Source: a virus
Direction: 5' to 3' (one strand)
IMG/VR virus record: IMGVR_UViG_3300042691_053485
Span: 96,001 to 160,000 of that record
Length of the DNA: 64,000 bases
The notes beneath the pieces are model-generated. The model made no database searches. It was not told where the DNA came from and saw only the letters and a program-made list of their open reading frames with translations. Shown here piece by piece: positions 1 to 64,000 of the stretch. The position numbers and the translations under genes are program-made. Position 1 is the stretch's first letter; each line of letters opens with the position of its first letter.

Positions 1-1941
1 ATAATAAAATCTGTTAAAGATGTTAATCAAAATTTAGGTATTTCTGGTACTTTAAGTAAAACTCTTGAGGAAAATTTTAAATTGGCATATTCAGATGCTG
101 TCGAGATTGGGGCAAATCAAGAGGATGTTGCCAAAAATTACCAGCAATATGTTTCTGAAACAGGTAGGGCAATTGCGATGACATCTAATCAAATGTATAA
201 TTTGACTGAAATGTCTAAAGTTTTTGGAATGGAATCAACTAAAGTTATTTCAACGTATAATGGGGTCGGTCTTGGAATTTCAGAAAGTACAAAAAGAATG
301 AAGAGACTTGTAATTGAATCTAATAAAATGGGGCTTGTACCATCTGAAGTGATGAAAGAGCTTAATGCAAATTTAGATGCAATTGATAAATATTCGTTTA
401 AAAACGGTGTAAAGGCAATGGAAAAAATGGCAAAAAACGCCATTTTAACAAAGGTTTCAATGAAATCTGCACTTGCCCTTTCAGAAAAATTATGGGAAGG
501 TGGGGTTGAAGGTGCAATTCAGATGGGCGCAGAGCTGCAATTGTTAGGAGGTGAATTTGCGGCGATGGGTGACCCATTTGAACTTTTCTATACCGCAAGA
601 AATGAGCCTGAAAAGTTCCAAGCCCAGTTAGCAAAAATTGCTTCGACGTATGCAGTTATAAATAAAGAGTCGGGAGAGGTTGAAATAAATGCTCAAGGAA
701 TGCAAGTACTCAGGGAGGCTGCAAAAGCAACTGGGCAAGACTTTACTGAATTAGCAAAGGCAGGTAAGAATATGCGGAAAGTCATGAATATTGAAGGGCT
801 TTTTGACGCATCAATTAAAGGGAAGAATGATTTTGATGACATTTTAAATAAGGTTGCAGGCGTTGCAGAGTATGACAAAACCATGAATCAATGGGTTGTT
901 AGAATGCAACAGGGGGGAAAAGAAGTTGTTAAATCTATTTCGGCATTAACAGAAGGTGATATTGCAAAATTAGACTTAGTTGGCGAGGTGTCTGAGCAGG
1001 ATGTGTTTAAAAGTATAATAAAGTCTAATGAAACCTTATCAGAAACATTACAGCGACTTATTAATACACTTAAAGTGGATATGCTCAGTTCCGCTGATTA
1101 TACTGAGTTTTATTCAATGGCTCAACAGGCTGCCTCAAATATAAAAGAGACCCTTGCACCAATTATTGAGGCATTCAAGACTTTAAATGCTCAGTCTATT
1201 GAAAATATAAAGAAATGGGCAAATCCATTATCTGAAGGAGAATTGGCTAAAACGTTTCAAGGGTTATGGAGTAATGTTACAGATACATTTAATGGTATTT
1301 TTGTTACTGCGGGTAAAATATTTTTAAATATAATTGCAGAATTGGGGAAAACACTTTTAGCAACAATGAAGTATGCTTGGGATTATGGCATATCTAGTTT
1401 ATATAATTCAATTGTTTTACCAATCCTAAAAATTTTTAACAGTTCTGCTGAACCTATGTTAGCACCTGACGCTAGCGAGATTTATAAAGGAATAAGTTTT
1501 TCCGAAGCCATAACAAAGGCATTGCCAGATGTTGCAAAAAGCCTTGTTGGAGAGTTATATTCCGCTAGTGAACGTCAAATGAAATATGAATTTGGTCAAA
1601 TTTTTTCTGGGGAAAGTGAGACAGATAAAAAAAATAAGGAAATTTTACAGCGAAATATTGGTGGATTAGATACAAAAATCCAAGAGAGATTAATCAGCGA
1701 ATATATCAGTGACGATGTAAAAAATCCAACGAAGGGTCCAAAAATCTTAGGAACTGAAAGATTTTACGTGGAAATTAATGGTGAAATTAAAATGGTTTCC
1801 CCTGATGGAAGTGTTAAAAGTATTGGTGCGGCAGAACTTGAAGAGGTTAAAAAGTTTGTGGTAGACGCAATTCAAAAAAATATATCAAGTGGTGGAAAAT
1901 CAACTTCCCCAACAAATGTAACTAAATTACAAACAAGATAG
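1..1941 (+). CDS. Tape-measure-like tail protein, 5'-truncated by the window edge
   Basis: Frame 1 is open from base 1 (the ORF track starts at 82). Helical Ala/Gly/Met-rich composition, directly upstream of baseplate genes. Confidence 0.6.
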   Translation: MIKSVKDVNQNLGISGTLSKTLEENFKLAYSDAVEIGANQEDVAKNYQQYVSETGRAIAMTSNQMYNLTEMSKVFGMESTKVISTYNGVGLGISESTKRMKRLVIESNKMGLVPSEVMKELNANLDAIDKYSFKNGVKAMEKMAKNAILTKVSMKSALALSEKLWEGGVEGAIQMGAELQLLGGEFAAMGDPFELFYTARNEPEKFQAQLAKIASTYAVINKESGEVEINAQGMQVLREAAKATGQDFTELAKAGKNMRKVMNIEGLFDASIKGKNDFDDILNKVAGVAEYDKTMNQWVVRMQQGGKEVVKSISALTEGDIAKLDLVGEVSEQDVFKSIIKSNETLSETLQRLINTLKVDMLSSADYTEFYSMAQQAASNIKETLAPIIEAFKTLNAQSIENIKKWANPLSEGELAKTFQGLWSNVTDTFNGIFVTAGKIFLNIIAELGKTLLATMKYAWDYGISSLYNSIVLPILKIFNSSAEPMLAPDASEIYKGISFSEAITKALPDVAKSLVGELYSASERQMKYEFGQIFSGESETDKKNKEILQRNIGGLDTKIQERLISEYISDDVKNPTKGPKILGTERFYVEINGEIKMVSPDGSVKSIGAAELEEVKKFVVDAIQKNISSGGKSTSPTNVTKLQTR

Positions 1942-4900
1942 ATGGGAACTTTACTATCATTAATTGGAAAAAATAAAAGAGATGACCAGCAAGCTAAAAA
2001 CTTGCCGCCAACTGACGATGTCACTGAAAATGGATTTAGCAGTTACTTAGATAATTATGGTCGCTCAGGTGCTATCGATTATTCAGATGATACAAATATT
2101 GAATCTCCATCAGTGACTGATGTTGGTGATATAGCTTTAAGAGATTTAAAGGAGTTGAATTTAAATCCACCTGACGTTTATGAGCGGGTTGATTTCACTT
2201 ACAATGATGTTTCTGTCATTGACATGCCTGAAATCGATGAGATTTCAGAAGAAATTTATTTAGGATTATCAGTATATAATAAATACGCTACACAGGATTA
2301 TACACCCATAGAAATTTCAAATGCTATTGGGGTTCAGAATCAGTCTGAAAATTATTTAGATTCTATGAATCAGGTGCTTTCAGATTTGGATTCTCGGGGT
2401 AATACTCTTGCTGATATTTTCATTGGGACTTGGAATAAGAATGATTCAAAAATTGGAGTGATAGGTGGGGAAGCTTTGAATAGGGCATTAAATGTTCAAT
2501 TTGCAGATGGTGTCAACAGAAAAATTTTAGGGGTTTTAAACACTAATTTATCGTCACTTTTAAGTGGTGCGAATTTAACGAGGGAAGATTTCAGTATAAC
2601 TGTTCCCAAAAATGCTGTTGCGAGAGCGGCAGAATTTGCAATAAAATTACAAGGAGTTGAACTTCCTTTTTCTTATTTACCACAAGATGCTTTTGGATTA
2701 GAAAGAATTCGAAAGGAAGAACGAGGAAAGGCGACTTATGTTGGTTCTGATTTGAGTATTTCAGAAAGAGTAAATTTGCTTTTAGAATATACAGGAAAAG
2801 CTCAACAGAAGCATCTGTTCAATCTTTTGAAGCTTAACACATATCATTCAAGGATTGAAGGTAGAACCGAGACTCTCGAAGATACAAGCTATATCGGGTA
2901 TGTCGAAGGATTCCAAGATTCTTTAAATGCAAAAGATTTTATTGCCACATACGATAAAATCGTAACAACTGAATATGGTTATTATGAGCCGTATGGAGTT
3001 GTTAGTATTCACAAGAGGGATGTTGTTGGGGAGATGTTTAGTGATGGGTTTAGATGGGTATGGATTGACGACATCAAGGATAGAAATGCTATCGGATGGG
3101 TTAATAAACGAGGTGATTCAGTAAGCCAAGCCATTGATTCAAATCTTGGTAACAATTTTGAACCTAAAAGCTTATTGTGGAAAACACAAGAAATTTTGAA
3201 CGGCTCTTCAGATGTAGGAGCATTTCTTGACTTATCAAAAAAAGAATTTTATGAAGTTATAGATGGCGAAACTTATGTAATCTCAAGAGGAGATAGTACA
3301 ACTGCGTCAGGAGACTATACAGATGATGATGGTACAGAAATCAAGAAGGGTGAATTCTTTAGAGTTTTCACAAAACAAAGGGGGTATAATAAACTCAATA
3401 GAACCTTAAAACATCGAGGGTTAGATAATGGTGACACAAGGAGTGTTTTAAATGATAATGGTCTTGTGAATATTGCCCCTACACGTAGGGTATTAACCGA
3501 TGATGTCATAAAAAGGTATATGTTTTCTTTGGAAAATCTTGCATGGGCAGACCATTTGAATGACCTTCCAGAATGTGAGCAGGGTCCAGGCGACCCTGTA
3601 ACAGGGAATAGAGGTCGGATTATGTGGTTTCCACCTTATAATCTTGAGATAACAGAAAGTGTAAGTGCAAATTATAATGATACTACACTTATTGGTAGAG
3701 GCGAGCCGATATGGACATATAACAATACCACAAGAAGTGCGTCATTATCATTTACAATCATCGTTGACCATCCAGACATAATCCATAATTTAGTTGGTCA
3801 AAAAACGCAATATTGGGAGCGATATTTTAAAGGTGATAAGCTCATTGAGGCTGATGCCAAAGCTAAACAGCAAATATCTAAAAGGCTTTCCCCAAATGAA
3901 ATTGAGGAGATTGAAAAGCGTAAAAAGATTGTTCCTGTAAAAGAGAAGGTAGTCGACAATGTAAAGGTAACTCCTAATGAAAAAAACAATGAAGTAACAA
4001 AAAAAACAAATGAGGATGTAAATGAGAATAAGTATGGAAAACTGATTCTTTCGGTTTATTTTCCGAATTCAGAGTCGATTGTTCCACGTTCCATTTTCAC
4101 TCCAAATAGGACATCCGTTGCCTCGGATTCTGTGCCTGATTTATCGATTAGTTCTAGTGAATTATTCTATAAAAATGTTGGGTACGAAGATGGTGGTATC
4201 GCAAGTGATTTTATTGATAGGTTTACCACCAATGATGGGTATAAAATCCAAACAAGGAGTGGTATAAGGTACTTTAATAAGGCAGGTGTAATTGTAAATA
4301 AAGGTTATACCTATGCAACTTATGGAAATGCTAGGAAACTTATTGACAATAGTTTTCTAGTCTGTAAAGGTGATGTCGATAATGGTCCGATTTATGGTTA
4401 TAAGGATAGGAATAATCTAGGATTAAATAATAAGTTTTACTACGAGTGGCAAAAAGTTTTCAATGATGAGATGGTTCAAAAACTTAAAGATGGAAAAAAA
4501 TTGAAGGTTTCATTTATAGGTAATGCTTCTGCTGCAACTCGTAAATCTCAAAGTACTGAAACTCAATATACAAATAATGAATTATTGTCGAAACAACGTG
4601 CCGATGCAACTAGGAAGTGGTATGAGGAAAATGTTAATAGTCTTTTTAGTGCATTAGGTGTTCCTACCGATGGAGTTTTCATTGATACAAGCTTCCAAGG
4701 TGATTTTCTCGATAGGGTACAGAATATTCTTGGCATCGATGCTTGTGATGAATGTGATGAAACGGACAAGCCTGCATGTAAACAAAGTAGAAGGGTTGAC
4801 ATCTACATAAAGGATATAACTGATGAACTTAACCCTCCTCAACCTATTATACCTTCCGGACAAACCATTGATGATGTGATTGGTGATGAAGAGTATACAC

Positions 4901-6147
4901 CTGATGAAGATGAAACAAATACTGACCCAAATTCTGATGAACCTTCGGAAATTGACCCTAATATTTTAAAGAAGTTAGTATATACAGAATGTGACTTCTT
5001 TGAATACTTAGAGACTAATTATCCTATTGCATATCAAACCATTAGTGAACGGATAAAATTCTTTTCACCTGCTTATCATTCTATAACACCACAGGGGTTT
5101 AATTCTAGATTAACATTCTTACACCAATGTACAAGGCAAGGTGACTCTATTGGTATGGATGGTGTTGATAATACAAAAAATTTGGCATTTGGTAGGCCAC
5201 CTGTTTGTATTTTAAGGATTGGTGATTTTTACCATACCCGTGTAATTGTAAAAAGTTTAAATATCCAATATTCAGAAAAAATGAATTGGGATTTAAACCC
5301 CGAAGGGATTGGAGTTCAACCAATGTACGCTGATATCACAATGGAATTAGAACTTATTGGTGGTAGTTCTATGACAGCCCCTATAAATAGGCTTCAAAAT
5401 GCTATGAGCTTCAACTTTTATGCAAATACTGAGATGTATGATGCAAGGGCAGATAGTGTTGTCTTAATTGAGCGTTATAATAAAGATGGAACAGTAAACG
5501 AGAAATCTACATTTGGTACGCCGAAGTCCGGGAGAATTGTTGATGGGGTAAAACTTTCATCAATTACTAATTATAGCAAATCGCAACAAGAAGCCCAATT
5601 AGCTAGGATTCGTAAGCAGAGTCGAATTACTTTGGATAATTCTACAACTTCGCTTGTACCAACCAATCAAATTTCAAATTTAGGAGAAGTCGAGTCTTTA
5701 CTTGAAATGAAAAAGCGTTTAGGGTTATCAATGACTAGTGAGGAGAGGATAAAACAATTGACATCTGATTCAACCAAGGGTAAATTTACAAATAGTTCAG
5801 TGAATCCGCAAACTCAAAAGAAGGTTACTGATGGATTAAAGTTATCTCTTGAAGAGGAACGCTCACCTATCAATTTTGCTACAGCCCAATTGATTGAGCG
5901 TGGTGAAGAAAACGATGTCACAAGTTATATCGAAATACTTGACAGTCTTGTTAGTGCAGAAGTTGTTGACCCAAACACTCAAAGCAATGTCACAGTTAAT
6001 ACATCATATAGTGATGTTTTTAATCAATATTTATTTGGGACTATTGGTAATATTCAAGAATATAATGCCCTAAGTGAGGAATATAAACAGCAATTACAAT
6101 TAGAATACATAGATTCTTACAACGCAATTTGGTTAAACGCAGACTAA
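1942..6147 (+). CDS. Baseplate/tail-tube initiator-like protein with an internal OmpA-like domain
   Basis: Tube-initiator-like segments (RIMWFPPYNLEITESVSANY...SASLSFTIIVD; PPVCILRIGDFY...SLNIQY...WD...GVQPMYADITMELELIG) flank an OmpA-like motif set (SVYF; IGNAS; NELLSKQRA; SRRVDI). Confidence 0.6.
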   Translation: MGTLLSLIGKNKRDDQQAKNLPPTDDVTENGFSSYLDNYGRSGAIDYSDDTNIESPSVTDVGDIALRDLKELNLNPPDVYERVDFTYNDVSVIDMPEIDEISEEIYLGLSVYNKYATQDYTPIEISNAIGVQNQSENYLDSMNQVLSDLDSRGNTLADIFIGTWNKNDSKIGVIGGEALNRALNVQFADGVNRKILGVLNTNLSSLLSGANLTREDFSITVPKNAVARAAEFAIKLQGVELPFSYLPQDAFGLERIRKEERGKATYVGSDLSISERVNLLLEYTGKAQQKHLFNLLKLNTYHSRIEGRTETLEDTSYIGYVEGFQDSLNAKDFIATYDKIVTTEYGYYEPYGVVSIHKRDVVGEMFSDGFRWVWIDDIKDRNAIGWVNKRGDSVSQAIDSNLGNNFEPKSLLWKTQEILNGSSDVGAFLDLSKKEFYEVIDGETYVISRGDSTTASGDYTDDDGTEIKKGEFFRVFTKQRGYNKLNRTLKHRGLDNGDTRSVLNDNGLVNIAPTRRVLTDDVIKRYMFSLENLAWADHLNDLPECEQGPGDPVTGNRGRIMWFPPYNLEITESVSANYNDTTLIGRGEPIWTYNNTTRSASLSFTIIVDHPDIIHNLVGQKTQYWERYFKGDKLIEADAKAKQQISKRLSPNEIEEIEKRKKIVPVKEKVVDNVKVTPNEKNNEVTKKTNEDVNENKYGKLILSVYFPNSESIVPRSIFTPNRTSVASDSVPDLSISSSELFYKNVGYEDGGIASDFIDRFTTNDGYKIQTRSGIRYFNKAGVIVNKGYTYATYGNARKLIDNSFLVCKGDVDNGPIYGYKDRNNLGLNNKFYYEWQKVFNDEMVQKLKDGKKLKVSFIGNASAATRKSQSTETQYTNNELLSKQRADATRKWYEENVNSLFSALGVPTDGVFIDTSFQGDFLDRVQNILGIDACDECDETDKPACKQSRRVDIYIKDITDELNPPQPIIPSGQTIDDVIGDEEYTPDEDETNTDPNSDEPSEIDPNILKKLVYTECDFFEYLETNYPIAYQTISERIKFFSPAYHSITPQGFNSRLTFLHQCTRQGDSIGMDGVDNTKNLAFGRPPVCILRIGDFYHTRVIVKSLNIQYSEKMNWDLNPEGIGVQPMYADITMELELIGGSSMTAPINRLQNAMSFNFYANTEMYDARADSVVLIERYNKDGTVNEKSTFGTPKSGRIVDGVKLSSITNYSKSQQEAQLARIRKQSRITLDNSTTSLVPTNQISNLGEVESLLEMKKRLGLSMTSEERIKQLTSDSTKGKFTNSSVNPQTQKKVTDGLKLSLEEERSPINFATAQLIERGEENDVTSYIEILDSLVSAEVVDPNTQSNVTVNTSYSDVFNQYLFGTIGNIQEYNALSEEYKQQLQLEYIDSYNAIWLNAD

Positions 6148-6148
6148 T

Positions 6149-6466
6149 ATGGAATACTATAATCGATATACAAAGTTATCCGGAAATGGGGGAATGAAAC
6201 TAATGCCGGGTATCCAAATACCTGAAAAAGCAACCGATAAAATGATTGCATGGAATAAGCAGTTGCATAGGATGGATATTTTAAGTCAGAAATATTATCA
6301 AACTCCAACTGAGGGATATTTGATTATGATGGCAAACATGCAATACGGTACAGATGAATTTGATATACCGGATGGTGCATTGATAAGAATACCATATCCT
6401 TACAAAGCTTCCTTACAAAGCTTTATTGACGAGATGAATAAATACGAATCAAAATTTGGTTTGTAG
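6149..6466 (+). CDS. LysM-like baseplate wedge protein (gp53/tail X-like)
   Basis: RMDILSQKYY...LIMMAN...DIPDGALIRIP pattern, positioned between tube initiator and hub. Confidence 0.6.
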   Translation: MEYYNRYTKLSGNGGMKLMPGIQIPEKATDKMIAWNKQLHRMDILSQKYYQTPTEGYLIMMANMQYGTDEFDIPDGALIRIPYPYKASLQSFIDEMNKYESKFGL

Positions 6467-6491
6467 ATTATGGACTTAAATTAGAATAAAA

Positions 6492-9400
6492 ATGGCTGAT
6501 AATATAGAGGTTATCTCAAATGAGAATTTTTTTACGGTTGTTGTTGACCCAAATGGTATAAATAAGGATAATGTTACACCTGAAGACTTGTTTATATATG
6601 TAGATTTTAGAGCTTTACCAAAAAGTCGTTCTGTAATCGAAACAGATGGCACGTACTATTCAGAATTTTTTGAAAAGAAAGGTATTAGCTTTATCGCTAG
6701 CACTGAGCAAAATGGCAAAGGGTACTTGACAACCAATTATACAAATATTGGTGGGACAAGCCCAACAGAAAAGGAAGCTTTTGGTATAGAAAGTATCTCA
6801 ATGGAATATGGAGCATCATTAGCACCAACATTTAAGATAAAATTCATCGATGTTCGTGGGGCGGGGCTTTTTAATGGTTATGAAAGAGTTGATGCCGAAG
6901 GTAACTTATACAACAATTCTGAATTTGCGGTTTTCTTTAGCTTACCTTATCCATTATTCCAATTGACAATCAAAGGATATTATGGAAAAGCTGTAACTTA
7001 CTGTTTACATCTAATGAACTATAATGCTTCTTTTGATTCTGAAACCGGGAATTTTGTGATTGATGCAACATTCCAAGGTTATACATTTGCTTTTTTAACA
7101 GATATCCTGTTAGGTTATGTTATGGCGTTAAATTCTACGGAAATTGGCACAAAACAATTAGAAAGTAGAAATATCCCAAGCATTTCAAAATTCATTGGAA
7201 GTTTAGGTCAACTCACAAGAATAACTGAAAAGTTCAAAAGTGATGACAAATCTTATTTGGAGCTAAAATATATCAACTCTCTCCTATTCCAAGTTGATAA
7301 AATAATAAAGGTTATCGGATTGCCGATGACTAAATCTAACTATTCATCTTTTGGAAACCCATTGCTAATTCCACAATTAAAACAAAATGTTGACCAAGCA
7401 TTTGTAAGGGATGTTGGTATCTTTTCGGAGGAGAGGAGGGCAACTCATATCCAAATTGTCGAAGATATTGAAAAATTTATAAAGGAGTACAATGACTTTA
7501 TTGCTAAGAATTTGTCTACTTATGCTTATTCAAATGAGTATAAAATAGATAAATTCGATGTGAAAACACCTCAATTAGCATATTCAATTGATTCAAACTT
7601 TGCAACGATTATTACCAATGAAGCCTTAAAGGATGGGCTTTCAAATGACCCGAATATCATAACAGCAGATGCACTTCGAAGTAGATTAAATTTGCCGGTA
7701 AACACCGCTAAAAAGTTCTTTTTGGTTAATTATCACGAATTTAGAAAAGAAATTTCGGAATTGTTTGAGGATTTAAAAAAGAAGAAAGCAGATGTTGAAG
7801 TAGTTGTAAATCAAAATCTAAATAAGGAGCTTGCTAAGGAGCTTGGGTTTGACCTTAGTATTCAAAATGTTTTTAATATTCTTATTGGGAATGTTGAATC
7901 TTTTTTAGAAATTGTATATGCAATTTCTGTTGCTGCTGACAACCCGGATATTCAAAGTGGAAGGTTAGTTGGACTTAGAAATACGAGGAGCGATATTCCC
8001 AATTCTATTAATCGGATATATCCCTTCCCTGCGGTATTCAATGCTGTTGGTGAGGAAATATGGTTAGGCGATTTGGTTGGAGAGGAAAATCCTAATTTTC
8101 CGGAGTTGCAATTAGTGAAGCAGGTATTAAACTCAATGCTTGCATCTAATAACCAAGTCACGAATTCCAACGAACAAAAAGTTTATCAAAATACAGTTGG
8201 TATTAGTGGTGATAGTTGGGTGCCTGTTAGTCCGACCGATATATCTGCCCCTTATGTAAATATAAATAATGTTTCAAGTGCCGGAACAGTTTTACCTGAA
8301 TCATTTTATATTGAGATAATTGATAGAATTTTGAAGGCTTATAATAGTAATAATTACAGTAATTCGACTATCAATTACATTAGCCAATTTGAGGCTGCCT
8401 ACGCATTTTTTAAAACAAATGAAGCTACGATTAAAAATGTTTTAAATAATGTTGATAAGGCAGTATTTGTCTCATCTGCCCTTTCAGCGGTGAATTCAAA
8501 TAATGGGTATATTGTTGACGGGGCTGGCATCAGAAAGACTTCAAATGAATCAGTGTTGATTGGCTCTAGTGAAGGGTTTGGAGATGATTCAGAAATTAAG
8601 AAATTATTAACAAGCGGTAAAAGGAATTTAGTACAAACGGTATCAAAATCAATTGAATCTACGAAACTTTCAATTGAAGATATTTTAATTCCTACGAATT
8701 TAAAGGATTTACATCGCCAAGTTGATAAGAATTCTTATACGGTCAAGGGGGATTTATCACCAATTCTTTGGGATGGCAATGTGCTAAAGAATATTTCTAA
8801 ATTCTATAAAAGTAAAACTAGTAACGACCTCGATAAAAAGAAGTCTTATTATGCACCAATCATTAGTATTATTACAGATTTAGCGATTTTTGATGGAAGA
8901 TTAAACAGCAGTACAGACTTTACAGAAACTGATGCAAAATATTCCAATTTAAGTAGGGATAATATTGCCTTTGGGTTACTTTCTTTTGATGGTAAGAAGT
9001 TTCTTTTGGATACTCCATACTATACATTTGCAGAATCTGAGGAAGCAGCATACTTGTTTTTACACTCTCTACCATTTAGTAATATTTCTAGCTTTTATAA
9101 AGCTTTTGATGTAGGCGGGTCTGTAAAAATTGGTGAATTGCAAATGGCTTGGGTTGCTGCACAATTTTGGTTAGCAGTTTATAAAAAAAGTAATAATTCA
9201 GATTTTTTAAGTGGTCTTTTGAATCGTATGATTTCAAATGGAGCGATAGCTTCTAATGAAATTGCAATATATTCTTCTGAATTTTCAAAACTTTCTTTGG
9301 AATTTAATAAGGATTTACCATTTTTAGAAGATTTCGAGCCTTCATTTGTACAAAAAATGGTGAAGTGGTATCAAGATTGGGTTTCAAAAGTATACATTCC

Positions 9401-11852
9401 TATTCCGGATATCACCCTTAGTGAAGAGAGTATTAACAATGCGGTTGAAAGCCGAATCGGAAACTACAACAAGTTTTACGGATTGGGGGGAGGGAGCTCA
9501 ACATCTGCATATCATCAAGCATTCAGGGCTTCCTATGATGAAATATTGGAACTTTTTACAACCACAATAGACTTGGTTATTATCGATAGAAATTCAATCT
9601 TCTCTCAGAAAAAATACATGAGTGAGGCAACATTGGAGGAGTCGATTATAAAGTGGATAGCAACATATAAGAAAATTATTCTTGAGAATGGAAATGGAGG
9701 ATACTCAACAAATATTAATATCAACGATTTTCCTGCACAACCATACAATACGAATGACAAAGATTTGAAAATTGCGACATATCGACATTTAAAAACACTT
9801 TATGATAAATGGATTGCAGGCAGCCGTGATGGTAAAGTGTTTAACGCATGCTCTTTTGGTGGAACATTAAATAACGGGAAGAGTTTAATTGACAGATTCC
9901 ACTTTGTGGACAAGGCTTTTAGACCAATCGGTAATGAAGCAATTATCAATCCTAAGCCACTAATGGTTTTATCTGAGCAACCTGATATTAATCTATATAC
10001 ATTAATAGGTTCATTAACCAGAGATTCAGGATTTGACTTTCATGTTTTACCGTCTTGGGTAAATTATAAAAATCCTGTGGAAGCCTCTGAAATGTGGAAG
10101 CCGCAAACTACAATAGATAATAGTAACTCCGGGGCTTCTTACATCTGTATGTATGTCGGTGGTTCTTCAAAAGTGTTAGACTTAGGTAAAAATTCTTTGT
10201 ACGCAAATGATGGCTTTGATTTAAGAACTTATGATTTCGAAAGTATCCCTGAAGGATTCAAAAATCGAATCCCGATTAACACTCAAAATGTCCCAACTGA
10301 TAAGGATAAGTACAATATGGTGGCATTCAGGGTTGGGTATGCAGACCAAAATCAAGGGATTTTTAAAGGGATTGCCTTAAATCAAGAAGAACACCGAGAA
10401 ACTGCTGAGTCAATACAAGCTACCACAGATGCTATCGATAACCGTGGAGGTACAAAACGAATGTACAAGGGGGTAAACTTGTACAATATTTATGCGATAA
10501 GGAGTTATAAGTGTACAGTTAGGTCAATGGGTAATATGATGGTTCATCCTTTGAATTATTTCCAATTGGATAATGTTCCATTTTTCCACGGAGCTTATCT
10601 GATAACTTCTGTAAAGCATGATATTACAGCACATAATGTGGAAACTGAATTTTCAGGGTTACGAATGCCGAGATTTAACTTTCCAATAGTGAATAGTGCA
10701 ACGACTTATGTCAATATTCCTCTTTCAGACACGCTGTTTAGTATCGAGGAGCAAAATCGCTCGATATTAAGACCGTTAGGAGGGGAAAGTTATTCAGAGC
10801 CGGAAATCAATGAGAAGAAAAAGCCTGCTAAAAATGGGGGTATCATTGGTGGGGCTTTAGATTACATAGGCGGTTTGTTTGGTAACAGCTCAACTTCAGT
10901 GCCTTCTACTGTAACAGAAATCGTAACAGATTTGAATAATAAAGAAATCATACTTGATTCAGAATTGAGTGGACTTTCAAACAATCAAATGTCATTGATT
11001 CCGGGCTATGTACCATTTATATCTAAATCAAACTTGGATAGAGGTGGGCTGTGGGCAACTGCACCTATAAGTAAAGTACTCGCACTTGACATTAACATCT
11101 CTGATACTGAATATACCAAGTTAATACAGAAGAATAAGAATCCTGATACCTCTGCTTCGAATATTCAAATTGCAACTAGACAAGTCGTTGCATCATCAAA
11201 GTTTAATGTTTTTGATAAGTATATTTCGACAAAACGCGGAACAGGGTATCTAAGAGGTAAATCGAGAGTCGCAAGACCATTGGGGACAAAGACTGAGATG
11301 GATAAAGTATACGGATTCGTAGACGCAAGCAAAATGCCTGAGTGGCCGTTAAAGAGTGGAGTATCTTTAGACCCCAACGACCCAACAAGGATTGCATTTA
11401 TGAATCAAAACATTGCGATTTTTAACAGCCCTTATGAACTTAAAATACCTCTCGGAAACTTAAAAAACGGTAGATTTCAATACACTCAAGGTTCTAAAAA
11501 GATGTATCTCCATAGAAGTGTTGGTGATTCTTTAGTTGTTGCACTAAAGGAGGTTTTAGATTTCTATGGAATTGATAATATAAAGGCATTAGGATTAGAT
11601 ATTTGGGCTGGTTCGTTTGTTTGGAGACAGCAAACAAGGTCAAAGGGTGTTCCATCGACACACGCCTATGGAGTTGCAGTTGACTTTGGTTCGATATCAA
11701 ATGCTTATGAGTGGACTGGCAAAAATAATGATGCACTGTTTAGTCAAGACATTTATATTCCATTTTTGGATATTTTGGAAAAATATGGATGGTACAATAA
11801 TGGAAGATATTACGGATTAGACTGGATGCACTTCCAAGCAGTTTGCTATTAA
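6492..11852 (+). CDS. Baseplate hub-like protein with C-terminal M15-family peptidoglycan peptidase
   Basis: Hub-like end GAYLITSVKHDI...ETEFSGLR; C-terminal STHAYGVAVD and DWMHFQ match the M15 Zn-peptidase motifs SxHxxGxAxD and DxxH. Confidence 0.7.
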   Translation: MADNIEVISNENFFTVVVDPNGINKDNVTPEDLFIYVDFRALPKSRSVIETDGTYYSEFFEKKGISFIASTEQNGKGYLTTNYTNIGGTSPTEKEAFGIESISMEYGASLAPTFKIKFIDVRGAGLFNGYERVDAEGNLYNNSEFAVFFSLPYPLFQLTIKGYYGKAVTYCLHLMNYNASFDSETGNFVIDATFQGYTFAFLTDILLGYVMALNSTEIGTKQLESRNIPSISKFIGSLGQLTRITEKFKSDDKSYLELKYINSLLFQVDKIIKVIGLPMTKSNYSSFGNPLLIPQLKQNVDQAFVRDVGIFSEERRATHIQIVEDIEKFIKEYNDFIAKNLSTYAYSNEYKIDKFDVKTPQLAYSIDSNFATIITNEALKDGLSNDPNIITADALRSRLNLPVNTAKKFFLVNYHEFRKEISELFEDLKKKKADVEVVVNQNLNKELAKELGFDLSIQNVFNILIGNVESFLEIVYAISVAADNPDIQSGRLVGLRNTRSDIPNSINRIYPFPAVFNAVGEEIWLGDLVGEENPNFPELQLVKQVLNSMLASNNQVTNSNEQKVYQNTVGISGDSWVPVSPTDISAPYVNINNVSSAGTVLPESFYIEIIDRILKAYNSNNYSNSTINYISQFEAAYAFFKTNEATIKNVLNNVDKAVFVSSALSAVNSNNGYIVDGAGIRKTSNESVLIGSSEGFGDDSEIKKLLTSGKRNLVQTVSKSIESTKLSIEDILIPTNLKDLHRQVDKNSYTVKGDLSPILWDGNVLKNISKFYKSKTSNDLDKKKSYYAPIISIITDLAIFDGRLNSSTDFTETDAKYSNLSRDNIAFGLLSFDGKKFLLDTPYYTFAESEEAAYLFLHSLPFSNISSFYKAFDVGGSVKIGELQMAWVAAQFWLAVYKKSNNSDFLSGLLNRMISNGAIASNEIAIYSSEFSKLSLEFNKDLPFLEDFEPSFVQKMVKWYQDWVSKVYIPIPDITLSEESINNAVESRIGNYNKFYGLGGGSSTSAYHQAFRASYDEILELFTTTIDLVIIDRNSIFSQKKYMSEATLEESIIKWIATYKKIILENGNGGYSTNININDFPAQPYNTNDKDLKIATYRHLKTLYDKWIAGSRDGKVFNACSFGGTLNNGKSLIDRFHFVDKAFRPIGNEAIINPKPLMVLSEQPDINLYTLIGSLTRDSGFDFHVLPSWVNYKNPVEASEMWKPQTTIDNSNSGASYICMYVGGSSKVLDLGKNSLYANDGFDLRTYDFESIPEGFKNRIPINTQNVPTDKDKYNMVAFRVGYADQNQGIFKGIALNQEEHRETAESIQATTDAIDNRGGTKRMYKGVNLYNIYAIRSYKCTVRSMGNMMVHPLNYFQLDNVPFFHGAYLITSVKHDITAHNVETEFSGLRMPRFNFPIVNSATTYVNIPLSDTLFSIEEQNRSILRPLGGESYSEPEINEKKKPAKNGGIIGGALDYIGGLFGNSSTSVPSTVTEIVTDLNNKEIILDSELSGLSNNQMSLIPGYVPFISKSNLDRGGLWATAPISKVLALDINISDTEYTKLIQKNKNPDTSASNIQIATRQVVASSKFNVFDKYISTKRGTGYLRGKSRVARPLGTKTEMDKVYGFVDASKMPEWPLKSGVSLDPNDPTRIAFMNQNIAIFNSPYELKIPLGNLKNGRFQYTQGSKKMYLHRSVGDSLVVALKEVLDFYGIDNIKALGLDIWAGSFVWRQQTRSKGVPSTHAYGVAVDFGSISNAYEWTGKNNDALFSQDIYIPFLDILEKYGWYNNGRYYGLDWMHFQAVCY

Positions 11853-11864
11853 ACAAAATCAAAT

Positions 11865-12620
11865 ATGTTTACCTATACTCTATCAAAAGAAAGTTTTGAT
11901 TCTCAATTGAAAACGTCATTTTCACCAAATGTGTTGAACTTATTCGGAACTCCACCATATCAATCTTATCTTTGGGTTAAAAATGCACTTAATCAATTGG
12001 GAATCAATTTCGATGACCAACTAAATTCTGTCTATCGTATGTTCTCTGCAATACCTGACACTAAAATAAGGTTTTTAAAAGAGGATGTCTTCCGTAATGC
12101 TTTAAATTCATCATTTGAAAATATAAAACTTTCAAATGAAATTCCTGAGTTTTCTTTGGTTTTTGGTTATTTCCCGGGAACTGCAACCGTATTCCGTGCA
12201 ATAGATGAAATGATTTTTTGGCAAACATCTCCATTCAAACAGCAGATGCTTAAAAAATACCTTTCATTTGAAACTATGCCAATTTCAATTGATAATCAAT
12301 ATGATTGGAGTGATTCAACACCTTTGAATAATCTTAAATTTTCAGAAGAAGGTTATAAAACTCGTTGGGATTTTGTAAAAAATAAGGATTTGATTGGTAA
12401 AAAAATTCCTTTTGTGCCAATCAACCACATTGGAATTTTTAAGGAAAAACATTTGTTTCATCTATGTTCAACGCTAAATACTACTCCAACTAAAAATCTT
12501 CGAGTAGTTGCATTTTTGCCGCTTTATGATTATTATGATAAATCGCCAAGCACAATTATGTTGAATAATAGTAATAATATTTCTAACGTGGGAAACATAC
12601 TTAACCAATTCAACCTATGA
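11865..12620 (+). CDS. Hypothetical protein
   Basis: 251-aa ORF, operonic spacing, A-rich start context. Confidence 0.6.
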   Translation: MFTYTLSKESFDSQLKTSFSPNVLNLFGTPPYQSYLWVKNALNQLGINFDDQLNSVYRMFSAIPDTKIRFLKEDVFRNALNSSFENIKLSNEIPEFSLVFGYFPGTATVFRAIDEMIFWQTSPFKQQMLKKYLSFETMPISIDNQYDWSDSTPLNNLKFSEEGYKTRWDFVKNKDLIGKKIPFVPINHIGIFKEKHLFHLCSTLNTTPTKNLRVVAFLPLYDYYDKSPSTIMLNNSNNISNVGNILNQFNL

Positions 12621-13144
12621 TTATTGGACACATTGTTTGTGATAGTGAAATTAAAATGACAGGCTTTTCACATAGTTTTGATTTTCAATTTAAAAAAGGA
12701 ATTCCAACAATAATAGTGGGTTGGAAAGTTGCAAAACTGATAGGTGGTGGAACATTTAACATCAATAATATGCAAATCGACGATGATTTGTTTTGGTCTG
12801 TTGAGGAGAGTGTAAATCGAGACCTTTATCTTTCAAATATTGAACAGTTTAAGGCAATGTGTATTAACAAAGTCATTTCAAGTTATAAAATAGAGTACTT
12901 TGATTTATGGCTTAAAGAGGCATCTGAACTAGATTTCAGTGACGTGAAACTTGTACTTTCGAGAGCTAATAATTACTATATGAGGAAAATGAAAAGTATA
13001 GTAATAGTATCAAAAGATTTAGATGAGAAGTTCGGTAAGCTCATTATTTCACAAATCAATTCTTCGGGGGTAAGAGTTATAAAAAATACTTTGAACCCGT
13101 TTAAGGTAGAAGACAGGCATTTACTGTGTTTTTTCGAACTTTGA
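12617..13144 (+). CDS. Hypothetical protein
   Basis: 175-aa ORF with ATGA overlap to the previous gene. Confidence 0.6.
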   Translation: MIIGHIVCDSEIKMTGFSHSFDFQFKKGIPTIIVGWKVAKLIGGGTFNINNMQIDDDLFWSVEESVNRDLYLSNIEQFKAMCINKVISSYKIEYFDLWLKEASELDFSDVKLVLSRANNYYMRKMKSIVIVSKDLDEKFGKLIISQINSSGVRVIKNTLNPFKVEDRHLLCFFEL

Positions 13145-13145
13145 A

Positions 13146-13153
13146 TATTTATA
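13146..13153 (+). promoter_or_regulatory. TATTTATA box (putative phage late promoter)
   Basis: Exact motif 16 nt upstream of ATG 13170; recurs upstream of many genes. Confidence 0.6.
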
Positions 13154-13169
13154 TAAAAACTATAAAACT

Positions 13170-13301
13170 ATGTGCAACCCTAATTTCAAAGACCAATGCT
13201 TTCAAGGCGGATACACTGCCACAACAAAAACAAATTACACAAAAGAACAAGATGTTTATCCAAATATCTTATCTTTCTTCTTTGCAAAATTCACAGTATA
13301 A
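13170..13301 (+). CDS. 43-aa small protein absent from the ORF track (MCNPNFKDQCFQGGYTATTKTNYTKEQDVYPNILSFFFAKFTV)
   Basis: Follows a TATTTATA box, A at -3, TAATG stop/start coupling to 13301. Confidence 0.55.
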   Translation: MCNPNFKDQCFQGGYTATTKTNYTKEQDVYPNILSFFFAKFTV

Positions 13302-13474
13302 TGGAACTCGAAAAGAAATTCAATTCCTTTCTGAATAAGGATGAAGCCAACAGCGGCGAAAAAAAAGACGTTAAGAACGTCGAGAAAAAAGTAAAACAAG
13401 ATAAAGATTCCGAAATCGTTGAACAAGTAAATAAAAAGCTTGTTATGGAGGACGGAAGACAACTCTTAATGTAA
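13301..13474 (+). CDS. 57-aa small protein (MELEKKF...EDGRQLLM)
   Basis: ATG at 13301; TAATG coupling at both ends. Confidence 0.65.
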   Translation: MELEKKFNSFLNKDEANSGEKKDVKNVEKKVKQDKDSEIVEQVNKKLVMEDGRQLLM

Positions 13475-14169
13475 TGGACTTAAAAAAAATATCTGAAAGG
13501 CTCAGACTAATTTCTGAGTACTCATACTATTTCCCTAAACTCAATGAGGAGGGTGAAGAGGATGCAACAACTTCTGATGCTAGCGGGGAAACTCAAACCC
13601 TAGAAGCCGGAGATGATTTGGAACTATCCGATGAATCACTTCCCGGACTTGACGATTTGGAAAGCGCAGATGTGACAGACGAAGTTGTTCCTGGTGATGA
13701 CATTGAATCAAGCGATGAAGAAGTCGAAATTGATGTGAGTGAAATTGTCGACTCTGTCGAACAGGGTAATGAAGCAGTAGGCGAAGTTGATGCAAAGGTT
13801 TCCAATATGGGAACAGAGTTTTCGAACTTTGTTGCATCAATGCAGCAACAAAACCAACAATTGGCAAACCAACTTGCTGCACTAGAAAAGGAAATGAAAC
13901 AAGAACTTGTCAAGCGTAACCCTACACCTCATGAACAATTGATGCTCAGGTCGATGTCTTCTTACCCATACAATGTTCCATTGTCAGACTATTGGAAACC
14001 AACACCAAGTCAACCTACAGGTTATGAGATTATGAATCCCAACAAAACTGAGGACAAATTTGATGTAAAAGTCACTAAAACACCTGATAATCAAGAGGAT
14101 GAATTTATCTTAACCGACGATGACATTGATGACAACTATAACGAGTGGGACATTAAAAAATCAATTTAA
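13474..14169 (+). CDS. Acidic, partly coiled-coil protein (probable virion/scaffold component)
   Basis: D/E-rich N-half, Q-rich coiled coil, in a TATTTATA-led operon. Confidence 0.55.
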   Translation: MDLKKISERLRLISEYSYYFPKLNEEGEEDATTSDASGETQTLEAGDDLELSDESLPGLDDLESADVTDEVVPGDDIESSDEEVEIDVSEIVDSVEQGNEAVGEVDAKVSNMGTEFSNFVASMQQQNQQLANQLAALEKEMKQELVKRNPTPHEQLMLRSMSSYPYNVPLSDYWKPTPSQPTGYEIMNPNKTEDKFDVKVTKTPDNQEDEFILTDDDIDDNYNEWDIKKSI

Positions 14170-14261
14170 TCTGCATTTAAATGAACTTTTAATCAACATC
14201 TTTTGTTATATAAGCAACTTATAATAACATTTATAATAACAACTAAAAATTAACAACTATT

Positions 14262-15314
14262 ATGGCATTAGGAAATCCTAACGGCGGGACACAAAAAGTC
14301 GAGTCCCCATTTATTGGCTTTAAAACCTTTCAGGTTCAAGTTCAAACAAAAAGCTCACATTGCTTTATTGCAAAGCAAATTTTTTATGCACAAGAACCAG
14401 TGATTGAATCATTTTCGAACGTCGAAGAATATAACGATGCTTTAAAATTGTATTCCTCCTGTTTGGAAGAGTTTAATAAGCAGTTGGCTGAAGCACAGTC
14501 AAAACGAGGCACACCCCTTGCAGACGAGTTTTTGAAAAACTATTCACGGACAGAATCCGACATTCGTGAGGGCAAAAATGCTGTCTATACGTTAAAGCCT
14601 ATCGAAGTGATGGAACTCGATGGACATCTAATTAATATGTACCGGAAGGTAGATAAGGGTCCTACTTTCTCAACGGAGAAAGTTTACTTCACAATTGCGG
14701 ATTTTAGGAATAAAGAAATTTACCACATAAATTCGTCTTATTCGGAATTCATGAGGATGTCGCTTGATATGCTTCTGAACATTGATTCATTTAACCGACC
14801 TATCCAAATGAAAATGAATTTGGTTATGGACCCAAGCAAAGAGTTTAAAGAACCTAAGTTAGATGCTAAGGGTAATAAGCAATATAACGCAAAGATTCTT
14901 ATTGATTTCTCCCCAGAACGTGGCTTTTACACTACAATGGTTAAGCCACTTTACCACAATTACAGTAAGAAACTCGATGAGCATGGAAAACAAATTTTTG
15001 AGGAAAATAAACCCATGTTTATCCATGATTGTTCAGAAGCAGATGCAAATGAGTACCATTTAGGAATGGAAGCTATCTTTGAAGATAAGAATTTCGCAAA
15101 GATTACAAGATTCTTTATCAAAAAGATAAACAACATCCTAATTCCAAAGATACAAGCAGATTCAAAAGAATTTTTCAAATCAATTGGATTTTTAGCTTCT
15201 TATGAATACAATGATGAGCGTTCGATATGGAAGATGCAGTTTAAGAAGCACTCTCCAACCCTTCTTGTCGAAGAAACTGTAGCACCGGACGATAAAGAAG
15301 ATATGCCATTCTAA
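14262..15314 (+). CDS. Putative single-stranded DNA-binding protein
   Basis: C-terminal acidic-aromatic tail DDKEDMPF typical of SSBs; first gene of the replication cluster. Confidence 0.5.
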   Translation: MALGNPNGGTQKVESPFIGFKTFQVQVQTKSSHCFIAKQIFYAQEPVIESFSNVEEYNDALKLYSSCLEEFNKQLAEAQSKRGTPLADEFLKNYSRTESDIREGKNAVYTLKPIEVMELDGHLINMYRKVDKGPTFSTEKVYFTIADFRNKEIYHINSSYSEFMRMSLDMLLNIDSFNRPIQMKMNLVMDPSKEFKEPKLDAKGNKQYNAKILIDFSPERGFYTTMVKPLYHNYSKKLDEHGKQIFEENKPMFIHDCSEADANEYHLGMEAIFEDKNFAKITRFFIKKINNILIPKIQADSKEFFKSIGFLASYEYNDERSIWKMQFKKHSPTLLVEETVAPDDKEDMPF

Positions 15315-15318
15315 AAAC

Positions 15319-15345
15319 AGCCCCCTCTCGGGGGCTTAATTTTTT
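15319..15345 (+). terminator. Intrinsic terminator
   Basis: AGCCCCC-tctc-GGGGGCT hairpin followed by a T run. Confidence 0.75.
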
Positions 15346-15351
15346 AAGCCC

Positions 15352-15855
15352 ATGAAATCATTAGCAGCAATAAACAAGGAATTGTTATCAGGACGGTCAC
15401 TTGACGATGAATCATTTAAAGTAGAAGTTTTGGAAACTCTGATAAGCATTTTTGAGGATGCTTCCAACTTCAACGAAACTGTTTTAAATAACTCGGACAC
15501 AGATTTAGATTATATATCCGAGGATGAAATGAAAATTGCCTCATATATCACAACACTTGGTATGGCAAAATCTATAGCTAAAGTGGCATTAGAAAATAAA
15601 ATGTCAGTAGCAGACGAGCGTTGGCGTAAAACCAATCTTTCAGATTATAAGCAATCCTCCAAGTCCTCAACCATTCACCTATCAAATTTGAAGGGATTAG
15701 CAGAAGTTATGCCCTTTAATCAAATTGCCTCCCTTTTAGAGACACTTTACTACGATTTTAACCGAAAGTTCGAAGCGTTGCGAGCAGTCGCTTCAAACCG
15801 AAAATTTGAGATTGAGAAAGGGCTTATCGATTACACAATTAGAAAGAAAAAATGA
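15352..15855 (+). CDS. Hypothetical helical protein (UvsY-like recombination mediator possible)
   Basis: 167-aa helical ORF between the SSB-like and exonuclease genes; function by context only. Confidence 0.5.
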   Translation: MKSLAAINKELLSGRSLDDESFKVEVLETLISIFEDASNFNETVLNNSDTDLDYISEDEMKIASYITTLGMAKSIAKVALENKMSVADERWRKTNLSDYKQSSKSSTIHLSNLKGLAEVMPFNQIASLLETLYYDFNRKFEALRAVASNRKFEIEKGLIDYTIRKKK

Positions 15856-16880
15856 AAACATTATTAGTTGACGGTAATAGTCTGCTGAAGAATTCATTTG
15901 AAGCTACAATTTCAACTGAAGAATATCAGCTTGGAATCAATGGTATTTATTGGTTCTTGTACAGAGTTAGATTTCTGTTGGATACAGAGAAATATCACAG
16001 ATTCAAAGTCGTCTTTGACGGTAAGGATAGTGGAAGGTTACGCAAGGATGTTTTTGCAGGTTATAAAGCAAGTCGAAAAGATAAGAAAGATGAAGATGTA
16101 GACAAATATGAATCTTTCAAGTCCCAAAAAACGGCATTAAAGGCAATATTAAGTCACTTATGCCCGGTCATCGAAGATGATATTGTAGAAGCTGACGATA
16201 TTATTGCCTATTACGTTACAAATAAGCAATCTGAAGAAAAAGTTACAATTGTAACAGGAGACTTCGATTTAACACAGTTGATAAGTCCAACCGTAAATGT
16301 TTATTACTTAAATCGAAAATTCAAGAATAAGACACGAACAGTTGAAAGATATGAGAAAAATGACGACCGAAGGAGCATGATTATTGACCATAAAAATTTC
16401 TTAAAACTTTTCGGTCATCCGTACCAAAATATACCAATCATAAAATCAATTTGTGGAGATGCTTCAGATGAAATTCCAAATATCAAAGGAATTAAGGAAA
16501 CATCTCTTTTCAATCTTTTTCCATCCCTTCTAAAGGAAGAAGGTTCAATCGAGTCTATACTATCTGAATGTGGGAACTTTTTGGAAGAGAAAAATGTTAC
16601 AAAAAGTAAGCAAAAAAGGTTCATATTTGAAGGTGTGGTTAAGGATACTTCTGACCCGGATGTAATAAAACGAAATATGCGATTAGTTAAACTCCCAAAT
16701 AATGAGTTTATGACTGATAGTTGTAAGGAAGCTTCATCCATTTTCTTAGCCGCAAAAAATGAATTAAATGATGCTATTGGATTGAAATTAAAATTAGACT
16801 CAACAGGTCTATCAAAATTTATTTCCAAAAAATTAAAAAACTCAAAAACATTTTTTAAACCTTTTAACTTAAAATCTTAA
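15852..16880 (+). CDS. 5'-3' exonuclease / flap endonuclease (T4 RNase H-like)
   Basis: LLVDGNS, VFDG, YKASR, EADDIIA, TGDFDLTQL and GDASDEIPNIKGI motifs. Confidence 0.9.
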   Translation: MKTLLVDGNSLLKNSFEATISTEEYQLGINGIYWFLYRVRFLLDTEKYHRFKVVFDGKDSGRLRKDVFAGYKASRKDKKDEDVDKYESFKSQKTALKAILSHLCPVIEDDIVEADDIIAYYVTNKQSEEKVTIVTGDFDLTQLISPTVNVYYLNRKFKNKTRTVERYEKNDDRRSMIIDHKNFLKLFGHPYQNIPIIKSICGDASDEIPNIKGIKETSLFNLFPSLLKEEGSIESILSECGNFLEEKNVTKSKQKRFIFEGVVKDTSDPDVIKRNMRLVKLPNNEFMTDSCKEASSIFLAAKNELNDAIGLKLKLDSTGLSKFISKKLKNSKTFFKPFNLKS

Positions 16881-17965
16881 TGAAAGATTTTTCAAAGCGA
16901 GAACGCGATTACAATCGTTTTCCAAACAGGTTCACGTTTAAAGTGTTCCACAATAATCGGCACATTGTGGAGTGTGACCGTCATTTTGATGCCTCGTTTT
17001 TTGATGTCGAGGACAATTTTGACATTACGCCTGCGAAATTCAAAAGAAATGCAATCTCCAATGAAAGATTTGCAAATTCATTTGAGAATTCTTTGGAGGC
17101 AGTTACGCTAGGTGAAGAGATTTCAAAACTCTTCAGATACATCTTAAAGAGAAGTACTGAAGAATATCTTTGGACACTTCACACTTCTGAAAGAAGCGTT
17201 ATGCTTGGCAAGACCGGGACTATCAAAGAATCTCAAAAACGAGTGAAAACAAAGGAGGATGCAACCCAAGAAATCCGACAATTCCAAGAAGAGTTGCAGG
17301 ATTGGGACAAGTCAAGGAGGGGAACACTAAAGTTCCAAATTGTTGACAAACAACATCCATTGAGGACAGATGGTGTACTTGAAGACAAGGCAAAAATTAC
17401 ACACAGACTAGACCATCTGAGAGAGAAAAAAGAATTTGACGGGCTGACGGCGATTGAGAGGGCAGAATATGAAGCGCTTAACGCTAAATTCGCCACTTTG
17501 GTTTCAGAGCGTGTCATTTTTGAAACTGTTATATCAACAGATGAATTTGCCCTTCGAAATGATTTCTCATTACCCATCCACGCAATCTGGAAGGACTTTA
17601 ACATTAACTTAACGCCGCAAGACCGCTCTGAAGATGCGTTAGAGTTTTCCGAAAGTTATGTAAATGCTAGAGTATCAGAAGTTTTCAGGTTAAAGAATGC
17701 AATCGCCAACTTGAGGGAAAAGGGGGAGGAGTTCGAAAAACTCAGCGGACATATTGAAGCCGCTGCGATAAACAAGGAAATCAGCAAACTTGAAGACAGA
17801 ATATCCAAAATCGAAAATATGTCATTTAAGGGAATCAGACACCTTATTCAAGACGCATTTCGGTCAGATTTCACCAATAGATTTACTGAACCAATTCTAG
17901 TAAATTGCAACTTTTCCACAAATCAAGCCCAAATAGTGGAAAAGAGTTATTACACTGTTATGTAA
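16880..17965 (+). CDS. Hypothetical protein
   Basis: 361-aa ORF, TAATG coupling. Confidence 0.6.
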   Translation: MKDFSKRERDYNRFPNRFTFKVFHNNRHIVECDRHFDASFFDVEDNFDITPAKFKRNAISNERFANSFENSLEAVTLGEEISKLFRYILKRSTEEYLWTLHTSERSVMLGKTGTIKESQKRVKTKEDATQEIRQFQEELQDWDKSRRGTLKFQIVDKQHPLRTDGVLEDKAKITHRLDHLREKKEFDGLTAIERAEYEALNAKFATLVSERVIFETVISTDEFALRNDFSLPIHAIWKDFNINLTPQDRSEDALEFSESYVNARVSEVFRLKNAIANLREKGEEFEKLSGHIEAAAINKEISKLEDRISKIENMSFKGIRHLIQDAFRSDFTNRFTEPILVNCNFSTNQAQIVEKSYYTVM

Positions 17966-17986
17966 GTTGCAAAAGATTTTATAATT

Positions 17987-18010
17987 AAGCCGCCTTCTTG
18001 GCGGCTTTTT
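17987..18010 (+). terminator. Intrinsic terminator
   Basis: AAGCCGCC-ttctt-GGCGGCTT followed by TTT. Confidence 0.8.
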
Positions 18011-18023
18011 TAAATCCTCAAAA

Positions 18024-18344
18024 ATGGAAACTTTTAAAATTCCCTTCACGCAAAAATTCTTTACAGGTTTACAAGATTGGCGGTGTAAAGCAAAATCGGT
18101 CATCCTTGTTAAAGATGAGCGAGATATAGAATCTCTTTGGAATCTTTTATGTGAGCAAGATGAAGATTGGCTCAATTATAAAGAGGTAATTAGGGTCGCA
18201 CCAAAGGTCTTAGAATCAGAATTACAGTTACACAATATCAGCGTTTATTGCGGAAAAGCTTCAATATTCAACGTTGAACAATTACAAGCCAAAATTCCTT
18301 TCCTAATATATCAAGAGCCTGAAACATTTGAATGGCAATGGTAA
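18024..18344 (+). CDS. Hypothetical protein
   Basis: 106-aa ORF with aaaATG start after a terminator. Confidence 0.55.
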   Translation: METFKIPFTQKFFTGLQDWRCKAKSVILVKDERDIESLWNLLCEQDEDWLNYKEVIRVAPKVLESELQLHNISVYCGKASIFNVEQLQAKIPFLIYQEPETFEWQW

Positions 18345-18358
18345 AAAAAACAAATGAT

Positions 18359-18688
18359 ATGAAATCTTTAATATTCCTCCTTTTTCCGGTTATCGGCTTC
18401 GCACAACAGCAATTCCCAAAAGAAGCTTTTGATTCTCTTTCGACAATTACTTATAAAGTTCAAGTGCGGTCATCAAATATGATGGATGAAGAATTATTCA
18501 AAGGACTTTGCAATATTTTCGAATGTGAAATCGAAAAGCGAACAATTGAAGGCCGAGACTTCTTTAGATATTTATTAATTCCAAAAGAAAAAACTAAACA
18601 ATCTGCAAATGAATGTTTAGAAACTTCTAAAGAGATTTATCCTGACGCATTTATCGTCAAATTTCATAACCATAAAAGGATTAATTAG
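18359..18688 (+). CDS. Secreted SPOR-like domain protein
   Basis: Signal peptide MKSLIFLLFPVIGFA-QQ; YKVQV...A...YPDAFIVKF resembles Bacteroidota SPOR domains. Confidence 0.55.
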   Translation: MKSLIFLLFPVIGFAQQQFPKEAFDSLSTITYKVQVRSSNMMDEELFKGLCNIFECEIEKRTIEGRDFFRYLLIPKEKTKQSANECLETSKEIYPDAFIVKFHNHKRIN

Positions 18689-18689
18689 T

Positions 18690-20120
18690 ATGAAACAAGA
18701 ACAAACATTAGCCATTTTTGGCAAGGATTATGAAATTAAAGTCCTTAAACAAATCATTGGTGAATTACACAATCGAGGAAATGGAATAGTCAGAGATGAT
18801 AAATTTGGTAGAAAACTTATTACTAAAATAGGAGTTGAGCATTTTGAACATAAAATTGCACAGTCAATTATTGTTTTCATTAAACAGTACTTTCAGAAAT
18901 ACACTAAGATACCATTTTTTGACACACTGAAGGGCATTTTCCAACAAAATTTTGGAAATGACAAGCGAATATCCAATGAGTTTGAATTAGAGCTTTATAT
19001 CCAATATTTGAAAGATATAGAGTCAGTCTCCCAAGATGACAAAGAATGGGTCAGAGAGAATGCTGTCAACTTCATCAATACAAAAAATCTTGAAAGAGCA
19101 ATTCTAAAATCATACAATGAAACTATCCTAAAGGGAAAATTCGAAGATTACCCTAAGATTGCTGAAGAACTAATGAAAGCAATTGTTCAAGCTAATGACC
19201 TTTCAGACATTGAAGCCTTTGTTAGTGGGGATTATCGACACTTGGACGAAAAAGAACGGATTCCTATACCAACAGGAATTGAGGGTCTTGATACAGTATT
19301 GAATGGAGGGTTAGCCAGAAAGGAATTTGCATTATTTATTGCACCATCAGGTGTTGGAAAGACTACATTTGCGACATATATCGCTAATAATGCTGCTAGA
19401 TTAGGTCTAAATGTACTACAAATATTCTTTGAAGACACAGAAGAGCAAATTAAAATGAAGCATATTGCGAAAATGATTTCAAAACCTATTAACTTTTCTT
19501 CAAATAAAAAGAATCGGAAAGTTGTTGTTTCTGAATCCGATAAAAAGCTTCAAAAAATAAGAGACCAAGGTGGCTGCTTAGTTTTGCAACCTATGGATTC
19601 GACAGAAACAACCGTTAGCGATATCCGCAACTTGATTATCCGCGCAAAAGAGGATGGAGTATATTTCCCCGACACAGGTGAAAAGAAAAGTGTTGAATTT
19701 GACCTTGTACTGATTGACTATATTGACTGTATCAAGCCAAAACAACGCTACCAACAAACCTGGGAGGGACAAACTGAAGTTACAAGAGAACTTGAAAAAC
19801 TTGCTAAAGAACTAAACTATGCTTCTTGGAATTTCACGCAAGGAACAAAGGCATCGTTAAATGCAAAAGTTGTAACAGGTGAACAAATGGGTGGTGACTA
19901 TGGAAAGTACAAGGTTGCACACTTCGTTATGTCTGTTGCAAAGGGGTTAGGGGAATTTAATAACAAGGCTAACATCGCGATTTTGAAAAATCGCATGGGT
20001 TCTTCAGGATTACTTTTTGAAGACTGTCTTTTCGACAATGCAAATATGATTATCGAATTCAATGACCAAGTTCAACTTTCTAAAGAAGCAGTAAATGATG
20101 TTTATGCTACAAATGGATAA
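18690..20120 (+). CDS. dnaB: DnaB-like replicative helicase (SF4)
   Basis: Walker A APSGVGKT; IFFED; LVLIDYID; NFTQ; KIAILKNRMG. Confidence 0.9.
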   Translation: MKQEQTLAIFGKDYEIKVLKQIIGELHNRGNGIVRDDKFGRKLITKIGVEHFEHKIAQSIIVFIKQYFQKYTKIPFFDTLKGIFQQNFGNDKRISNEFELELYIQYLKDIESVSQDDKEWVRENAVNFINTKNLERAILKSYNETILKGKFEDYPKIAEELMKAIVQANDLSDIEAFVSGDYRHLDEKERIPIPTGIEGLDTVLNGGLARKEFALFIAPSGVGKTTFATYIANNAARLGLNVLQIFFEDTEEQIKMKHIAKMISKPINFSSNKKNRKVVVSESDKKLQKIRDQGGCLVLQPMDSTETTVSDIRNLIIRAKEDGVYFPDTGEKKSVEFDLVLIDYIDCIKPKQRYQQTWEGQTEVTRELEKLAKELNYASWNFTQGTKASLNAKVVTGEQMGGDYGKYKVAHFVMSVAKGLGEFNNKANIAILKNRMGSSGLLFEDCLFDNANMIIEFNDQVQLSKEAVNDVYATNG

Positions 20121-20184
20121 TTGAAAGAAATGTGATAATTATATAAACCCATATTTGGGAACAAAAAAAAATAAATGAAAAAAA

Positions 20185-22047
20185 ATGGATACATCACAAA
20201 AAATTTTATCAGAAATTACGGTTTTCATGAAGTACTCTAAGTACTTGCCTGAATTGAACAGACGAGAAACATGGGAAGAACTCGTTTATCGGAATGCAGA
20301 AATGCACAAAAAGAAATATCCCGAACTTTCAAAAGAAATTTCCAAAGTCTATGAAGATTTCGTTATTACAAAGAAAGTTTTACCATCTATGCGTTCGATG
20401 CAGTTTGGAGGTAAACCTATCGAAGTGAGCCCAAACAGAATCTACAATTGCTGCTTCTTACCAATTGACCACATATCATCGTTTTCTGAAACAATGTTTC
20501 TATTACTTGGTGGAACAGGAGTTGGTTATTCAGTTCAAAAACATTCTGTCGAAAAATTACCAACTATCAAAAAGCCAAATTCTAATAGAAAGAGAAGATT
20601 TTTAATCTCTGATAGTATTGAGGGTTGGGCTGATGCGATTAAAATGCTAATGAAAAGCTATTTTGGTGTTGTTTCATCTACAATTGATTTTGACTATTCG
20701 GACATCCGACCTAAAGGGGCTAGGCTTGTAACTTCAGGCGGAAAAGCACCTGGACCGCAACCATTGAAAGATTGTATCCATAACATAAAAAAAATCCTCG
20801 ACGCAAAGGAAGATGGTCAAAAGCTTTCAACAATAGAGGTACATGATATTATCTGCTTCATCGCAGATTCAGTACTTGCAGGTGGTATCCGAAGAGCTGC
20901 GCTAATTTCGCTGTTTAGTGCAGATGATGAGGATATGATTTCTTGTAAATCCGGAAATTGGTGGGAATTAAACCCCCAAAGAGGTCGTGCAAATAACTCA
21001 GCAGTTCTCTTGAGAGATAGAATTTCTAAAGAATTTTTTATGAATCTTTGGAATCGTATTGAAAGCTCAAAAGCAGGAGAGCCTGGTATCTACTTTTCAA
21101 ATGATAAAACCCTCGGCACAAACCCTTGTTGTGAAATTTCTTTGCGACCATACCAATTTTGCAACCTTTGTGAGGTAAATGTTTCGGATGTGACCTCACA
21201 AGAAGAATTAAATGAGCGAGTTAAAGCTGCGGCATTTATAGGAACTCTTCAAGCTGGATATACAGACTTCCACTATCTTAGAGAAATTTGGAAAAAAACA
21301 ACAGAAGAGGAAGCATTGATTGGCATCGGTATGACAGGTATCGCTTCAGGAGCAGTCTTGAATCTTTCATTAAGTGAAGCTGCTGAAGAAGTAAAGAAAG
21401 AAAACCAAAGAATTGCAAGCTTCATTGGAATAAATTCTGCGGCACGAATGACTTGCGTAAAACCCGCAGGGACAACATCCGCAACATTAGGCGTAAGTTC
21501 AGGTATTCACGCGTGGCATGCCCCTTACTATATTCGTAGAATTCGTGTTGGCAAGAATGAATCGATTTACAAATATCTTGTGGAAAATCATCCATCTTTA
21601 ATTGAAGATGAATATTTCCGCCCTCATGATACAGCGGTAATATCTATCCCTCAACGAGCTCCACAAAATGCAATTTTAAGAACAGAAAGTGCCATTGAAC
21701 TTTTAGAAAGGGTTAAACGCTTTTCTTTGGAATGGATAAAACCAGGTCATGTAAGTGGTAAAAATACACATAACGTATCTGCTACCATTACTATAAAAGA
21801 TGGAGAATGGGAAGAAGTTGGCGAATGGATGTGGGAAAATAAAGAACACTATAATGGGCTATCCGTCCTCCCATTCGCAGACCACACTTACAAACAAGCA
21901 CCATTTGAAGATTGCACGGAAGAGCAATATAACAATCTTGCAAGCAACCTGCATGAAATAGACCTATCAAATGTCATAGAATTTGATGATGATACAAATT
22001 TGATGGGTGAAATTGCATGTTCAGGCGGAAATTGTGAGGTAAAATAG
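20185..22047 (+). CDS. nrdJ: Class II (adenosylcobalamin-dependent) ribonucleotide reductase, monomeric type
   Basis: LPSMRSMQ, GGTGVG, GGIRRAA, GTNPCCEI, CNLCE, TCVKPAGT and C-terminal CSGGNCEV; no ATP cone and no beta-subunit gene adjacent. Confidence 0.85.
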   Translation: MDTSQKILSEITVFMKYSKYLPELNRRETWEELVYRNAEMHKKKYPELSKEISKVYEDFVITKKVLPSMRSMQFGGKPIEVSPNRIYNCCFLPIDHISSFSETMFLLLGGTGVGYSVQKHSVEKLPTIKKPNSNRKRRFLISDSIEGWADAIKMLMKSYFGVVSSTIDFDYSDIRPKGARLVTSGGKAPGPQPLKDCIHNIKKILDAKEDGQKLSTIEVHDIICFIADSVLAGGIRRAALISLFSADDEDMISCKSGNWWELNPQRGRANNSAVLLRDRISKEFFMNLWNRIESSKAGEPGIYFSNDKTLGTNPCCEISLRPYQFCNLCEVNVSDVTSQEELNERVKAAAFIGTLQAGYTDFHYLREIWKKTTEEEALIGIGMTGIASGAVLNLSLSEAAEEVKKENQRIASFIGINSAARMTCVKPAGTTSATLGVSSGIHAWHAPYYIRRIRVGKNESIYKYLVENHPSLIEDEYFRPHDTAVISIPQRAPQNAILRTESAIELLERVKRFSLEWIKPGHVSGKNTHNVSATITIKDGEWEEVGEWMWENKEHYNGLSVLPFADHTYKQAPFEDCTEEQYNNLASNLHEIDLSNVIEFDDDTNLMGEIACSGGNCEVK

Positions 22048-22372
<325 letters not shown>

Positions 22373-22374
<2 letters not shown>

Positions 22375-22400
22375 AAAAAAAGCCTACCAAATGGTAGGCT
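22373..22400. terminator. Hairpin, probable terminator
   Basis: A run followed by AGCCTACC-aaat-GGTAGGCT. Confidence 0.6.
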
Positions 22401-22405
22401 CTCTA

Positions 22406-22413
22406 TATTTATA
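22406..22413 (+). promoter_or_regulatory. TATTTATA box
   Basis: Exact motif 11 nt upstream of ATG 22425. Confidence 0.6.
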
Positions 22414-22424
22414 GAGAAAAAACT

Positions 22425-23051
22425 ATGGCAGGTTCAAAACCAAACAATTTCCCTTTAAAAACCCCAATTGATGGGACAGAAGAAGTTTATACGCAAACTT
22501 CAAATGTTAATAATAAATTTACAGTGAATCAAATCGCAGAGTTCGTCGTGTCTCAAATCTCTGGCGATACGGATGCTATTTACACTGAAACTATAACACA
22601 AATATCATCTACGGAAATTAGCTTTCTTGGGTCGAATCCAGTCTCATCATCCCTTGTACTATCAGGTAATAATTTTTTAGAGGGACAATATGAAGTTATA
22701 TATCAAGCCGGAAATTTGGGATTTGATATTTTAAGTGGTGGTGCAAATCCAAACGGTATTATTCATTTAATTGCATATACTGCCAATACATTTTCGGGGA
22801 ATGCACTTTTAGATGGTTTTTTATTCATTGCCACTATGAGTTGTATGGCATTTACAGCTAAAGCAGTAGTTAACTCAAATATTGGAGTAAATCTTTTTGC
22901 ATCAAATGTAATATCTGATGTCGCAAGACATTTCCCAAATGGAACTGTAAAGTTCATCATGGTTGACGAAACATTTACACCGATTGATATTTTGGGTGGA
23001 AATGGGGAGTTAAAGGTAACATTGAAAACCCAAGTGAAGTCCTATAATTAG
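22425..23051 (+). CDS. Putative virion structural protein
   Basis: Beta-rich 208-aa ORF with own TATTTATA box; N-terminus resembles fibre-attachment segments. Confidence 0.5.
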   Translation: MAGSKPNNFPLKTPIDGTEEVYTQTSNVNNKFTVNQIAEFVVSQISGDTDAIYTETITQISSTEISFLGSNPVSSSLVLSGNNFLEGQYEVIYQAGNLGFDILSGGANPNGIIHLIAYTANTFSGNALLDGFLFIATMSCMAFTAKAVVNSNIGVNLFASNVISDVARHFPNGTVKFIMVDETFTPIDILGGNGELKVTLKTQVKSYN

Positions 23052-23073
23052 TGAATGAAACTTTGTAAACTTC

Positions 23074-23117
23074 AAAAGAGGCTTATCTATCTAAAGAAGA
23101 TGGATAAGCCTCTTTTT
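23074..23117. terminator. Bidirectional terminator between convergent genes
   Basis: 19-bp stem AAAAGAGGCTTATCTATCT / AGATGGATAAGCCTCTTTT (one T-G wobble), 5-nt loop. Confidence 0.85.
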
Positions 23118-23120
23118 ATG

Positions 23121-23143
23121 GCGGTTAGCAGATAGTTATATGC
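23121..23143 (+). repeat. Right half of an attC-like site (R' GTTATATGC at 23135-23143)
   Basis: GTTATATGCAATGCTACG parallels GTTACCTGCAAGTGCTACG at 24020; exact reverse complement of GCATATAAC at 23929. Confidence 0.6.
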
Positions 23144-23218
23144 AATGCTACGTTTGTGCTTCGTATTAAGTTTTATTATAATATTCTTTTTGTTTTATTT
23201 TTTTCCCACCACACAAAT

Positions 23219-23812
23219 TTAATTATCTTTAATTTCACCAGTTATAATAATTGAATTGGGATTTATAACAACAAATTCTTCTGTGTATCTATTTTCATCT
23301 ACCAAAATAATATCGTAACCTTTTGATTTCACTTCATTAGATAAATATGGGTCAGTCATACCACTACTCGAATTATATCTATAAATTTTAGCATTTGGTT
23401 TTATTTTAGCTGTGACTAAACGACCTTCTTTTGTTGAGTTTAACTGTTTACCGACATTCTGAAAATCTTTTAATTTTACAAATGTCAAATCATATAAATC
23501 TTTATGTTCTTGTGTTCCGTATTTACTATTTTTAAACTTTTTTTCAGTTTTTTCATATTCTTCATAAGCATCATTATATTCCTTATTTAATTTTTTAACC
23601 GCATCTATTCTATATTGATGTGCTTGTGATTTTGAACGTGTAAAATATATACCCTTACCCCAATCGGAATATTGAATCAAACCTGATTTTTCAATATCAA
23701 ATTCATCAAAATTGTTATTTGTTCCGTGATATAATGTTATATTTGTAAAATTATCAACTTGTTCATTAAAATATTCACGTATAGTAGTTGCTATGAATTT
23801 TCTTAGTTCCAT
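23219..23812 (-). CDS. ADP-ribosyltransferase-fold protein (H-Y-E type, ART-PolyVal-like)
   Basis: LYHGT...FDEF, GKGIYFT, A..Y, GYD and EEFVVINP motifs. Confidence 0.65.
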   Translation of the reverse strand: MELRKFIATTIREYFNEQVDNFTNITLYHGTNNNFDEFDIEKSGLIQYSDWGKGIYFTRSKSQAHQYRIDAVKKLNKEYNDAYEEYEKTEKKFKNSKYGTQEHKDLYDLTFVKLKDFQNVGKQLNSTKEGRLVTAKIKPNAKIYRYNSSSGMTDPYLSNEVKSKGYDIILVDENRYTEEFVVINPNSIIITGEIKDN

Positions 23813-23836
23813 ATTATTAAATAGTTTTATTCTATA

Positions 23837-23844
23837 TATAAATA
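23837..23844 (-). promoter_or_regulatory. TATTTATA box
   Basis: Plus-strand TATAAATA, 24 nt upstream of the minus-strand ATG at 23812. Confidence 0.55.
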
Positions 23845-23930
23845 TTCAAATTTTAAATTTCCATCCCACAAAAAATAAAACAAAAAGGCTCATCTCTCGT
23901 ATTAAAGTTTGTAGGTTAAATCCGCACAGC

Positions 23931-24026
23931 ATATAACAAGGTGTATAAGAAAGTTTGCTATAAAGTTATACGTATAATTTGAAAATTTGTTACAAGCAAA
24001 CCTTCTCATACACCCATCCGTTACCT
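23931..24026 (+). repeat. attC site 1 (96 bp)
   Basis: ATATAAC ... GTTACCT cores; 20-bp arms at 23940-23959 and 23995-24014 pair 18/20, and both mismatches become G-T wobbles on the bottom strand. Confidence 0.75.
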
Positions 24027-24871
24027 GCAAGTGCTACGATACTGCTACTATTGAACATTTGTGGGAGAAAATTTAAAAAGTTTTTCAGTCTTATTAACTT
24101 TCTGTTTTGGATTTGTTTTACTTATCTCTTTTTGCCAAATACACTCAAAATCACTTGGGGCGTTATATTCGCTAATAAAAACATTATGCCCTTCTTTGCT
24201 TTTTTTCCTACACCAATCCCAAAAAATGTCACTATTAAAATGTTCTTTATATCTTTTATTTTTTAATTGATATGGTGGGTCGCAATAAATAATACATCTA
24301 CCTTCTGTTTTAATATCCAAGTAATCAGAAAATATAAATGTAATATCGGATATATCTTGTTTTAAAAACCCTCTTATACCTTCATCAAAATAATTTCTAT
24401 AATTACCTCCTTTTGTTTCGCTTCCTCCACCATAGGCACTAAACCAATTACCATTATAAGAACCTAAAACACCTATCAAACCAACATACCATTTAGGGTA
24501 ATCGTTTTTATTAGCTTTTACATCTTGCCAATGTTCTTTTGTAATATCTCTATTGTCTATCAATCCACCATTTTGGATATAGTGATACAACTCTATTATG
24601 TATTCATTATTATCATAGCCTATTCTTTTACCATCAACTTTGTCAATAGTGTTTGCACCCCCAACAAAAGGTTCAACCCAAGTTTCTTCAGTCCTACCGT
24701 TTAACATTATAGGTAATATATATTTTGCTATTCTGTTTTTACTTCCTGTATATTTCATACTAAAACTTTTTAAATTTTCTATTCGTTTTCAAATCAAAAT
24801 CCTGCTAAATAAACCGCACCAGCAGGTAACACGTGCTATACGGCATTAAAACGACCGCATAGCACCATACG
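24021..24871 (+). mobile_element. Integron-type gene cassette 2 (DNA adenine methylase)
   Basis: Begins at G|TTACCTGC (24020) and ends in attC2 with R'' GCAGGTAAC (24822-24830), an exact complement. Confidence 0.7.
24048..24758 (-). CDS. D12-class N6-adenine DNA methyltransferase (Dam family)
   Basis: MKYTGSKNRIA, VEPFVGGA and YCDPPY motifs. Confidence 0.9.
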   Translation of the reverse strand: MKYTGSKNRIAKYILPIMLNGRTEETWVEPFVGGANTIDKVDGKRIGYDNNEYIIELYHYIQNGGLIDNRDITKEHWQDVKANKNDYPKWYVGLIGVLGSYNGNWFSAYGGGSETKGGNYRNYFDEGIRGFLKQDISDITFIFSDYLDIKTEGRCIIYCDPPYQLKNKRYKEHFNSDIFWDWCRKKSKEGHNVFISEYNAPSDFECIWQKEISKTNPKQKVNKTEKLFKFSPTNVQ

Positions 24872-24877
24872 TTATAT
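24824..24877 (+). repeat. attC site 2 (54 bp)
   Basis: AGGTAAC-AC-GTGCTATACGG-loop-CCGCATAGCAC-CATAC-GTTATAT; same 2-nt versus 5-nt spacer geometry as attC1. Confidence 0.75.
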
Positions 24878-24896
24878 GTAAGTGTTCCATAGTTTG

Positions 24897-24930
24897 AACT
24901 GCGTTTATCTGCGAACCGTTATAGGTAATG
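24897..24930 (+). repeat. Right half of an attC-like site (R' GTTATAG at 24918)
   Basis: ...TATCTGCGAACC-GTTATAGGTAATGC has the same CCGTTA end and AATGC flank; the left arm is missing. Confidence 0.55.
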
Positions 24931-25197
24931 CTAACTTTTATTTAAGTTGAGCCAAAGCGCGATAAATGTTTCGCGTTCCATTTGACACACTTCATTACCA
25001 TCAATATGTTTTCGATTTTCGAATATTTCCATCACTCCGCCCCCAGTAAAATACACCGAATATCGTTTCCAAGCACTATCGCCGTGAATTTTTCCAACTC
25101 TTTCAACCTTTCGTAAATCAATTATGTCCCCACAAATGTTCACAATTGGGTTTGATTTGTTCACTTCCTCAATGTTTTTTAATTTTTCAGCTTCCAT
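24931..25197 (-). CDS. Hypothetical protein (probable cassette cargo)
   Basis: 88-aa ORF whose stop abuts the attC half-site. Confidence 0.6.
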   Translation of the reverse strand: MEAEKLKNIEEVNKSNPIVNICGDIIDLRKVERVGKIHGDSAWKRYSVYFTGGGVMEIFENRKHIDGNEVCQMERETFIALWLNLNKS

Positions 25198-25310
25198 ATT
25201 TTTTCAATATTTTTTCATTTGAATTTATTCTCAAACTCCTTCTGCTCAGCTAACAATACCTTGTGTAACTTTAGAAGTTCATCAAACAATAAATTTGATA
25301 TCTCTTGTTT

Positions 25311-26031
25311 TTATAAATTGAATCCGTCGACATCAAAATTAATAAAGTATTTCTCACAACCATCCTCAGCCACTTCTTTTGTTAGAACAATGGGCTTAGA
25401 GTAGTTTTTTTTATCTGATAAAAAGTAACCTCGCTCATATTTATAAATTGTTTTGTCATCATGTGAATAATAACAGTCCTCAATAATAACAGTCCTCAAT
25501 AATAATAGATTCTGATTGGAATACTGTTCTGCCTTCCTTCCCAATAATAAATGGATAATCAAAATTTAAATCTTCAAAAGACCCAACTATCTCCCTGACG
25601 TATATTTTTTCCTGTCCATTATTAATAATCCAATATGGACAAACCATAACTTGATATTTTGCAGTTATGATTTCTTTATACAACTCAAGTTGTTGTGTAT
25701 TTAGTTTGACGTAAGGGTTAAACGTTTTTCGAGTTCGACTATCCCAATAAAGTCTGTTATCTTTTATTTCTTGAGATTGATAAACTTCAATACAACCGCT
25801 TTTATCGTACCAATGGTCTCCATATTTTCGGTCTCTGTATTCAATGACTGGAAGCCCTGACAACTTGAAATTGTCGTCAAGTCTTAAAATTTCAACTATT
25901 TGAGCTTCACTCAATGTATTTTTATAAAATGCTAACTCCACAATAATATGCTTAAAACTTATTAAAAAATCTTCCCATGTTTTCATGAGCTGTCCAGCAT
26001 TCTTCACAAACTCCATATAATGTTGAGCCAC
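25311..26031 (-). pseudogene. Hypothetical gene split by a 16-bp tandem duplication
   Basis: ORF 25480-26031 ends IIEDCYY* and ORF 25311-25562 contains IIEDCYYSHDDK; removing one repeat unit fuses them in frame. Confidence 0.8.
25466..25497. repeat. Perfect 2 x 16-bp tandem repeat AATAATAACAGTCCTC
   Basis: Read directly at 25466-25481 and 25482-25497. Confidence 0.95.
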
Positions 26032-26176
26032 CCCAAGGCGTTTTAATAGTGCTTGTCTTAAATCGGAGATGATTCAAAACCTTTTTACCGCAATTGGGAC
26101 AATTCTTGCAACAATTATGCTCTTCTATAGTAGATTTGAGACCTAATAGATGTCTTAGATAATTAATTTCACACAT
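25952..26176 (-). CDS. Small Zn-ribbon protein
   Basis: CPNC...CEEC motif pair. Confidence 0.55.
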   Translation of the reverse strand: MCEINYLRHLLGLKSTIEEHNCCKNCPNCGKKVLNHLRFKTSTIKTPWGGSTLYGVCEECWTAHENMGRFFNKF

Positions 26177-26181
26177 AGCTA

Positions 26182-26514
26182 TTAAAAGTTATAGAATTTA
26201 TTGTTGTCCCATTTAAGAGACTTTGACATATTTACCAATATTTCAATATTATCTTGTAGTTCTGATAAGGCTGCTAATTCCTCATTACATTCTTCAAAAT
26301 GTTCAGTATACTCCCCATCGAATTCCTCATCATACTTATTGAGTAAACTTTCAAGATAGTCATTAATTAATGTCTTATACTTTTCGATAACTTCTTCAAT
26401 TTTGAAGTTGTCAAGAGTTGCTTCTAACAATTTAACTTGTTCGTCTGACAAATTCATTTTCTCAAAAAGTTCATCAAACAACATATTCCTTGTAGTAATT
26501 ATTAGATTTTTCAT
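26182..26514 (-). CDS. Acidic hypothetical protein
   Basis: 110-aa ORF, aatATG start. Confidence 0.6.
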   Translation of the reverse strand: MKNLIITTRNMLFDELFEKMNLSDEQVKLLEATLDNFKIEEVIEKYKTLINDYLESLLNKYDEEFDGEYTEHFEECNEELAALSELQDNIEILVNMSKSLKWDNNKFYNF

Positions 26515-26618
26515 ATCGCTTATTTTAAGTGATTAAATACAAGCTGAATCAATTAGATTAACAATCAACTTATATATCAATTTGAAGTAAACAAATTATA
26601 TTAAAGGAAAGTTCAAAA

Positions 26619-26626
26619 TATTTATA
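26619..26626 (+). promoter_or_regulatory. TATTTATA box
   Basis: Exact motif 7 nt upstream of the gp25-like ATG. Confidence 0.6.
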
Positions 26627-26633
26627 GGAAAAT

Positions 26634-27008
26634 ATGAAATTCAAGGGTATAAAATTTCCATACGAATCGGACTTATCAGGAAAGTTTTTAAAACTAAACT
26701 CAATTGACAAGGATGAAGTTAAAAGTAAAATTTCATTTCTGATGACCACTGAAAGGGGAGAAAGATTGTATAAGCCGGATTTTGGGGTAAATATTCGGCA
26801 ATTTTTGTTTGATGTGATTGACGATGAAACAATAAATGCAGTTAAAACAGAAATTACGAATGCAATTACCAAGTATATAAATGGAGTTAAGATTGAATCT
26901 GTTAAAGTTAATGTTGATGAACAATCCCACTTTTTAGGATTGTATGTTTCATATTCAATCAGCGATGGATTTTTTAAAGAAACCGATGAAATTTCACTTC
27001 TCTTTTGA
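26634..27008 (+). CDS. Baseplate wedge protein, gp25/GPW-like
   Basis: GIKFP...T.RGERLYKPDFGVNIRQFLFD...I...I.KY motif. Confidence 0.85.
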   Translation: MKFKGIKFPYESDLSGKFLKLNSIDKDEVKSKISFLMTTERGERLYKPDFGVNIRQFLFDVIDDETINAVKTEITNAITKYINGVKIESVKVNVDEQSHFLGLYVSYSISDGFFKETDEISLLF

Positions 27009-27710
27009 GTAATAGAATTTTGCGGGGCGGCTTTGGATATATTCCTTTGATTTCACATCCATCAACGTTAATTTCCCATCGTTTTTAATCCCTGTATCTA
27101 AATTAATTAGATTTGCTCTAAAGACAGGTTTATGAGTATTTGTCGTTGAGTGCCCTATAAATATCTCCTTTATTTTATGGTCTTCATTTTTAAAGGTGAC
27201 ATTAACTTTACGCTTTTGCTCCTCTAGCGTTTTTGAGGTTTGAAACAGTTTTCGATTGCTTGCAAACCTCTTGTTATTTTGCATATCTATTGGGCGGTCA
27301 GGATTAAATCCGCCGTGCATAAAAATTTTATCCTCCTCAACATGGTAATATTTTGCCTTTGAAAAGTAGGATTCTAGTTTTGCTGCTAATTCTGAAGATT
27401 TTTTAATTTTTTCTATTGTACCCTTCCCCCCAAACTTCTCCCAGTTTTTATTTATTTTATTTGTTTTTAGGTATTCGATGATAAAAAAGTCGTGGTTACC
27501 AATTATTGGTACAAAGTTTTGAATTGAAAGGAAGAAATCAACACATAAGTCAAAGTCATCCCATCCATCCGCCAAATCTCCAAGGAAGATTAATTTATCT
27601 TCAAATGGGTTGAAGTTAACTCTTGTGATTAATTCTGCTAGAGGCGTAAATGCTCCGTGTAAATCCCCTAATACAAATGTCCTTGGTCTTCTACAACTTT
27701 TCTTAGCCAC
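26994..27710 (-). CDS. Calcineurin-like metallophosphoesterase (Ser/Thr phosphatase/ApaH-like)
   Basis: GDLHG, GDLAD, GNHD, HGG, IGH and NLDTG motifs. Confidence 0.9.
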   Translation of the reverse strand: MAKKSCRRPRTFVLGDLHGAFTPLAELITRVNFNPFEDKLIFLGDLADGWDDFDLCVDFFLSIQNFVPIIGNHDFFIIEYLKTNKINKNWEKFGGKGTIEKIKKSSELAAKLESYFSKAKYYHVEEDKIFMHGGFNPDRPIDMQNNKRFASNRKLFQTSKTLEEQKRKVNVTFKNEDHKIKEIFIGHSTTNTHKPVFRANLINLDTGIKNDGKLTLMDVKSKEYIQSRPAKFYYSKEK

Positions 27711-27719
27711 ATCTTTTTA

Positions 27720-27751
27720 TATAAATAGTTAGCCACAAAGATATATTTATA
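27720..27751. promoter_or_regulatory. Divergent pair of TATTTATA boxes (minus 27720-27727; plus 27744-27751)
   Basis: Each points at the adjacent start (27710 minus, 27763 plus). Confidence 0.55.
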
Positions 27752-27762
27752 TAAAAAAAACA

Positions 27763-27975
27763 ATGAAATGTAACCCAAATAAAAAGGATAGATGTTTCCC
27801 ATCCTCAAAAATGCTATTTAAAGCAGAAGAGTATAAGGATGGAGATGTAAATACAATTCTGACCGCTTTTTCAAATAGATTTGGACAAGCAGAACCTTCG
27901 GGGCTATTTTGGCTAACCCCTGAAGGTAACTACTGGTCTCTTCCAAATAACGAACCTTGGCTTATTGAGCCATAA
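27763..27975 (+). CDS. Hypothetical 70-aa protein
   Basis: TATTTATA box and A-rich start; convergent overlap with the primase-helicase end. Confidence 0.55.
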   Translation: MKCNPNKKDRCFPSSKMLFKAEEYKDGDVNTILTAFSNRFGQAEPSGLFWLTPEGNYWSLPNNEPWLIEP

Positions 27976-30900
27976 TGCCGTCTAGCGACATTGTTGCATG
28001 ATAGTTTAAGTCAGAAAATATCTCCGTAGCATATTTTTCATAGATTTCACTATCCGTTAAATCATCATCATGCTTTTCAAGTAGATTAATTCTACGTAAG
28101 GGAGTTATTGTAATTTCTGATAACTCTTCCGGGGATAGAGCTGTAATTGAATAAGTGTTTGTTTTTTTACCCTTTACACTCTTTGCCCCAACTCTCACAA
28201 AAGTGAAGTAATCGTGAATCAACCGCATTGCATTCCTTGTTGAAAGTGGATAGGATGACAAAATTGGGAGCTTCGAGCGGATTTTATTAATCTTCTTCGC
28301 AAGTTCCTCATTTGTTACTGCACGTTTCGATTCAAGCATTTCTGCACCCCACTTCATTATGTGATTGGTAAATGTTGATATCTCATTGACAATTTTTATA
28401 CCTGCCATTCGATAATGGATGCTATCGCCCTCAAGTCGCTCTTCCAAGTCAAAATATTCCTTTAATACGCCTATCGGATTTTCAGTTTCCCCGGTAATTG
28501 ATGAAACTCTTGATGAAAGTTCCTTTGGAGAAAGATAAATGTTAGTTTCGGCTTTTACTTCTTGTTTTCTAAGCTCTTTATACCAATCAAACATCTTTTT
28601 AGCAAACTTACTTGAACTATCTTTATTCTTTTTGTTTACCCCTAGTGCAAGCGAGACTTGAACGGTAATTTGCCTTGCAATTTTAGTCCAAATTCTATCA
28701 GATAGTTTGTGATTTGAAACCCAGTCGCGCATCAAAGTGAGTGCATCTTCAAAAGACATACTATTTACAAGATACTTAACCTTTGCCCGAAGAGTAACTT
28801 GTAATTGCGGCTTTTCTAAAGATTCGACCTCTTTAAGGTTTGAATCCTCGACTTTACTCACACAAGTGTCTTCACCCTCAACTTCAATATCATCCAATAT
28901 AGACAAGGCAAAAGCAATATTTTGCTCTTTCCGCTCAGCTTTAGACGTATCAAGGTAAGACTTGTCGTCAACATCTAACTTTTCAGCAATAACGATTTCA
29001 TCTTTAAAAACCCAATTATACTCATTCAAAAGAATCTTCATAAATTCAAGATTCTTTGCAGCATAATTTTTTTCCTCTTGATATGCCATATTTGCAATTG
29101 AAAGATAATCTACCTCCCAAATACCATTATTATTGCGGTATAATGCACTTTTACCGAAAATCTGCTGAGAGAACATTTTCATTGATGATTTCAGGCTTAT
29201 ACTATCACCGGATGTATAAGCTCTTGAGAACAATTCCAAACCCTCTTTTGCAGTTTTTATAAGCTTCTTTTGAATTTCAATAACATCAACATGGTCAGTA
29301 TCAACTTCTTCAGGCTTATCAATTGGCTTGTAGATGTAAATCATACTTTCCACCTTGTTCCCCTTTGTATAAACATCACGAAGTCGGTTCACAAATTGTT
29401 CCATATTAATTGCACTTTCGGGGGTAAGGAAGTGAACAGTTTTAAAGTCGCTGTTGTAGATGTTTACCCCCTCAACAACAACAGAAGTGCAGATTACAAT
29501 ATCATAAGAATCTTGAACAAGTTCATTTTCGATGAGATAATTGAAACCTTCACTTTCTTTTTGGTCTGCATTAAGTAACAAAATACGCTCCTTATTCCAA
29601 CCTTTTAACTCTAAAAAGTCGATAAGCGAACCTAATTGACCATCCTCTTTTTTATTTTGCAGGTAAATCATGTTCTTACCATTCCTTGACAGTAACTGCT
29701 CTACTGCTACAAAAAGATTGTCATATCGTATAGGTGTGCAAATCTTTTCCGGAGTTTGCTTCCAATTAGTCCTCACAATCTCAAAATTTGAAAGTGCCGG
29801 GTGTAAAACAGGAAACATTGTCCCGGTTAAAAAATTAACGGTTTTAAAAAGGTGGATATTATCTAATATGTAATTCAGTTCAAATCCACGGAACTCAGGG
29901 TTTGAGCTTACGGCAAGATTATGTTCCTCGTCAAAGAAAAGGTCATAATCTTCGATTTTTACATTTTCCCACTTCTTCATTATTTTTAAGAGATTAGGAA
30001 AACTACTATATGTACAAACAATCAGGTCATCCCCTTCTTGAACATTCTTTTTGTCCCGATAAAAAACTGATGCTTTGTATCCGATTTGAATACCCTTCAA
30101 CAATGGAATAATTGGGACTAAAATAATGCTTCTCGAACCTTGCTGAGGTTCACAAATCCAAGTAGTTTTCCCTTGACCTGTGTTACCCCAAACAATTTGA
30201 TTGTTTGCTCGCTCAAGCCCAATTTGATTGATATATTGCCCACGTTCCAAGAAATATTCCTTCTTAATGTTATATCGTTCGCGTATTTTTTCAGGGGTTA
30301 AAATCTTTACAATTCTTACGCCAAACCGCCAAGCATCTAATGTGTACACGTATTTGGCTATATCATCAAGATATTCATAGAACATATCTTCAACCCCTTG
30401 TCGCTGTTTATAAGCTACGGTATTTGAGAATTCGAAGTATTGGTCGAACTCATCTTTCAAAGACTTTAAAAACTCACATGAAGCCTCCTTTATAATCCCA
30501 AGATGTTTAGAGTTTCTTAGGATGTAGATTAAAGTTTCAATAAAGTTTGCTTGGCTTAGTCCACCAAATATACTTTGGCTATTCGAGATAATCTCTGCCA
30601 TGGTCTCATTCATTTTTCCAACAAAGGAGTCCACTCTTATCAATTTATAAGAGTTTTCAATTGCCCAAGATTCGAAACTCGACAATCTGTTTTTTACTCC
30701 CGTTTCTGTTATAGCCCTTAAAATTCCAAAGTGATAGTAGGTATCTCCATAAATCTCTTTAGCAATTTTGTAAACTTCTTTGGAAGTTTCTTGACCTTTC
30801 GAAAGAAAATCTAAAAGCTCATTTCGCAAAATACCTGCCTCTTTGGCTTTTATTGCAATCTTCTTCACTTTGTCTTGCTCACTGATGTTTGGATAGCCAA

Positions 30901-31999
30901 ATATATCTGCATACAATATTGAAAGGTACATTTTTACATTTCCGGAGAATTTTCTACCTACGGAATAAATTGTATAGTCACCAAAAGAGTTGTCGATATT
31001 TTGACACCCGAATTGCTCACCGTAATAGCTCTCAACAACATCAATGATTTCATGCTGAACAATATCAACGGTCTTGTGAGTGAAGATTGGATATGACGCA
31101 TCCTTTCCAATAAGATATTCTAATCCATATTGGAGATTTATTCCCATTTTGTTGCAAAATGTGAAGAAGTTAAAAAAGAATTTATAACCTAATCCACCAA
31201 ACCCATACTTTCCATCACGCCAAGATGAATCATTTCGATAAAATGATTCAAAGAAGTAGTCAAGTAAATCGGCGGCTATTTCAGTAGGAATAGCATCACT
31301 TTTAACCGAAGTAGTTTGAACTTCTTTATATTCTGAAGCTTCAATGGGGCTGACATCTTTATCATCACGAATAAAAATATCGGGGTCTGACGGTAAAACA
31401 TTACATCTTGTAATATCTTTCGTTTGAGGGTCAATAGTTATACCCCAATCTTTAAACATCAGATTAATTTTCTCCCAAGTTGCCTTGAAATTTTCCAGCG
31501 TCAAGTTATTTACCTTGACTAAAAAACCAAGACCATCACCACCAAAGGAGTCCCAAACTGCTTTTACAAACGGTAAACTTTTGCCACTTAGGATTTTTTT
31601 CACATAGAGCTTAGCACTTGTTATATCGGAAGCCTTCCCCCTCTCAATCAGAGAGGAAAATGTATCTACGTCAAAATAGATATATCCCGATGGAAACTGG
31701 ACTTTTTTCAGCTCTCGTTTTTCTTCAACAAAGCAATTCCATGTTACAACCCGGCATTGTGTGCTTTTGACGTGGTTATATTCATTTCTTTCAACAAATT
31801 CAAAAGCATTATGCCTCCAAACCCTGTCTTTGTGGACAAGGTTGGAGTTTTGTTTTCCCCCGAGTTTGGGGTCTGACTTAGCAAACTGTATTTTTTTTTC
31901 TTGGGGATTGTTTTGGATGTATTGTAATGCCTCCTCAATAGTGAAACTTCCGGATGGCTTAGACGACCTGTCTAGGGATGAAAAGTGGCTTATACGCAT
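27962..31999 (-). CDS. Primase-helicase polyprotein: BT4734/VirE-N-like (AEP) N-terminus and SF2 helicase C-terminus
   Basis: N-term YIYFDVD, DSFGGDGLGFLV, DPQTKDITRCNVLPSDP; C-term GNTGQGKT, FFDEEH, LTGT, CTSVVVEGVNI, QFVNRLR. Confidence 0.7.
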   Translation of the reverse strand: MRISHFSSLDRSSKPSGSFTIEEALQYIQNNPQEKKIQFAKSDPKLGGKQNSNLVHKDRVWRHNAFEFVERNEYNHVKSTQCRVVTWNCFVEEKRELKKVQFPSGYIYFDVDTFSSLIERGKASDITSAKLYVKKILSGKSLPFVKAVWDSFGGDGLGFLVKVNNLTLENFKATWEKINLMFKDWGITIDPQTKDITRCNVLPSDPDIFIRDDKDVSPIEASEYKEVQTTSVKSDAIPTEIAADLLDYFFESFYRNDSSWRDGKYGFGGLGYKFFFNFFTFCNKMGINLQYGLEYLIGKDASYPIFTHKTVDIVQHEIIDVVESYYGEQFGCQNIDNSFGDYTIYSVGRKFSGNVKMYLSILYADIFGYPNISEQDKVKKIAIKAKEAGILRNELLDFLSKGQETSKEVYKIAKEIYGDTYYHFGILRAITETGVKNRLSSFESWAIENSYKLIRVDSFVGKMNETMAEIISNSQSIFGGLSQANFIETLIYILRNSKHLGIIKEASCEFLKSLKDEFDQYFEFSNTVAYKQRQGVEDMFYEYLDDIAKYVYTLDAWRFGVRIVKILTPEKIRERYNIKKEYFLERGQYINQIGLERANNQIVWGNTGQGKTTWICEPQQGSRSIILVPIIPLLKGIQIGYKASVFYRDKKNVQEGDDLIVCTYSSFPNLLKIMKKWENVKIEDYDLFFDEEHNLAVSSNPEFRGFELNYILDNIHLFKTVNFLTGTMFPVLHPALSNFEIVRTNWKQTPEKICTPIRYDNLFVAVEQLLSRNGKNMIYLQNKKEDGQLGSLIDFLELKGWNKERILLLNADQKESEGFNYLIENELVQDSYDIVICTSVVVEGVNIYNSDFKTVHFLTPESAINMEQFVNRLRDVYTKGNKVESMIYIYKPIDKPEEVDTDHVDVIEIQKKLIKTAKEGLELFSRAYTSGDSISLKSSMKMFSQQIFGKSALYRNNNGIWEVDYLSIANMAYQEEKNYAAKNLEFMKILLNEYNWVFKDEIVIAEKLDVDDKSYLDTSKAERKEQNIAFALSILDDIEVEGEDTCVSKVEDSNLKEVESLEKPQLQVTLRAKVKYLVNSMSFEDALTLMRDWVSNHKLSDRIWTKIARQITVQVSLALGVNKKNKDSSSKFAKKMFDWYKELRKQEVKAETNIYLSPKELSSRVSSITGETENPIGVLKEYFDLEERLEGDSIHYRMAGIKIVNEISTFTNHIMKWGAEMLESKRAVTNEELAKKINKIRSKLPILSSYPLSTRNAMRLIHDYFTFVRVGAKSVKGKKTNTYSITALSPEELSEITITPLRRINLLEKHDDDLTDSEIYEKYATEIFSDLNYHATMSLDGIMAQ

Positions 32000-32021
32000 G
32001 AATCTGCAATGGATTTACAGT

Positions 32022-32029
32022 TATAAATA
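32022..32029 (-). promoter_or_regulatory. TATTTATA box
   Basis: 22 nt upstream of the minus-strand ATG at 31999. Confidence 0.45.
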
Positions 32030-32059
32030 AGCCTATAACAATCAAAAATCAAAAAAAGT

Positions 32060-32482
32060 TTACTTTATGAAAACAATTTTATCAACCCTCATAAATTCCT
32101 TGAGTTGGTCGATTGTATTTTTAGTTCCTGATTTTTTTAACATAAATGTGTTGAGTTTGTTAGTCCTCACCACAGCCCAAAGTTCATCTCCTGTTGAATC
32201 AACACCTGACTCGTCAGGAACGCGATAGTAAACATGACTACCTTGGTCATGTGCATATTTATGTCCCTTGTCAACCACAAAGCGATGAATCAAAACGCCG
32301 TATGAGAGTGATGGGGTGAAATGCTTATTTTTTATATATTGAACCTTATCCATTATTTCAGCATATTCATCAGGGCTTAACTCAAGCTTGTCAAGCCGAC
32401 TTTTTAATCGTTCATTGAAATGTTGTGTTGGATATGCTTCATCGACAAGATGTTTAAATTCTTCAGAGATAAGGATTCTCAT
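32060..32482 (-). CDS. Hypothetical protein (start MRILISEEF...)
   Basis: ATG at 32482, preceded by a TATTTATA box at 32495-32502 and lying downstream of the terminator. Confidence 0.65.
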   Translation of the reverse strand: MRILISEEFKHLVDEAYPTQHFNERLKSRLDKLELSPDEYAEIMDKVQYIKNKHFTPSLSYGVLIHRFVVDKGHKYAHDQGSHVYYRVPDESGVDSTGDELWAVVRTNKLNTFMLKKSGTKNTIDQLKEFMRVDKIVFIK

Positions 32483-32494
32483 ATTTATTTTTAA

Positions 32495-32502
32495 TATAAA
32501 TA
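32495..32502 (-). promoter_or_regulatory. TATTTATA box
   Basis: 12 nt upstream of the minus-strand ATG at 32482. Confidence 0.6.
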
Positions 32503-32511
32503 TTTGGAAAT

Positions 32512-32544
32512 AAAAAAAGCCGGGCATGTCCCGGCTTTTTTTTT
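32512..32544. terminator. Bidirectional terminator closing the tRNA unit
   Basis: A7-GCCGGG-catgt-CCCGGC-T9. Confidence 0.85.
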
Positions 32545-32571
32545 CACTTGATTAATAATTACAATATTTCG

Positions 32572-32644
32572 TATAAGTGACAGGACTCGAACCTGCGACC
32601 ACTGGCTCCCAAAACCAGAGTTCTACCAACTGAACTACACCTAT
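32572..32644 (-). tRNA. tRNA-Pro(TGG)
   Basis: ATAGGTG/CACTTAT acceptor, GTTC/GAAC D-stem, CTGGT-TTTGGGA-GCCAG anticodon arm, GCAGG-TTCGAGT-CCTGT T-arm; no encoded CCA. Confidence 0.95.
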
Positions 32645-32656
32645 ATATAAGTACCG

Positions 32657-32932
32657 TTCTCAAAAACTTGTACAAATTTGTACATGGGTAGTTTTTGTTC
32701 CTAATTCATCGACAGGCTGTGCACTGAAAAGTGTCGAACTCCCATCTCCAAAGGCTGTCACGGTGGAACTCACCGCCATTTTGCATTTGTACAACATTGT
32801 TAGATTTTATTTTGACGCTTGACTTTGGTTTTCAGTACTTTGTCAGAAAATTTGTCGTTTGTTGCACTAATATTCAGGCTTTACTTCAAAAAGCCTACAA
32901 TATATATCTACTAACACAGATTTGTTTGAGAA
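32657..32932 (-). ncRNA. Candidate structured non-coding RNA between the two tRNAs
   Basis: Nested helices 32657-64/32925-32, 32710-14/32853-57, 32721-30/32829-38, 32748-53/32823-28; hairpins at 32761-75 and 32876-96; TTCGA T-loop-like motif. Confidence 0.45.
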
Positions 32933-32966
32933 AGTTCCATAATAGATAGAAATTTTTCAACAGTTG

Positions 32967-33046
32967 TACCCCCGAAGCGACTCGAACGCTCAATGGAACC
33001 GGTTCTAAGCCGGGTGGCTGTGCCAATTTGCCTCATCCACAGGGGC
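32967..33046 (-). tRNA. tRNA-Leu(TAG), atypical
   Basis: GCCCCTG/CGGGGGT acceptor, CCGG-CTTAGAA-CCGG anticodon arm, GAGCG-TTCGAGT-CGCTT T-arm; 5 extra nt before the D-stem and a short variable region. Confidence 0.8.
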
Positions 33047-33055
33047 ATTTGTAAA

Positions 33056-33496
33056 CTACAAAGTTTGTGCCAACTTCATCGCCTCTTTAATTGCCTCAAG
33101 TTGGGTGTGATGAACTGTTATTTTTCCTGACAAAATATCATCAACAGCTATTAATCTGATAATTGAAAATTCAGGGTACTCAACACCATCTTGAGTAAAA
33201 AAGCTATTACATTTTAAGTTAATCGGTTCAACTTCAGTAACACAAAGAAATGGGACAAGCTCTTTATTTCGTCCCTTGTATTTCCTTGGAGTTAAATGGT
33301 AAACATCAGAAGAATCTATAAAGTTCCTTGGAATATTAGATTCTTCATATAATTCTCTTAAAGCAGCCTGTATATTGTTCTCACTCTCATCTTTTCGCCC
33401 CTTTGGAATAGACCAAACAGTTGAATTTGGCGGCGCCCCAAGAACAATTTTATTTTCAGGTTTAAAATAAACAATAAATCCACATGAAGTTTCCAT
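33056..33496 (-). CDS. NUDIX hydrolase
   Basis: PKGRKDESENNIQAALRELYEES Nudix box. Confidence 0.9.
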   Translation of the reverse strand: METSCGFIVYFKPENKIVLGAPPNSTVWSIPKGRKDESENNIQAALRELYEESNIPRNFIDSSDVYHLTPRKYKGRNKELVPFLCVTEVEPINLKCNSFFTQDGVEYPEFSIIRLIAVDDILSGKITVHHTQLEAIKEAMKLAQTL

Positions 33497-33584
33497 ATTT
33501 TCTTTAGAAGCTTAAACAACAAAATCCCTTAAAAAGTTTAATTACCACTTACAATTAAATATCTTAACAAAAAGGCTAAACAGA

Positions 33585-33592
33585 TATTTATG
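33585..33592 (+). promoter_or_regulatory. TATTTATG (near-consensus box)
   Basis: 7 nt upstream of the baseplate J-like ATG. Confidence 0.5.
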
Positions 33593-33599
33593 AGAAAAA

Positions 33600-35423
33600 A
33601 TGCAGAAGAAGATTAACTATTATACTAGAGATTTTGCAGGTATTAGAGGTGAACTTATAAATTTCACAAGAAAGCATTTTCCTGAAACATATACCGAATT
33701 TGATGATGCTTCGATTGGGATGCTGCTTCTCGAATTAAATGCCGCCGTTGGGGATATGTTATCGTTCAATATTGACCGTGTTGCACAAGAAAACCTTATT
33801 GAGCATGCACAAGAAAAAAGGTCGATAATGGCACTTGCTAGGACATTCGGCTTAAAAATCCCATTTAGAAGACCCTCAATCACAATTTGTGACTTTAGTG
33901 TTGAAGTTCCTGTAAATGGTGACTCCTTCGACCTTTCCTATGCCCCGCTGATTGTTAGGGGTGCTGAAGTCGTCGGTGGAGGACAATCATTTGAAGCATT
34001 ATACGATATTGATTTTTCATCACCGTTCAATACCCAAGGGCTTCCAAATCGGACTATAATTCCAAATGTCGATGGTGCAGGTCGTATCAACTCTTATACT
34101 TTAACAAAAAGAGAGCTAGTGGTCGCAGGAAAAACAAAATTCTTCAAAAGACCAATAACTTCATCTGATGTTAAACCTTTCTTTTCAATAGATTTACCGG
34201 ATTCAGATGTTCTTTCTGTTGAAAGTATAATTTCTTTAGAGGGAGTAAATTATGAATCCGTTCCGACACTTGCACAACAAACTGACCCTGATAACCTTTG
34301 GTATGCAGTAAACTCATTGGCTGAAAGTAAAATATTTTTCGAGCAGCCATTGCAACCTTCAGATAAACGCGGGGTTTTAGTTGGTAAATGGGAGAGTGTA
34401 TCAAGAAGATTTATTTGGGAATATTCAGATAAGGGATTTGTTACAGTTCGATTTGGTAACGGAGTTCAAGACACGAGCTCGTCATCAGAGTACCTCACTG
34501 ACTCTGATGCTTTTTTAGCCCAAATTCAAAACTATGTTAATGACAGTTCTTTAGGGGATGTTCCAAAGGCTAATACGACGATGTTTATTAAATATCGAGT
34601 TGGTGGAGGAACATCAAGCATCGTTGGGGCAAATACCTTGACTCGAATGGGCAATTTCACTATCTTGGTTGGCGGGCAAAACACAAGTACAAATCAACGT
34701 GTAAAGGGTTCACTAACGGTTAACAATGTTCTTCCTAGTTTTGGAGGCTCAGATGCACCCTCAGTTGAAGAATTGAGAAATCTCACGAAATATAATTTTG
34801 CCGCACAAAACCGCTGTGTGCTATTAAAGGATTATTATAGCCGAATTTACTTGATGGATGGAAAGTTCGGCGTTCCATACAAAGCATCTGTATCAAAGGT
34901 AGAAAACAAAGTTGAAATCAGTGTTGTAGGGTTAGATGAATCGGGTAAATTATCTAACACATCAACAAAAACAATGAAAGACAACATTTCTAACTATCTT
35001 GAACAATATAAAAGCCCCAATGATTACATAAGTGTGAAAGACGGAAAAATTTTAAATATCGGATTCGACTTTGACTTATTTATTGACCCTGCATTCAGTC
35101 GAAATGAAATAGCAGCAGCAGTGGTAAGTGAAACAAATTCATTTATTCAAGAGCAAAACTTAATAATGGGGCAAGACATTTATCTATCCTCTCTTATGGA
35201 AAGAATCAATAATATTGGTGGTGTATTAAATATTGTTTCTTTCAGAGTGTATAATAAGGTCGGGCAAGGATTATATTCTTTAAACAAAATAGGGCAGCCT
35301 TTAACAAATTCTGTAACAGGTGAGATTGACTTGATGGGTAAAAATGCTGTATTTGCTGCCTACGATGAAATTTTTGAGATAAAATATCCTGAAAAGGACA
35401 TAAGAGTTAGATTCCAAGTGTAA
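33600..35423 (+). CDS. Baseplate wedge protein, gp6/J-like
   Basis: YTRDF..IR.ELI; LLELNAAVGDMLSF.ID; VRFGNG; YRVGGG; GGSD..SVEELR; QNRCV...DY. Confidence 0.9.
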   Translation: MQKKINYYTRDFAGIRGELINFTRKHFPETYTEFDDASIGMLLLELNAAVGDMLSFNIDRVAQENLIEHAQEKRSIMALARTFGLKIPFRRPSITICDFSVEVPVNGDSFDLSYAPLIVRGAEVVGGGQSFEALYDIDFSSPFNTQGLPNRTIIPNVDGAGRINSYTLTKRELVVAGKTKFFKRPITSSDVKPFFSIDLPDSDVLSVESIISLEGVNYESVPTLAQQTDPDNLWYAVNSLAESKIFFEQPLQPSDKRGVLVGKWESVSRRFIWEYSDKGFVTVRFGNGVQDTSSSSEYLTDSDAFLAQIQNYVNDSSLGDVPKANTTMFIKYRVGGGTSSIVGANTLTRMGNFTILVGGQNTSTNQRVKGSLTVNNVLPSFGGSDAPSVEELRNLTKYNFAAQNRCVLLKDYYSRIYLMDGKFGVPYKASVSKVENKVEISVVGLDESGKLSNTSTKTMKDNISNYLEQYKSPNDYISVKDGKILNIGFDFDLFIDPAFSRNEIAAAVVSETNSFIQEQNLIMGQDIYLSSLMERINNIGGVLNIVSFRVYNKVGQGLYSLNKIGQPLTNSVTGEIDLMGKNAVFAAYDEIFEIKYPEKDIRVRFQV

Positions 35424-35424
35424 A

Positions 35425-35670
35425 ATGAGTTGTAAAAAATGTAATAAAAAAAGGTTATTCAACCTATCAGGTGGACAAGGTAAAGCAGATTCATCAATAA
35501 ATCCGGTATTTAGTGGTTGGTTTGGAAAAATTGCATATTTCTTAATACTTTTGATTGTAGCCTGCACACCTATAATAAATATTGTTGCCATTTACCTGTT
35601 CGCAAAGGCAGTCTTTGGCGGCAATAAAAAAATGATTGAAAATGAACATCAGAATCCCAACATCAACTAA
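35425..35670 (+). CDS. Small membrane protein with N-terminal CxxC
   Basis: MSCKKC start; hydrophobic stretch IAYFLILLIVACTPIINIVAIYLFA. Confidence 0.6.
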   Translation: MSCKKCNKKRLFNLSGGQGKADSSINPVFSGWFGKIAYFLILLIVACTPIINIVAIYLFAKAVFGGNKKMIENEHQNPNIN

Positions 35671-38600
35671 TGATAATCAAAAGTATGTGACAGTAAAACT
35701 TCAGCAAACTTTTGATTTTTTAGAAGTTCTATCACTTAAAATAAATCAGTCTGATGTCTATAAAAGGTTCTCATCAGATTACGGTGTAATTGTAGGTAGA
35801 GTTATCGCAAATGGTGGATTTGGTGTTCCAAATGCCAAAGTGTCAATCTTTATCCCTCTTGCAGATGATGAGCGAAATTTAGATGTCATCAATAACTACC
35901 CATATAAATCTACGACTGATACTAACTTTCAAGGAATCAGGTATAACCTTCTTGAAGAGGATGCACAATCAGATTGTCATAAACCAATTGGAACATTTCC
36001 AAGCAAGAGAAAGGTTCAAGATAGTGAAGTTTGGTTGGAAATCTATGATAAGTACTACAAGTACACTACAACCACTAATTTTGCGGGAGACTTTATGATA
36101 TTTGGAGTCCCTGTAGGCAATCGGAATATCCACATGGATGTTGATATAAGTAATATTGGTTTTCTATCAGTCAAGCCATACGACCTTATTGAACAGGGAT
36201 ATTCTGAAAACCTATTTGAGTCAAAAACCACATTTAAGGCAGGGACGGACTTAAATAGTTTAGTTCAAGTGCAAAGTCGGGATTATGCAGTAAATGTTTT
36301 GCCATTTTGGGGTGACCCGAGCGAAGTTGAAGTTGGAATTAATAGGGTTGATTTTAACTTAGGCATTGAGATTTCATCAACAGCAACATTTTTTGGCTCA
36401 ATCTTTACAGACTCAAAAAAATCTTCGGTTAGAAAAAAATGTCAACCGAGACGAACACTTGGAAGAAACTGTGATTTAGCGACCGGAACAGGGAAAATTG
36501 AAATGATTCGTAGAATTTCAAAAGACCCTTCAATAACCACTACCGAATATATAAGTTCTGACACCAAAGGCATAGATGAAAACGGAAATTGGGCTTTTAC
36601 AATCCCGCTAAATTTAGATAGAGTTATAACCGACGAATTTGGAAATATTATCCCATCCGAAGACCCCAACGTTGGGATTGCAACGTCTGCCCTTGTAAGA
36701 TTTAGAGTTTCATTGGATGAGTACCGATTTGGATTTAAAAATAGAACCGCTAATTACTTAATTCCAAACATGTATAATCGTTTCCAGTTTGGAGATGATA
36801 CAAATATAGGCGACTTTTTTGAAGTAAGATGGAAGAAAGTCTATACTGTTACGAATTATATCCCAAGATACCAAAAGTCGATAGGTGATTCGACACAGTT
36901 TTTTACAGGGATAAAGCGCATCGGTGAGTGTGAAAATACAACACCATTCCCGTATAATCGCATCAGTACAACATTAAACCCTATATATAACATCCTTTGT
37001 ATTATTATTGCAGCAATAGGATATATCTTAAATGCTCTTAATCAACTAATTACAGTAATAATATTTGATGTTATTTTAACATTTGTATGTTTTGTAAAGC
37101 ATCCGTTTAATTCTAGCAAGAGAGGTGCTTGTAGATGTAATGCTTGTTCAGATTTAAACTCAGGGTTAGCCGGAATCCCAACAATTCCTGCATGGTCACC
37201 ACCGTTAATCGATGGCGATGGTAGCACAGTCGATGACAGAACTGAATGTGCAATTTGTTATGATGCGAGTGATGGAAGTCAAACCTATTCGATTAAAGTA
37301 TTTCCACATGTCATGTCACCAACTATTATTTCTGACCCTGCGGACGGTACAGATGGCAGTTATTTTTCAGTCAGTGCAACTGCGAACGGTACTGGAAATG
37401 GTGCATTATTTAATGTAGTAATAACAGGTGGGCAAATATCTGTTATCAGCTGTGTTAGCGGTGGGGCAGGCTATCAACCCGGTGAAAATTTGACATTCCC
37501 AGCCAACACTTTTGGTATGGGTTCAAGTGCAAAGGTTATCCAATTGATTATTGGAGATTTAAGCACCTTAGTTACAGTTGCAGGAGTGACAGTGGATTGT
37601 GAAGATTTTGACTATTCACTTTGTAGCGGGCTATGTAATAGTTGTGATGTTTCACTTTTTAGTCTATTTTGTAATGGTGTAGAATATATCGATGCAATTG
37701 AATGGTCTGAGTGTGTTCGTGAAAATTTGGCAGAAGAGCTCGGAGTTGTTAAGTACGAGTTTTATAATGATTGGGTTATAGGCACACTTTATTCATTTAT
37801 CTTTGACTATAAAGTTAGATTCAAGAAGAAAGGTAAAAGCCTTGAATTATTTTGCGATTATGAATGCCGTGAATCATCAACCCCCGCAGACCCTGATGAC
37901 GAACATCGCAGGAATGTTTGTAGACGCTCATATATCGCAGAAAGTGAATATTTTTTTAATGGGAATTGGGAGGTTACAGAAATTAACCCAACAGATGGGA
38001 GAGGGCTAATAACAGAGTATAATAATTATTTGTACTATACACCTCGGCATGACATTGGTGTTAATGAGACAAACCCAATTGGATTAACAGTTAGTGAAAA
38101 GGAAAAATTACTATTTGCAACTAATATGATTGAGTTGGGGAGTATGGTTAATTGTGATATAGACGGCGAACCATTTCTTGTTGACGGCTTAGAATCCACA
38201 TCCTATCAAAAAGATGATGGAACAAATACCTTGTTTTCAGCAAATAATTGTCTTTCAGGTGTAAACAATATTAATCTCAGGGGTATTACACTAAGTTCGC
38301 AAGCGGGTATAGATATTATTGTAGCCGAAGCCGAAGAAGTATCCCCTACAAGCTTCAACGGCGATGATGGAACATTGTATACTATAACCGGCTCTGAAAG
38401 TGGATTAACCCCCGATTATGATACAAATACGGCGGTAATTATTTTTGACCGGGAGAACACTTTGTTAAGACGAAACTTATGTGAAAAATTTGATTTCTAT
38501 GGTACGGTAGGTGTGTATTCAACCACTTCTCAGCCAACAGGTAGTGATTTTTTAGTAGATGATAATGGTGACACTGTTGAATTTACAACTGACGTTTGCC

Positions 38601-38743
38601 AAGGATTTGATGACCTTAGAGATGATGTAACATACTTCCAAGCAGACAACATGCCACCATATTACATGTATTTTGGAATTAGACAAGGCGTTTCAGCCCT
38701 TGATAAGCTTAGAAATAACTATTTTGACAATTGCATAAGCTAA
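35642..38743 (+). CDS. Large Cys-rich baseplate/tail structural protein with internal hydrophobic segment
   Basis: Follows gp6/J; GVIVGRVIANGGFGVPNAKVSIF prealbumin-like start; ATG at 35642 chosen over TTG at 35636. Confidence 0.6.
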   Translation: MNIRIPTSTNDNQKYVTVKLQQTFDFLEVLSLKINQSDVYKRFSSDYGVIVGRVIANGGFGVPNAKVSIFIPLADDERNLDVINNYPYKSTTDTNFQGIRYNLLEEDAQSDCHKPIGTFPSKRKVQDSEVWLEIYDKYYKYTTTTNFAGDFMIFGVPVGNRNIHMDVDISNIGFLSVKPYDLIEQGYSENLFESKTTFKAGTDLNSLVQVQSRDYAVNVLPFWGDPSEVEVGINRVDFNLGIEISSTATFFGSIFTDSKKSSVRKKCQPRRTLGRNCDLATGTGKIEMIRRISKDPSITTTEYISSDTKGIDENGNWAFTIPLNLDRVITDEFGNIIPSEDPNVGIATSALVRFRVSLDEYRFGFKNRTANYLIPNMYNRFQFGDDTNIGDFFEVRWKKVYTVTNYIPRYQKSIGDSTQFFTGIKRIGECENTTPFPYNRISTTLNPIYNILCIIIAAIGYILNALNQLITVIIFDVILTFVCFVKHPFNSSKRGACRCNACSDLNSGLAGIPTIPAWSPPLIDGDGSTVDDRTECAICYDASDGSQTYSIKVFPHVMSPTIISDPADGTDGSYFSVSATANGTGNGALFNVVITGGQISVISCVSGGAGYQPGENLTFPANTFGMGSSAKVIQLIIGDLSTLVTVAGVTVDCEDFDYSLCSGLCNSCDVSLFSLFCNGVEYIDAIEWSECVRENLAEELGVVKYEFYNDWVIGTLYSFIFDYKVRFKKKGKSLELFCDYECRESSTPADPDDEHRRNVCRRSYIAESEYFFNGNWEVTEINPTDGRGLITEYNNYLYYTPRHDIGVNETNPIGLTVSEKEKLLFATNMIELGSMVNCDIDGEPFLVDGLESTSYQKDDGTNTLFSANNCLSGVNNINLRGITLSSQAGIDIIVAEAEEVSPTSFNGDDGTLYTITGSESGLTPDYDTNTAVIIFDRENTLLRRNLCEKFDFYGTVGVYSTTSQPTGSDFLVDDNGDTVEFTTDVCQGFDDLRDDVTYFQADNMPPYYMYFGIRQGVSALDKLRNNYFDNCIS

Positions 38744-40317
38744 TGGGAGAAAGAAAACAAATAGTTCCCTTGAGGTTTCGTTCTAAATCAAATGTAGATG
38801 AAAATTTTCATTTGAAGTTAGATATCAAGAGAACCGCTAAAACTTTGCCCTTTGAACATACCGATGCCACTCTTAATGTTGCAGAATTGTTTACAAGGGA
38901 AAGAAATACTTCAGAATGTTATAGATTCAATGGAGAGATAAATGTTATTGCCTCAAATGTTCTTTTCAATTGGGACGGCGAAAATTCTTTTGAAGATATA
39001 ATCGATAAAATGGATTATGACACTGATACAGGTGAATATGTAAATTCTCAAGCTGAAATATTAAAGGAAAAGGATGGCTGGTTTTACTATAATGATGAAA
39101 ATAGTTCTTGCGATAGAATATATCTTGAACCAATTCCTTATAGGTTTTCACCATTGAATCTTTCGGGTGACACAAATTGGGAGCTTTGGCTAACATATCC
39201 TGATACTGTCAATATTAAACAATTATCATTTAACTCTGTCCCGCTCTCTGATGGTATAGCGATATTTTCAGGTACGACCATCCTAATTGATGACAGGGTA
39301 ATGACTGTTTTAATTTGCCCGATTAACCACGGGTTGGTCGTTGGGGATAATATTGTAATTTCTAGCCAATCAAGCACGGGGTTTGAAGGAACTCATACGG
39401 TTTATGCACTTGGGTTTGGAGATGGAACTTACGAGTCCAATGCCTTTATTGTTGATTTAGAGATAAGCCCCTTTCCAAACTTCAGTACAAGTCAAACAAG
39501 TTTAAAACGAACATTTAACGGTACTGTATCTAAATATTTTGCAAGATGGTTCAGAAAAATATCAAGAATAGATGAGCCAGTGTTATACAAAACTGCGTTC
39601 GCAAGAAATATTTATAATGACCAAGTTTATTCTTTTGACTTTCCAAATTCTTTTGACCTTTCACTTTATGAGGATTATTTAAATCGGGAATTAACAGAAG
39701 TTTACTTTACCCTGATTAAGAGGCAAGACGTTAACCCAACAGCATTTTGGACTAATGTTCAGAGTGGGCTTAAAACCGCTGTACTCGGTTCAGACTATGA
39801 TATTAATCTGATTAACACAACATCTTTAATTACAACCATTGAAGATGTTGCACAGAACAATAGTGAATATTTATTTGGAGATATAATTGAATACAATGAA
39901 GTTAGCCAAACAGAAATTGTTCTTGAAGTCGCATATCATAGGGTAAATTCATTAAACAGGGAAAATAACAATTTCTTAGAAGGGTATTTTTATAAGCCCC
40001 ACTACAAACAACAAATTAAAAAATTCTCAAACTATGTTCAAACAAAATTTAGTACAGATAATGATGTCCCCGATTATGCAACAGTTTTGCCTGATGGGAG
40101 GGCAATTTGGAGAGACATACTTCCTAATGATTTTAGTAATTCTGAACAACTTCCTTTTGTAAATGGATGTCATTATGCCCATAGTCAAATTAATTTAATC
40201 CTACAACGTCAAAATCCGTGTAACCTTTTCGATTTGGGTAATCCAAATCCAGTCATTGGTATTTGCAACTTGGATACACAACTAGAGGAAGTCCAACCTG
40301 AGAACATTTGCGAATAA
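38743..40317 (+). CDS. Putative baseplate/tail structural protein
   Basis: TAATG coupling at both ends, structural operon. Confidence 0.6.
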   Translation: MGERKQIVPLRFRSKSNVDENFHLKLDIKRTAKTLPFEHTDATLNVAELFTRERNTSECYRFNGEINVIASNVLFNWDGENSFEDIIDKMDYDTDTGEYVNSQAEILKEKDGWFYYNDENSSCDRIYLEPIPYRFSPLNLSGDTNWELWLTYPDTVNIKQLSFNSVPLSDGIAIFSGTTILIDDRVMTVLICPINHGLVVGDNIVISSQSSTGFEGTHTVYALGFGDGTYESNAFIVDLEISPFPNFSTSQTSLKRTFNGTVSKYFARWFRKISRIDEPVLYKTAFARNIYNDQVYSFDFPNSFDLSLYEDYLNRELTEVYFTLIKRQDVNPTAFWTNVQSGLKTAVLGSDYDINLINTTSLITTIEDVAQNNSEYLFGDIIEYNEVSQTEIVLEVAYHRVNSLNRENNNFLEGYFYKPHYKQQIKKFSNYVQTKFSTDNDVPDYATVLPDGRAIWRDILPNDFSNSEQLPFVNGCHYAHSQINLILQRQNPCNLFDLGNPNPVIGICNLDTQLEEVQPENICE

Positions 40318-41084
40318 TGAAAAATATTGAAATAAACATACGAAAGCTAAGTAGTGGCGAAAATTTTGTGCCAGTTGAATTTACTCAGCAATTCAGCCAT
40401 ACCGGAAATGAGTTTGCTGAAGACACATTTATTGAAGAATCAATAGAAGCTTCGATAAATTCAATTGAAGATTATGAAAAGGTTAGATTTACCCCCTCTT
40501 CAGGTATTACTGAAATTCACATAGAACTAATGCTTTCCGGCTCAACTCCTATTACATACGATTATTTTGGATATACAAATGATGATATTAAGTTTCGTAG
40601 GAATAAATTCAAAAAATCATTTTTGAGGTTTAGCTTTTTCGATTCTGCAAATCCAACAAGGCGAAAGCTTGCCTTCCAAAATACAGTGTTTAATCAATTA
40701 AATACTGACCAAAGGGATATAAATGGAAACTTATTGGATGTCTCGTTAATGCCGGTAACCTATAAAATTTTAAACCCATTTTCCAATGCGTTGGGTACAT
40801 TTGAAAATTATTATCTTTTTTGGTTGGCAAATCCGCAAAATACATATCCAATAAATTTCTTCACAACAATAACATACAATAATGCAATTGATGGTAAATC
40901 TCAACCATTTGTTAGTTTTGATGGTCAAATACCGATAGCCCAACTAAACCAACTAAATTATTTGAAATATCGATTGATAAAAATGGGAGGACAAGCTGAA
41001 TACACTATTGATACATTAAATCGAGATGTGCAAATTTCAGGCACAACTTTGACAATAAAGCTTTACCCTCTAAAAACCGTATGA
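40317..41084 (+). CDS. Putative structural protein
   Basis: TAATG-coupled ATG at 40317. Confidence 0.6.
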   Translation: MKNIEINIRKLSSGENFVPVEFTQQFSHTGNEFAEDTFIEESIEASINSIEDYEKVRFTPSSGITEIHIELMLSGSTPITYDYFGYTNDDIKFRRNKFKKSFLRFSFFDSANPTRRKLAFQNTVFNQLNTDQRDINGNLLDVSLMPVTYKILNPFSNALGTFENYYLFWLANPQNTYPINFFTTITYNNAIDGKSQPFVSFDGQIPIAQLNQLNYLKYRLIKMGGQAEYTIDTLNRDVQISGTTLTIKLYPLKTV

Positions 41085-41926
41085 GAAAAAAAAAGGTAAC
41101 TATTTCTATTGATAGTCTAAAAAATAGGGATTACCCAATTATAAGACCAGGAATATCCGGGGAAATAAGTAACATTGATGGATGCCCAATCCCACCAATC
41201 CCAACCGATTTTTCGGAGTACATAAATGTAAATGAGAAGTTTGGCAAGATAGATAAATCATTTGTTTACATTGACCTGCTTTTCACCTCGAATATGACAA
41301 ATGTTGGTTCATTCACAACCGAAGATTTTGTTGAGGCTATTACACTTATTAACGAGGTTCCTGATATTATTAACCGTAGAAGCGGGTTGCCGATTGAAAA
41401 CTATTACACCACCGAAAGTTATTGGATTAGCGGATTAACTGAACCTCAATTAGACCAATTCATAAGTTATAATCAGAACTCGAACTATATTGTGGGTTTA
41501 AACTATGCTGATGAACCATCAATAATGTTTTCAGGGGTTATCGACATAACAAGCGACTTTATAGAATATGTGATAGGAGGAATGGTTAATAATACCGGGC
41601 AATATATTTCTGAAACAGGGGTTATCTATAAGACTTACAATTTTAATCGATTGGTGGAAGATAGGTTAGGTATTATGGTCGAAATCCCTTATACCGAATT
41701 TAAGTATAAGGCATTAGGCATCAAATCTTACAACTCGTCGCTTAATGCTTTAATCCATGAAGATGTTAGACTAGGAGTTTCAGAAGTCCCAAGGGTGCAA
41801 GAGGACATCTTCATTGATAGGGGAACTGTCAGCGTAAAAGAGAATCATCTTAGAATGGCCGAAATTTCTTCTCTTGGGCAATTACAACAATATGGAAACG
41901 GATATTTTAATATTGTAAGAACTTGA
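41081..41926 (+). CDS. Putative structural protein
   Basis: ATGA overlap; structural operon. Confidence 0.6.
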   Translation: MRKKKVTISIDSLKNRDYPIIRPGISGEISNIDGCPIPPIPTDFSEYINVNEKFGKIDKSFVYIDLLFTSNMTNVGSFTTEDFVEAITLINEVPDIINRRSGLPIENYYTTESYWISGLTEPQLDQFISYNQNSNYIVGLNYADEPSIMFSGVIDITSDFIEYVIGGMVNNTGQYISETGVIYKTYNFNRLVEDRLGIMVEIPYTEFKYKALGIKSYNSSLNALIHEDVRLGVSEVPRVQEDIFIDRGTVSVKENHLRMAEISSLGQLQQYGNGYFNIVRT

Positions 41927-41958
41927 TAAATATCCCATTATTGAAAATGAAAAAGTTA

Positions 41959-41966
41959 TATTTATA
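41959..41966 (+). promoter_or_regulatory. TATTTATA box
   Basis: 11 nt upstream of ATG 41978. Confidence 0.6.
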
Positions 41967-41977
41967 TTAAAATAAAA

Positions 41978-42877
41978 ATGGCTACAGGTTTTTACGGTAC
42001 GGTTAGATGTGCAGATTTCGATGTAAAAGATTGTGAGATATATTACACATATTCACCTGATTATACGACAGATTCAAGCGAAGTATTAAAGCTCGACCCG
42101 ATTCAAGTCCTTAGAAAACTCGATGACCCTGATGACTCCGGGCTTATCCTTGGCGGATTATATAAATTTGTTATGCCGACATCAATTTTCAATCGAAAGG
42201 GAATTTACAACATTATGTTTAGACCCCGTAGAATTAGATTGAGAATTTCAGACTGCGGCGTATTAGCCTCTAAGCCTAATATTAAAGGGATAATTTTTGA
42301 CTTACAAGGCGTTTCAGCAGATGATGTTTTCAGATTTGAAAATAATGGGCTTATTGGATATGTTGTGGAGTATGTAAATACCGCCGTAAATGTTACAGAA
42401 AAGAAAGTTCAAAACTTCTTTAGAGTTATCACGTCTAATAATCGTGTTGAACCGATTTCAGAAAATTTAACAAACACCACACAAAAGGGAATCCGATATA
42501 GACTAAATGATAATAGCACATTGACATTCTGCACTCTTTCACCTTCATCTGCCTCTTCTGTGAAGCCTGATGTAAAACCATTTCTTGGACTACCTAATCA
42601 AGAAGTTTTCTTATACCCTAGTTTTTTTGACCCAATGTCACTAGAAATAAATCTCGTGGAACATGATTTTGATACAATTGCAATAGGGCTTTTTGGAAAC
42701 CAAACAAAATCAGTAGAGGATGGAGTAAGAACATACTACGATGAGGATGGAAAGATTTATAAACAATTCAATGAGTATGTAATACAAGAGGAAACAACTT
42801 CAGATAAACTTTTTGAAGTAAAAGAAGAAAGAACAAACATAGACTTTTCAAAAGATTTCAATAATATTAAACAGTAA
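41978..42877 (+). CDS. Putative baseplate structural protein
   Basis: 299-aa beta-rich ORF leading a TATTTATA operon. Confidence 0.6.
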   Translation: MATGFYGTVRCADFDVKDCEIYYTYSPDYTTDSSEVLKLDPIQVLRKLDDPDDSGLILGGLYKFVMPTSIFNRKGIYNIMFRPRRIRLRISDCGVLASKPNIKGIIFDLQGVSADDVFRFENNGLIGYVVEYVNTAVNVTEKKVQNFFRVITSNNRVEPISENLTNTTQKGIRYRLNDNSTLTFCTLSPSSASSVKPDVKPFLGLPNQEVFLYPSFFDPMSLEINLVEHDFDTIAIGLFGNQTKSVEDGVRTYYDEDGKIYKQFNEYVIQEETTSDKLFEVKEERTNIDFSKDFNNIKQ

Positions 42878-45531
42878 TGGCAGAGAAATATGTTGGTATC
42901 ATACCGCACAAAACAAATGACCTAAAATTGAGCGAAAAGTCTACAGTAATTTACACTGTGGGAGGTATTGATATTACAACAAATTTAAATGAAAGCCAAA
43001 CTTCTGCAATTTATCCACCAAAATTCTCAGATTTTTATACAACTGAAACAATTGGTGATGAAAATGTTTTAATTGGAACTATAAATTCACCTTCAAAAAG
43101 TCTAACTCCACTTCTTGATAAAACGAATCCAAAATACTACGCAAAATTTGGCTCTATGCTTGAGCTTGTGCGGGTTGCATTGGATACTATCATATTAAAA
43201 TTCCCGGCAGCAATCAATTCTGTTACAACAGTTTTCAACAAAGTGGGGAATAATATTATTAGTGCAGGCTATAATCCTTATACTAAAGAGACAAAATTTC
43301 TAGCCAACACCAACTTTTTTTCAAACCCCTTTGGAATATATTACTTAGATAATTTAAACTATCGATTTCAAGATGAAAGAGTAGCGGATATTCGAAATTT
43401 AACTAAAAACTATTTGAAATATGAATTAGTTGTTGGTGAAGTTTCCTACCCAATACTCAATCTTATCCCTGCCGCAAAATCTACCAATAGTTTTATAGAA
43501 GTAACAGTTTCAGGTGACCCCTTTGACACTGGGGATAATTCAATTGAATTTTATATTAAACCGATTGAAAGCGAGATAAATAATTTTTATTTCAATCTTA
43601 GTCAATTCGAATCATACTTATTGAATCCTGAAACTGGTTATAAGGCTATTTTTAAAGACCGAAAGGAAACAGATGGTGGCGTGGTATTAAACTATAAAAT
43701 AGGATTCACATTTCCTATGATTGATGCTTACAACATCGACGTGACAAGCCAATTCTATGAGGGATATGTTCAAGACTTAGTTGATTTTGCAACACGATTT
43801 GATGAAGGCGAAGGTAACATTCTTATGCGAAAGCTTGTACCAGAAAATGTACAAAGTGTTACCATGGAGGATGTTAATGGTCAATACCCAACGTATGGTG
43901 AAATCAACAGATTACTAATTGTTTATGGACGAGAATTAGATGTATTAAACAGTCAAATTGAAGGGATAAGATTTTTAAATACTGTTACTTATGACGGCAA
44001 CGATAACATGCCCGAATCGCTACTTTTTGAATTTGTTAAGGCTTTGGGCTGGGAAATTAACGAACTTCCAAAAGAAGTTTTAAAAATTCTAGCGATAAAT
44101 AGCAATTGGATTTTCAAATCTAAGGGAACTAAAAATCCAATTGAATTTATATTGGATTTGATGGGTATTCCATTGGATATTATAGAGTTCAACCAATACA
44201 TTTTAAAGGCAAAACGCCCAATTGATGTCAATCGGTTGAAGTTCCTGTATAGTTTAATATCTCCGGATACTGATTTTCCTATCGAAAGTTTACCAATAAC
44301 CGAAGATGGATACCCAAGATTCTTTGATGATACCGAAGAAGATTACTTCCAGCGATACGGTGAAATTGATAGGGGATTATCATACTTTTACAAATACTAT
44401 AATCTTCTACCGAATGGATTTACTGGTTCTTCAGTTACCTATACTGAAGAAGTTAACAGCTTCAAAAGATTATTTGAGCAAGATTTTGATGGAACAGGCA
44501 GCACCTTAACATATTCAGTTGTAAACAATCTTTATAGCACTTCTGAATGCTTCAATGTCAGCGGTGAAACAATAACAGACCCCCTTCCTGAAATTTTCAG
44601 GGATGACTGTGGTTGCATAATCCCAATTTCAGATAAAGTATTAAAAGTCTGTGTTGAACCAAAAGAATTTACAGGTTGTACGAGCATCATACTAGATGCT
44701 TGGTATGATTGTATTTCAGGAGATACAGCGGAACTTCATTATAATATTTTTGGGGGTAAACCACCTTATATTGTCTCAGGGGGGACAGAAGGGCAAATTC
44801 TTACCACAGGACAAACAATTTCCCTAATAGCCTTTGACCAAAACGGATGTTCTTCAAATATTGCAGAATTAACGGTAGAGTGTATCAATCCTTGTCTAAT
44901 TACAAACATAGAAGTTGACTTATCATATTCATGTATCTTGGATGAGTTTGGTCAAAATACAGGATTGGCAATTGCAAGCGTTACAGCAACCGGTGGAACT
45001 GAACCTTATACATTTATTGGGGTACAAAGCGGGGATACCGTCAATCATGGCCAAATTATAACTGTAGAAGTTATTGATGCTAATGGATGTTCATCAGGTC
45101 TAATTGGATTAACTGTTGATTGTGAAGCTCCAAGCCCTGTAACTTGTGAAGAAATAACATTAATATCAACACTTGAAACTACAAGTGTAAACCTTGCTGA
45201 AAAGAGTGCGACAGTAAATGTTGTTTACTCACTAGAAGATTTACCATTTGGTTATATAATTGATACAGTCACCCTTGTTATAACAGGTGTTGGAACAGGT
45301 GACACGTTTGTTGTCGGCTCGCCAATAACCGAAACATTTAATTCTTTAAATGGTGCAGAAACAGTTTCGCTGTCTTACAATCCAATTTCAGTACAAACTT
45401 CAATAACACTAGAAATTGAGTTAACTGCGGTATTCGCAAATGGTTGCACTTATACCAATGATTACACTTTAACTGTAAATCCTAGGCAGTTAGGAAGTAC
45501 TGATAATTATTCTAACACCCTTTATCCCTGA
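42877..45531 (+). CDS. Baseplate/tail protein with SprB-like repeats
   Basis: SKGT...IEFILDLMG segment (P2 gpI/gp7-like); GGKPPY and GGTEPY repeats ending D.NGC. Confidence 0.55.
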   Translation: MAEKYVGIIPHKTNDLKLSEKSTVIYTVGGIDITTNLNESQTSAIYPPKFSDFYTTETIGDENVLIGTINSPSKSLTPLLDKTNPKYYAKFGSMLELVRVALDTIILKFPAAINSVTTVFNKVGNNIISAGYNPYTKETKFLANTNFFSNPFGIYYLDNLNYRFQDERVADIRNLTKNYLKYELVVGEVSYPILNLIPAAKSTNSFIEVTVSGDPFDTGDNSIEFYIKPIESEINNFYFNLSQFESYLLNPETGYKAIFKDRKETDGGVVLNYKIGFTFPMIDAYNIDVTSQFYEGYVQDLVDFATRFDEGEGNILMRKLVPENVQSVTMEDVNGQYPTYGEINRLLIVYGRELDVLNSQIEGIRFLNTVTYDGNDNMPESLLFEFVKALGWEINELPKEVLKILAINSNWIFKSKGTKNPIEFILDLMGIPLDIIEFNQYILKAKRPIDVNRLKFLYSLISPDTDFPIESLPITEDGYPRFFDDTEEDYFQRYGEIDRGLSYFYKYYNLLPNGFTGSSVTYTEEVNSFKRLFEQDFDGTGSTLTYSVVNNLYSTSECFNVSGETITDPLPEIFRDDCGCIIPISDKVLKVCVEPKEFTGCTSIILDAWYDCISGDTAELHYNIFGGKPPYIVSGGTEGQILTTGQTISLIAFDQNGCSSNIAELTVECINPCLITNIEVDLSYSCILDEFGQNTGLAIASVTATGGTEPYTFIGVQSGDTVNHGQIITVEVIDANGCSSGLIGLTVDCEAPSPVTCEEITLISTLETTSVNLAEKSATVNVVYSLEDLPFGYIIDTVTLVITGVGTGDTFVVGSPITETFNSLNGAETVSLSYNPISVQTSITLEIELTAVFANGCTYTNDYTLTVNPRQLGSTDNYSNTLYP

Positions 45532-48509
45532 TGGCTTGTAATAATAACATAGTAATTAAGCAAACGTTAACATACGCAGACCCTGATACTAATAACGGAT
45601 TAGTACAAGGCACAATATTGCTTGAAATTTTTAATGCAGGTGCGGCTAGTATTGATGGTACTGTAACTGTCGATAGTATTAGAAGTACCCCTGTTATCGA
45701 TTTAGATGACGCACCAATTTCAGAGTCACAACCGATAACAAGCACAGGCAGCACACATAATTTTAATTTTTACTACCCCTCAACCAAGCCTGAATTTATC
45801 ACAATAAATGCAAAGGCTAAAGTAAGAATTGACGATTGTTTTTATGAAATTTCTTGCAATCATGTTTTACAAACTCCAAATATTTCAGAAGACAGCTCAA
45901 TTTGTTCAAAACAAATACAAGGATATGAAGTAGTATCCGGATGTACAAATCCTCTTTATTATGAGTATAACCCAGATGCGAATGTCGATGATGGAAGTTG
46001 TGCAACGCTAATCCCAATCCAAGGTTGTACAAATCCGCTCGCTATTAATTATAATCCTTATGCAACTAAAAATGATGGGAGTTGTATATTCAAATCCGGG
46101 TGTACAAATCCAATTGCGGTAAACTATGATTCAACAGCGATTATTGATGACTTTAGTTGTGAATGTGGGGATGTAAACATAGCACTAGATTTAGGATACA
46201 CATCAGGCGAAAGCTTTGTCGTTGAAGATAATTGTCAATACACAATTGAATTTGACTTGATGACAAAAATTAATTGTGAAAAATTCTTAGAATTCTTTTA
46301 CAATGACACGAGAACCCCAATTCAAATATTAAGCGACCTCTCAATAAACACCCAAATTTTCGGATTATTTGATGTCACAGGAAGTAATATCGTTTACACA
46401 GGGGGAACTGTCATGCCTTCGGGTGAAACTGAATTTGTTCTATTACAAAGCGAAGAAATATATTTCTTTGACATAAACACAAAACCCTTTGGAATTGGCA
46501 CTTATGGTGATGGTGACTCATGTGAAACAATGTATGAACTTATTTCAGAAGAACTCGGCTTAGACTGCGAACCTATAACGAGTCGGGATTTTGAGGTATC
46601 TTGGAAGCGATACTCGATTGTGGTTAATAGTGATTTGGTAGAATACTTCTTGAAGTTCAATTTAAACTTCTCAAATTTTAAATTTGGACTCTGTGCATAT
46701 ATTGACAATGTAAAGTTAACTAAGATTTGTGCAATCCAGCGCGAAAGATGTGTGCTTATTCCAAGCAGATTCGGCTTTGAGTTTGAGCGAGTGTTAGACA
46801 ATAAAAAATCTTGGGTGAAAAGTGATACAAAAATCCAAAGAAAGTTTAATTATAATTCAACAGAAACAAATTATTTCGAAAGTGATTCTCGTTTGATTTT
46901 CAATACAAAAGAATTGGAGCTTCATTTGAATCCAATCAAATATATTGAAAACGATGTGTTCGATTATTACTCTTACAATTCAAAATGGTTTAAAGCACAA
47001 GAATCATACTACCAATCATTAAATAAAGCAAAGGTTAACACAGAGTACATAGATGTAGTCGGTCGGCAATTTATAAGAGAGTACCCGAGATTAAATGCCA
47101 TTTATGAGACTTACTTAGATGGAATTGAATGTGCAAACTCAAAAGAGTTAAACTATGGCTATGGGCTAACTTTGATAGAGTTGGCTGGTGCGAATTGGTT
47201 TAAACTAGTTGAGCAATTAGTCCCTGCTACTTCAATTTGGGGTGGCTATGAATATATTATTAAAAACAATTTGTTTCATAAGCCGAAACATAAATACCAG
47301 CGGTATTCACTAGGAGTAGCAGCAAATCCGGATTTAATCACAACAGGTGTAACCGTTGAGTGTAGGTCTTTGAATGATAAATGTTTGAATGAGCCATTCG
47401 CAGATATAGATGGGTTTTTAAGTTTCGATTTCGGGAATATCCAATGCGAAAATACAATAACCGGAGGGACAATCGGCTTTTCAGGCGAAGGTGGAGATGG
47501 TTTTTTTAGGGGTCGCTTAGTTGAGTATTATGTTGATGAAAATGGTAATAACATTGTTGATGATTATATCGGATTCGATGATTATGAATGTTTAACAGGA
47601 ACAACTTGTGAGTTGGCAAATGTGAATCCTAATCTATCCTATACTTGTATAGTAAATCCTGAAACAAATCAGAATACCGGATTGGCGATATTGCATATTT
47701 TACCCTCCGGTGGTATCCCCCCTTACACGATTTCAGGGGCAACAGATGGGCAAATTGTTGCTCACGAGTCTGTTGTTAATGTTGTTGTAACAGATTCCCA
47801 AGGGTGTGAATCATTAGAAGAGTATAATTCCATTCAAATCAATTGCCCTCAAACATTTTGTGATGGTAGTTTGGTGCTTGATGCGTATTATGTTTGTAAC
47901 ACAAATGAATGCGGAGTCTCAGATGGTACAGCATTTTTATACTTCTCAATTTCAGGTGGAACGCCACCATATCAAGTCCAAGACTTACTAACATTTAATT
48001 ACTTGAATCTGTCAGGGGAAGCTGTAAATAATGGAGATTTATTCTCTTTAGTAGCAATCGACGCGAATGGGTGCACAACAAAGGGCGTAACAGAGATAAA
48101 GGTTGATTGTGAGGACTGTCAATCTGTTTTAGACGAGCTTGAATTTGAATGCTTACTCGTAACTACTGCAAATGGGAGCAACCCTGCATCATTCGACATG
48201 AATATTGGATTTCCAACAACTCCGTTTCCCATGAATATTCAAGCCACATTTACAGTTACAGGAGATACAGGAACAATTACTTCAGGCGGAAACTATACTC
48301 AAACGATACCTGCGGGATTCCCACTTATTGATGACTTCCAATTTGTGAACAATTATGGGACAGACCCCGTTGTTGAAACAACATTTACTTTCACTCTTGA
48401 TATAGTTCTCGATAATGGATGTGAATTTTCAAAAACATTTAACATAACAATTGACCCCACTCAATTTTTTGATAGTGTTGGGGAAAGCTTCTTTTTCAAC
48501 TGTGTATAA
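45531..48509 (+). CDS. Tail/receptor-binding-like protein with GCTNP repeats and SprB-like repeats
   Basis: Three GCTNPxxxxYxxxAxxxDxSC repeats; GGIPPY and GGTPPY repeats. Confidence 0.55.
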   Translation: MACNNNIVIKQTLTYADPDTNNGLVQGTILLEIFNAGAASIDGTVTVDSIRSTPVIDLDDAPISESQPITSTGSTHNFNFYYPSTKPEFITINAKAKVRIDDCFYEISCNHVLQTPNISEDSSICSKQIQGYEVVSGCTNPLYYEYNPDANVDDGSCATLIPIQGCTNPLAINYNPYATKNDGSCIFKSGCTNPIAVNYDSTAIIDDFSCECGDVNIALDLGYTSGESFVVEDNCQYTIEFDLMTKINCEKFLEFFYNDTRTPIQILSDLSINTQIFGLFDVTGSNIVYTGGTVMPSGETEFVLLQSEEIYFFDINTKPFGIGTYGDGDSCETMYELISEELGLDCEPITSRDFEVSWKRYSIVVNSDLVEYFLKFNLNFSNFKFGLCAYIDNVKLTKICAIQRERCVLIPSRFGFEFERVLDNKKSWVKSDTKIQRKFNYNSTETNYFESDSRLIFNTKELELHLNPIKYIENDVFDYYSYNSKWFKAQESYYQSLNKAKVNTEYIDVVGRQFIREYPRLNAIYETYLDGIECANSKELNYGYGLTLIELAGANWFKLVEQLVPATSIWGGYEYIIKNNLFHKPKHKYQRYSLGVAANPDLITTGVTVECRSLNDKCLNEPFADIDGFLSFDFGNIQCENTITGGTIGFSGEGGDGFFRGRLVEYYVDENGNNIVDDYIGFDDYECLTGTTCELANVNPNLSYTCIVNPETNQNTGLAILHILPSGGIPPYTISGATDGQIVAHESVVNVVVTDSQGCESLEEYNSIQINCPQTFCDGSLVLDAYYVCNTNECGVSDGTAFLYFSISGGTPPYQVQDLLTFNYLNLSGEAVNNGDLFSLVAIDANGCTTKGVTEIKVDCEDCQSVLDELEFECLLVTTANGSNPASFDMNIGFPTTPFPMNIQATFTVTGDTGTITSGGNYTQTIPAGFPLIDDFQFVNNYGTDPVVETTFTFTLDIVLDNGCEFSKTFNITIDPTQFFDSVGESFFFNCV

Positions 48510-48511
48510 TT

Positions 48512-50602
48512 ATGGGATATATAATAGAAAATAAAAAACCTTTAATCCTTACAAGATTAACAGCTAAAGGTAGAGAAAAAATCGCGAAGGGGCTAATTGA
48601 TTGGTCATTTTGGTCGCTTGGCGATTCAGAAGTTGACTACAAAAATATTGAGTTGATTCCTGAAGAGTTTGGCACAAGCCAAGTCATGAAACCTAAAGAT
48701 TTTAACCCTAATGTAAAAACCTACCTTGAGCAAATTGATTGCAGCATTTTACAACCAATCTCTCCTGCTGAAAAACAGACGATTGAGTGCTGTGTCAGAA
48801 ATAAAGCTTTAGAGCGTGGATTTTTTTCGGGAGATACAAGTGAGTTAATTACCAACTCTGATTACATTAAAACGATAGGAACAGTTGGACTTTCCCAATT
48901 TAATGGCTTATCAACAATAGATATTGGCACTGTAGACTTCAATGATGGAGATTACATCATGTTCAAAATCACCAAGCCAAATATAGGAGTTTTATCGTTA
49001 TCAGAAACCGAAAAACCAGTTTTATATCTTTGGTATAAAATTAAAAAGCAAAGCCCTATTTCAACAATAATTGAAGTTGATAGACAGCTACCCTATTTCG
49101 CATTTCTTTCAAACATTGATGTCAACTTTTACATATTTCCAGGTGGGGAATCAATAACAAGCTATTACGGCAGCGGCTCAACGATTCCTTATTGGAATTC
49201 AGAAACCCTTGAATTTATATCTCAGTGTGATGTAACAACGGAGGATGTAAATGTTCTGAATATGAATAACGTTTGGAATGAGAGCCTAGCTGGAACACAA
49301 TCAATTTATGAAAAGTATTTGAACTATGGTTCTATTGATTATGTAGGTCAAAAGGAGTATTTTGGCTATAATATTGACTGTCCCGAGATAGTTCAAGAAA
49401 CAGGCGATTGTGAGGATAAATTGCTTAACTTGAATGATGATTATATCAAAGGAATTTCCATAATCCACTTTAGCAATCTAAATATTTCTAATGATTATGG
49501 TGAAAAATACTTCATTGACCATGACAATGACATCAATTTACGATTGAAATTTCCAACAATCATGTGGCATAGAAGAGACTTCTCAGGAGTCTCAGGAACC
49601 GGAAATATCATAGGAATGGAATTTATTTCATCAGGGGATTCCAAACTTGTTACAAATAGTGACATAACTTATTTCGACCTCGTTGAAGACCCCACATTTA
49701 TCAGTGCTAGTGGTACTCCAATGGTTGTTGGAAGGGTGTTTCCCGAATTAAAGGTTGTAGTGATTCACGATGAGGAATTATTGGCAGTAATGTCATATAA
49801 ATCAAGCCGAAACTTCACATTGCCAAACCTTAAAGGTAAGATGATTTCTCCACAAGATGGAGTTGGGACAGGTGTATTACCAAAGGGTAAGACAATGTAT
49901 GTAACATATACAATGGAGGCTAATAACGGACTCCAATACTTTTTACCACATCAAAAGTATATTAAATTCATCAACAATACTAAAATCGACAGAGATATTG
50001 AATTTTCTTTGGAGGATACCGGACTCCTTCCATACATGCGGCAATTAGAGCAAATGGGATATGATGGGCTTGGATTCTATGCAAATAGGTTCAAATTGCT
50101 TGTTCAGATTGTTGACAACCCTGATGATAGACCAAATCCTGAAAAATGGGTAAGTATTAATTATACGTCTAATCAGATTACAAATGTCACAAACTATACT
50201 ATAAATCCTTTATATTTGGAGCGTCAAACCCCACAATTGAATGGGTTTTATATAACAAAAACAAAATATAATTCAGGTTCTTTTTACAATCTTGCGGTTT
50301 TAAATATTCCGGAAATTATTTGTCCTGAAGACCTACAATTTGGTGACGAAAGATTTTTCTTTGGGAATTTAGATTGTTCAATTGGAGCTTGTATATATAG
50401 GACGGTTTTCAAGTTGATTATTGATGCTTCATTATTTGTAAAAAGCAGTAATCCAACTTGGGCTGAAGGAAATAATCTGTATTTCACAGAAATTGGAATA
50501 TACGACAGCCAACAAGACCTTGTCGCAATAACCAAATTTAGCAGACCTATAAAAATGCCGCAAGGTAGAAAATTTGCAGTAGAATTATCCCTTGACTTCT
50601 AA
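48512..50602 (+). CDS. Tail-collar/baseplate protein (DUF3751-like termini)
   Basis: N-term LTAKGREKIAKG...SLGDSEVDY; C-term FTEIGIYD...LVAITKFSRPIK. Confidence 0.6.
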   Translation: MGYIIENKKPLILTRLTAKGREKIAKGLIDWSFWSLGDSEVDYKNIELIPEEFGTSQVMKPKDFNPNVKTYLEQIDCSILQPISPAEKQTIECCVRNKALERGFFSGDTSELITNSDYIKTIGTVGLSQFNGLSTIDIGTVDFNDGDYIMFKITKPNIGVLSLSETEKPVLYLWYKIKKQSPISTIIEVDRQLPYFAFLSNIDVNFYIFPGGESITSYYGSGSTIPYWNSETLEFISQCDVTTEDVNVLNMNNVWNESLAGTQSIYEKYLNYGSIDYVGQKEYFGYNIDCPEIVQETGDCEDKLLNLNDDYIKGISIIHFSNLNISNDYGEKYFIDHDNDINLRLKFPTIMWHRRDFSGVSGTGNIIGMEFISSGDSKLVTNSDITYFDLVEDPTFISASGTPMVVGRVFPELKVVVIHDEELLAVMSYKSSRNFTLPNLKGKMISPQDGVGTGVLPKGKTMYVTYTMEANNGLQYFLPHQKYIKFINNTKIDRDIEFSLEDTGLLPYMRQLEQMGYDGLGFYANRFKLLVQIVDNPDDRPNPEKWVSINYTSNQITNVTNYTINPLYLERQTPQLNGFYITKTKYNSGSFYNLAVLNIPEIICPEDLQFGDERFFFGNLDCSIGACIYRTVFKLIIDASLFVKSSNPTWAEGNNLYFTEIGIYDSQQDLVAITKFSRPIKMPQGRKFAVELSLDF

Positions 50603-50647
50603 TTTTTTTTTTGATAAAAATCTATAATCGATTACATTAAAATAAAA

Positions 50648-51469
50648 ATGGTAAGAAATTATGTATTATCCCTAGACGTGAGTACCTCCACGATGGGGAT
50701 TTCTTTGTTTGAAGATATGGGCGACTATGGTGTGTTAAAAGAGTTGAATCACTTCCAACCAAACTTAAACCCTGAGCCTGAAACTCAACTTGAGCGGATA
50801 AAGGAGAAGGCAGAAGTATATGTTGTTGCCTTACATGAAAAATACTCAATGTTTAATATTACCCGAATCATTGTAGAAGAACCTTTGGCGAACAGTATGA
50901 GTCAGAAAGTTGCAAAGATGCTGGAAATTTTTAATGAATACTTTTGCCATCTTTTAGCTAAAAGGTTTGGAATCAAAATCGACTTCATTTCTGTCGATAA
51001 TGCAAGGCGATTCGGCTTACCTGAACTTTTAGGAAAGGATGGTAAACTTATGAGTGATTTCCCAAAAAGTGTTGCAGGATTGAAAAAGAATGATTGGGGT
51101 AAGTTCCTAATTATGTATTTGGTTTCACAAAGATACCCTCAAATTAAGTGGATATTGAATAATGCGCTTAAAATCAGTAAAGCAAATTTTGATAGGGCGG
51201 ATAGCGTTGTTGCAGGATTGGGATTCATGATAAAATCGGGACTGTGGACAAAAATGGGTACACAAGAATTTTGGGATGGTAGCAACTTTTCCTATGAAAA
51301 TTGTGTTACAATCATTGAGAAAAATGTAGCTTATGAGAAGTTCACTAAAAACCATATTGATAAGGACAAAACTTTATCGGCAAAGGATAAACTAAAAGTT
51401 AAAAAAAAGTATCTTCTTGAGGTGTTTAATATTGATAACTACTTAAATGTAGAATTTAAAAATGAATAG
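50648..51469 (+). CDS. RuvC-like Holliday junction resolvase
   Basis: VLSLDVSTSTMG, IIVEE and DRADSVVAG acidic motifs. Confidence 0.75.
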   Translation: MVRNYVLSLDVSTSTMGISLFEDMGDYGVLKELNHFQPNLNPEPETQLERIKEKAEVYVVALHEKYSMFNITRIIVEEPLANSMSQKVAKMLEIFNEYFCHLLAKRFGIKIDFISVDNARRFGLPELLGKDGKLMSDFPKSVAGLKKNDWGKFLIMYLVSQRYPQIKWILNNALKISKANFDRADSVVAGLGFMIKSGLWTKMGTQEFWDGSNFSYENCVTIIEKNVAYEKFTKNHIDKDKTLSAKDKLKVKKKYLLEVFNIDNYLNVEFKNE

Positions 51470-52400
51470 CGAAGTATATTCTGCCCTCCTCCGAACTTTC
51501 GGTACACCAAAGGCAACTAATCATTCAACAGGACAAATTTCCTTTGATTGCCCCAATTGCGATAATGGCAGACATAAGGGCAACCTAGAGGTAAACATTG
51601 AAAAGAACGTTTACTCTTGTTGGGCTTGCAGAGAGAATTATGATGGGGTGAAGGGCAGGGATATACTTAGACTCATAAGAAAATATGGGTCTAAAGAAGA
51701 TTATAAATTTCTAAGGGAGATTATGCCTCAAAAGGTATATGAGTTGCCTGTTGAAGTGGCAAAGAATGAGCTCGGATTCCCCAAAGAGTTTATATCATTT
51801 GAAGAGGAAAACTCTAATAAGAGAGGGTTTAAAACTTCTTTGGAATATTTGAAGCTTCGTAAGGTGTCTCAAGAGAAGGCAATCGACTTTGGACTTGGAT
51901 ATTGTATTGACGGTAAATATGCAGGTCGGATAATTATCCCATCATTTGACGAATTTGGTGAAATCGACTATTTTACAGGCAGAGATTTTACAGATAAGAG
52001 TAAAATAAAATACTTATCACCTTCGATTAAAGAGCAAGTATGTTTTAATCTTGGTAGAATAAATTTTGACCAATCGGTTTTCATAGTTGAGGGTCCGTTT
52101 GACCACTTAGCCCTACAGAATAGCATCCCATTACTTGGTAAATCACCAAGCGATTTGTTAATTAAAACACTACAAAATCGCCTATTGGGAAATCTTTTTA
52201 TTGCATTGGATGGTGATGCTTATGAAACAGCATTGAAGCTTAAATTTACCCTTGATTACGGAAATTTAAAGGGTAAGATTTATATCTTGAAAATTGAGGA
52301 ACATAAAGATATTGCATCAATTTACGCAGAGAATGATGAGGCTAATTTCTACAAAATTATCAAATCTGCTATCCTCAAAAATAATACTTTTGAGATTTGA
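51462..52400 (+). CDS. dnaG: DnaG-like DNA primase
   Basis: CPNC...CWAC Zn finger; GRIIIP; Toprim VEGPFD...ALDGDA. Confidence 0.9.
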   Translation: MNSEVYSALLRTFGTPKATNHSTGQISFDCPNCDNGRHKGNLEVNIEKNVYSCWACRENYDGVKGRDILRLIRKYGSKEDYKFLREIMPQKVYELPVEVAKNELGFPKEFISFEEENSNKRGFKTSLEYLKLRKVSQEKAIDFGLGYCIDGKYAGRIIIPSFDEFGEIDYFTGRDFTDKSKIKYLSPSIKEQVCFNLGRINFDQSVFIVEGPFDHLALQNSIPLLGKSPSDLLIKTLQNRLLGNLFIALDGDAYETALKLKFTLDYGNLKGKIYILKIEEHKDIASIYAENDEANFYKIIKSAILKNNTFEI

Positions 52401-52433
52401 TTATTATTTATTATAAAAGTTCGAAAGTACATT

Positions 52434-52910
52434 ATGGGTTACGATAAGATTGCGGTTATGTATAGGATTGAGCCTAAAAATTGGGATAAAATATTAACCC
52501 AAGTTAAAACCTCAGATATATACATTGACTTAAAAGAAAATATAAAGGGTCTTGAACAAGAACCACATGTTACGATTCTTTATGGAATCGAACCAACAGA
52601 AGATAAGAAGAAGCTTTTAAACATTTGTAAACAATTCCCAAAAATCGAGATTGAAGGCACAGGTGTGAGTATTTTTAAAAACGAAAAGTTTGATGTTTTA
52701 AAAATTGATGTAAACCCCATTAAGCTGCTCCCGATTCACAATTTCTTGAAGGATAACTTCGAATTTGAAAATGATTATCCCGATTACCATCCTCATATTA
52801 CTATTGCATACTTAAAACCTAACTGTGGTAAAAAGTATTGCAACCCTAACACTTCAATAACTTGCGAGGCAAAATCTGTTTGGATTAGTGGACCAGGATT
52901 TAAAAGTTAG
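52434..52910 (+). CDS. 2H phosphoesterase (T4 gp57B/Acb1-like)
   Basis: Two HxT motifs: PHVTILY and DYPDYHPHITIAY. Confidence 0.75.
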   Translation: MGYDKIAVMYRIEPKNWDKILTQVKTSDIYIDLKENIKGLEQEPHVTILYGIEPTEDKKKLLNICKQFPKIEIEGTGVSIFKNEKFDVLKIDVNPIKLLPIHNFLKDNFEFENDYPDYHPHITIAYLKPNCGKKYCNPNTSITCEAKSVWISGPGFKS

Positions 52911-52938
52911 TATAAACTTTAGCTAAATACATAGTATT

Positions 52939-53412
52939 ATGGAAACTATCTTTTTAAATTCTGACTTTTATAGGTTCAATCCTGACATGTTCGAAAAGAT
53001 TCTAAATGAAGTCTTCAAGAATTTAATCGACCTTACCGAAGAATATCCGGATTTCCGATTTTGGTTTTACTCCATTTTAAAGCCTGGAATATTATTAGGG
53101 GAGCGGGTTATAATAATTAAAGTTTTTAATGAAAGAATAGTTGGAATGTCAATTCTAAAAAGTACATTTACAGAGAAAAAAATCTGTACATTCAGAGTTA
53201 TAAGCGATTATCAAAAGATGGGAATTGGCACTGAACTAATGAGGCAGTCAATTATCGAATTAGAAACGACAAAACCTCTAATAACTGTTTCCGAAACTCG
53301 TGTGTACGAATTCTCAAAACTTTTTGAAACATTTAGTTTTAAAAATCATAGCGAAAAAGATTCCTATTATATAAAGGATAAGAAAGAATTTATATTTAAC
53401 CACGCATTATAA
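52939..53412 (+). CDS. GNAT-family acetyltransferase
   Basis: KICTFRV...YQKMGIGTELM acetyl-CoA motif A. Confidence 0.8.
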   Translation: METIFLNSDFYRFNPDMFEKILNEVFKNLIDLTEEYPDFRFWFYSILKPGILLGERVIIIKVFNERIVGMSILKSTFTEKKICTFRVISDYQKMGIGTELMRQSIIELETTKPLITVSETRVYEFSKLFETFSFKNHSEKDSYYIKDKKEFIFNHAL

Positions 53413-53494
53413 CTTAGCCAAAAGATAATTAAGAAAACCAAAACGCTTGAATTATTAAGCCGATAACAAAACCTAATTAAACTGAATATCTTAA

Positions 53495-53502
53495 TATTTA
53501 TA
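53495..53502 (+). promoter_or_regulatory. TATTTATA box
   Basis: 10 nt upstream of ATG 53513. Confidence 0.6.
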
Positions 53503-53512
53503 AGAAAAGAAA

Positions 53513-54598
53513 ATGGTTATCTTAATAAGTGAACAGCAAATAAAGAAGCTTAAAATAAACGAAATAGATTGGAAAGGGGAATTTGAAGATGTGAAAACGG
53601 TTTGTCTCTCTCAAGAAGCAATCGTTGACTATTTAAATCAAGTCCGAGCCAATGCAAGTAAGGACTATGGCAAAAGAACTAAGTTTGATGTTAAAATGCC
53701 CTTCATCCATTCTAAATCCGCATTTTTTAAAGACAACCCGGATGCAACAATTGATGTTCAAGCATTTATTGAACGAATTACTACTCCGCCAAAAACAATT
53801 ATAAGCCAGAATTCAAAAATGAGTAAATCGGGAGGCAAAAACCAATTTGTATACAACACAGGCATCCCGGCATTTAGAGGAATTGTTTATGATAAGGAAC
53901 AGGATAAGTTCTTTGTGATTAACACTTGCCCTGGCGCGGGTTCATGTGTTTCGATTTGCTATGCAAGAAAAGGAAATTATATCCAATATTCACAAGCCTA
54001 CGATTCTTTTACAAGGAGATTAAATCTTCTCCTCAACGACCCAACAGCCTATCAAACGCAGTTGTATAATGAATTAAAGGCTCGTGCAACAGAACATAAA
54101 GCATTAACAGGTTATAAAAATGAAGTTGTTATCAGATGGAATGATTCAGGCGACTTTTTCACAAAACGTTATGTTCAAATCGCAAAAGATGTCATTAAAG
54201 ATTTGCAAGCATCTGGCTATAATGTTATCGACTATGCTTATACAAAAATGGCAGATGTTGCAGCCGCAGGAGATTTAGGAAGCACGACATTTTCAATGGG
54301 TGCTAATAAGGAGCAGACAAAAAAAGCACAAAATATTTCATCACAAAAACTTTCACTAGTAATCCCAAAAGAACTGATGAGTGGCATTGAAATTCATACT
54401 TATGAAGGCGAAGACCAATATAAGCAAAGAGTTTCAGACTTCTTCTCAATCCCTGTCGAAGAATTGGTTACTTATGATGAATTCATGTCTTCACCAAAAA
54501 TGGACTACCCATTCTATAATGTAATTGTCACACCAAATGATGGTGATGATGCAGCCCAAAGACCAGACGTAAAAAGAATTCTTTTATCTGCACATTAA
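53513..54598 (+). CDS. Phage GP88-like protein (radical-SAM-like Cys motif)
   Basis: NTCPGAGSCVSICYA, IRWNDSGDF and YAYTK motifs. Confidence 0.7.
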   Translation: MVILISEQQIKKLKINEIDWKGEFEDVKTVCLSQEAIVDYLNQVRANASKDYGKRTKFDVKMPFIHSKSAFFKDNPDATIDVQAFIERITTPPKTIISQNSKMSKSGGKNQFVYNTGIPAFRGIVYDKEQDKFFVINTCPGAGSCVSICYARKGNYIQYSQAYDSFTRRLNLLLNDPTAYQTQLYNELKARATEHKALTGYKNEVVIRWNDSGDFFTKRYVQIAKDVIKDLQASGYNVIDYAYTKMADVAAAGDLGSTTFSMGANKEQTKKAQNISSQKLSLVIPKELMSGIEIHTYEGEDQYKQRVSDFFSIPVEELVTYDEFMSSPKMDYPFYNVIVTPNDGDDAAQRPDVKRILLSAH

Positions 54599-55366
54599 AT
54601 GAAGAGTGTAATAAAAAAGATATTACAAGAGACTTTACTAAAAGAGGCATTAATGAGAATTGACTCTGATGTCAATTTGATTTATGATAATTTTTTTAAA
54701 AGTGATATTGACACAATTGCATCAACAGGTATTATAACTCCTGATATGTTTAAATCAGAAACCACTACTACAGATATCCTTAGAAGTGAATTATGTGTTC
54801 AAGCACATAAAATAAATCCCTGTACAATACGGATTAATACGCCGGAAAATGGAGTCCATAATGCCTATAAACCTAGTGAAAACTTAATAAGCATAACCAT
54901 AAATAAAAATGCTGTTAATGTCTCCCTAACAGAGTTTAATGGTGATGTTCACGCCACTTCAAAAGGATTAGAGCAGCCTGCAAATCGTTTTTTAGCTGAG
55001 TTTAGCGAGCATAAGTTAAAAGGTACTATTCATCATGAACTTGTACATTGTCTTGATGACTCTTTACATAATTTCCACTTATCAAAAGAGTTAAATATTC
55101 CCGGGCGTAAACTATACATTAGGGGAGTTCCTCAAATGTCAAGCTTTCCTGAAGTCCAAGCCCTTATTCATAATATTCACCAAGCAAAAAATAAATATCA
55201 AGATATTTGGGATGAGATTTCATACGAGGAATTATTAGATTATGTACCACAATTAGATATAATTAAAAGAAAACTTTATAATGTTGAATATGAAGACTTT
55301 TTAAAACGCCTTAAAAAGAGAATGTACAGAGAAGGACTTTTAGGAAAAAAAATGTACAATTATTAG
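54599..55366 (+). CDS. Zincin-like metallopeptidase domain protein
   Basis: TIHHELVHCLD (HExxH) with a downstream E (PEVQA). Confidence 0.55.
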   Translation: MKSVIKKILQETLLKEALMRIDSDVNLIYDNFFKSDIDTIASTGIITPDMFKSETTTTDILRSELCVQAHKINPCTIRINTPENGVHNAYKPSENLISITINKNAVNVSLTEFNGDVHATSKGLEQPANRFLAEFSEHKLKGTIHHELVHCLDDSLHNFHLSKELNIPGRKLYIRGVPQMSSFPEVQALIHNIHQAKNKYQDIWDEISYEELLDYVPQLDIIKRKLYNVEYEDFLKRLKKRMYREGLLGKKMYNY

Positions 55367-55390
55367 AACTTTTAGCATATAAATAACGTT

Positions 55391-55424
55391 AAAGGATGCA
55401 GCAAACTAAAGCTACATCCTTTTT
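55391..55424 (+). terminator. Intrinsic terminator
   Basis: AAAGGATGCAGC/GCTACATCCTTT stem plus T run. Confidence 0.65.
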
Positions 55425-55426
55425 CT

Positions 55427-56239
55427 ATGATTAAAAAAGTTATCCATACCGCAGATTGGCATCTTGAGCCCAAGAAAAATCATGAGAAGTTTAATGATGC
55501 AATCGACAGTTTTATTTCAACAGTACAATTACATACCAAGGATTGTACTCCGGAAGAAGTTCTTATTGTTATTGTTGGAGATTTGTTTGATAATACTTCC
55601 AAAGAACCATCAAACGAAGCCTTCATCATTATGTTTGATGCACTACATAAGATTTCCTCACATTGGAAAACTGTAATCTCTATTGGGAATCACGATTACG
55701 ACATTAGGAACCCAGAAAAGATGGATTATATAACGCCCTTATACAACGCATTTGTTAAATTAGGGTGGAGAAATATAAAATATATGAAGTCTACAGAAGA
55801 TTACGAGATTGAAAATCTAATCTTTAGCAATTTCTCAAATCATGATAGGGGGATACCTAATCCTCCCAAGTCGAATAAAACAAAGATTGCCTTATTCCAT
55901 GACCCAATTATGGGGGCAATTAATTTTGAAGGTTATGATTTAACAGAGGGACATAATCGCTATGATGTTTCAATTTTTGAAGGATTTGATATTGTAATGA
56001 TGGGTGACATCCATAGACATCAACAAATCCCTTATGAAATCCCTGTAGTTTACTCAGGAAGTTTATTCCAAGTTAACTCCGGGGAGTCTGTAAACGGTCA
56101 TGGGTTTGTAATGTGGGATTTAGATAATTACACTTATAAGTTCATTGAGGTGGAAATAAACCATGGAATATATAAGATAACGTCTGATACATTTCAAGAT
56201 GTAATTTCAGGCAATTTCAAAATCAAAAATCTTAAATAA
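55427..56239 (+). CDS. SbcD/Mre11-like nuclease (gp47-like)
   Basis: HTADWH, VGDLFD, GNHD, LFH and GDIH motifs. Confidence 0.9.
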   Translation: MIKKVIHTADWHLEPKKNHEKFNDAIDSFISTVQLHTKDCTPEEVLIVIVGDLFDNTSKEPSNEAFIIMFDALHKISSHWKTVISIGNHDYDIRNPEKMDYITPLYNAFVKLGWRNIKYMKSTEDYEIENLIFSNFSNHDRGIPNPPKSNKTKIALFHDPIMGAINFEGYDLTEGHNRYDVSIFEGFDIVMMGDIHRHQQIPYEIPVVYSGSLFQVNSGESVNGHGFVMWDLDNYTYKFIEVEINHGIYKITSDTFQDVISGNFKIKNLK

Positions 56240-58870
56240 ATGATGAAACTGAAACAAAACTCAAAGATTATTTTTGAGTGGAAGGATTACCCTCATGTGA
56301 TGACTAAGGCTAAAGAAAATGAGATAAAAGCAAAAGTCGCTGAGAAATATGGGATAAGTAAATCACAAGTTGAAGTACAAAGAATCTATCTGAAAAGAAA
56401 TGATACTGGGGAGCGAATTTCGACATCTATATTAGAATCTATCCTTGATGCTGATAAGCTCCGAAAAACTTACATCGATTATTTAAATACCCAAGGAATA
56501 AAAATTTCCCCGGAAGATTTTTTCAAAATTGATGAAGAGGTTATCAAAAATATCTCAACCACAAATGAAGCTTCAGTAAATCGAAGATATAGGATAACTA
56601 AAATCAAAGGAAAAAATATTTTTTCGTATGGAGATTTTGAAAGGACTTATGACACTGATGGTATAACCCTTATTGAGTCTAATCCCCCAAATATGGGTGG
56701 TAAAACTTCTCTTGCGAGAATGGGTGCTTTTTTACTGTATGGGAATAAAATAAAGTACGGTAGAAAAACTGCAATAACATTTGCAGATGTATTCAACCTA
56801 TTCACTGAAGATAACCTCGCTTATATACAAGGAGAGGTAGAAATTGGAAATGATGTTTATTTCCTTAAAAGGGAATTAAAAAAAAGTAAAACTGGTACTA
56901 TATCCCATAGTTTCAACCTTTACATTGCAGATGAATCAGGGGAATTCAATCAGGATTTCGGTAGAAATGCAATTTCGTTGAATCATAAAGATGCCCAAGC
57001 AACACGAAAAAAGTTTGAATCTGTCATAGGAACTTTTGAAGATTATTTATTTTCTTCATATTACGAAAGTCAAAATATTGAGAAGTGGCTTGAAACTTCA
57101 GAAACAGAAAGATACCGCCTTTTTTGTGAATATCTTGGGCTTGGATTACTCGATGAAAAATATCAAATTTCAAGCAAGATGCTCAATAGCCATGTAAAAA
57201 CAGGCTTGATGAGTAAATTCAGCATACAAGAATTGCAAACACAAATTGAACAATCGGCAACAAGGATTGTTGAAATTGAAGGGCAAAAGGCAGATTGTGA
57301 ACTTGAAAAGCTTTCTATTTTGGCTATGATTGATGCAAATAGGAAGATTATCAATGGGCTTCAAGCAGAAAAGCTCGGTATTGATAATCGAATCATAAAT
57401 GTAAATGAGGAAGACATCAAAAAACGAATATCGGATATACAGTTAAAAATCGGAGCAAAAAATACTGAAGTTGAAAGTATTTCAAAAGAAATTGAAAGAC
57501 TTTCAAAGGAGTTTTCTGAATTTTTGACTAAAATAGGAAATGAAACCTTAGATAACCTAGATGTTAAAATTACCGAAAGAATTAAATCGGCTAACGAAAG
57601 AATTGCTGAAATTTCTAAGGAGATGCACGAAAAGGAAGCGGCACTCCTGAACATTATTCCATCACCTAAGCTAAATGAGGCAAAGGTCGCGATTAAAATG
57701 CAAATTGATGAAAGAAGAGCTGAATATCAAGTTTATTTGACAGAAAAAGTAAAACTTGAACAGGAGCTCAAGAAGCCTTTTCCAAAGGTTACTTGTAGTA
57801 AATGTGGGCATGAAGAAGATGGTAAGAGGGAAAAAATGTTGACTGAAAATAAAATTTCTGAATTAACAGGAAAGCTCTCCTTATTTGAGCAAGAAGCTGT
57901 GCGACTAAAGGAGCGTTCACTCCAAATTGATAGAGAAATCGAACTAGACATTCAGCAAACCCAAAAGAGGATTACCCATGAAATCGTAACGATTAAAGAA
58001 AGTTCAGAAGGAGAAAAGAGGAAACTCAATGAATTGCAAGTCAAGCTCCAGACGTTGGCTCATTATAAGACGATTCCTGAAAAAATATCGGCTAATGAAA
58101 GTTCTAAAGAGTTAATTATGGAAACAATTGAACTTTTGAACAGTGAATTATCAGGTCAACAACATTTAGCGCAACTTTTGCAAAACTCTAAACTTCAATT
58201 GGAACATAATGCTTCGTTAGATAGTCAAATAAGCAGCGTGGAATTAGAAATAAAAGAATCTACTATTAAAATTTCTAATATTGATAAAAAAATATTTGAT
58301 TTATCATCGGAGCTTAAAGTTGAAGAATATAAAATTTCCGCTACACAAGACAACATAAAAACAATACAGGAAGAGATTGTAAAAGAAAGAAGTTTAAAGG
58401 CTTATGTACAAGTGCATAGTGATGAAGGATTAAGCAAATTCATTATCATGTCCATTTTACCTCAAATCAATTCTGATTTAGATGAGATTTTAGATGGCAC
58501 AGATTTTAAACTTTCTGTTGATTATAATGAAAAGGGCATAAGATTTGTTATCGAAAGAGAAGGTCGGAAATATAACCTATATCAAGGGTCAGGATTTGAA
58601 AAAACTGTATCATGTTTAGCCTTACATTGCGTCAATGTTCGGATGACCAATCTACCGATTTCAAACTCACTCATACTTGATGAAATATTTGGTGGTGTTT
58701 CCTATATAAACCTTGATAAAGTCGAAGGAATTTTGAGAAAATTATGCGAAGTTTTCGATAATGTCGACCTTATTACTCACACAATGCCCGAAGGATTCAG
58801 AAAAATTTCTGATACAATCTTGAGGGTGGAAAAGAAAAACAATAAATCCGCCTTATGCAAGGCTTTATAG
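56240..58870 (+). CDS. SbcC/Rad50-like ATPase (gp46-like)
   Basis: Walker A NMGGKTS, coiled coil with CSKC zinc hook, GSGFEK signature, LILDE Walker B. Confidence 0.9.
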   Translation: MMKLKQNSKIIFEWKDYPHVMTKAKENEIKAKVAEKYGISKSQVEVQRIYLKRNDTGERISTSILESILDADKLRKTYIDYLNTQGIKISPEDFFKIDEEVIKNISTTNEASVNRRYRITKIKGKNIFSYGDFERTYDTDGITLIESNPPNMGGKTSLARMGAFLLYGNKIKYGRKTAITFADVFNLFTEDNLAYIQGEVEIGNDVYFLKRELKKSKTGTISHSFNLYIADESGEFNQDFGRNAISLNHKDAQATRKKFESVIGTFEDYLFSSYYESQNIEKWLETSETERYRLFCEYLGLGLLDEKYQISSKMLNSHVKTGLMSKFSIQELQTQIEQSATRIVEIEGQKADCELEKLSILAMIDANRKIINGLQAEKLGIDNRIINVNEEDIKKRISDIQLKIGAKNTEVESISKEIERLSKEFSEFLTKIGNETLDNLDVKITERIKSANERIAEISKEMHEKEAALLNIIPSPKLNEAKVAIKMQIDERRAEYQVYLTEKVKLEQELKKPFPKVTCSKCGHEEDGKREKMLTENKISELTGKLSLFEQEAVRLKERSLQIDREIELDIQQTQKRITHEIVTIKESSEGEKRKLNELQVKLQTLAHYKTIPEKISANESSKELIMETIELLNSELSGQQHLAQLLQNSKLQLEHNASLDSQISSVELEIKESTIKISNIDKKIFDLSSELKVEEYKISATQDNIKTIQEEIVKERSLKAYVQVHSDEGLSKFIIMSILPQINSDLDEILDGTDFKLSVDYNEKGIRFVIEREGRKYNLYQGSGFEKTVSCLALHCVNVRMTNLPISNSLILDEIFGGVSYINLDKVEGILRKLCEVFDNVDLITHTMPEGFRKISDTILRVEKKNNKSALCKAL

Positions 58871-60183
58871 AACTTGAAAAAAAATACCTTCCAACGATTG
58901 ATTTGAAATTACGGAGGGAGTTTCCTGAAATTTTCAAAAGAAAAGAAACAGGGAAAAGAAGAAAAGTGCAAAACCTCACGGAAACAGAAACCGTGAGGCT
59001 TTTTGCCTTGTACAAATCAGGAAACGAACAGGCGAGTAATAAGCTGATACTTTCACAACTAAAACTTGTGTACTTATACGCTAAAAAGTTCCATTTATCG
59101 TTAAACGGAACTGCACTTCCGGAAGATGACATTGTTGGGTTTGCTAACCTAATTTTGCTTGAAATTTTACCGGAATACGAGCCATACATGAACGGTAAAT
59201 TTTGCTCGCTCGCATCATATATAAGGACATGGCTTGAATACAACCTGTTAGCAAAAATTAAGGAATATGGTCTTGTGGTTAGACTGCCAACAAATAAAAT
59301 ATCTGAGCTTACACTTAGAAAACGTTATTTGGGACATTACGTTCAGAAGCATAATGAGCAACCTGGGCATGGAGACTCAATAGAAATCTTTGAGAAGGGA
59401 GAACACCGAAAAATTGTGTTCAATCTATTAGACCAAACGATTGACATTTTCGTCAAACAAAATAACACCTTTGAATTTAAAAAGAGTGTTAATTACGACC
59501 TTAATGAATGCTTTGAAATCATCTCAGGGAATAATACAATTCTTGACAATGAAGATGAAACATTAGAATATTTTGATTGCTTTGCAAGCGATAACACTCA
59601 CGTTTTCGAGGATGAGTTTAAGGTTGTTTCTAAAGAAATTAATAAGGTTCTTGATAGCTTGCCGCTTAGAGAGCAAGAGTCTGTTAAACTTTTTTATATC
59701 GACAATGAGCAGCTAAAAAGCATCCCTTGTAAATTAACTCCTAATTTTGAAAGCAGCAGTGAAACAAGAACATTACAAAAAAGCTCTTTGAACAGGATTG
59801 AGATATTTATAGAGGGCGAAGAATCCATTTCATACGAATTCACATCGAACTATCATGTTAAATCTGAAGAAGCAACAGGTGAGATTAAAAGTAAATGTTT
59901 AACACCATTATTTGGACGAGAAACAGTGTATAAAACTTCAGCAGAAGACTTTGAGTTTTCATTTGAAATGATGAAGCCTCTAAAGAAAATTAAAATTGTT
60001 CATCAGACAGTGAAAGATTCTAAAGAAGTTCAATATAGTATCACAGGAAATATATTGCAATTCAGTGTTGATTTTCAAATGGGATATATATTCACCCCAC
60101 AAACATTCCTCAATAACATTGAGGCAATTTTATCAAAACTAAGAAGAAAACTTATTCACCTTCAAGACATCATAAAAGAATGA
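58855..60183 (+). CDS. Phage sigma70-family RNA polymerase sigma factor with insertions
   Basis: KLILSQLKLVYLYAKKF, EDDIV, SLASYIRTW, VVRLP, LDSLPLREQ...ILSKLR. Confidence 0.75.
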   Translation: MQGFIELEKKYLPTIDLKLRREFPEIFKRKETGKRRKVQNLTETETVRLFALYKSGNEQASNKLILSQLKLVYLYAKKFHLSLNGTALPEDDIVGFANLILLEILPEYEPYMNGKFCSLASYIRTWLEYNLLAKIKEYGLVVRLPTNKISELTLRKRYLGHYVQKHNEQPGHGDSIEIFEKGEHRKIVFNLLDQTIDIFVKQNNTFEFKKSVNYDLNECFEIISGNNTILDNEDETLEYFDCFASDNTHVFEDEFKVVSKEINKVLDSLPLREQESVKLFYIDNEQLKSIPCKLTPNFESSSETRTLQKSSLNRIEIFIEGEESISYEFTSNYHVKSEEATGEIKSKCLTPLFGRETVYKTSAEDFEFSFEMMKPLKKIKIVHQTVKDSKEVQYSITGNILQFSVDFQMGYIFTPQTFLNNIEAILSKLRRKLIHLQDIIKE

Positions 60184-60449
60184 AAAACCTAAATACAATA
60201 CTACTTAGTGTCTGCTTAATCTTGACGCTTGCAAATGGTTGCATGACCTGTACAAACAAAAAGCAACTTGAAGAAGTCGCGACACGGAATAAAAAAGAGA
60301 TAAAGAAAGCAATCGATAGCGTTTCAGCAGCCCAAAGCCAACTCATTCAAAAAGAGATGGAACTTATGCTTATAATAGAAAACGAGGTCGATGGTAAAAA
60401 CAAAAAGTCCCACGAATTAAAGGCAATTGTCAATGAAACTAGGAAATAA
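60180..60449 (+). CDS. Small membrane-anchored coiled-coil protein (spanin-like or lipoprotein)
   Basis: N-terminal hydrophobic segment ending LANGC, followed by a coiled coil. Confidence 0.5.
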   Translation: MKNLNTILLSVCLILTLANGCMTCTNKKQLEEVATRNKKEIKKAIDSVSAAQSQLIQKEMELMLIIENEVDGKNKKSHELKAIVNETRK

Positions 60450-61311
60450 GCACAGTTTTTTAACACAAACATTATTCATCCTAGCCATACTAATTTTTGC
60501 AATCACTTCACTAACACACGTTGCTGTTTTTTGGGGGGTTGCAAATTCATTTTATATTTCTGCAATAATTGCTATTGCAACCGGGGTGAGTATAATCGCA
60601 TCTCTCTTATCGACCAAATACACGAAATTAACATATTTAAGTTTTCTAATTGTAGTGATTATCGAACTTGTTGGTAATATCTATGCTTGTTTTGTTGAAA
60701 TTGATGTGAACAGTGAAGGATTCAAAGCATGGAAAGAATTGACTGCCCCAATTTTTGAAGCAATTTTTTCTAAAGATGAAAATGGGGTGATTCCAGATGT
60801 CACATTTAAGCGGTCAATAGCGATATTACAAGGCTCACTAATTCCAATACTGTTATCCATCCTATTTCACATGTATATGGTTGTCAGGGAGCGGGTCGCT
60901 ACATCCATTAAACGTGAAAAATCAGAACAAGATGACCCCCCAAAAGAAGACACCAATATTGTTGTGCAGGAGGATGAACTAGTAAAAGAAGTAGTCGTTG
61001 AAGAACCTTCAGAAGAATTGGTAGAACAAAATGAAGTTATAACTGAACAAAATAATGAAGTTCCTGAAGAAATCATAACACCTGATAATTATTTAGAAGT
61101 ATCAACAGAAGATGAAACTTCTTTGGAGGTTGAAAAGCTAGCAGAGCCGGAAGCAGCGGTAACAAAGCCTGAAGAAATTGTTCAGATAGTTGAAGAACCA
61201 AAAAAAGACTCTGAAGTTGTAATCGAGAATAAATTAGCCGGAAATCAAAAGGTAAATGTATTAAGAAATGATGAGATGGGGACAATCATATTAAAACCAG
61301 ATAAAAAATGA
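60433..61311 (+). CDS. Multi-pass membrane protein with acidic tail
   Basis: About four hydrophobic helices followed by an E-rich C-terminus. Confidence 0.6.
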   Translation: MKLGNKHSFLTQTLFILAILIFAITSLTHVAVFWGVANSFYISAIIAIATGVSIIASLLSTKYTKLTYLSFLIVVIIELVGNIYACFVEIDVNSEGFKAWKELTAPIFEAIFSKDENGVIPDVTFKRSIAILQGSLIPILLSILFHMYMVVRERVATSIKREKSEQDDPPKEDTNIVVQEDELVKEVVVEEPSEELVEQNEVITEQNNEVPEEIITPDNYLEVSTEDETSLEVEKLAEPEAAVTKPEEIVQIVEEPKKDSEVVIENKLAGNQKVNVLRNDEMGTIILKPDKK

Positions 61312-61895
61312 TGATAAACACCGAGAATAAAGTGAATACCTCTAACTATGTAAGAGTAATTAGCGAAAAGAAGCAGATTATTCTCGGAAACTCTTATTCA
61401 TATAATAAAGAAGGGGTTTTAAAAATGGTTAACAGGGATGGCGGTAACTTTAATAAAGTTCCTCATTTTACGATTATGAAAAATGGAGAAATACTCCAAC
61501 ATTTTGACATAAAGTATTATTCCTACTATTTAGATAACGAGCATTCAAAAGATGTCATATCCATAGCTATTCAAAATATGGGGCTACTTTTTGAAAATAA
61601 ATCAGGGTTAATGGATATGTACAATAACACCTACCAGGGTGAGGTTATTGTACGACCTTGGAAGAATGGAAATTTTTGGGAACCCTACACAGAATACCAA
61701 TTAGATGCTGCAATTTTCCTTTGCAAGTATTTATTAAGCGAAGCAAATATCAATAAAGCTGTTGTACATTCAAATGTACAAAAGGCTGATGTTTCAAACT
61801 TCAAAGGTATTTGCTTTAGGAGTAATTATGACAGCAAACATTATGACATTTCCCCTGCTTGGGATTTTGAAACATTTAAAAAAGCAATAGAATGA
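61308..61895 (+). CDS. Amidase_2-like (N-acetylmuramoyl-L-alanine amidase fold) protein, possibly degenerate
   Basis: PHFTI..NGEILQ, ISIAI, YTEYQLDA...LCKYL, VVH, DISP; the N-terminal Zn-His is absent (IILGNS). Confidence 0.65.
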   Translation: MMINTENKVNTSNYVRVISEKKQIILGNSYSYNKEGVLKMVNRDGGNFNKVPHFTIMKNGEILQHFDIKYYSYYLDNEHSKDVISIAIQNMGLLFENKSGLMDMYNNTYQGEVIVRPWKNGNFWEPYTEYQLDAAIFLCKYLLSEANINKAVVHSNVQKADVSNFKGICFRSNYDSKHYDISPAWDFETFKKAIE

Positions 61896-62308
61896 TACTT
61901 AATGAACATGATATGACCCGAATGATGTGTAAACAAATTATCGGGTTTGGTAAAAAAAAGCTCAACGAAAATAAGGTCGAGTTTAGCACAGATGATGAAC
62001 TGATTTCGGGGTTCATAACAGACATATCAAAGCAGATTGGCTCTGTTAATGCTGCCTTCGATAGTTTATCTTATGATGAAACAAATCAAAGGGTGCAATG
62101 GTCCGGCAAAATTGCAGGGGAAGTTTCATGGGCTGTTATTTATTCGAATAACGAAGACAATGGGGTTTATTATACTGTTGATAATGCAAAACTATCAAGT
62201 AATGTCACAAGAGCCCTACACAAACTAAACTTGTACTTTGAAACTGTTTGGTTCTCTGCAATAAGAGATGCAATTTTAAGAAAAGAACTCACAAAAACTG
62301 ATAAATAA
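61892..62308 (+). CDS. Hypothetical protein
   Basis: 138-aa ORF, ATGA overlap. Confidence 0.6.
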   Translation: MILNEHDMTRMMCKQIIGFGKKKLNENKVEFSTDDELISGFITDISKQIGSVNAAFDSLSYDETNQRVQWSGKIAGEVSWAVIYSNNEDNGVYYTVDNAKLSSNVTRALHKLNLYFETVWFSAIRDAILRKELTKTDK

Positions 62309-62311
62309 AGA

Positions 62312-62319
62312 TATTTATT
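62312..62319 (+). promoter_or_regulatory. TATTTATT (near-consensus box)
   Basis: 6 nt upstream of ATG 62326. Confidence 0.45.
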
Positions 62320-62325
62320 ATTAAA

Positions 62326-63543
62326 ATGAAAGTTTCCTGTGAAAAAAATCCGAGAGGATGCAAGATTGAAATCGAAATAAACGGCTGCTGTTATACAAAA
62401 TCTTTATCAACAAAAGAGCTTGAAGTATTCAAGAAAGCATCAGTTGCGGTACAAGATGATATGATTGCAGATGCGAAATGCACGGAACAAAAGAAGAGAG
62501 TGCCGAGCGAATTAGGGAAAGTTACAGAATATAAAGCGGATAAAGATGTCATCCTAAAAAAAATAATGAATAAGCTATCAATTAAGGAGATGACAACTTC
62601 TGCATCATCCGGAGCCTTTGAAACCCCTTTTGCCGTTTCAAAACAGGATATGAAAACATTGGAAAACCTAAAAGAACATAAAATGAGAAAACAAATAACC
62701 CTTGAACAAATTGAACAAGTAATCAAAGCTACCTTGATTCAAGAGGAAGTATATAGTGAAAAGCCAATCGAAGAGAAGGGTAAACAAATCTCTTCTAAAA
62801 ACATTCAACAACCCAAAGGATATAAAACTTCACCTTCAGGGAAAAACACCGAGAAATCAGGAAAAGAATCAAAATCCGATGTTGATTCAAGAACGAAAAA
62901 AGTCAATGCCTCGACAAAAAACAACCTAAAAGATAAACAGGTTGAAAAAAAGAGCAGAACCCAAACAGCGGATGAGCGAATTGAGGCACACCAAAACGGT
63001 ATGGAGGACATCACTTATGACAGCATTAGTGACAACCAAAAAAAGAAGAACAAGGAGGCAATTGAGAAGGGCGGAAAGGTTGGAGAACAGATGGTGAGTG
63101 ATGCTAAAAAGAGAAAAGAATCAAAAGATAAGTCAGAAGTGAGAAAGGCGAAAGTATTTGGTAAAGATGTTGAATTTGCACCAAATATAAAAGATGATAA
63201 GAAAAACGGTAAAGACCTTGCATTTGAAAATACGCTAAAAAAATACACCTTTAAGAAACTGTTCAAAAACGAAACCGACATGATTAGTAAAATACCTTCA
63301 AAATGTAAGGTTAATGAAAATCAATTCTTTGTTTCTGATGGATTGGACACATATAAAATTCTTTGGGAAGGTGGTGTGAATGGTCTTCCAACTATCATGG
63401 AGCATAAAAATCCTGTTAAAAGAATACAACTCGAAGAGAAGTTTAAAAAGATAGCGAATATTCAAGAACAGGAGACGAAACAGCCTGTCCTGAATGAGAA
63501 TGAGATGTTCAAAACGCTCCTCAACGCTTCAAGAAATAAATAA
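62326..63543 (+). CDS. Lys/Glu-rich hypothetical protein (probable head-associated)
   Basis: 405-aa charged, low-complexity ORF with several [IL]xE motifs. Confidence 0.55.
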   Translation: MKVSCEKNPRGCKIEIEINGCCYTKSLSTKELEVFKKASVAVQDDMIADAKCTEQKKRVPSELGKVTEYKADKDVILKKIMNKLSIKEMTTSASSGAFETPFAVSKQDMKTLENLKEHKMRKQITLEQIEQVIKATLIQEEVYSEKPIEEKGKQISSKNIQQPKGYKTSPSGKNTEKSGKESKSDVDSRTKKVNASTKNNLKDKQVEKKSRTQTADERIEAHQNGMEDITYDSISDNQKKKNKEAIEKGGKVGEQMVSDAKKRKESKDKSEVRKAKVFGKDVEFAPNIKDDKKNGKDLAFENTLKKYTFKKLFKNETDMISKIPSKCKVNENQFFVSDGLDTYKILWEGGVNGLPTIMEHKNPVKRIQLEEKFKKIANIQEQETKQPVLNENEMFKTLLNASRNK

Positions 63544-63545
63544 GC

Positions 63546-63953
63546 ATGGATAAAAAAACATTTGTTGAAAAGAAAATCTTTTACCCCCGTGCGGAGCTTG
63601 TAAAAGATTTTCTTTTTTCGATATTGGACACTGTTGAAAGAACTTATCTTGGTGATGAGCTCATGAATGAAACCAATCAACAAGAACATTTTGAATACTG
63701 TTTATCAGAAGTAATAAATAACTTCTCAAATGAAGGTATTGTGCTTCATAAGAATCTCGGATTCCAAAAGAAGCTATTTGAGTACTTCAATAAATTTTAT
63801 TACTCTCAGAAGAAATCCAAACAAACTTTTGATGATTTCAGGGCTAGGATAAATAGCACATTCACAATCACTCAATTCAAGTCAAATAATAATTTGGATG
63901 AGTTAGTTTCCCTTTATAAAAATTTTGATGAAAATTTAGGAGTTTTTTTTTAA
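63546..63953 (+). CDS. Hypothetical protein
   Basis: 135-aa ORF, operonic spacing. Confidence 0.6.
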   Translation: MDKKTFVEKKIFYPRAELVKDFLFSILDTVERTYLGDELMNETNQQEHFEYCLSEVINNFSNEGIVLHKNLGFQKKLFEYFNKFYYSQKKSKQTFDDFRARINSTFTITQFKSNNNLDELVSLYKNFDENLGVFF

Positions 63954-64000
63954 GAATCCAAAGAAAAAAATCATATTAACATAAAAATGATTGAAAATTC

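Follow-up and report, generated by a model that had tools for sequence, protein, structure and literature searches.

The window, a 64,000-nt stretch of viral DNA taken from a phage record of 184.5 kb that is 68% complete, carries two one-gene cassettes bounded by two hairpin sites, site 1 and site 2. A conserved platform precedes them on the left, and what may be a decayed array end follows on the right. The features are, in window coordinates:

23075–23138, no strand: conserved left platform of 64 nt, with a terminator-like bidirectional hairpin (23074–23116) followed by TATGGCGGTTAGCAGATA and GTTA
23074–23092 / 23098–23116: inverted repeat of the platform
23135–24019, minus strand: cassette A, comprising R′ GTTATATGC (23135–23143), the ART gene and a hairpin site of its own, ending one base short of the following GTTA
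23186–23203 / 23870–23887, no strand: perfect 18-bp inner inverted repeat of cassette A
23219–23812, minus strand: cargo gene 1, ART-like, 197 aa (Pfam ART-PolyVal, E = 1.2e-9; DUF3990, E = 1.4e-9)
23929–24028, folding strand minus: site 1, long type (~88–90 nt), R″-AA-20-bp stem-35-nt loop-stem-CATCC-R′
23929–23937: R″ of site 1, GCATATAAC, then spacer AA
23940–23959 / 23995–24014: 20-bp stem of site 1, with two A·C mismatches on the plus strand
24020–24028: R′ of site 1, GTTACCTGC, preceded by spacer CATCC
24020–24870, minus strand: cassette B, comprising R′ GTTACCTGC, a Dam-type methylase gene and its own hairpin site
24048–24758, minus strand: cargo gene 2, a D12-class N6-adenine DNA methyltransferase, 236 aa (Pfam PF02086, E = 6e-14)
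24066–24084 / 24762–24780, no strand: perfect 19-bp inner inverted repeat of cassette B, its right arm 3 nt upstream of the ATG
24822–24879, folding strand minus: site 2, short type (48-nt core), with the family loop CATTAAAACGA
24822–24830: R″ of site 2, GCAGGTAAC, then spacer AC
24833–24843 / 24855–24865: 11-bp stem of site 2, with one A·C mismatch on the plus strand
24871–24879: R′ of site 2, GTTATATGT, preceded by spacer CATAC
24871–24926, no strand: putative decayed right end, with a 47-nt cassette stub, a 3′ half-site (TATCTGC-GAACC) and the cassette-start-like GTTATAGGTAATGC at 24918

Both sites follow one build, TAAC-2 nt-stem-loop-stem-5 nt-GTTA (23929–24028 and 24822–24879), and the starts of their cores, at 23934 and 24827, are spaced 893 nt apart. 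The earlier note on this DNA had described two TAAC...GTTA hairpins with a shared 2/5-nt spacer, arm mismatches that are all A–C on the top strand, and an R′ at the start of each cassette that complements the R″ at its own end. All of this is present in the sequence as described, with the end complementarity amounting to 9 of 9 positions in both cassettes: GTTATATGC (23135–23143) is the exact complement of GCATATAAC (23929) in cassette A, as is GTTACCTGC (24020) of GCAGGTAAC (24822) in cassette B. Because every stem mismatch is A·C on the plus strand, the minus strand folds better, with energies of −14.0 versus −11.6 kcal/mol for site 1 and −9.5 versus −7.5 kcal/mol for site 2. Against a covariance model made from 68 sites, all from contigs other than that of the window, site 1 reached 84.5 bits (E = 2e-13) when read on the minus strand and 33.7 bits on the plus strand; the minus-strand score of site 2 was 31.5 bits (E = 0.002). 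No further significant match to the model occurs elsewhere in the 64 kb, a scan of the whole 184.5-kb record for sites returned site 1 and site 2 alone, and an Rfam scan of 22800–25300 at E up to 10 gave chance snoRNA-like matches only. Both stems, like the family consensus, are continuous helices devoid of extrahelical bases, and fixed G·U/G·T wobble pairs take the place of bulges.

That the hairpins could be a chance pair of palindromes, or the segment a chimeric assembly of bacterial DNA within a phage contig, is exceedingly improbable. Error-free Logan contigs from the runs of three studies span 23135, site 1 and 24871, so the junctions are not an assembly chimera, and the concern raised on this point in the earlier note can be laid to rest. 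Runs from freshwater samples contain this phage. The covariance E-value of 2e-13 and the presence of the same cassette inside a 634-kb phage and a 310-kb phage likewise stand against chance or chimerism, and no point in favour of either was found.

The cassette boundaries are also drawn by homology. Homology to the cassette ends of five other loci sets in exactly at 23135, and in more than 20 loci the homology stops at 24023; homologues of cassette B in two further loci (L154 and L171) end at 24874/24875. The huge phage LR745206.1 possesses a homologue of cassette B with near-identical ends of 66–70 nt and an ORF that is 76–79% identical, and the frame of cassette A recurs, around a different ORF body, as the second cassette in the array of a complete 310-kb phage. 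At the left junction, three metagenome contigs (L262, L265 and L264) keep 23075–23138 at 94% identity, with unrelated sequence on either side of the platform and other cassettes immediately after its GTTA. The cassette variation in other phages that had been proposed as a check was therefore found, at position 23138. The 64-nt platform acts as the insertion junction of the array and is attI-like in role.

The right end is less clearly defined. A direct repeat (23135–23155 / 24918–24938, 81%) and an inverted repeat (23117–23134 / 24906–24923) connect the two flanks of the array, and no full hairpin lies to the right of site 2; tentatively, judging from the sequence, 24871–24926 may be a decayed right end of the array. 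An exact search of viral contigs with the left and right boundary sequences gave no match (the left was later found in the metagenome contigs), and for the 208-aa neighbour viral contigs yielded no relative. Among 80 loci kept of 432 found via ribonucleotide reductase, the DnaB-RNR-DUF5522 arrangement was shared and the array-adjacent genes were present in none. By these two routes, then, no close relative that shares the flanking genes came to light, and the second provided no empty site for comparison. Nor was an excised circle, an excision joint or a deletion variant seen in the material searched, which comprised low-depth contigs and a raw-read run (X21) that gave two reads; this counts against the cassette movement proposed below. 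One contig, with 29 nt on its shorter side, skips 464 nt inside the methylase gene (24295 to 24760) and probably comes from another methylase homologue.

The cargo, a methylase and an ADP-ribosyltransferase, is typical accessory or anti-restriction equipment of phages. The methylase is 50% identical to that of Polaribacter phage P12002L, which is itself flanked by sites of the same build, while the ART-like protein possesses an N-terminal leader, MELRKFIATTIREYFNEQ, that is common to at least 15 other cassette ORFs. Both genes lie on the minus strand, antisense to the top strand as first noted, and the single ORF sits on the folding strand not only in both window cassettes but also in more than 90% of 273 family cassettes. 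Within each cassette, the ORF is enclosed by a perfect inner repeat; that of cassette B is also kept in LR745206.1, and an inner repeat of 14 bp or more is present in 30 of the 74 family cassettes compared, as opposed to 1 of 74 controls. These repeats have no role in an integron-type mechanism and count against the explanation favoured below. An invertible segment, which perfect repeats around each ORF might bring to mind, was set aside, as the arms differ between the cassettes and no invertase is nearby.

Beyond the window, the short-type pattern TAAC-N13-CATTAAAACGA-N16-GTTA was found in more than 120 viral contig stretches, a lower bound, and, across 185,579 genomes of prokaryotes, in 57 stretches, most of them on short MAG contigs with a Bacteroidota label. 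Matches in isolate genomes (Psychromonas, Gillisia and Thalassobellus) were discarded, being devoid of a true hairpin site and having the look of chance. Altogether, 363 unique sites were collected, falling into size classes of 48, ~79, ~88 and ~125 nt, and their internal stem mismatches read on the top strand as A·C in 174 cases versus G·T in 12. In an alignment of 68 sequences, compensatory changes support 17 of 25 pairs, one G·U pair is invariant (68/68), and TAAC and GTTA are invariant in all 68 as well as in both window sites. The end rule extends to the family: the 5 nt after GTTA and the 5 nt before the next TAAC are perfect complements in 175 of 308 neighbouring pairs, with a mean of 3.9 of 5 matches versus 1.8 within one site and 1.75 at random. 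Moreover, the hairpin cores are near-identical among unrelated contigs, and the cassettes are very small, with a median ORF of about 83 aa. The sites are a real and widespread element.

Clues to the agent of movement come from the neighbours of such arrays. A tyrosine recombinase of ~266 aa directly adjoins the array in a complete phage of 310 kb and at 16 viral loci; of all protein clusters in the loci retrieved, it is the one found most widely (19 loci, tied with an N4/N6 methylase). Its place is constant throughout the 16 viral loci: it neighbours the first site and is always encoded on the strand opposite to the one that is top for the sites. Most of these loci have an attI-like ...ATATAATnTA|GTTA ~45–70 nt upstream of the recombinase start, and the first cassette after this junction follows the end rule. 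The complete 310-kb phage, which has terminal repeats, carries the whole set of array, attI-like junction and recombinase. The catalytic residues R, K, HxxR, H and Y are invariant among 16 members that are 29–99% identical. The alignment of the enzyme with Pyrococcus XerA (4a8e; E = 6e-40) runs from one end to the other, and its best NCBIfam match is XerA_Arch, although it falls short of the family cut-offs for XerA, XerC and XerD (185 bits, with 220 required). In the region of the IntI-specific insertion it has 37 residues versus 85 in VchIntIA, about 48 fewer, and against the integron integrase model TIGR02249 it scores 150 bits, with a cut-off of 265. By its sequence, then, the array-linked recombinase is Xer-like and not IntI. 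An IS200/IS605 or other HUH nicking enzyme had also been considered and was set aside once the link to a tyrosine recombinase appeared.

The window itself lacks such an enzyme. The earlier note had reported no integrase in the window, and this extends to the whole 184.5-kb record, in which there is no PF00589 match, no intI gene with the IntI-specific insertion next to an attI, and no remnant of a recombinase detectable by tblastn or a family HMM with the array-linked recombinases; therefore, the array in the window is an orphan. Where the recombinase and its attI-like junction would stand, at the R″ end of the array, both are absent here, and the different 64-nt platform ending in GTTA is found instead. 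Such absence, which weighs against the explanation favoured below, is not peculiar to this phage: LR745206.1, at 634 kb and with a four-site array, has neither a recombinase gene nor a remnant, and among ten large site-bearing phages the gene is intact in three, fragmented in three and missing from four. The suggestion that a tyrosine recombinase moves the cassettes holds up insofar as one adjoins arrays in 16 viral loci and a complete phage, and on that account such an enzyme is the likely agent, as judged by sequence; the implied integron-type enzyme gives way to an Xer-like one.

One alternative is that the sites are classical integron attC sites, in a CALIN that was acquired from a bacterial integron and is served by the host’s IntI. 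The layout is attC-like, with AAC/GTT boxes, a bottom-strand fold and complementary cassette ends, and it is also that of a CALIN, in which two or more sites lie close together with no integrase nearby. Qi et al. 2023 (PMC9892861) called 17 CALINs in phages, including Polaribacter phage P12002L, and found that five of six tested phage attC sites recombined with IntI1. A phage-resident array of this kind is thus not the novelty that the earlier note had supposed. P12002L_attC1, however, is a short-type member of the very site family found in the window; it was predicted by HattCI only, and it alone of the six gave no verified IntI1 recombinants (PMC9892861). Further against an attC identity are the rarity of this site type in prokaryote genomes, the isolate matches without a true hairpin, the absence of extrahelical bases, the 2/5 spacer, the ORFs antisense to the usual arrangement in more than 90% of cassettes, and neighbouring recombinases that lack the IntI insertion and reach only 150 of the 265 bits set by TIGR02249. 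Classical attC sites served by IntI are accordingly a very doubtful explanation. The proposal of a CALIN-like array in a phage stands as to layout and end-matching, and falters on the missing extrahelical bases, the asymmetric 2/5 spacer and the result for P12002L_attC1; because the attC identity of the sites is in doubt, the array is a CALIN in layout only.

A second alternative would place the hairpins at the level of RNA, as terminators, processing sites or stabilisers in leftward transcripts, with the end pairing serving the mRNA and with shuffling, as has been proposed for PeSL cassettes, solely by homologous recombination between conserved hairpins. The strand that folds is also the sense strand for both genes, its wobbles reading as G·U in RNA, so an RNA-level role is possible; moreover, a second perfect helix joins the ORF ends in the 30 of 74 cassettes (1 of 74 controls) mentioned above, and hairpin cores that are near-identical across unrelated contigs would make homologous exchange possible. 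As a full account this is nonetheless unlikely, if less so than the attC explanation, since it leaves unexplained the dedicated recombinase in fixed position and orientation with an attI-like GTTA at 16 viral loci, the homology that breaks exactly at GTTA, and the single polarity of the wobbles (174 versus 5). An RNA role alongside recombination is possible.

Probably, the two cassettes of the window form an orphan array that belongs to an integron-like system of gene shuffling, native to Bacteroidota-type phages. Under this explanation, each site would work as folded single-stranded DNA of the minus strand, and the small Xer-like tyrosine recombinase, bound to the TAAC/GTTA box and the stem, would exchange strands in or adjacent to GTTA. 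A cassette would be excised as a circle with its two 9-bp ends paired, and the circle would re-insert at a GTTA junction, such as that at 23135–23138. Because no such enzyme is encoded in the record, the cassettes of the window would be leftovers of past insertions, or would be moved by a recombinase provided in trans from the unsequenced third of the genome, a co-infecting phage or the host. The sites, their strand bias, the end rule, the recombinase link in other genomes and the cassette variation at the left junction are observed; the single-stranded substrate, the exact position of the cut and the action of the linked recombinase on these sites are the parts of this scheme that we infer.

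Taken further, we are inclined to think that Bacteroidota-type phages own a cassette-capture system separate from the bacterial integron, in which the enzyme would be a small recombinase of Xer-like type, lacking the IntI insertion, and its substrates would be hairpin sites with wobble pairs instead of bulges; it would move self-expressed mini-cassettes. The latter encode methylases, ADP-ribosyltransferases and many unknown small proteins, and many of these products have in common an N-terminal leader of 18 residues (MxLRKFIxTTIREYLNEQ) that ends in LNE|Q and might direct entry into the capsid for injection. The array of the window would be an orphan of this system.

For the collection and reshuffling of genes by bacteria, the integron is the textbook device. 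If the interpretation is correct, virulent and jumbo phages would possess a parallel device run by a simpler, Xer-type enzyme, which would bear on the fast trade among phages in anti-restriction and other counter-defence genes, on a possible origin of integron integrases from Xer recombinases, and on what a recombinase requires for strand choice in a folded site without bulged bases. The cassettes also amount to a collection of small, functionally uncharacterised phage proteins that are already sorted into portable, self-contained units and suited to anti-defence screens. The window by itself makes a more modest point, namely that phage genomes without a recombinase of their own retain such arrays, whose variation falls at a precise GTTA junction.

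Among known systems, the enzyme is closest to the Xer recombinases, since it aligns with XerA over its full length; it differs in being phage-borne and in lying beside cassette arrays rather than a dif site. XerC and XerD act with dif, and the CTX phage, one of the elements that exploit Xer enzymes, has a folded single strand as its substrate for integration. If the single-strand reading is right, the likeness would extend to an Xer-type enzyme working on a folded hairpin. A different kind of precedent is offered by the PeSL (promoter-early stem-loop) mobile cassettes of T4-type phages, whose exchange has been attributed to homologous recombination, with repeated promoters and stem-loops as the regions of identity. 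Here, too, small accessory phage genes in hyperplastic regions are bounded by repeated stem-loops and exchanged as units. We know of no dedicated recombinase, AAC/GTT boxes or end-matching rule for PeSL cassettes, whereas all three are features of the phage hairpin-cassette family.

The most extensive comparison is with integrons and CALINs. As in these, single-gene cassettes are arrayed between imperfect palindromes that bear AAC/GTT boxes, folding favours the bottom strand, each cassette has a start complementary to its own end, and DNA methylases are frequent cargo; complete phage versions, like integrons, have a divergent tyrosine recombinase and an attI-like junction at one end. In classical attC sites, extrahelical bases in the folded stem set the choice of strand, whereas the phage sites have none and show fixed G·T wobbles and an asymmetric 2/5-nt spacer instead. 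The phage cassettes are very small, many with an extra inner inverted repeat, and their genes, encoded by the folding strand, are directed towards the recombinase, which is of ~266 aa, Xer-like and without the IntI-specific insertion. No paper on this recombinase-linked system was found in the literature searched. Finally, sites of the phage type, although common among viral contigs, are seldom met in the genomes of prokaryotes, and the one family member tested yielded no verified recombinants with IntI1.

The window covers bases 96001–160000 of a viral record that is 184.5 kb long, with completeness put at 68%. The array lies between a rightward gene block, encoding a DnaB-like helicase, a ribonucleotide reductase, DUF5522 and a 208-aa ORF to its left, and a leftward block. 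It holds two leftward ORFs, arranged as follows:

23135–24019: cassette A, ending in site 1
23219–23812, minus strand: ADP-ribosyltransferase-like (ART) protein
23186–23203 and 23870–23887: inner inverted repeat of cassette A, 18 bp, perfect, bracketing the ART ORF
23929–24028: site 1, long type
24020–24870: cassette B, ending in site 2
24048–24758, minus strand: D12 adenine methylase
24066–24084 and 24762–24780: inner inverted repeat of cassette B, 19 bp, perfect, bracketing the methylase ORF
24822–24879: site 2, short type

As the earlier note had described, a site of the build R''-2 nt-stem-loop-stem-5 nt-R' (R'' and R' being the outer boxes) follows each ORF in plus-strand order, the stem mismatches of both sites are all A.C on the plus strand, and the cassette ends match, with GTTATATGC (23135) being the perfect complement of the R'' at 23929 and GTTACCTGC (24020) that of the R'' at 24822. 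Because all three mismatches have this polarity, both sites fold better on the minus strand. A whole-record scan found only these two sites. The inner repeats, about 40 nt inward of the cassette ends, are two of only seven inverted-repeat pairs passing the filter in 64 kb. Inverted copies of the 13-mer TATCTGC[T/G]AACCG were also observed at both array ends (23123–23135, as reverse complement, and 24906–24918), each abutting a GTTA or TAAC; they could represent a pair of 3' half-sites or be left over from an inversion. Separately, AATAATAACAGTCCTC occurs two times in direct succession (25466–25497), as a perfect tandem repeat of 16 bp, inside a leftward coding region (25311–26031), which is broken into two ORFs at that point.

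Hairpins of this build form a family, and a viral one. The pattern TAAC-N13-CATTAAAACGA-N16-GTTA matched at least 120 viral contig stretches, versus only 57 stretches in prokaryotes (185,579 species, one genome each), mostly short MAG contigs labelled Bacteroidota; no match in an isolate genome was a real hairpin. The fetched loci contain 481 sites (363 unique), which fall into classes 48, ~79, ~88 and ~125 nt long, with internal stem mismatches that are A(left).C(right) in 174 cases, G.T in 12 and C.A in 5. Alignment of 68 long-type sites on the folding strand revealed compensatory changes in 17 of 25 pairs and one G.U pair invariant in 68/68. For site 1, a covariance model built from these sites, window excluded, gave 84.5 bits on the minus strand (E 2e-13) versus 33.7 on the plus strand; for site 2 it gave 31.5 bits. 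The 634-kb phage LR745206.1 has an array of four sites that includes the methylase cassette of the window, near-identical over 66–70 nt at each end with an ORF only 76–79% identical; the loop CATTAAAACGA is conserved, but the hairpin stems are different. Four loci (L032, L086, L019 and L114; e.g., L086 at ~1128–1156) contain 29-nt "empty cassettes", in which a GTTAnnnnn box and its complement nnnnnTAAC have nothing between them but the family loop; the end helix alone folds into a hairpin, with a loop identical to that of short sites.

Alignments to the cassette ends of five other loci all begin at 23135, more than 20 alignments to other loci stop at 24023, and homologues of the entire methylase cassette run as far as 24874/24875. 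The stretch 23075–23138, comprising a terminator-like hairpin, GGCGGTTAGCAGATA and GTTA, is kept at 94% identity in three metagenome contigs (two sequence types), with unrelated sequence on both flanks and other cassettes, starting GTTAGTAGC... and GTTATGCTC..., directly after the GTTA. Cassette variation, which the earlier note had proposed looking for at the junctions, is present at GTTA 23135–23138, and this comparison of contigs supports recombination there. Chimeric assembly was ruled out by error-free contigs, from the runs of three studies, that span the junctions; no excision product was seen in these contigs, a rare one being beyond the reach of such data. Cassette A's frame, made up of the two ends, the leader codons and the hairpin, is also that of the second cassette in the array of a complete 310-kb phage, around a different ORF body. 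More broadly, frames, including the promoter region, are 78–88% identical between contigs with unrelated ORF bodies (window 23135–23230 and 23749–24023; the 310-kb phage, L266, 10137–11016; L027, L047, L059, L107 and L138), and it looks as if gene bodies were swapped inside a standing frame.

In integrons, matched cassette ends are read as the trace of circularization and re-insertion at G|TT. Among 308 neighbouring site pairs of the family, 175 show perfect complementarity between the five variable nucleotides after GTTA and the five that precede the next TAAC (mean over all pairs, 3.9 of 5), whereas the two flanks of a single site match no better than random (1.8 vs 1.75), so it is the two ends flanking a gene that belong together, not those flanking a hairpin. 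ORFs occupy the folding strand in more than 90% of 273 cassettes, the opposite of the layout in bacteria, which the earlier note had seen for the window.

When all ORFs of 90 aa or more from the fetched loci were clustered, a ~266-aa tyrosine recombinase (Phage_integrase and SAM_5 domains) came out as the most widespread cluster, in 19 loci, tied with an N4/N6 methylase. In 16 viral loci it adjoins the first site and is invariably encoded on the strand opposite the sites' top strand; a conserved ...ATATAATnTA|GTTA lies ~45–70 nt upstream of its start in most of them, and ...CTAACCCCnC|GTTA lies upstream in three. The cassette beginning at this GTTA follows the end rule, and the 310-kb phage, complete with terminal repeats, possesses the recombinase and the junction together with five or more sites. 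Across 16 members (29–99% identical), the catalytic R, K, HxxR, H and Y do not vary. The best matches are XerA-type (NCBIfam XerA_Arch, 185 bits, under the cut-off of 220), with an end-to-end alignment to PDB 4a8e (E 6e-40). The alignment to VchIntIA breaks at the integron-integrase-specific insertion (37 residues vs 85), and the TIGR02249 score of 150 bits lies below that model's cut-off of 265.

The locus is best explained as an orphan array of an integron-like system operated by this Xer-like recombinase. The substrate would be the folded minus strand, the cut would fall between G and TT, and the acting enzyme would be the array-linked recombinase and not one from the host. The hairpins may have a role at the RNA level, since the strand that folds doubles as the sense strand. 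Such a role might account for the inner repeats, which at 14 bp or more occur in 30/74 family cassettes versus 1/74 controls, adjoining the 9-bp end helix or ~40 nt inward, and for which mRNA end pairing and folded-circle stabilization are possibilities; alone, however, it leaves the recombinase, the junction and the exact breakpoints unexplained.

Orphan arrays are common, since only three of ten large site-bearing phages keep an intact recombinase; three have fragments (G002:C1:13309-14732, G003:C1:15098-15433 and G009:C1:54613-54795) and four have none. One of the three fragments carries stop codons. Pfam matching, tblastn and a family HMM found no recombinase in the window's 184.5-kb record, and an array-linked one was not found in LR745206.1. 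The recombinase seems to decay repeatedly while arrays persist.

The 162 cassette ORFs found are 47–372 aa long (median ~83 aa). Pfam matches are few among 147 of them and are led by DNA methylases of several classes, with single matches including Lar restriction alleviation, MazG-like and PAPS reductase. Residues 1–18 of the ART protein, MELRKFIATTIREYFNEQ (23759–23812, minus strand), recur at the N-terminus of 15 or more cassette ORFs, unrelated in other respects, on other contigs (L131, L138, L008, L027, L047, L055, L160, L017, L034, L078, L016, L011 and L107). Capsid-targeting leaders of T4 internal proteins are cut after L/I-x-E, and because this motif ends LNE|Q, the leader-bearing proteins may, by analogy, be packaged and injected.

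The earlier note's observation is confirmed and the outline of its interpretation stands; what it says on enzyme class, attC identity and precedent has to be corrected. A literature search, without most subscription journals, returned no account of the site family, its Xer-like recombinase or the reversed gene direction. The earlier note took a phage-resident array to be notable; 17 CALINs (attC clusters without an integrase) have been published from phages, and IntI1 recombined five of six phage attC sites tested (Qi et al. 2023, PMC9892861). The sole tested site without verified recombinants, P12002L_attC1, was predicted by HattCI only (PMC9892861). Its sequence in the primer table of that study, located here in the phage genome, reads TAAC-AA-stem-CATTAAAACGA-stem-TAGCC-GTTA, and the same phage encodes a methylase 50% identical to that of the window, with sites of the family build flanking the gene. 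Since P12002L_attC1 shares the short-type build of site 2, single members of the family have already been published as phage attC sites.
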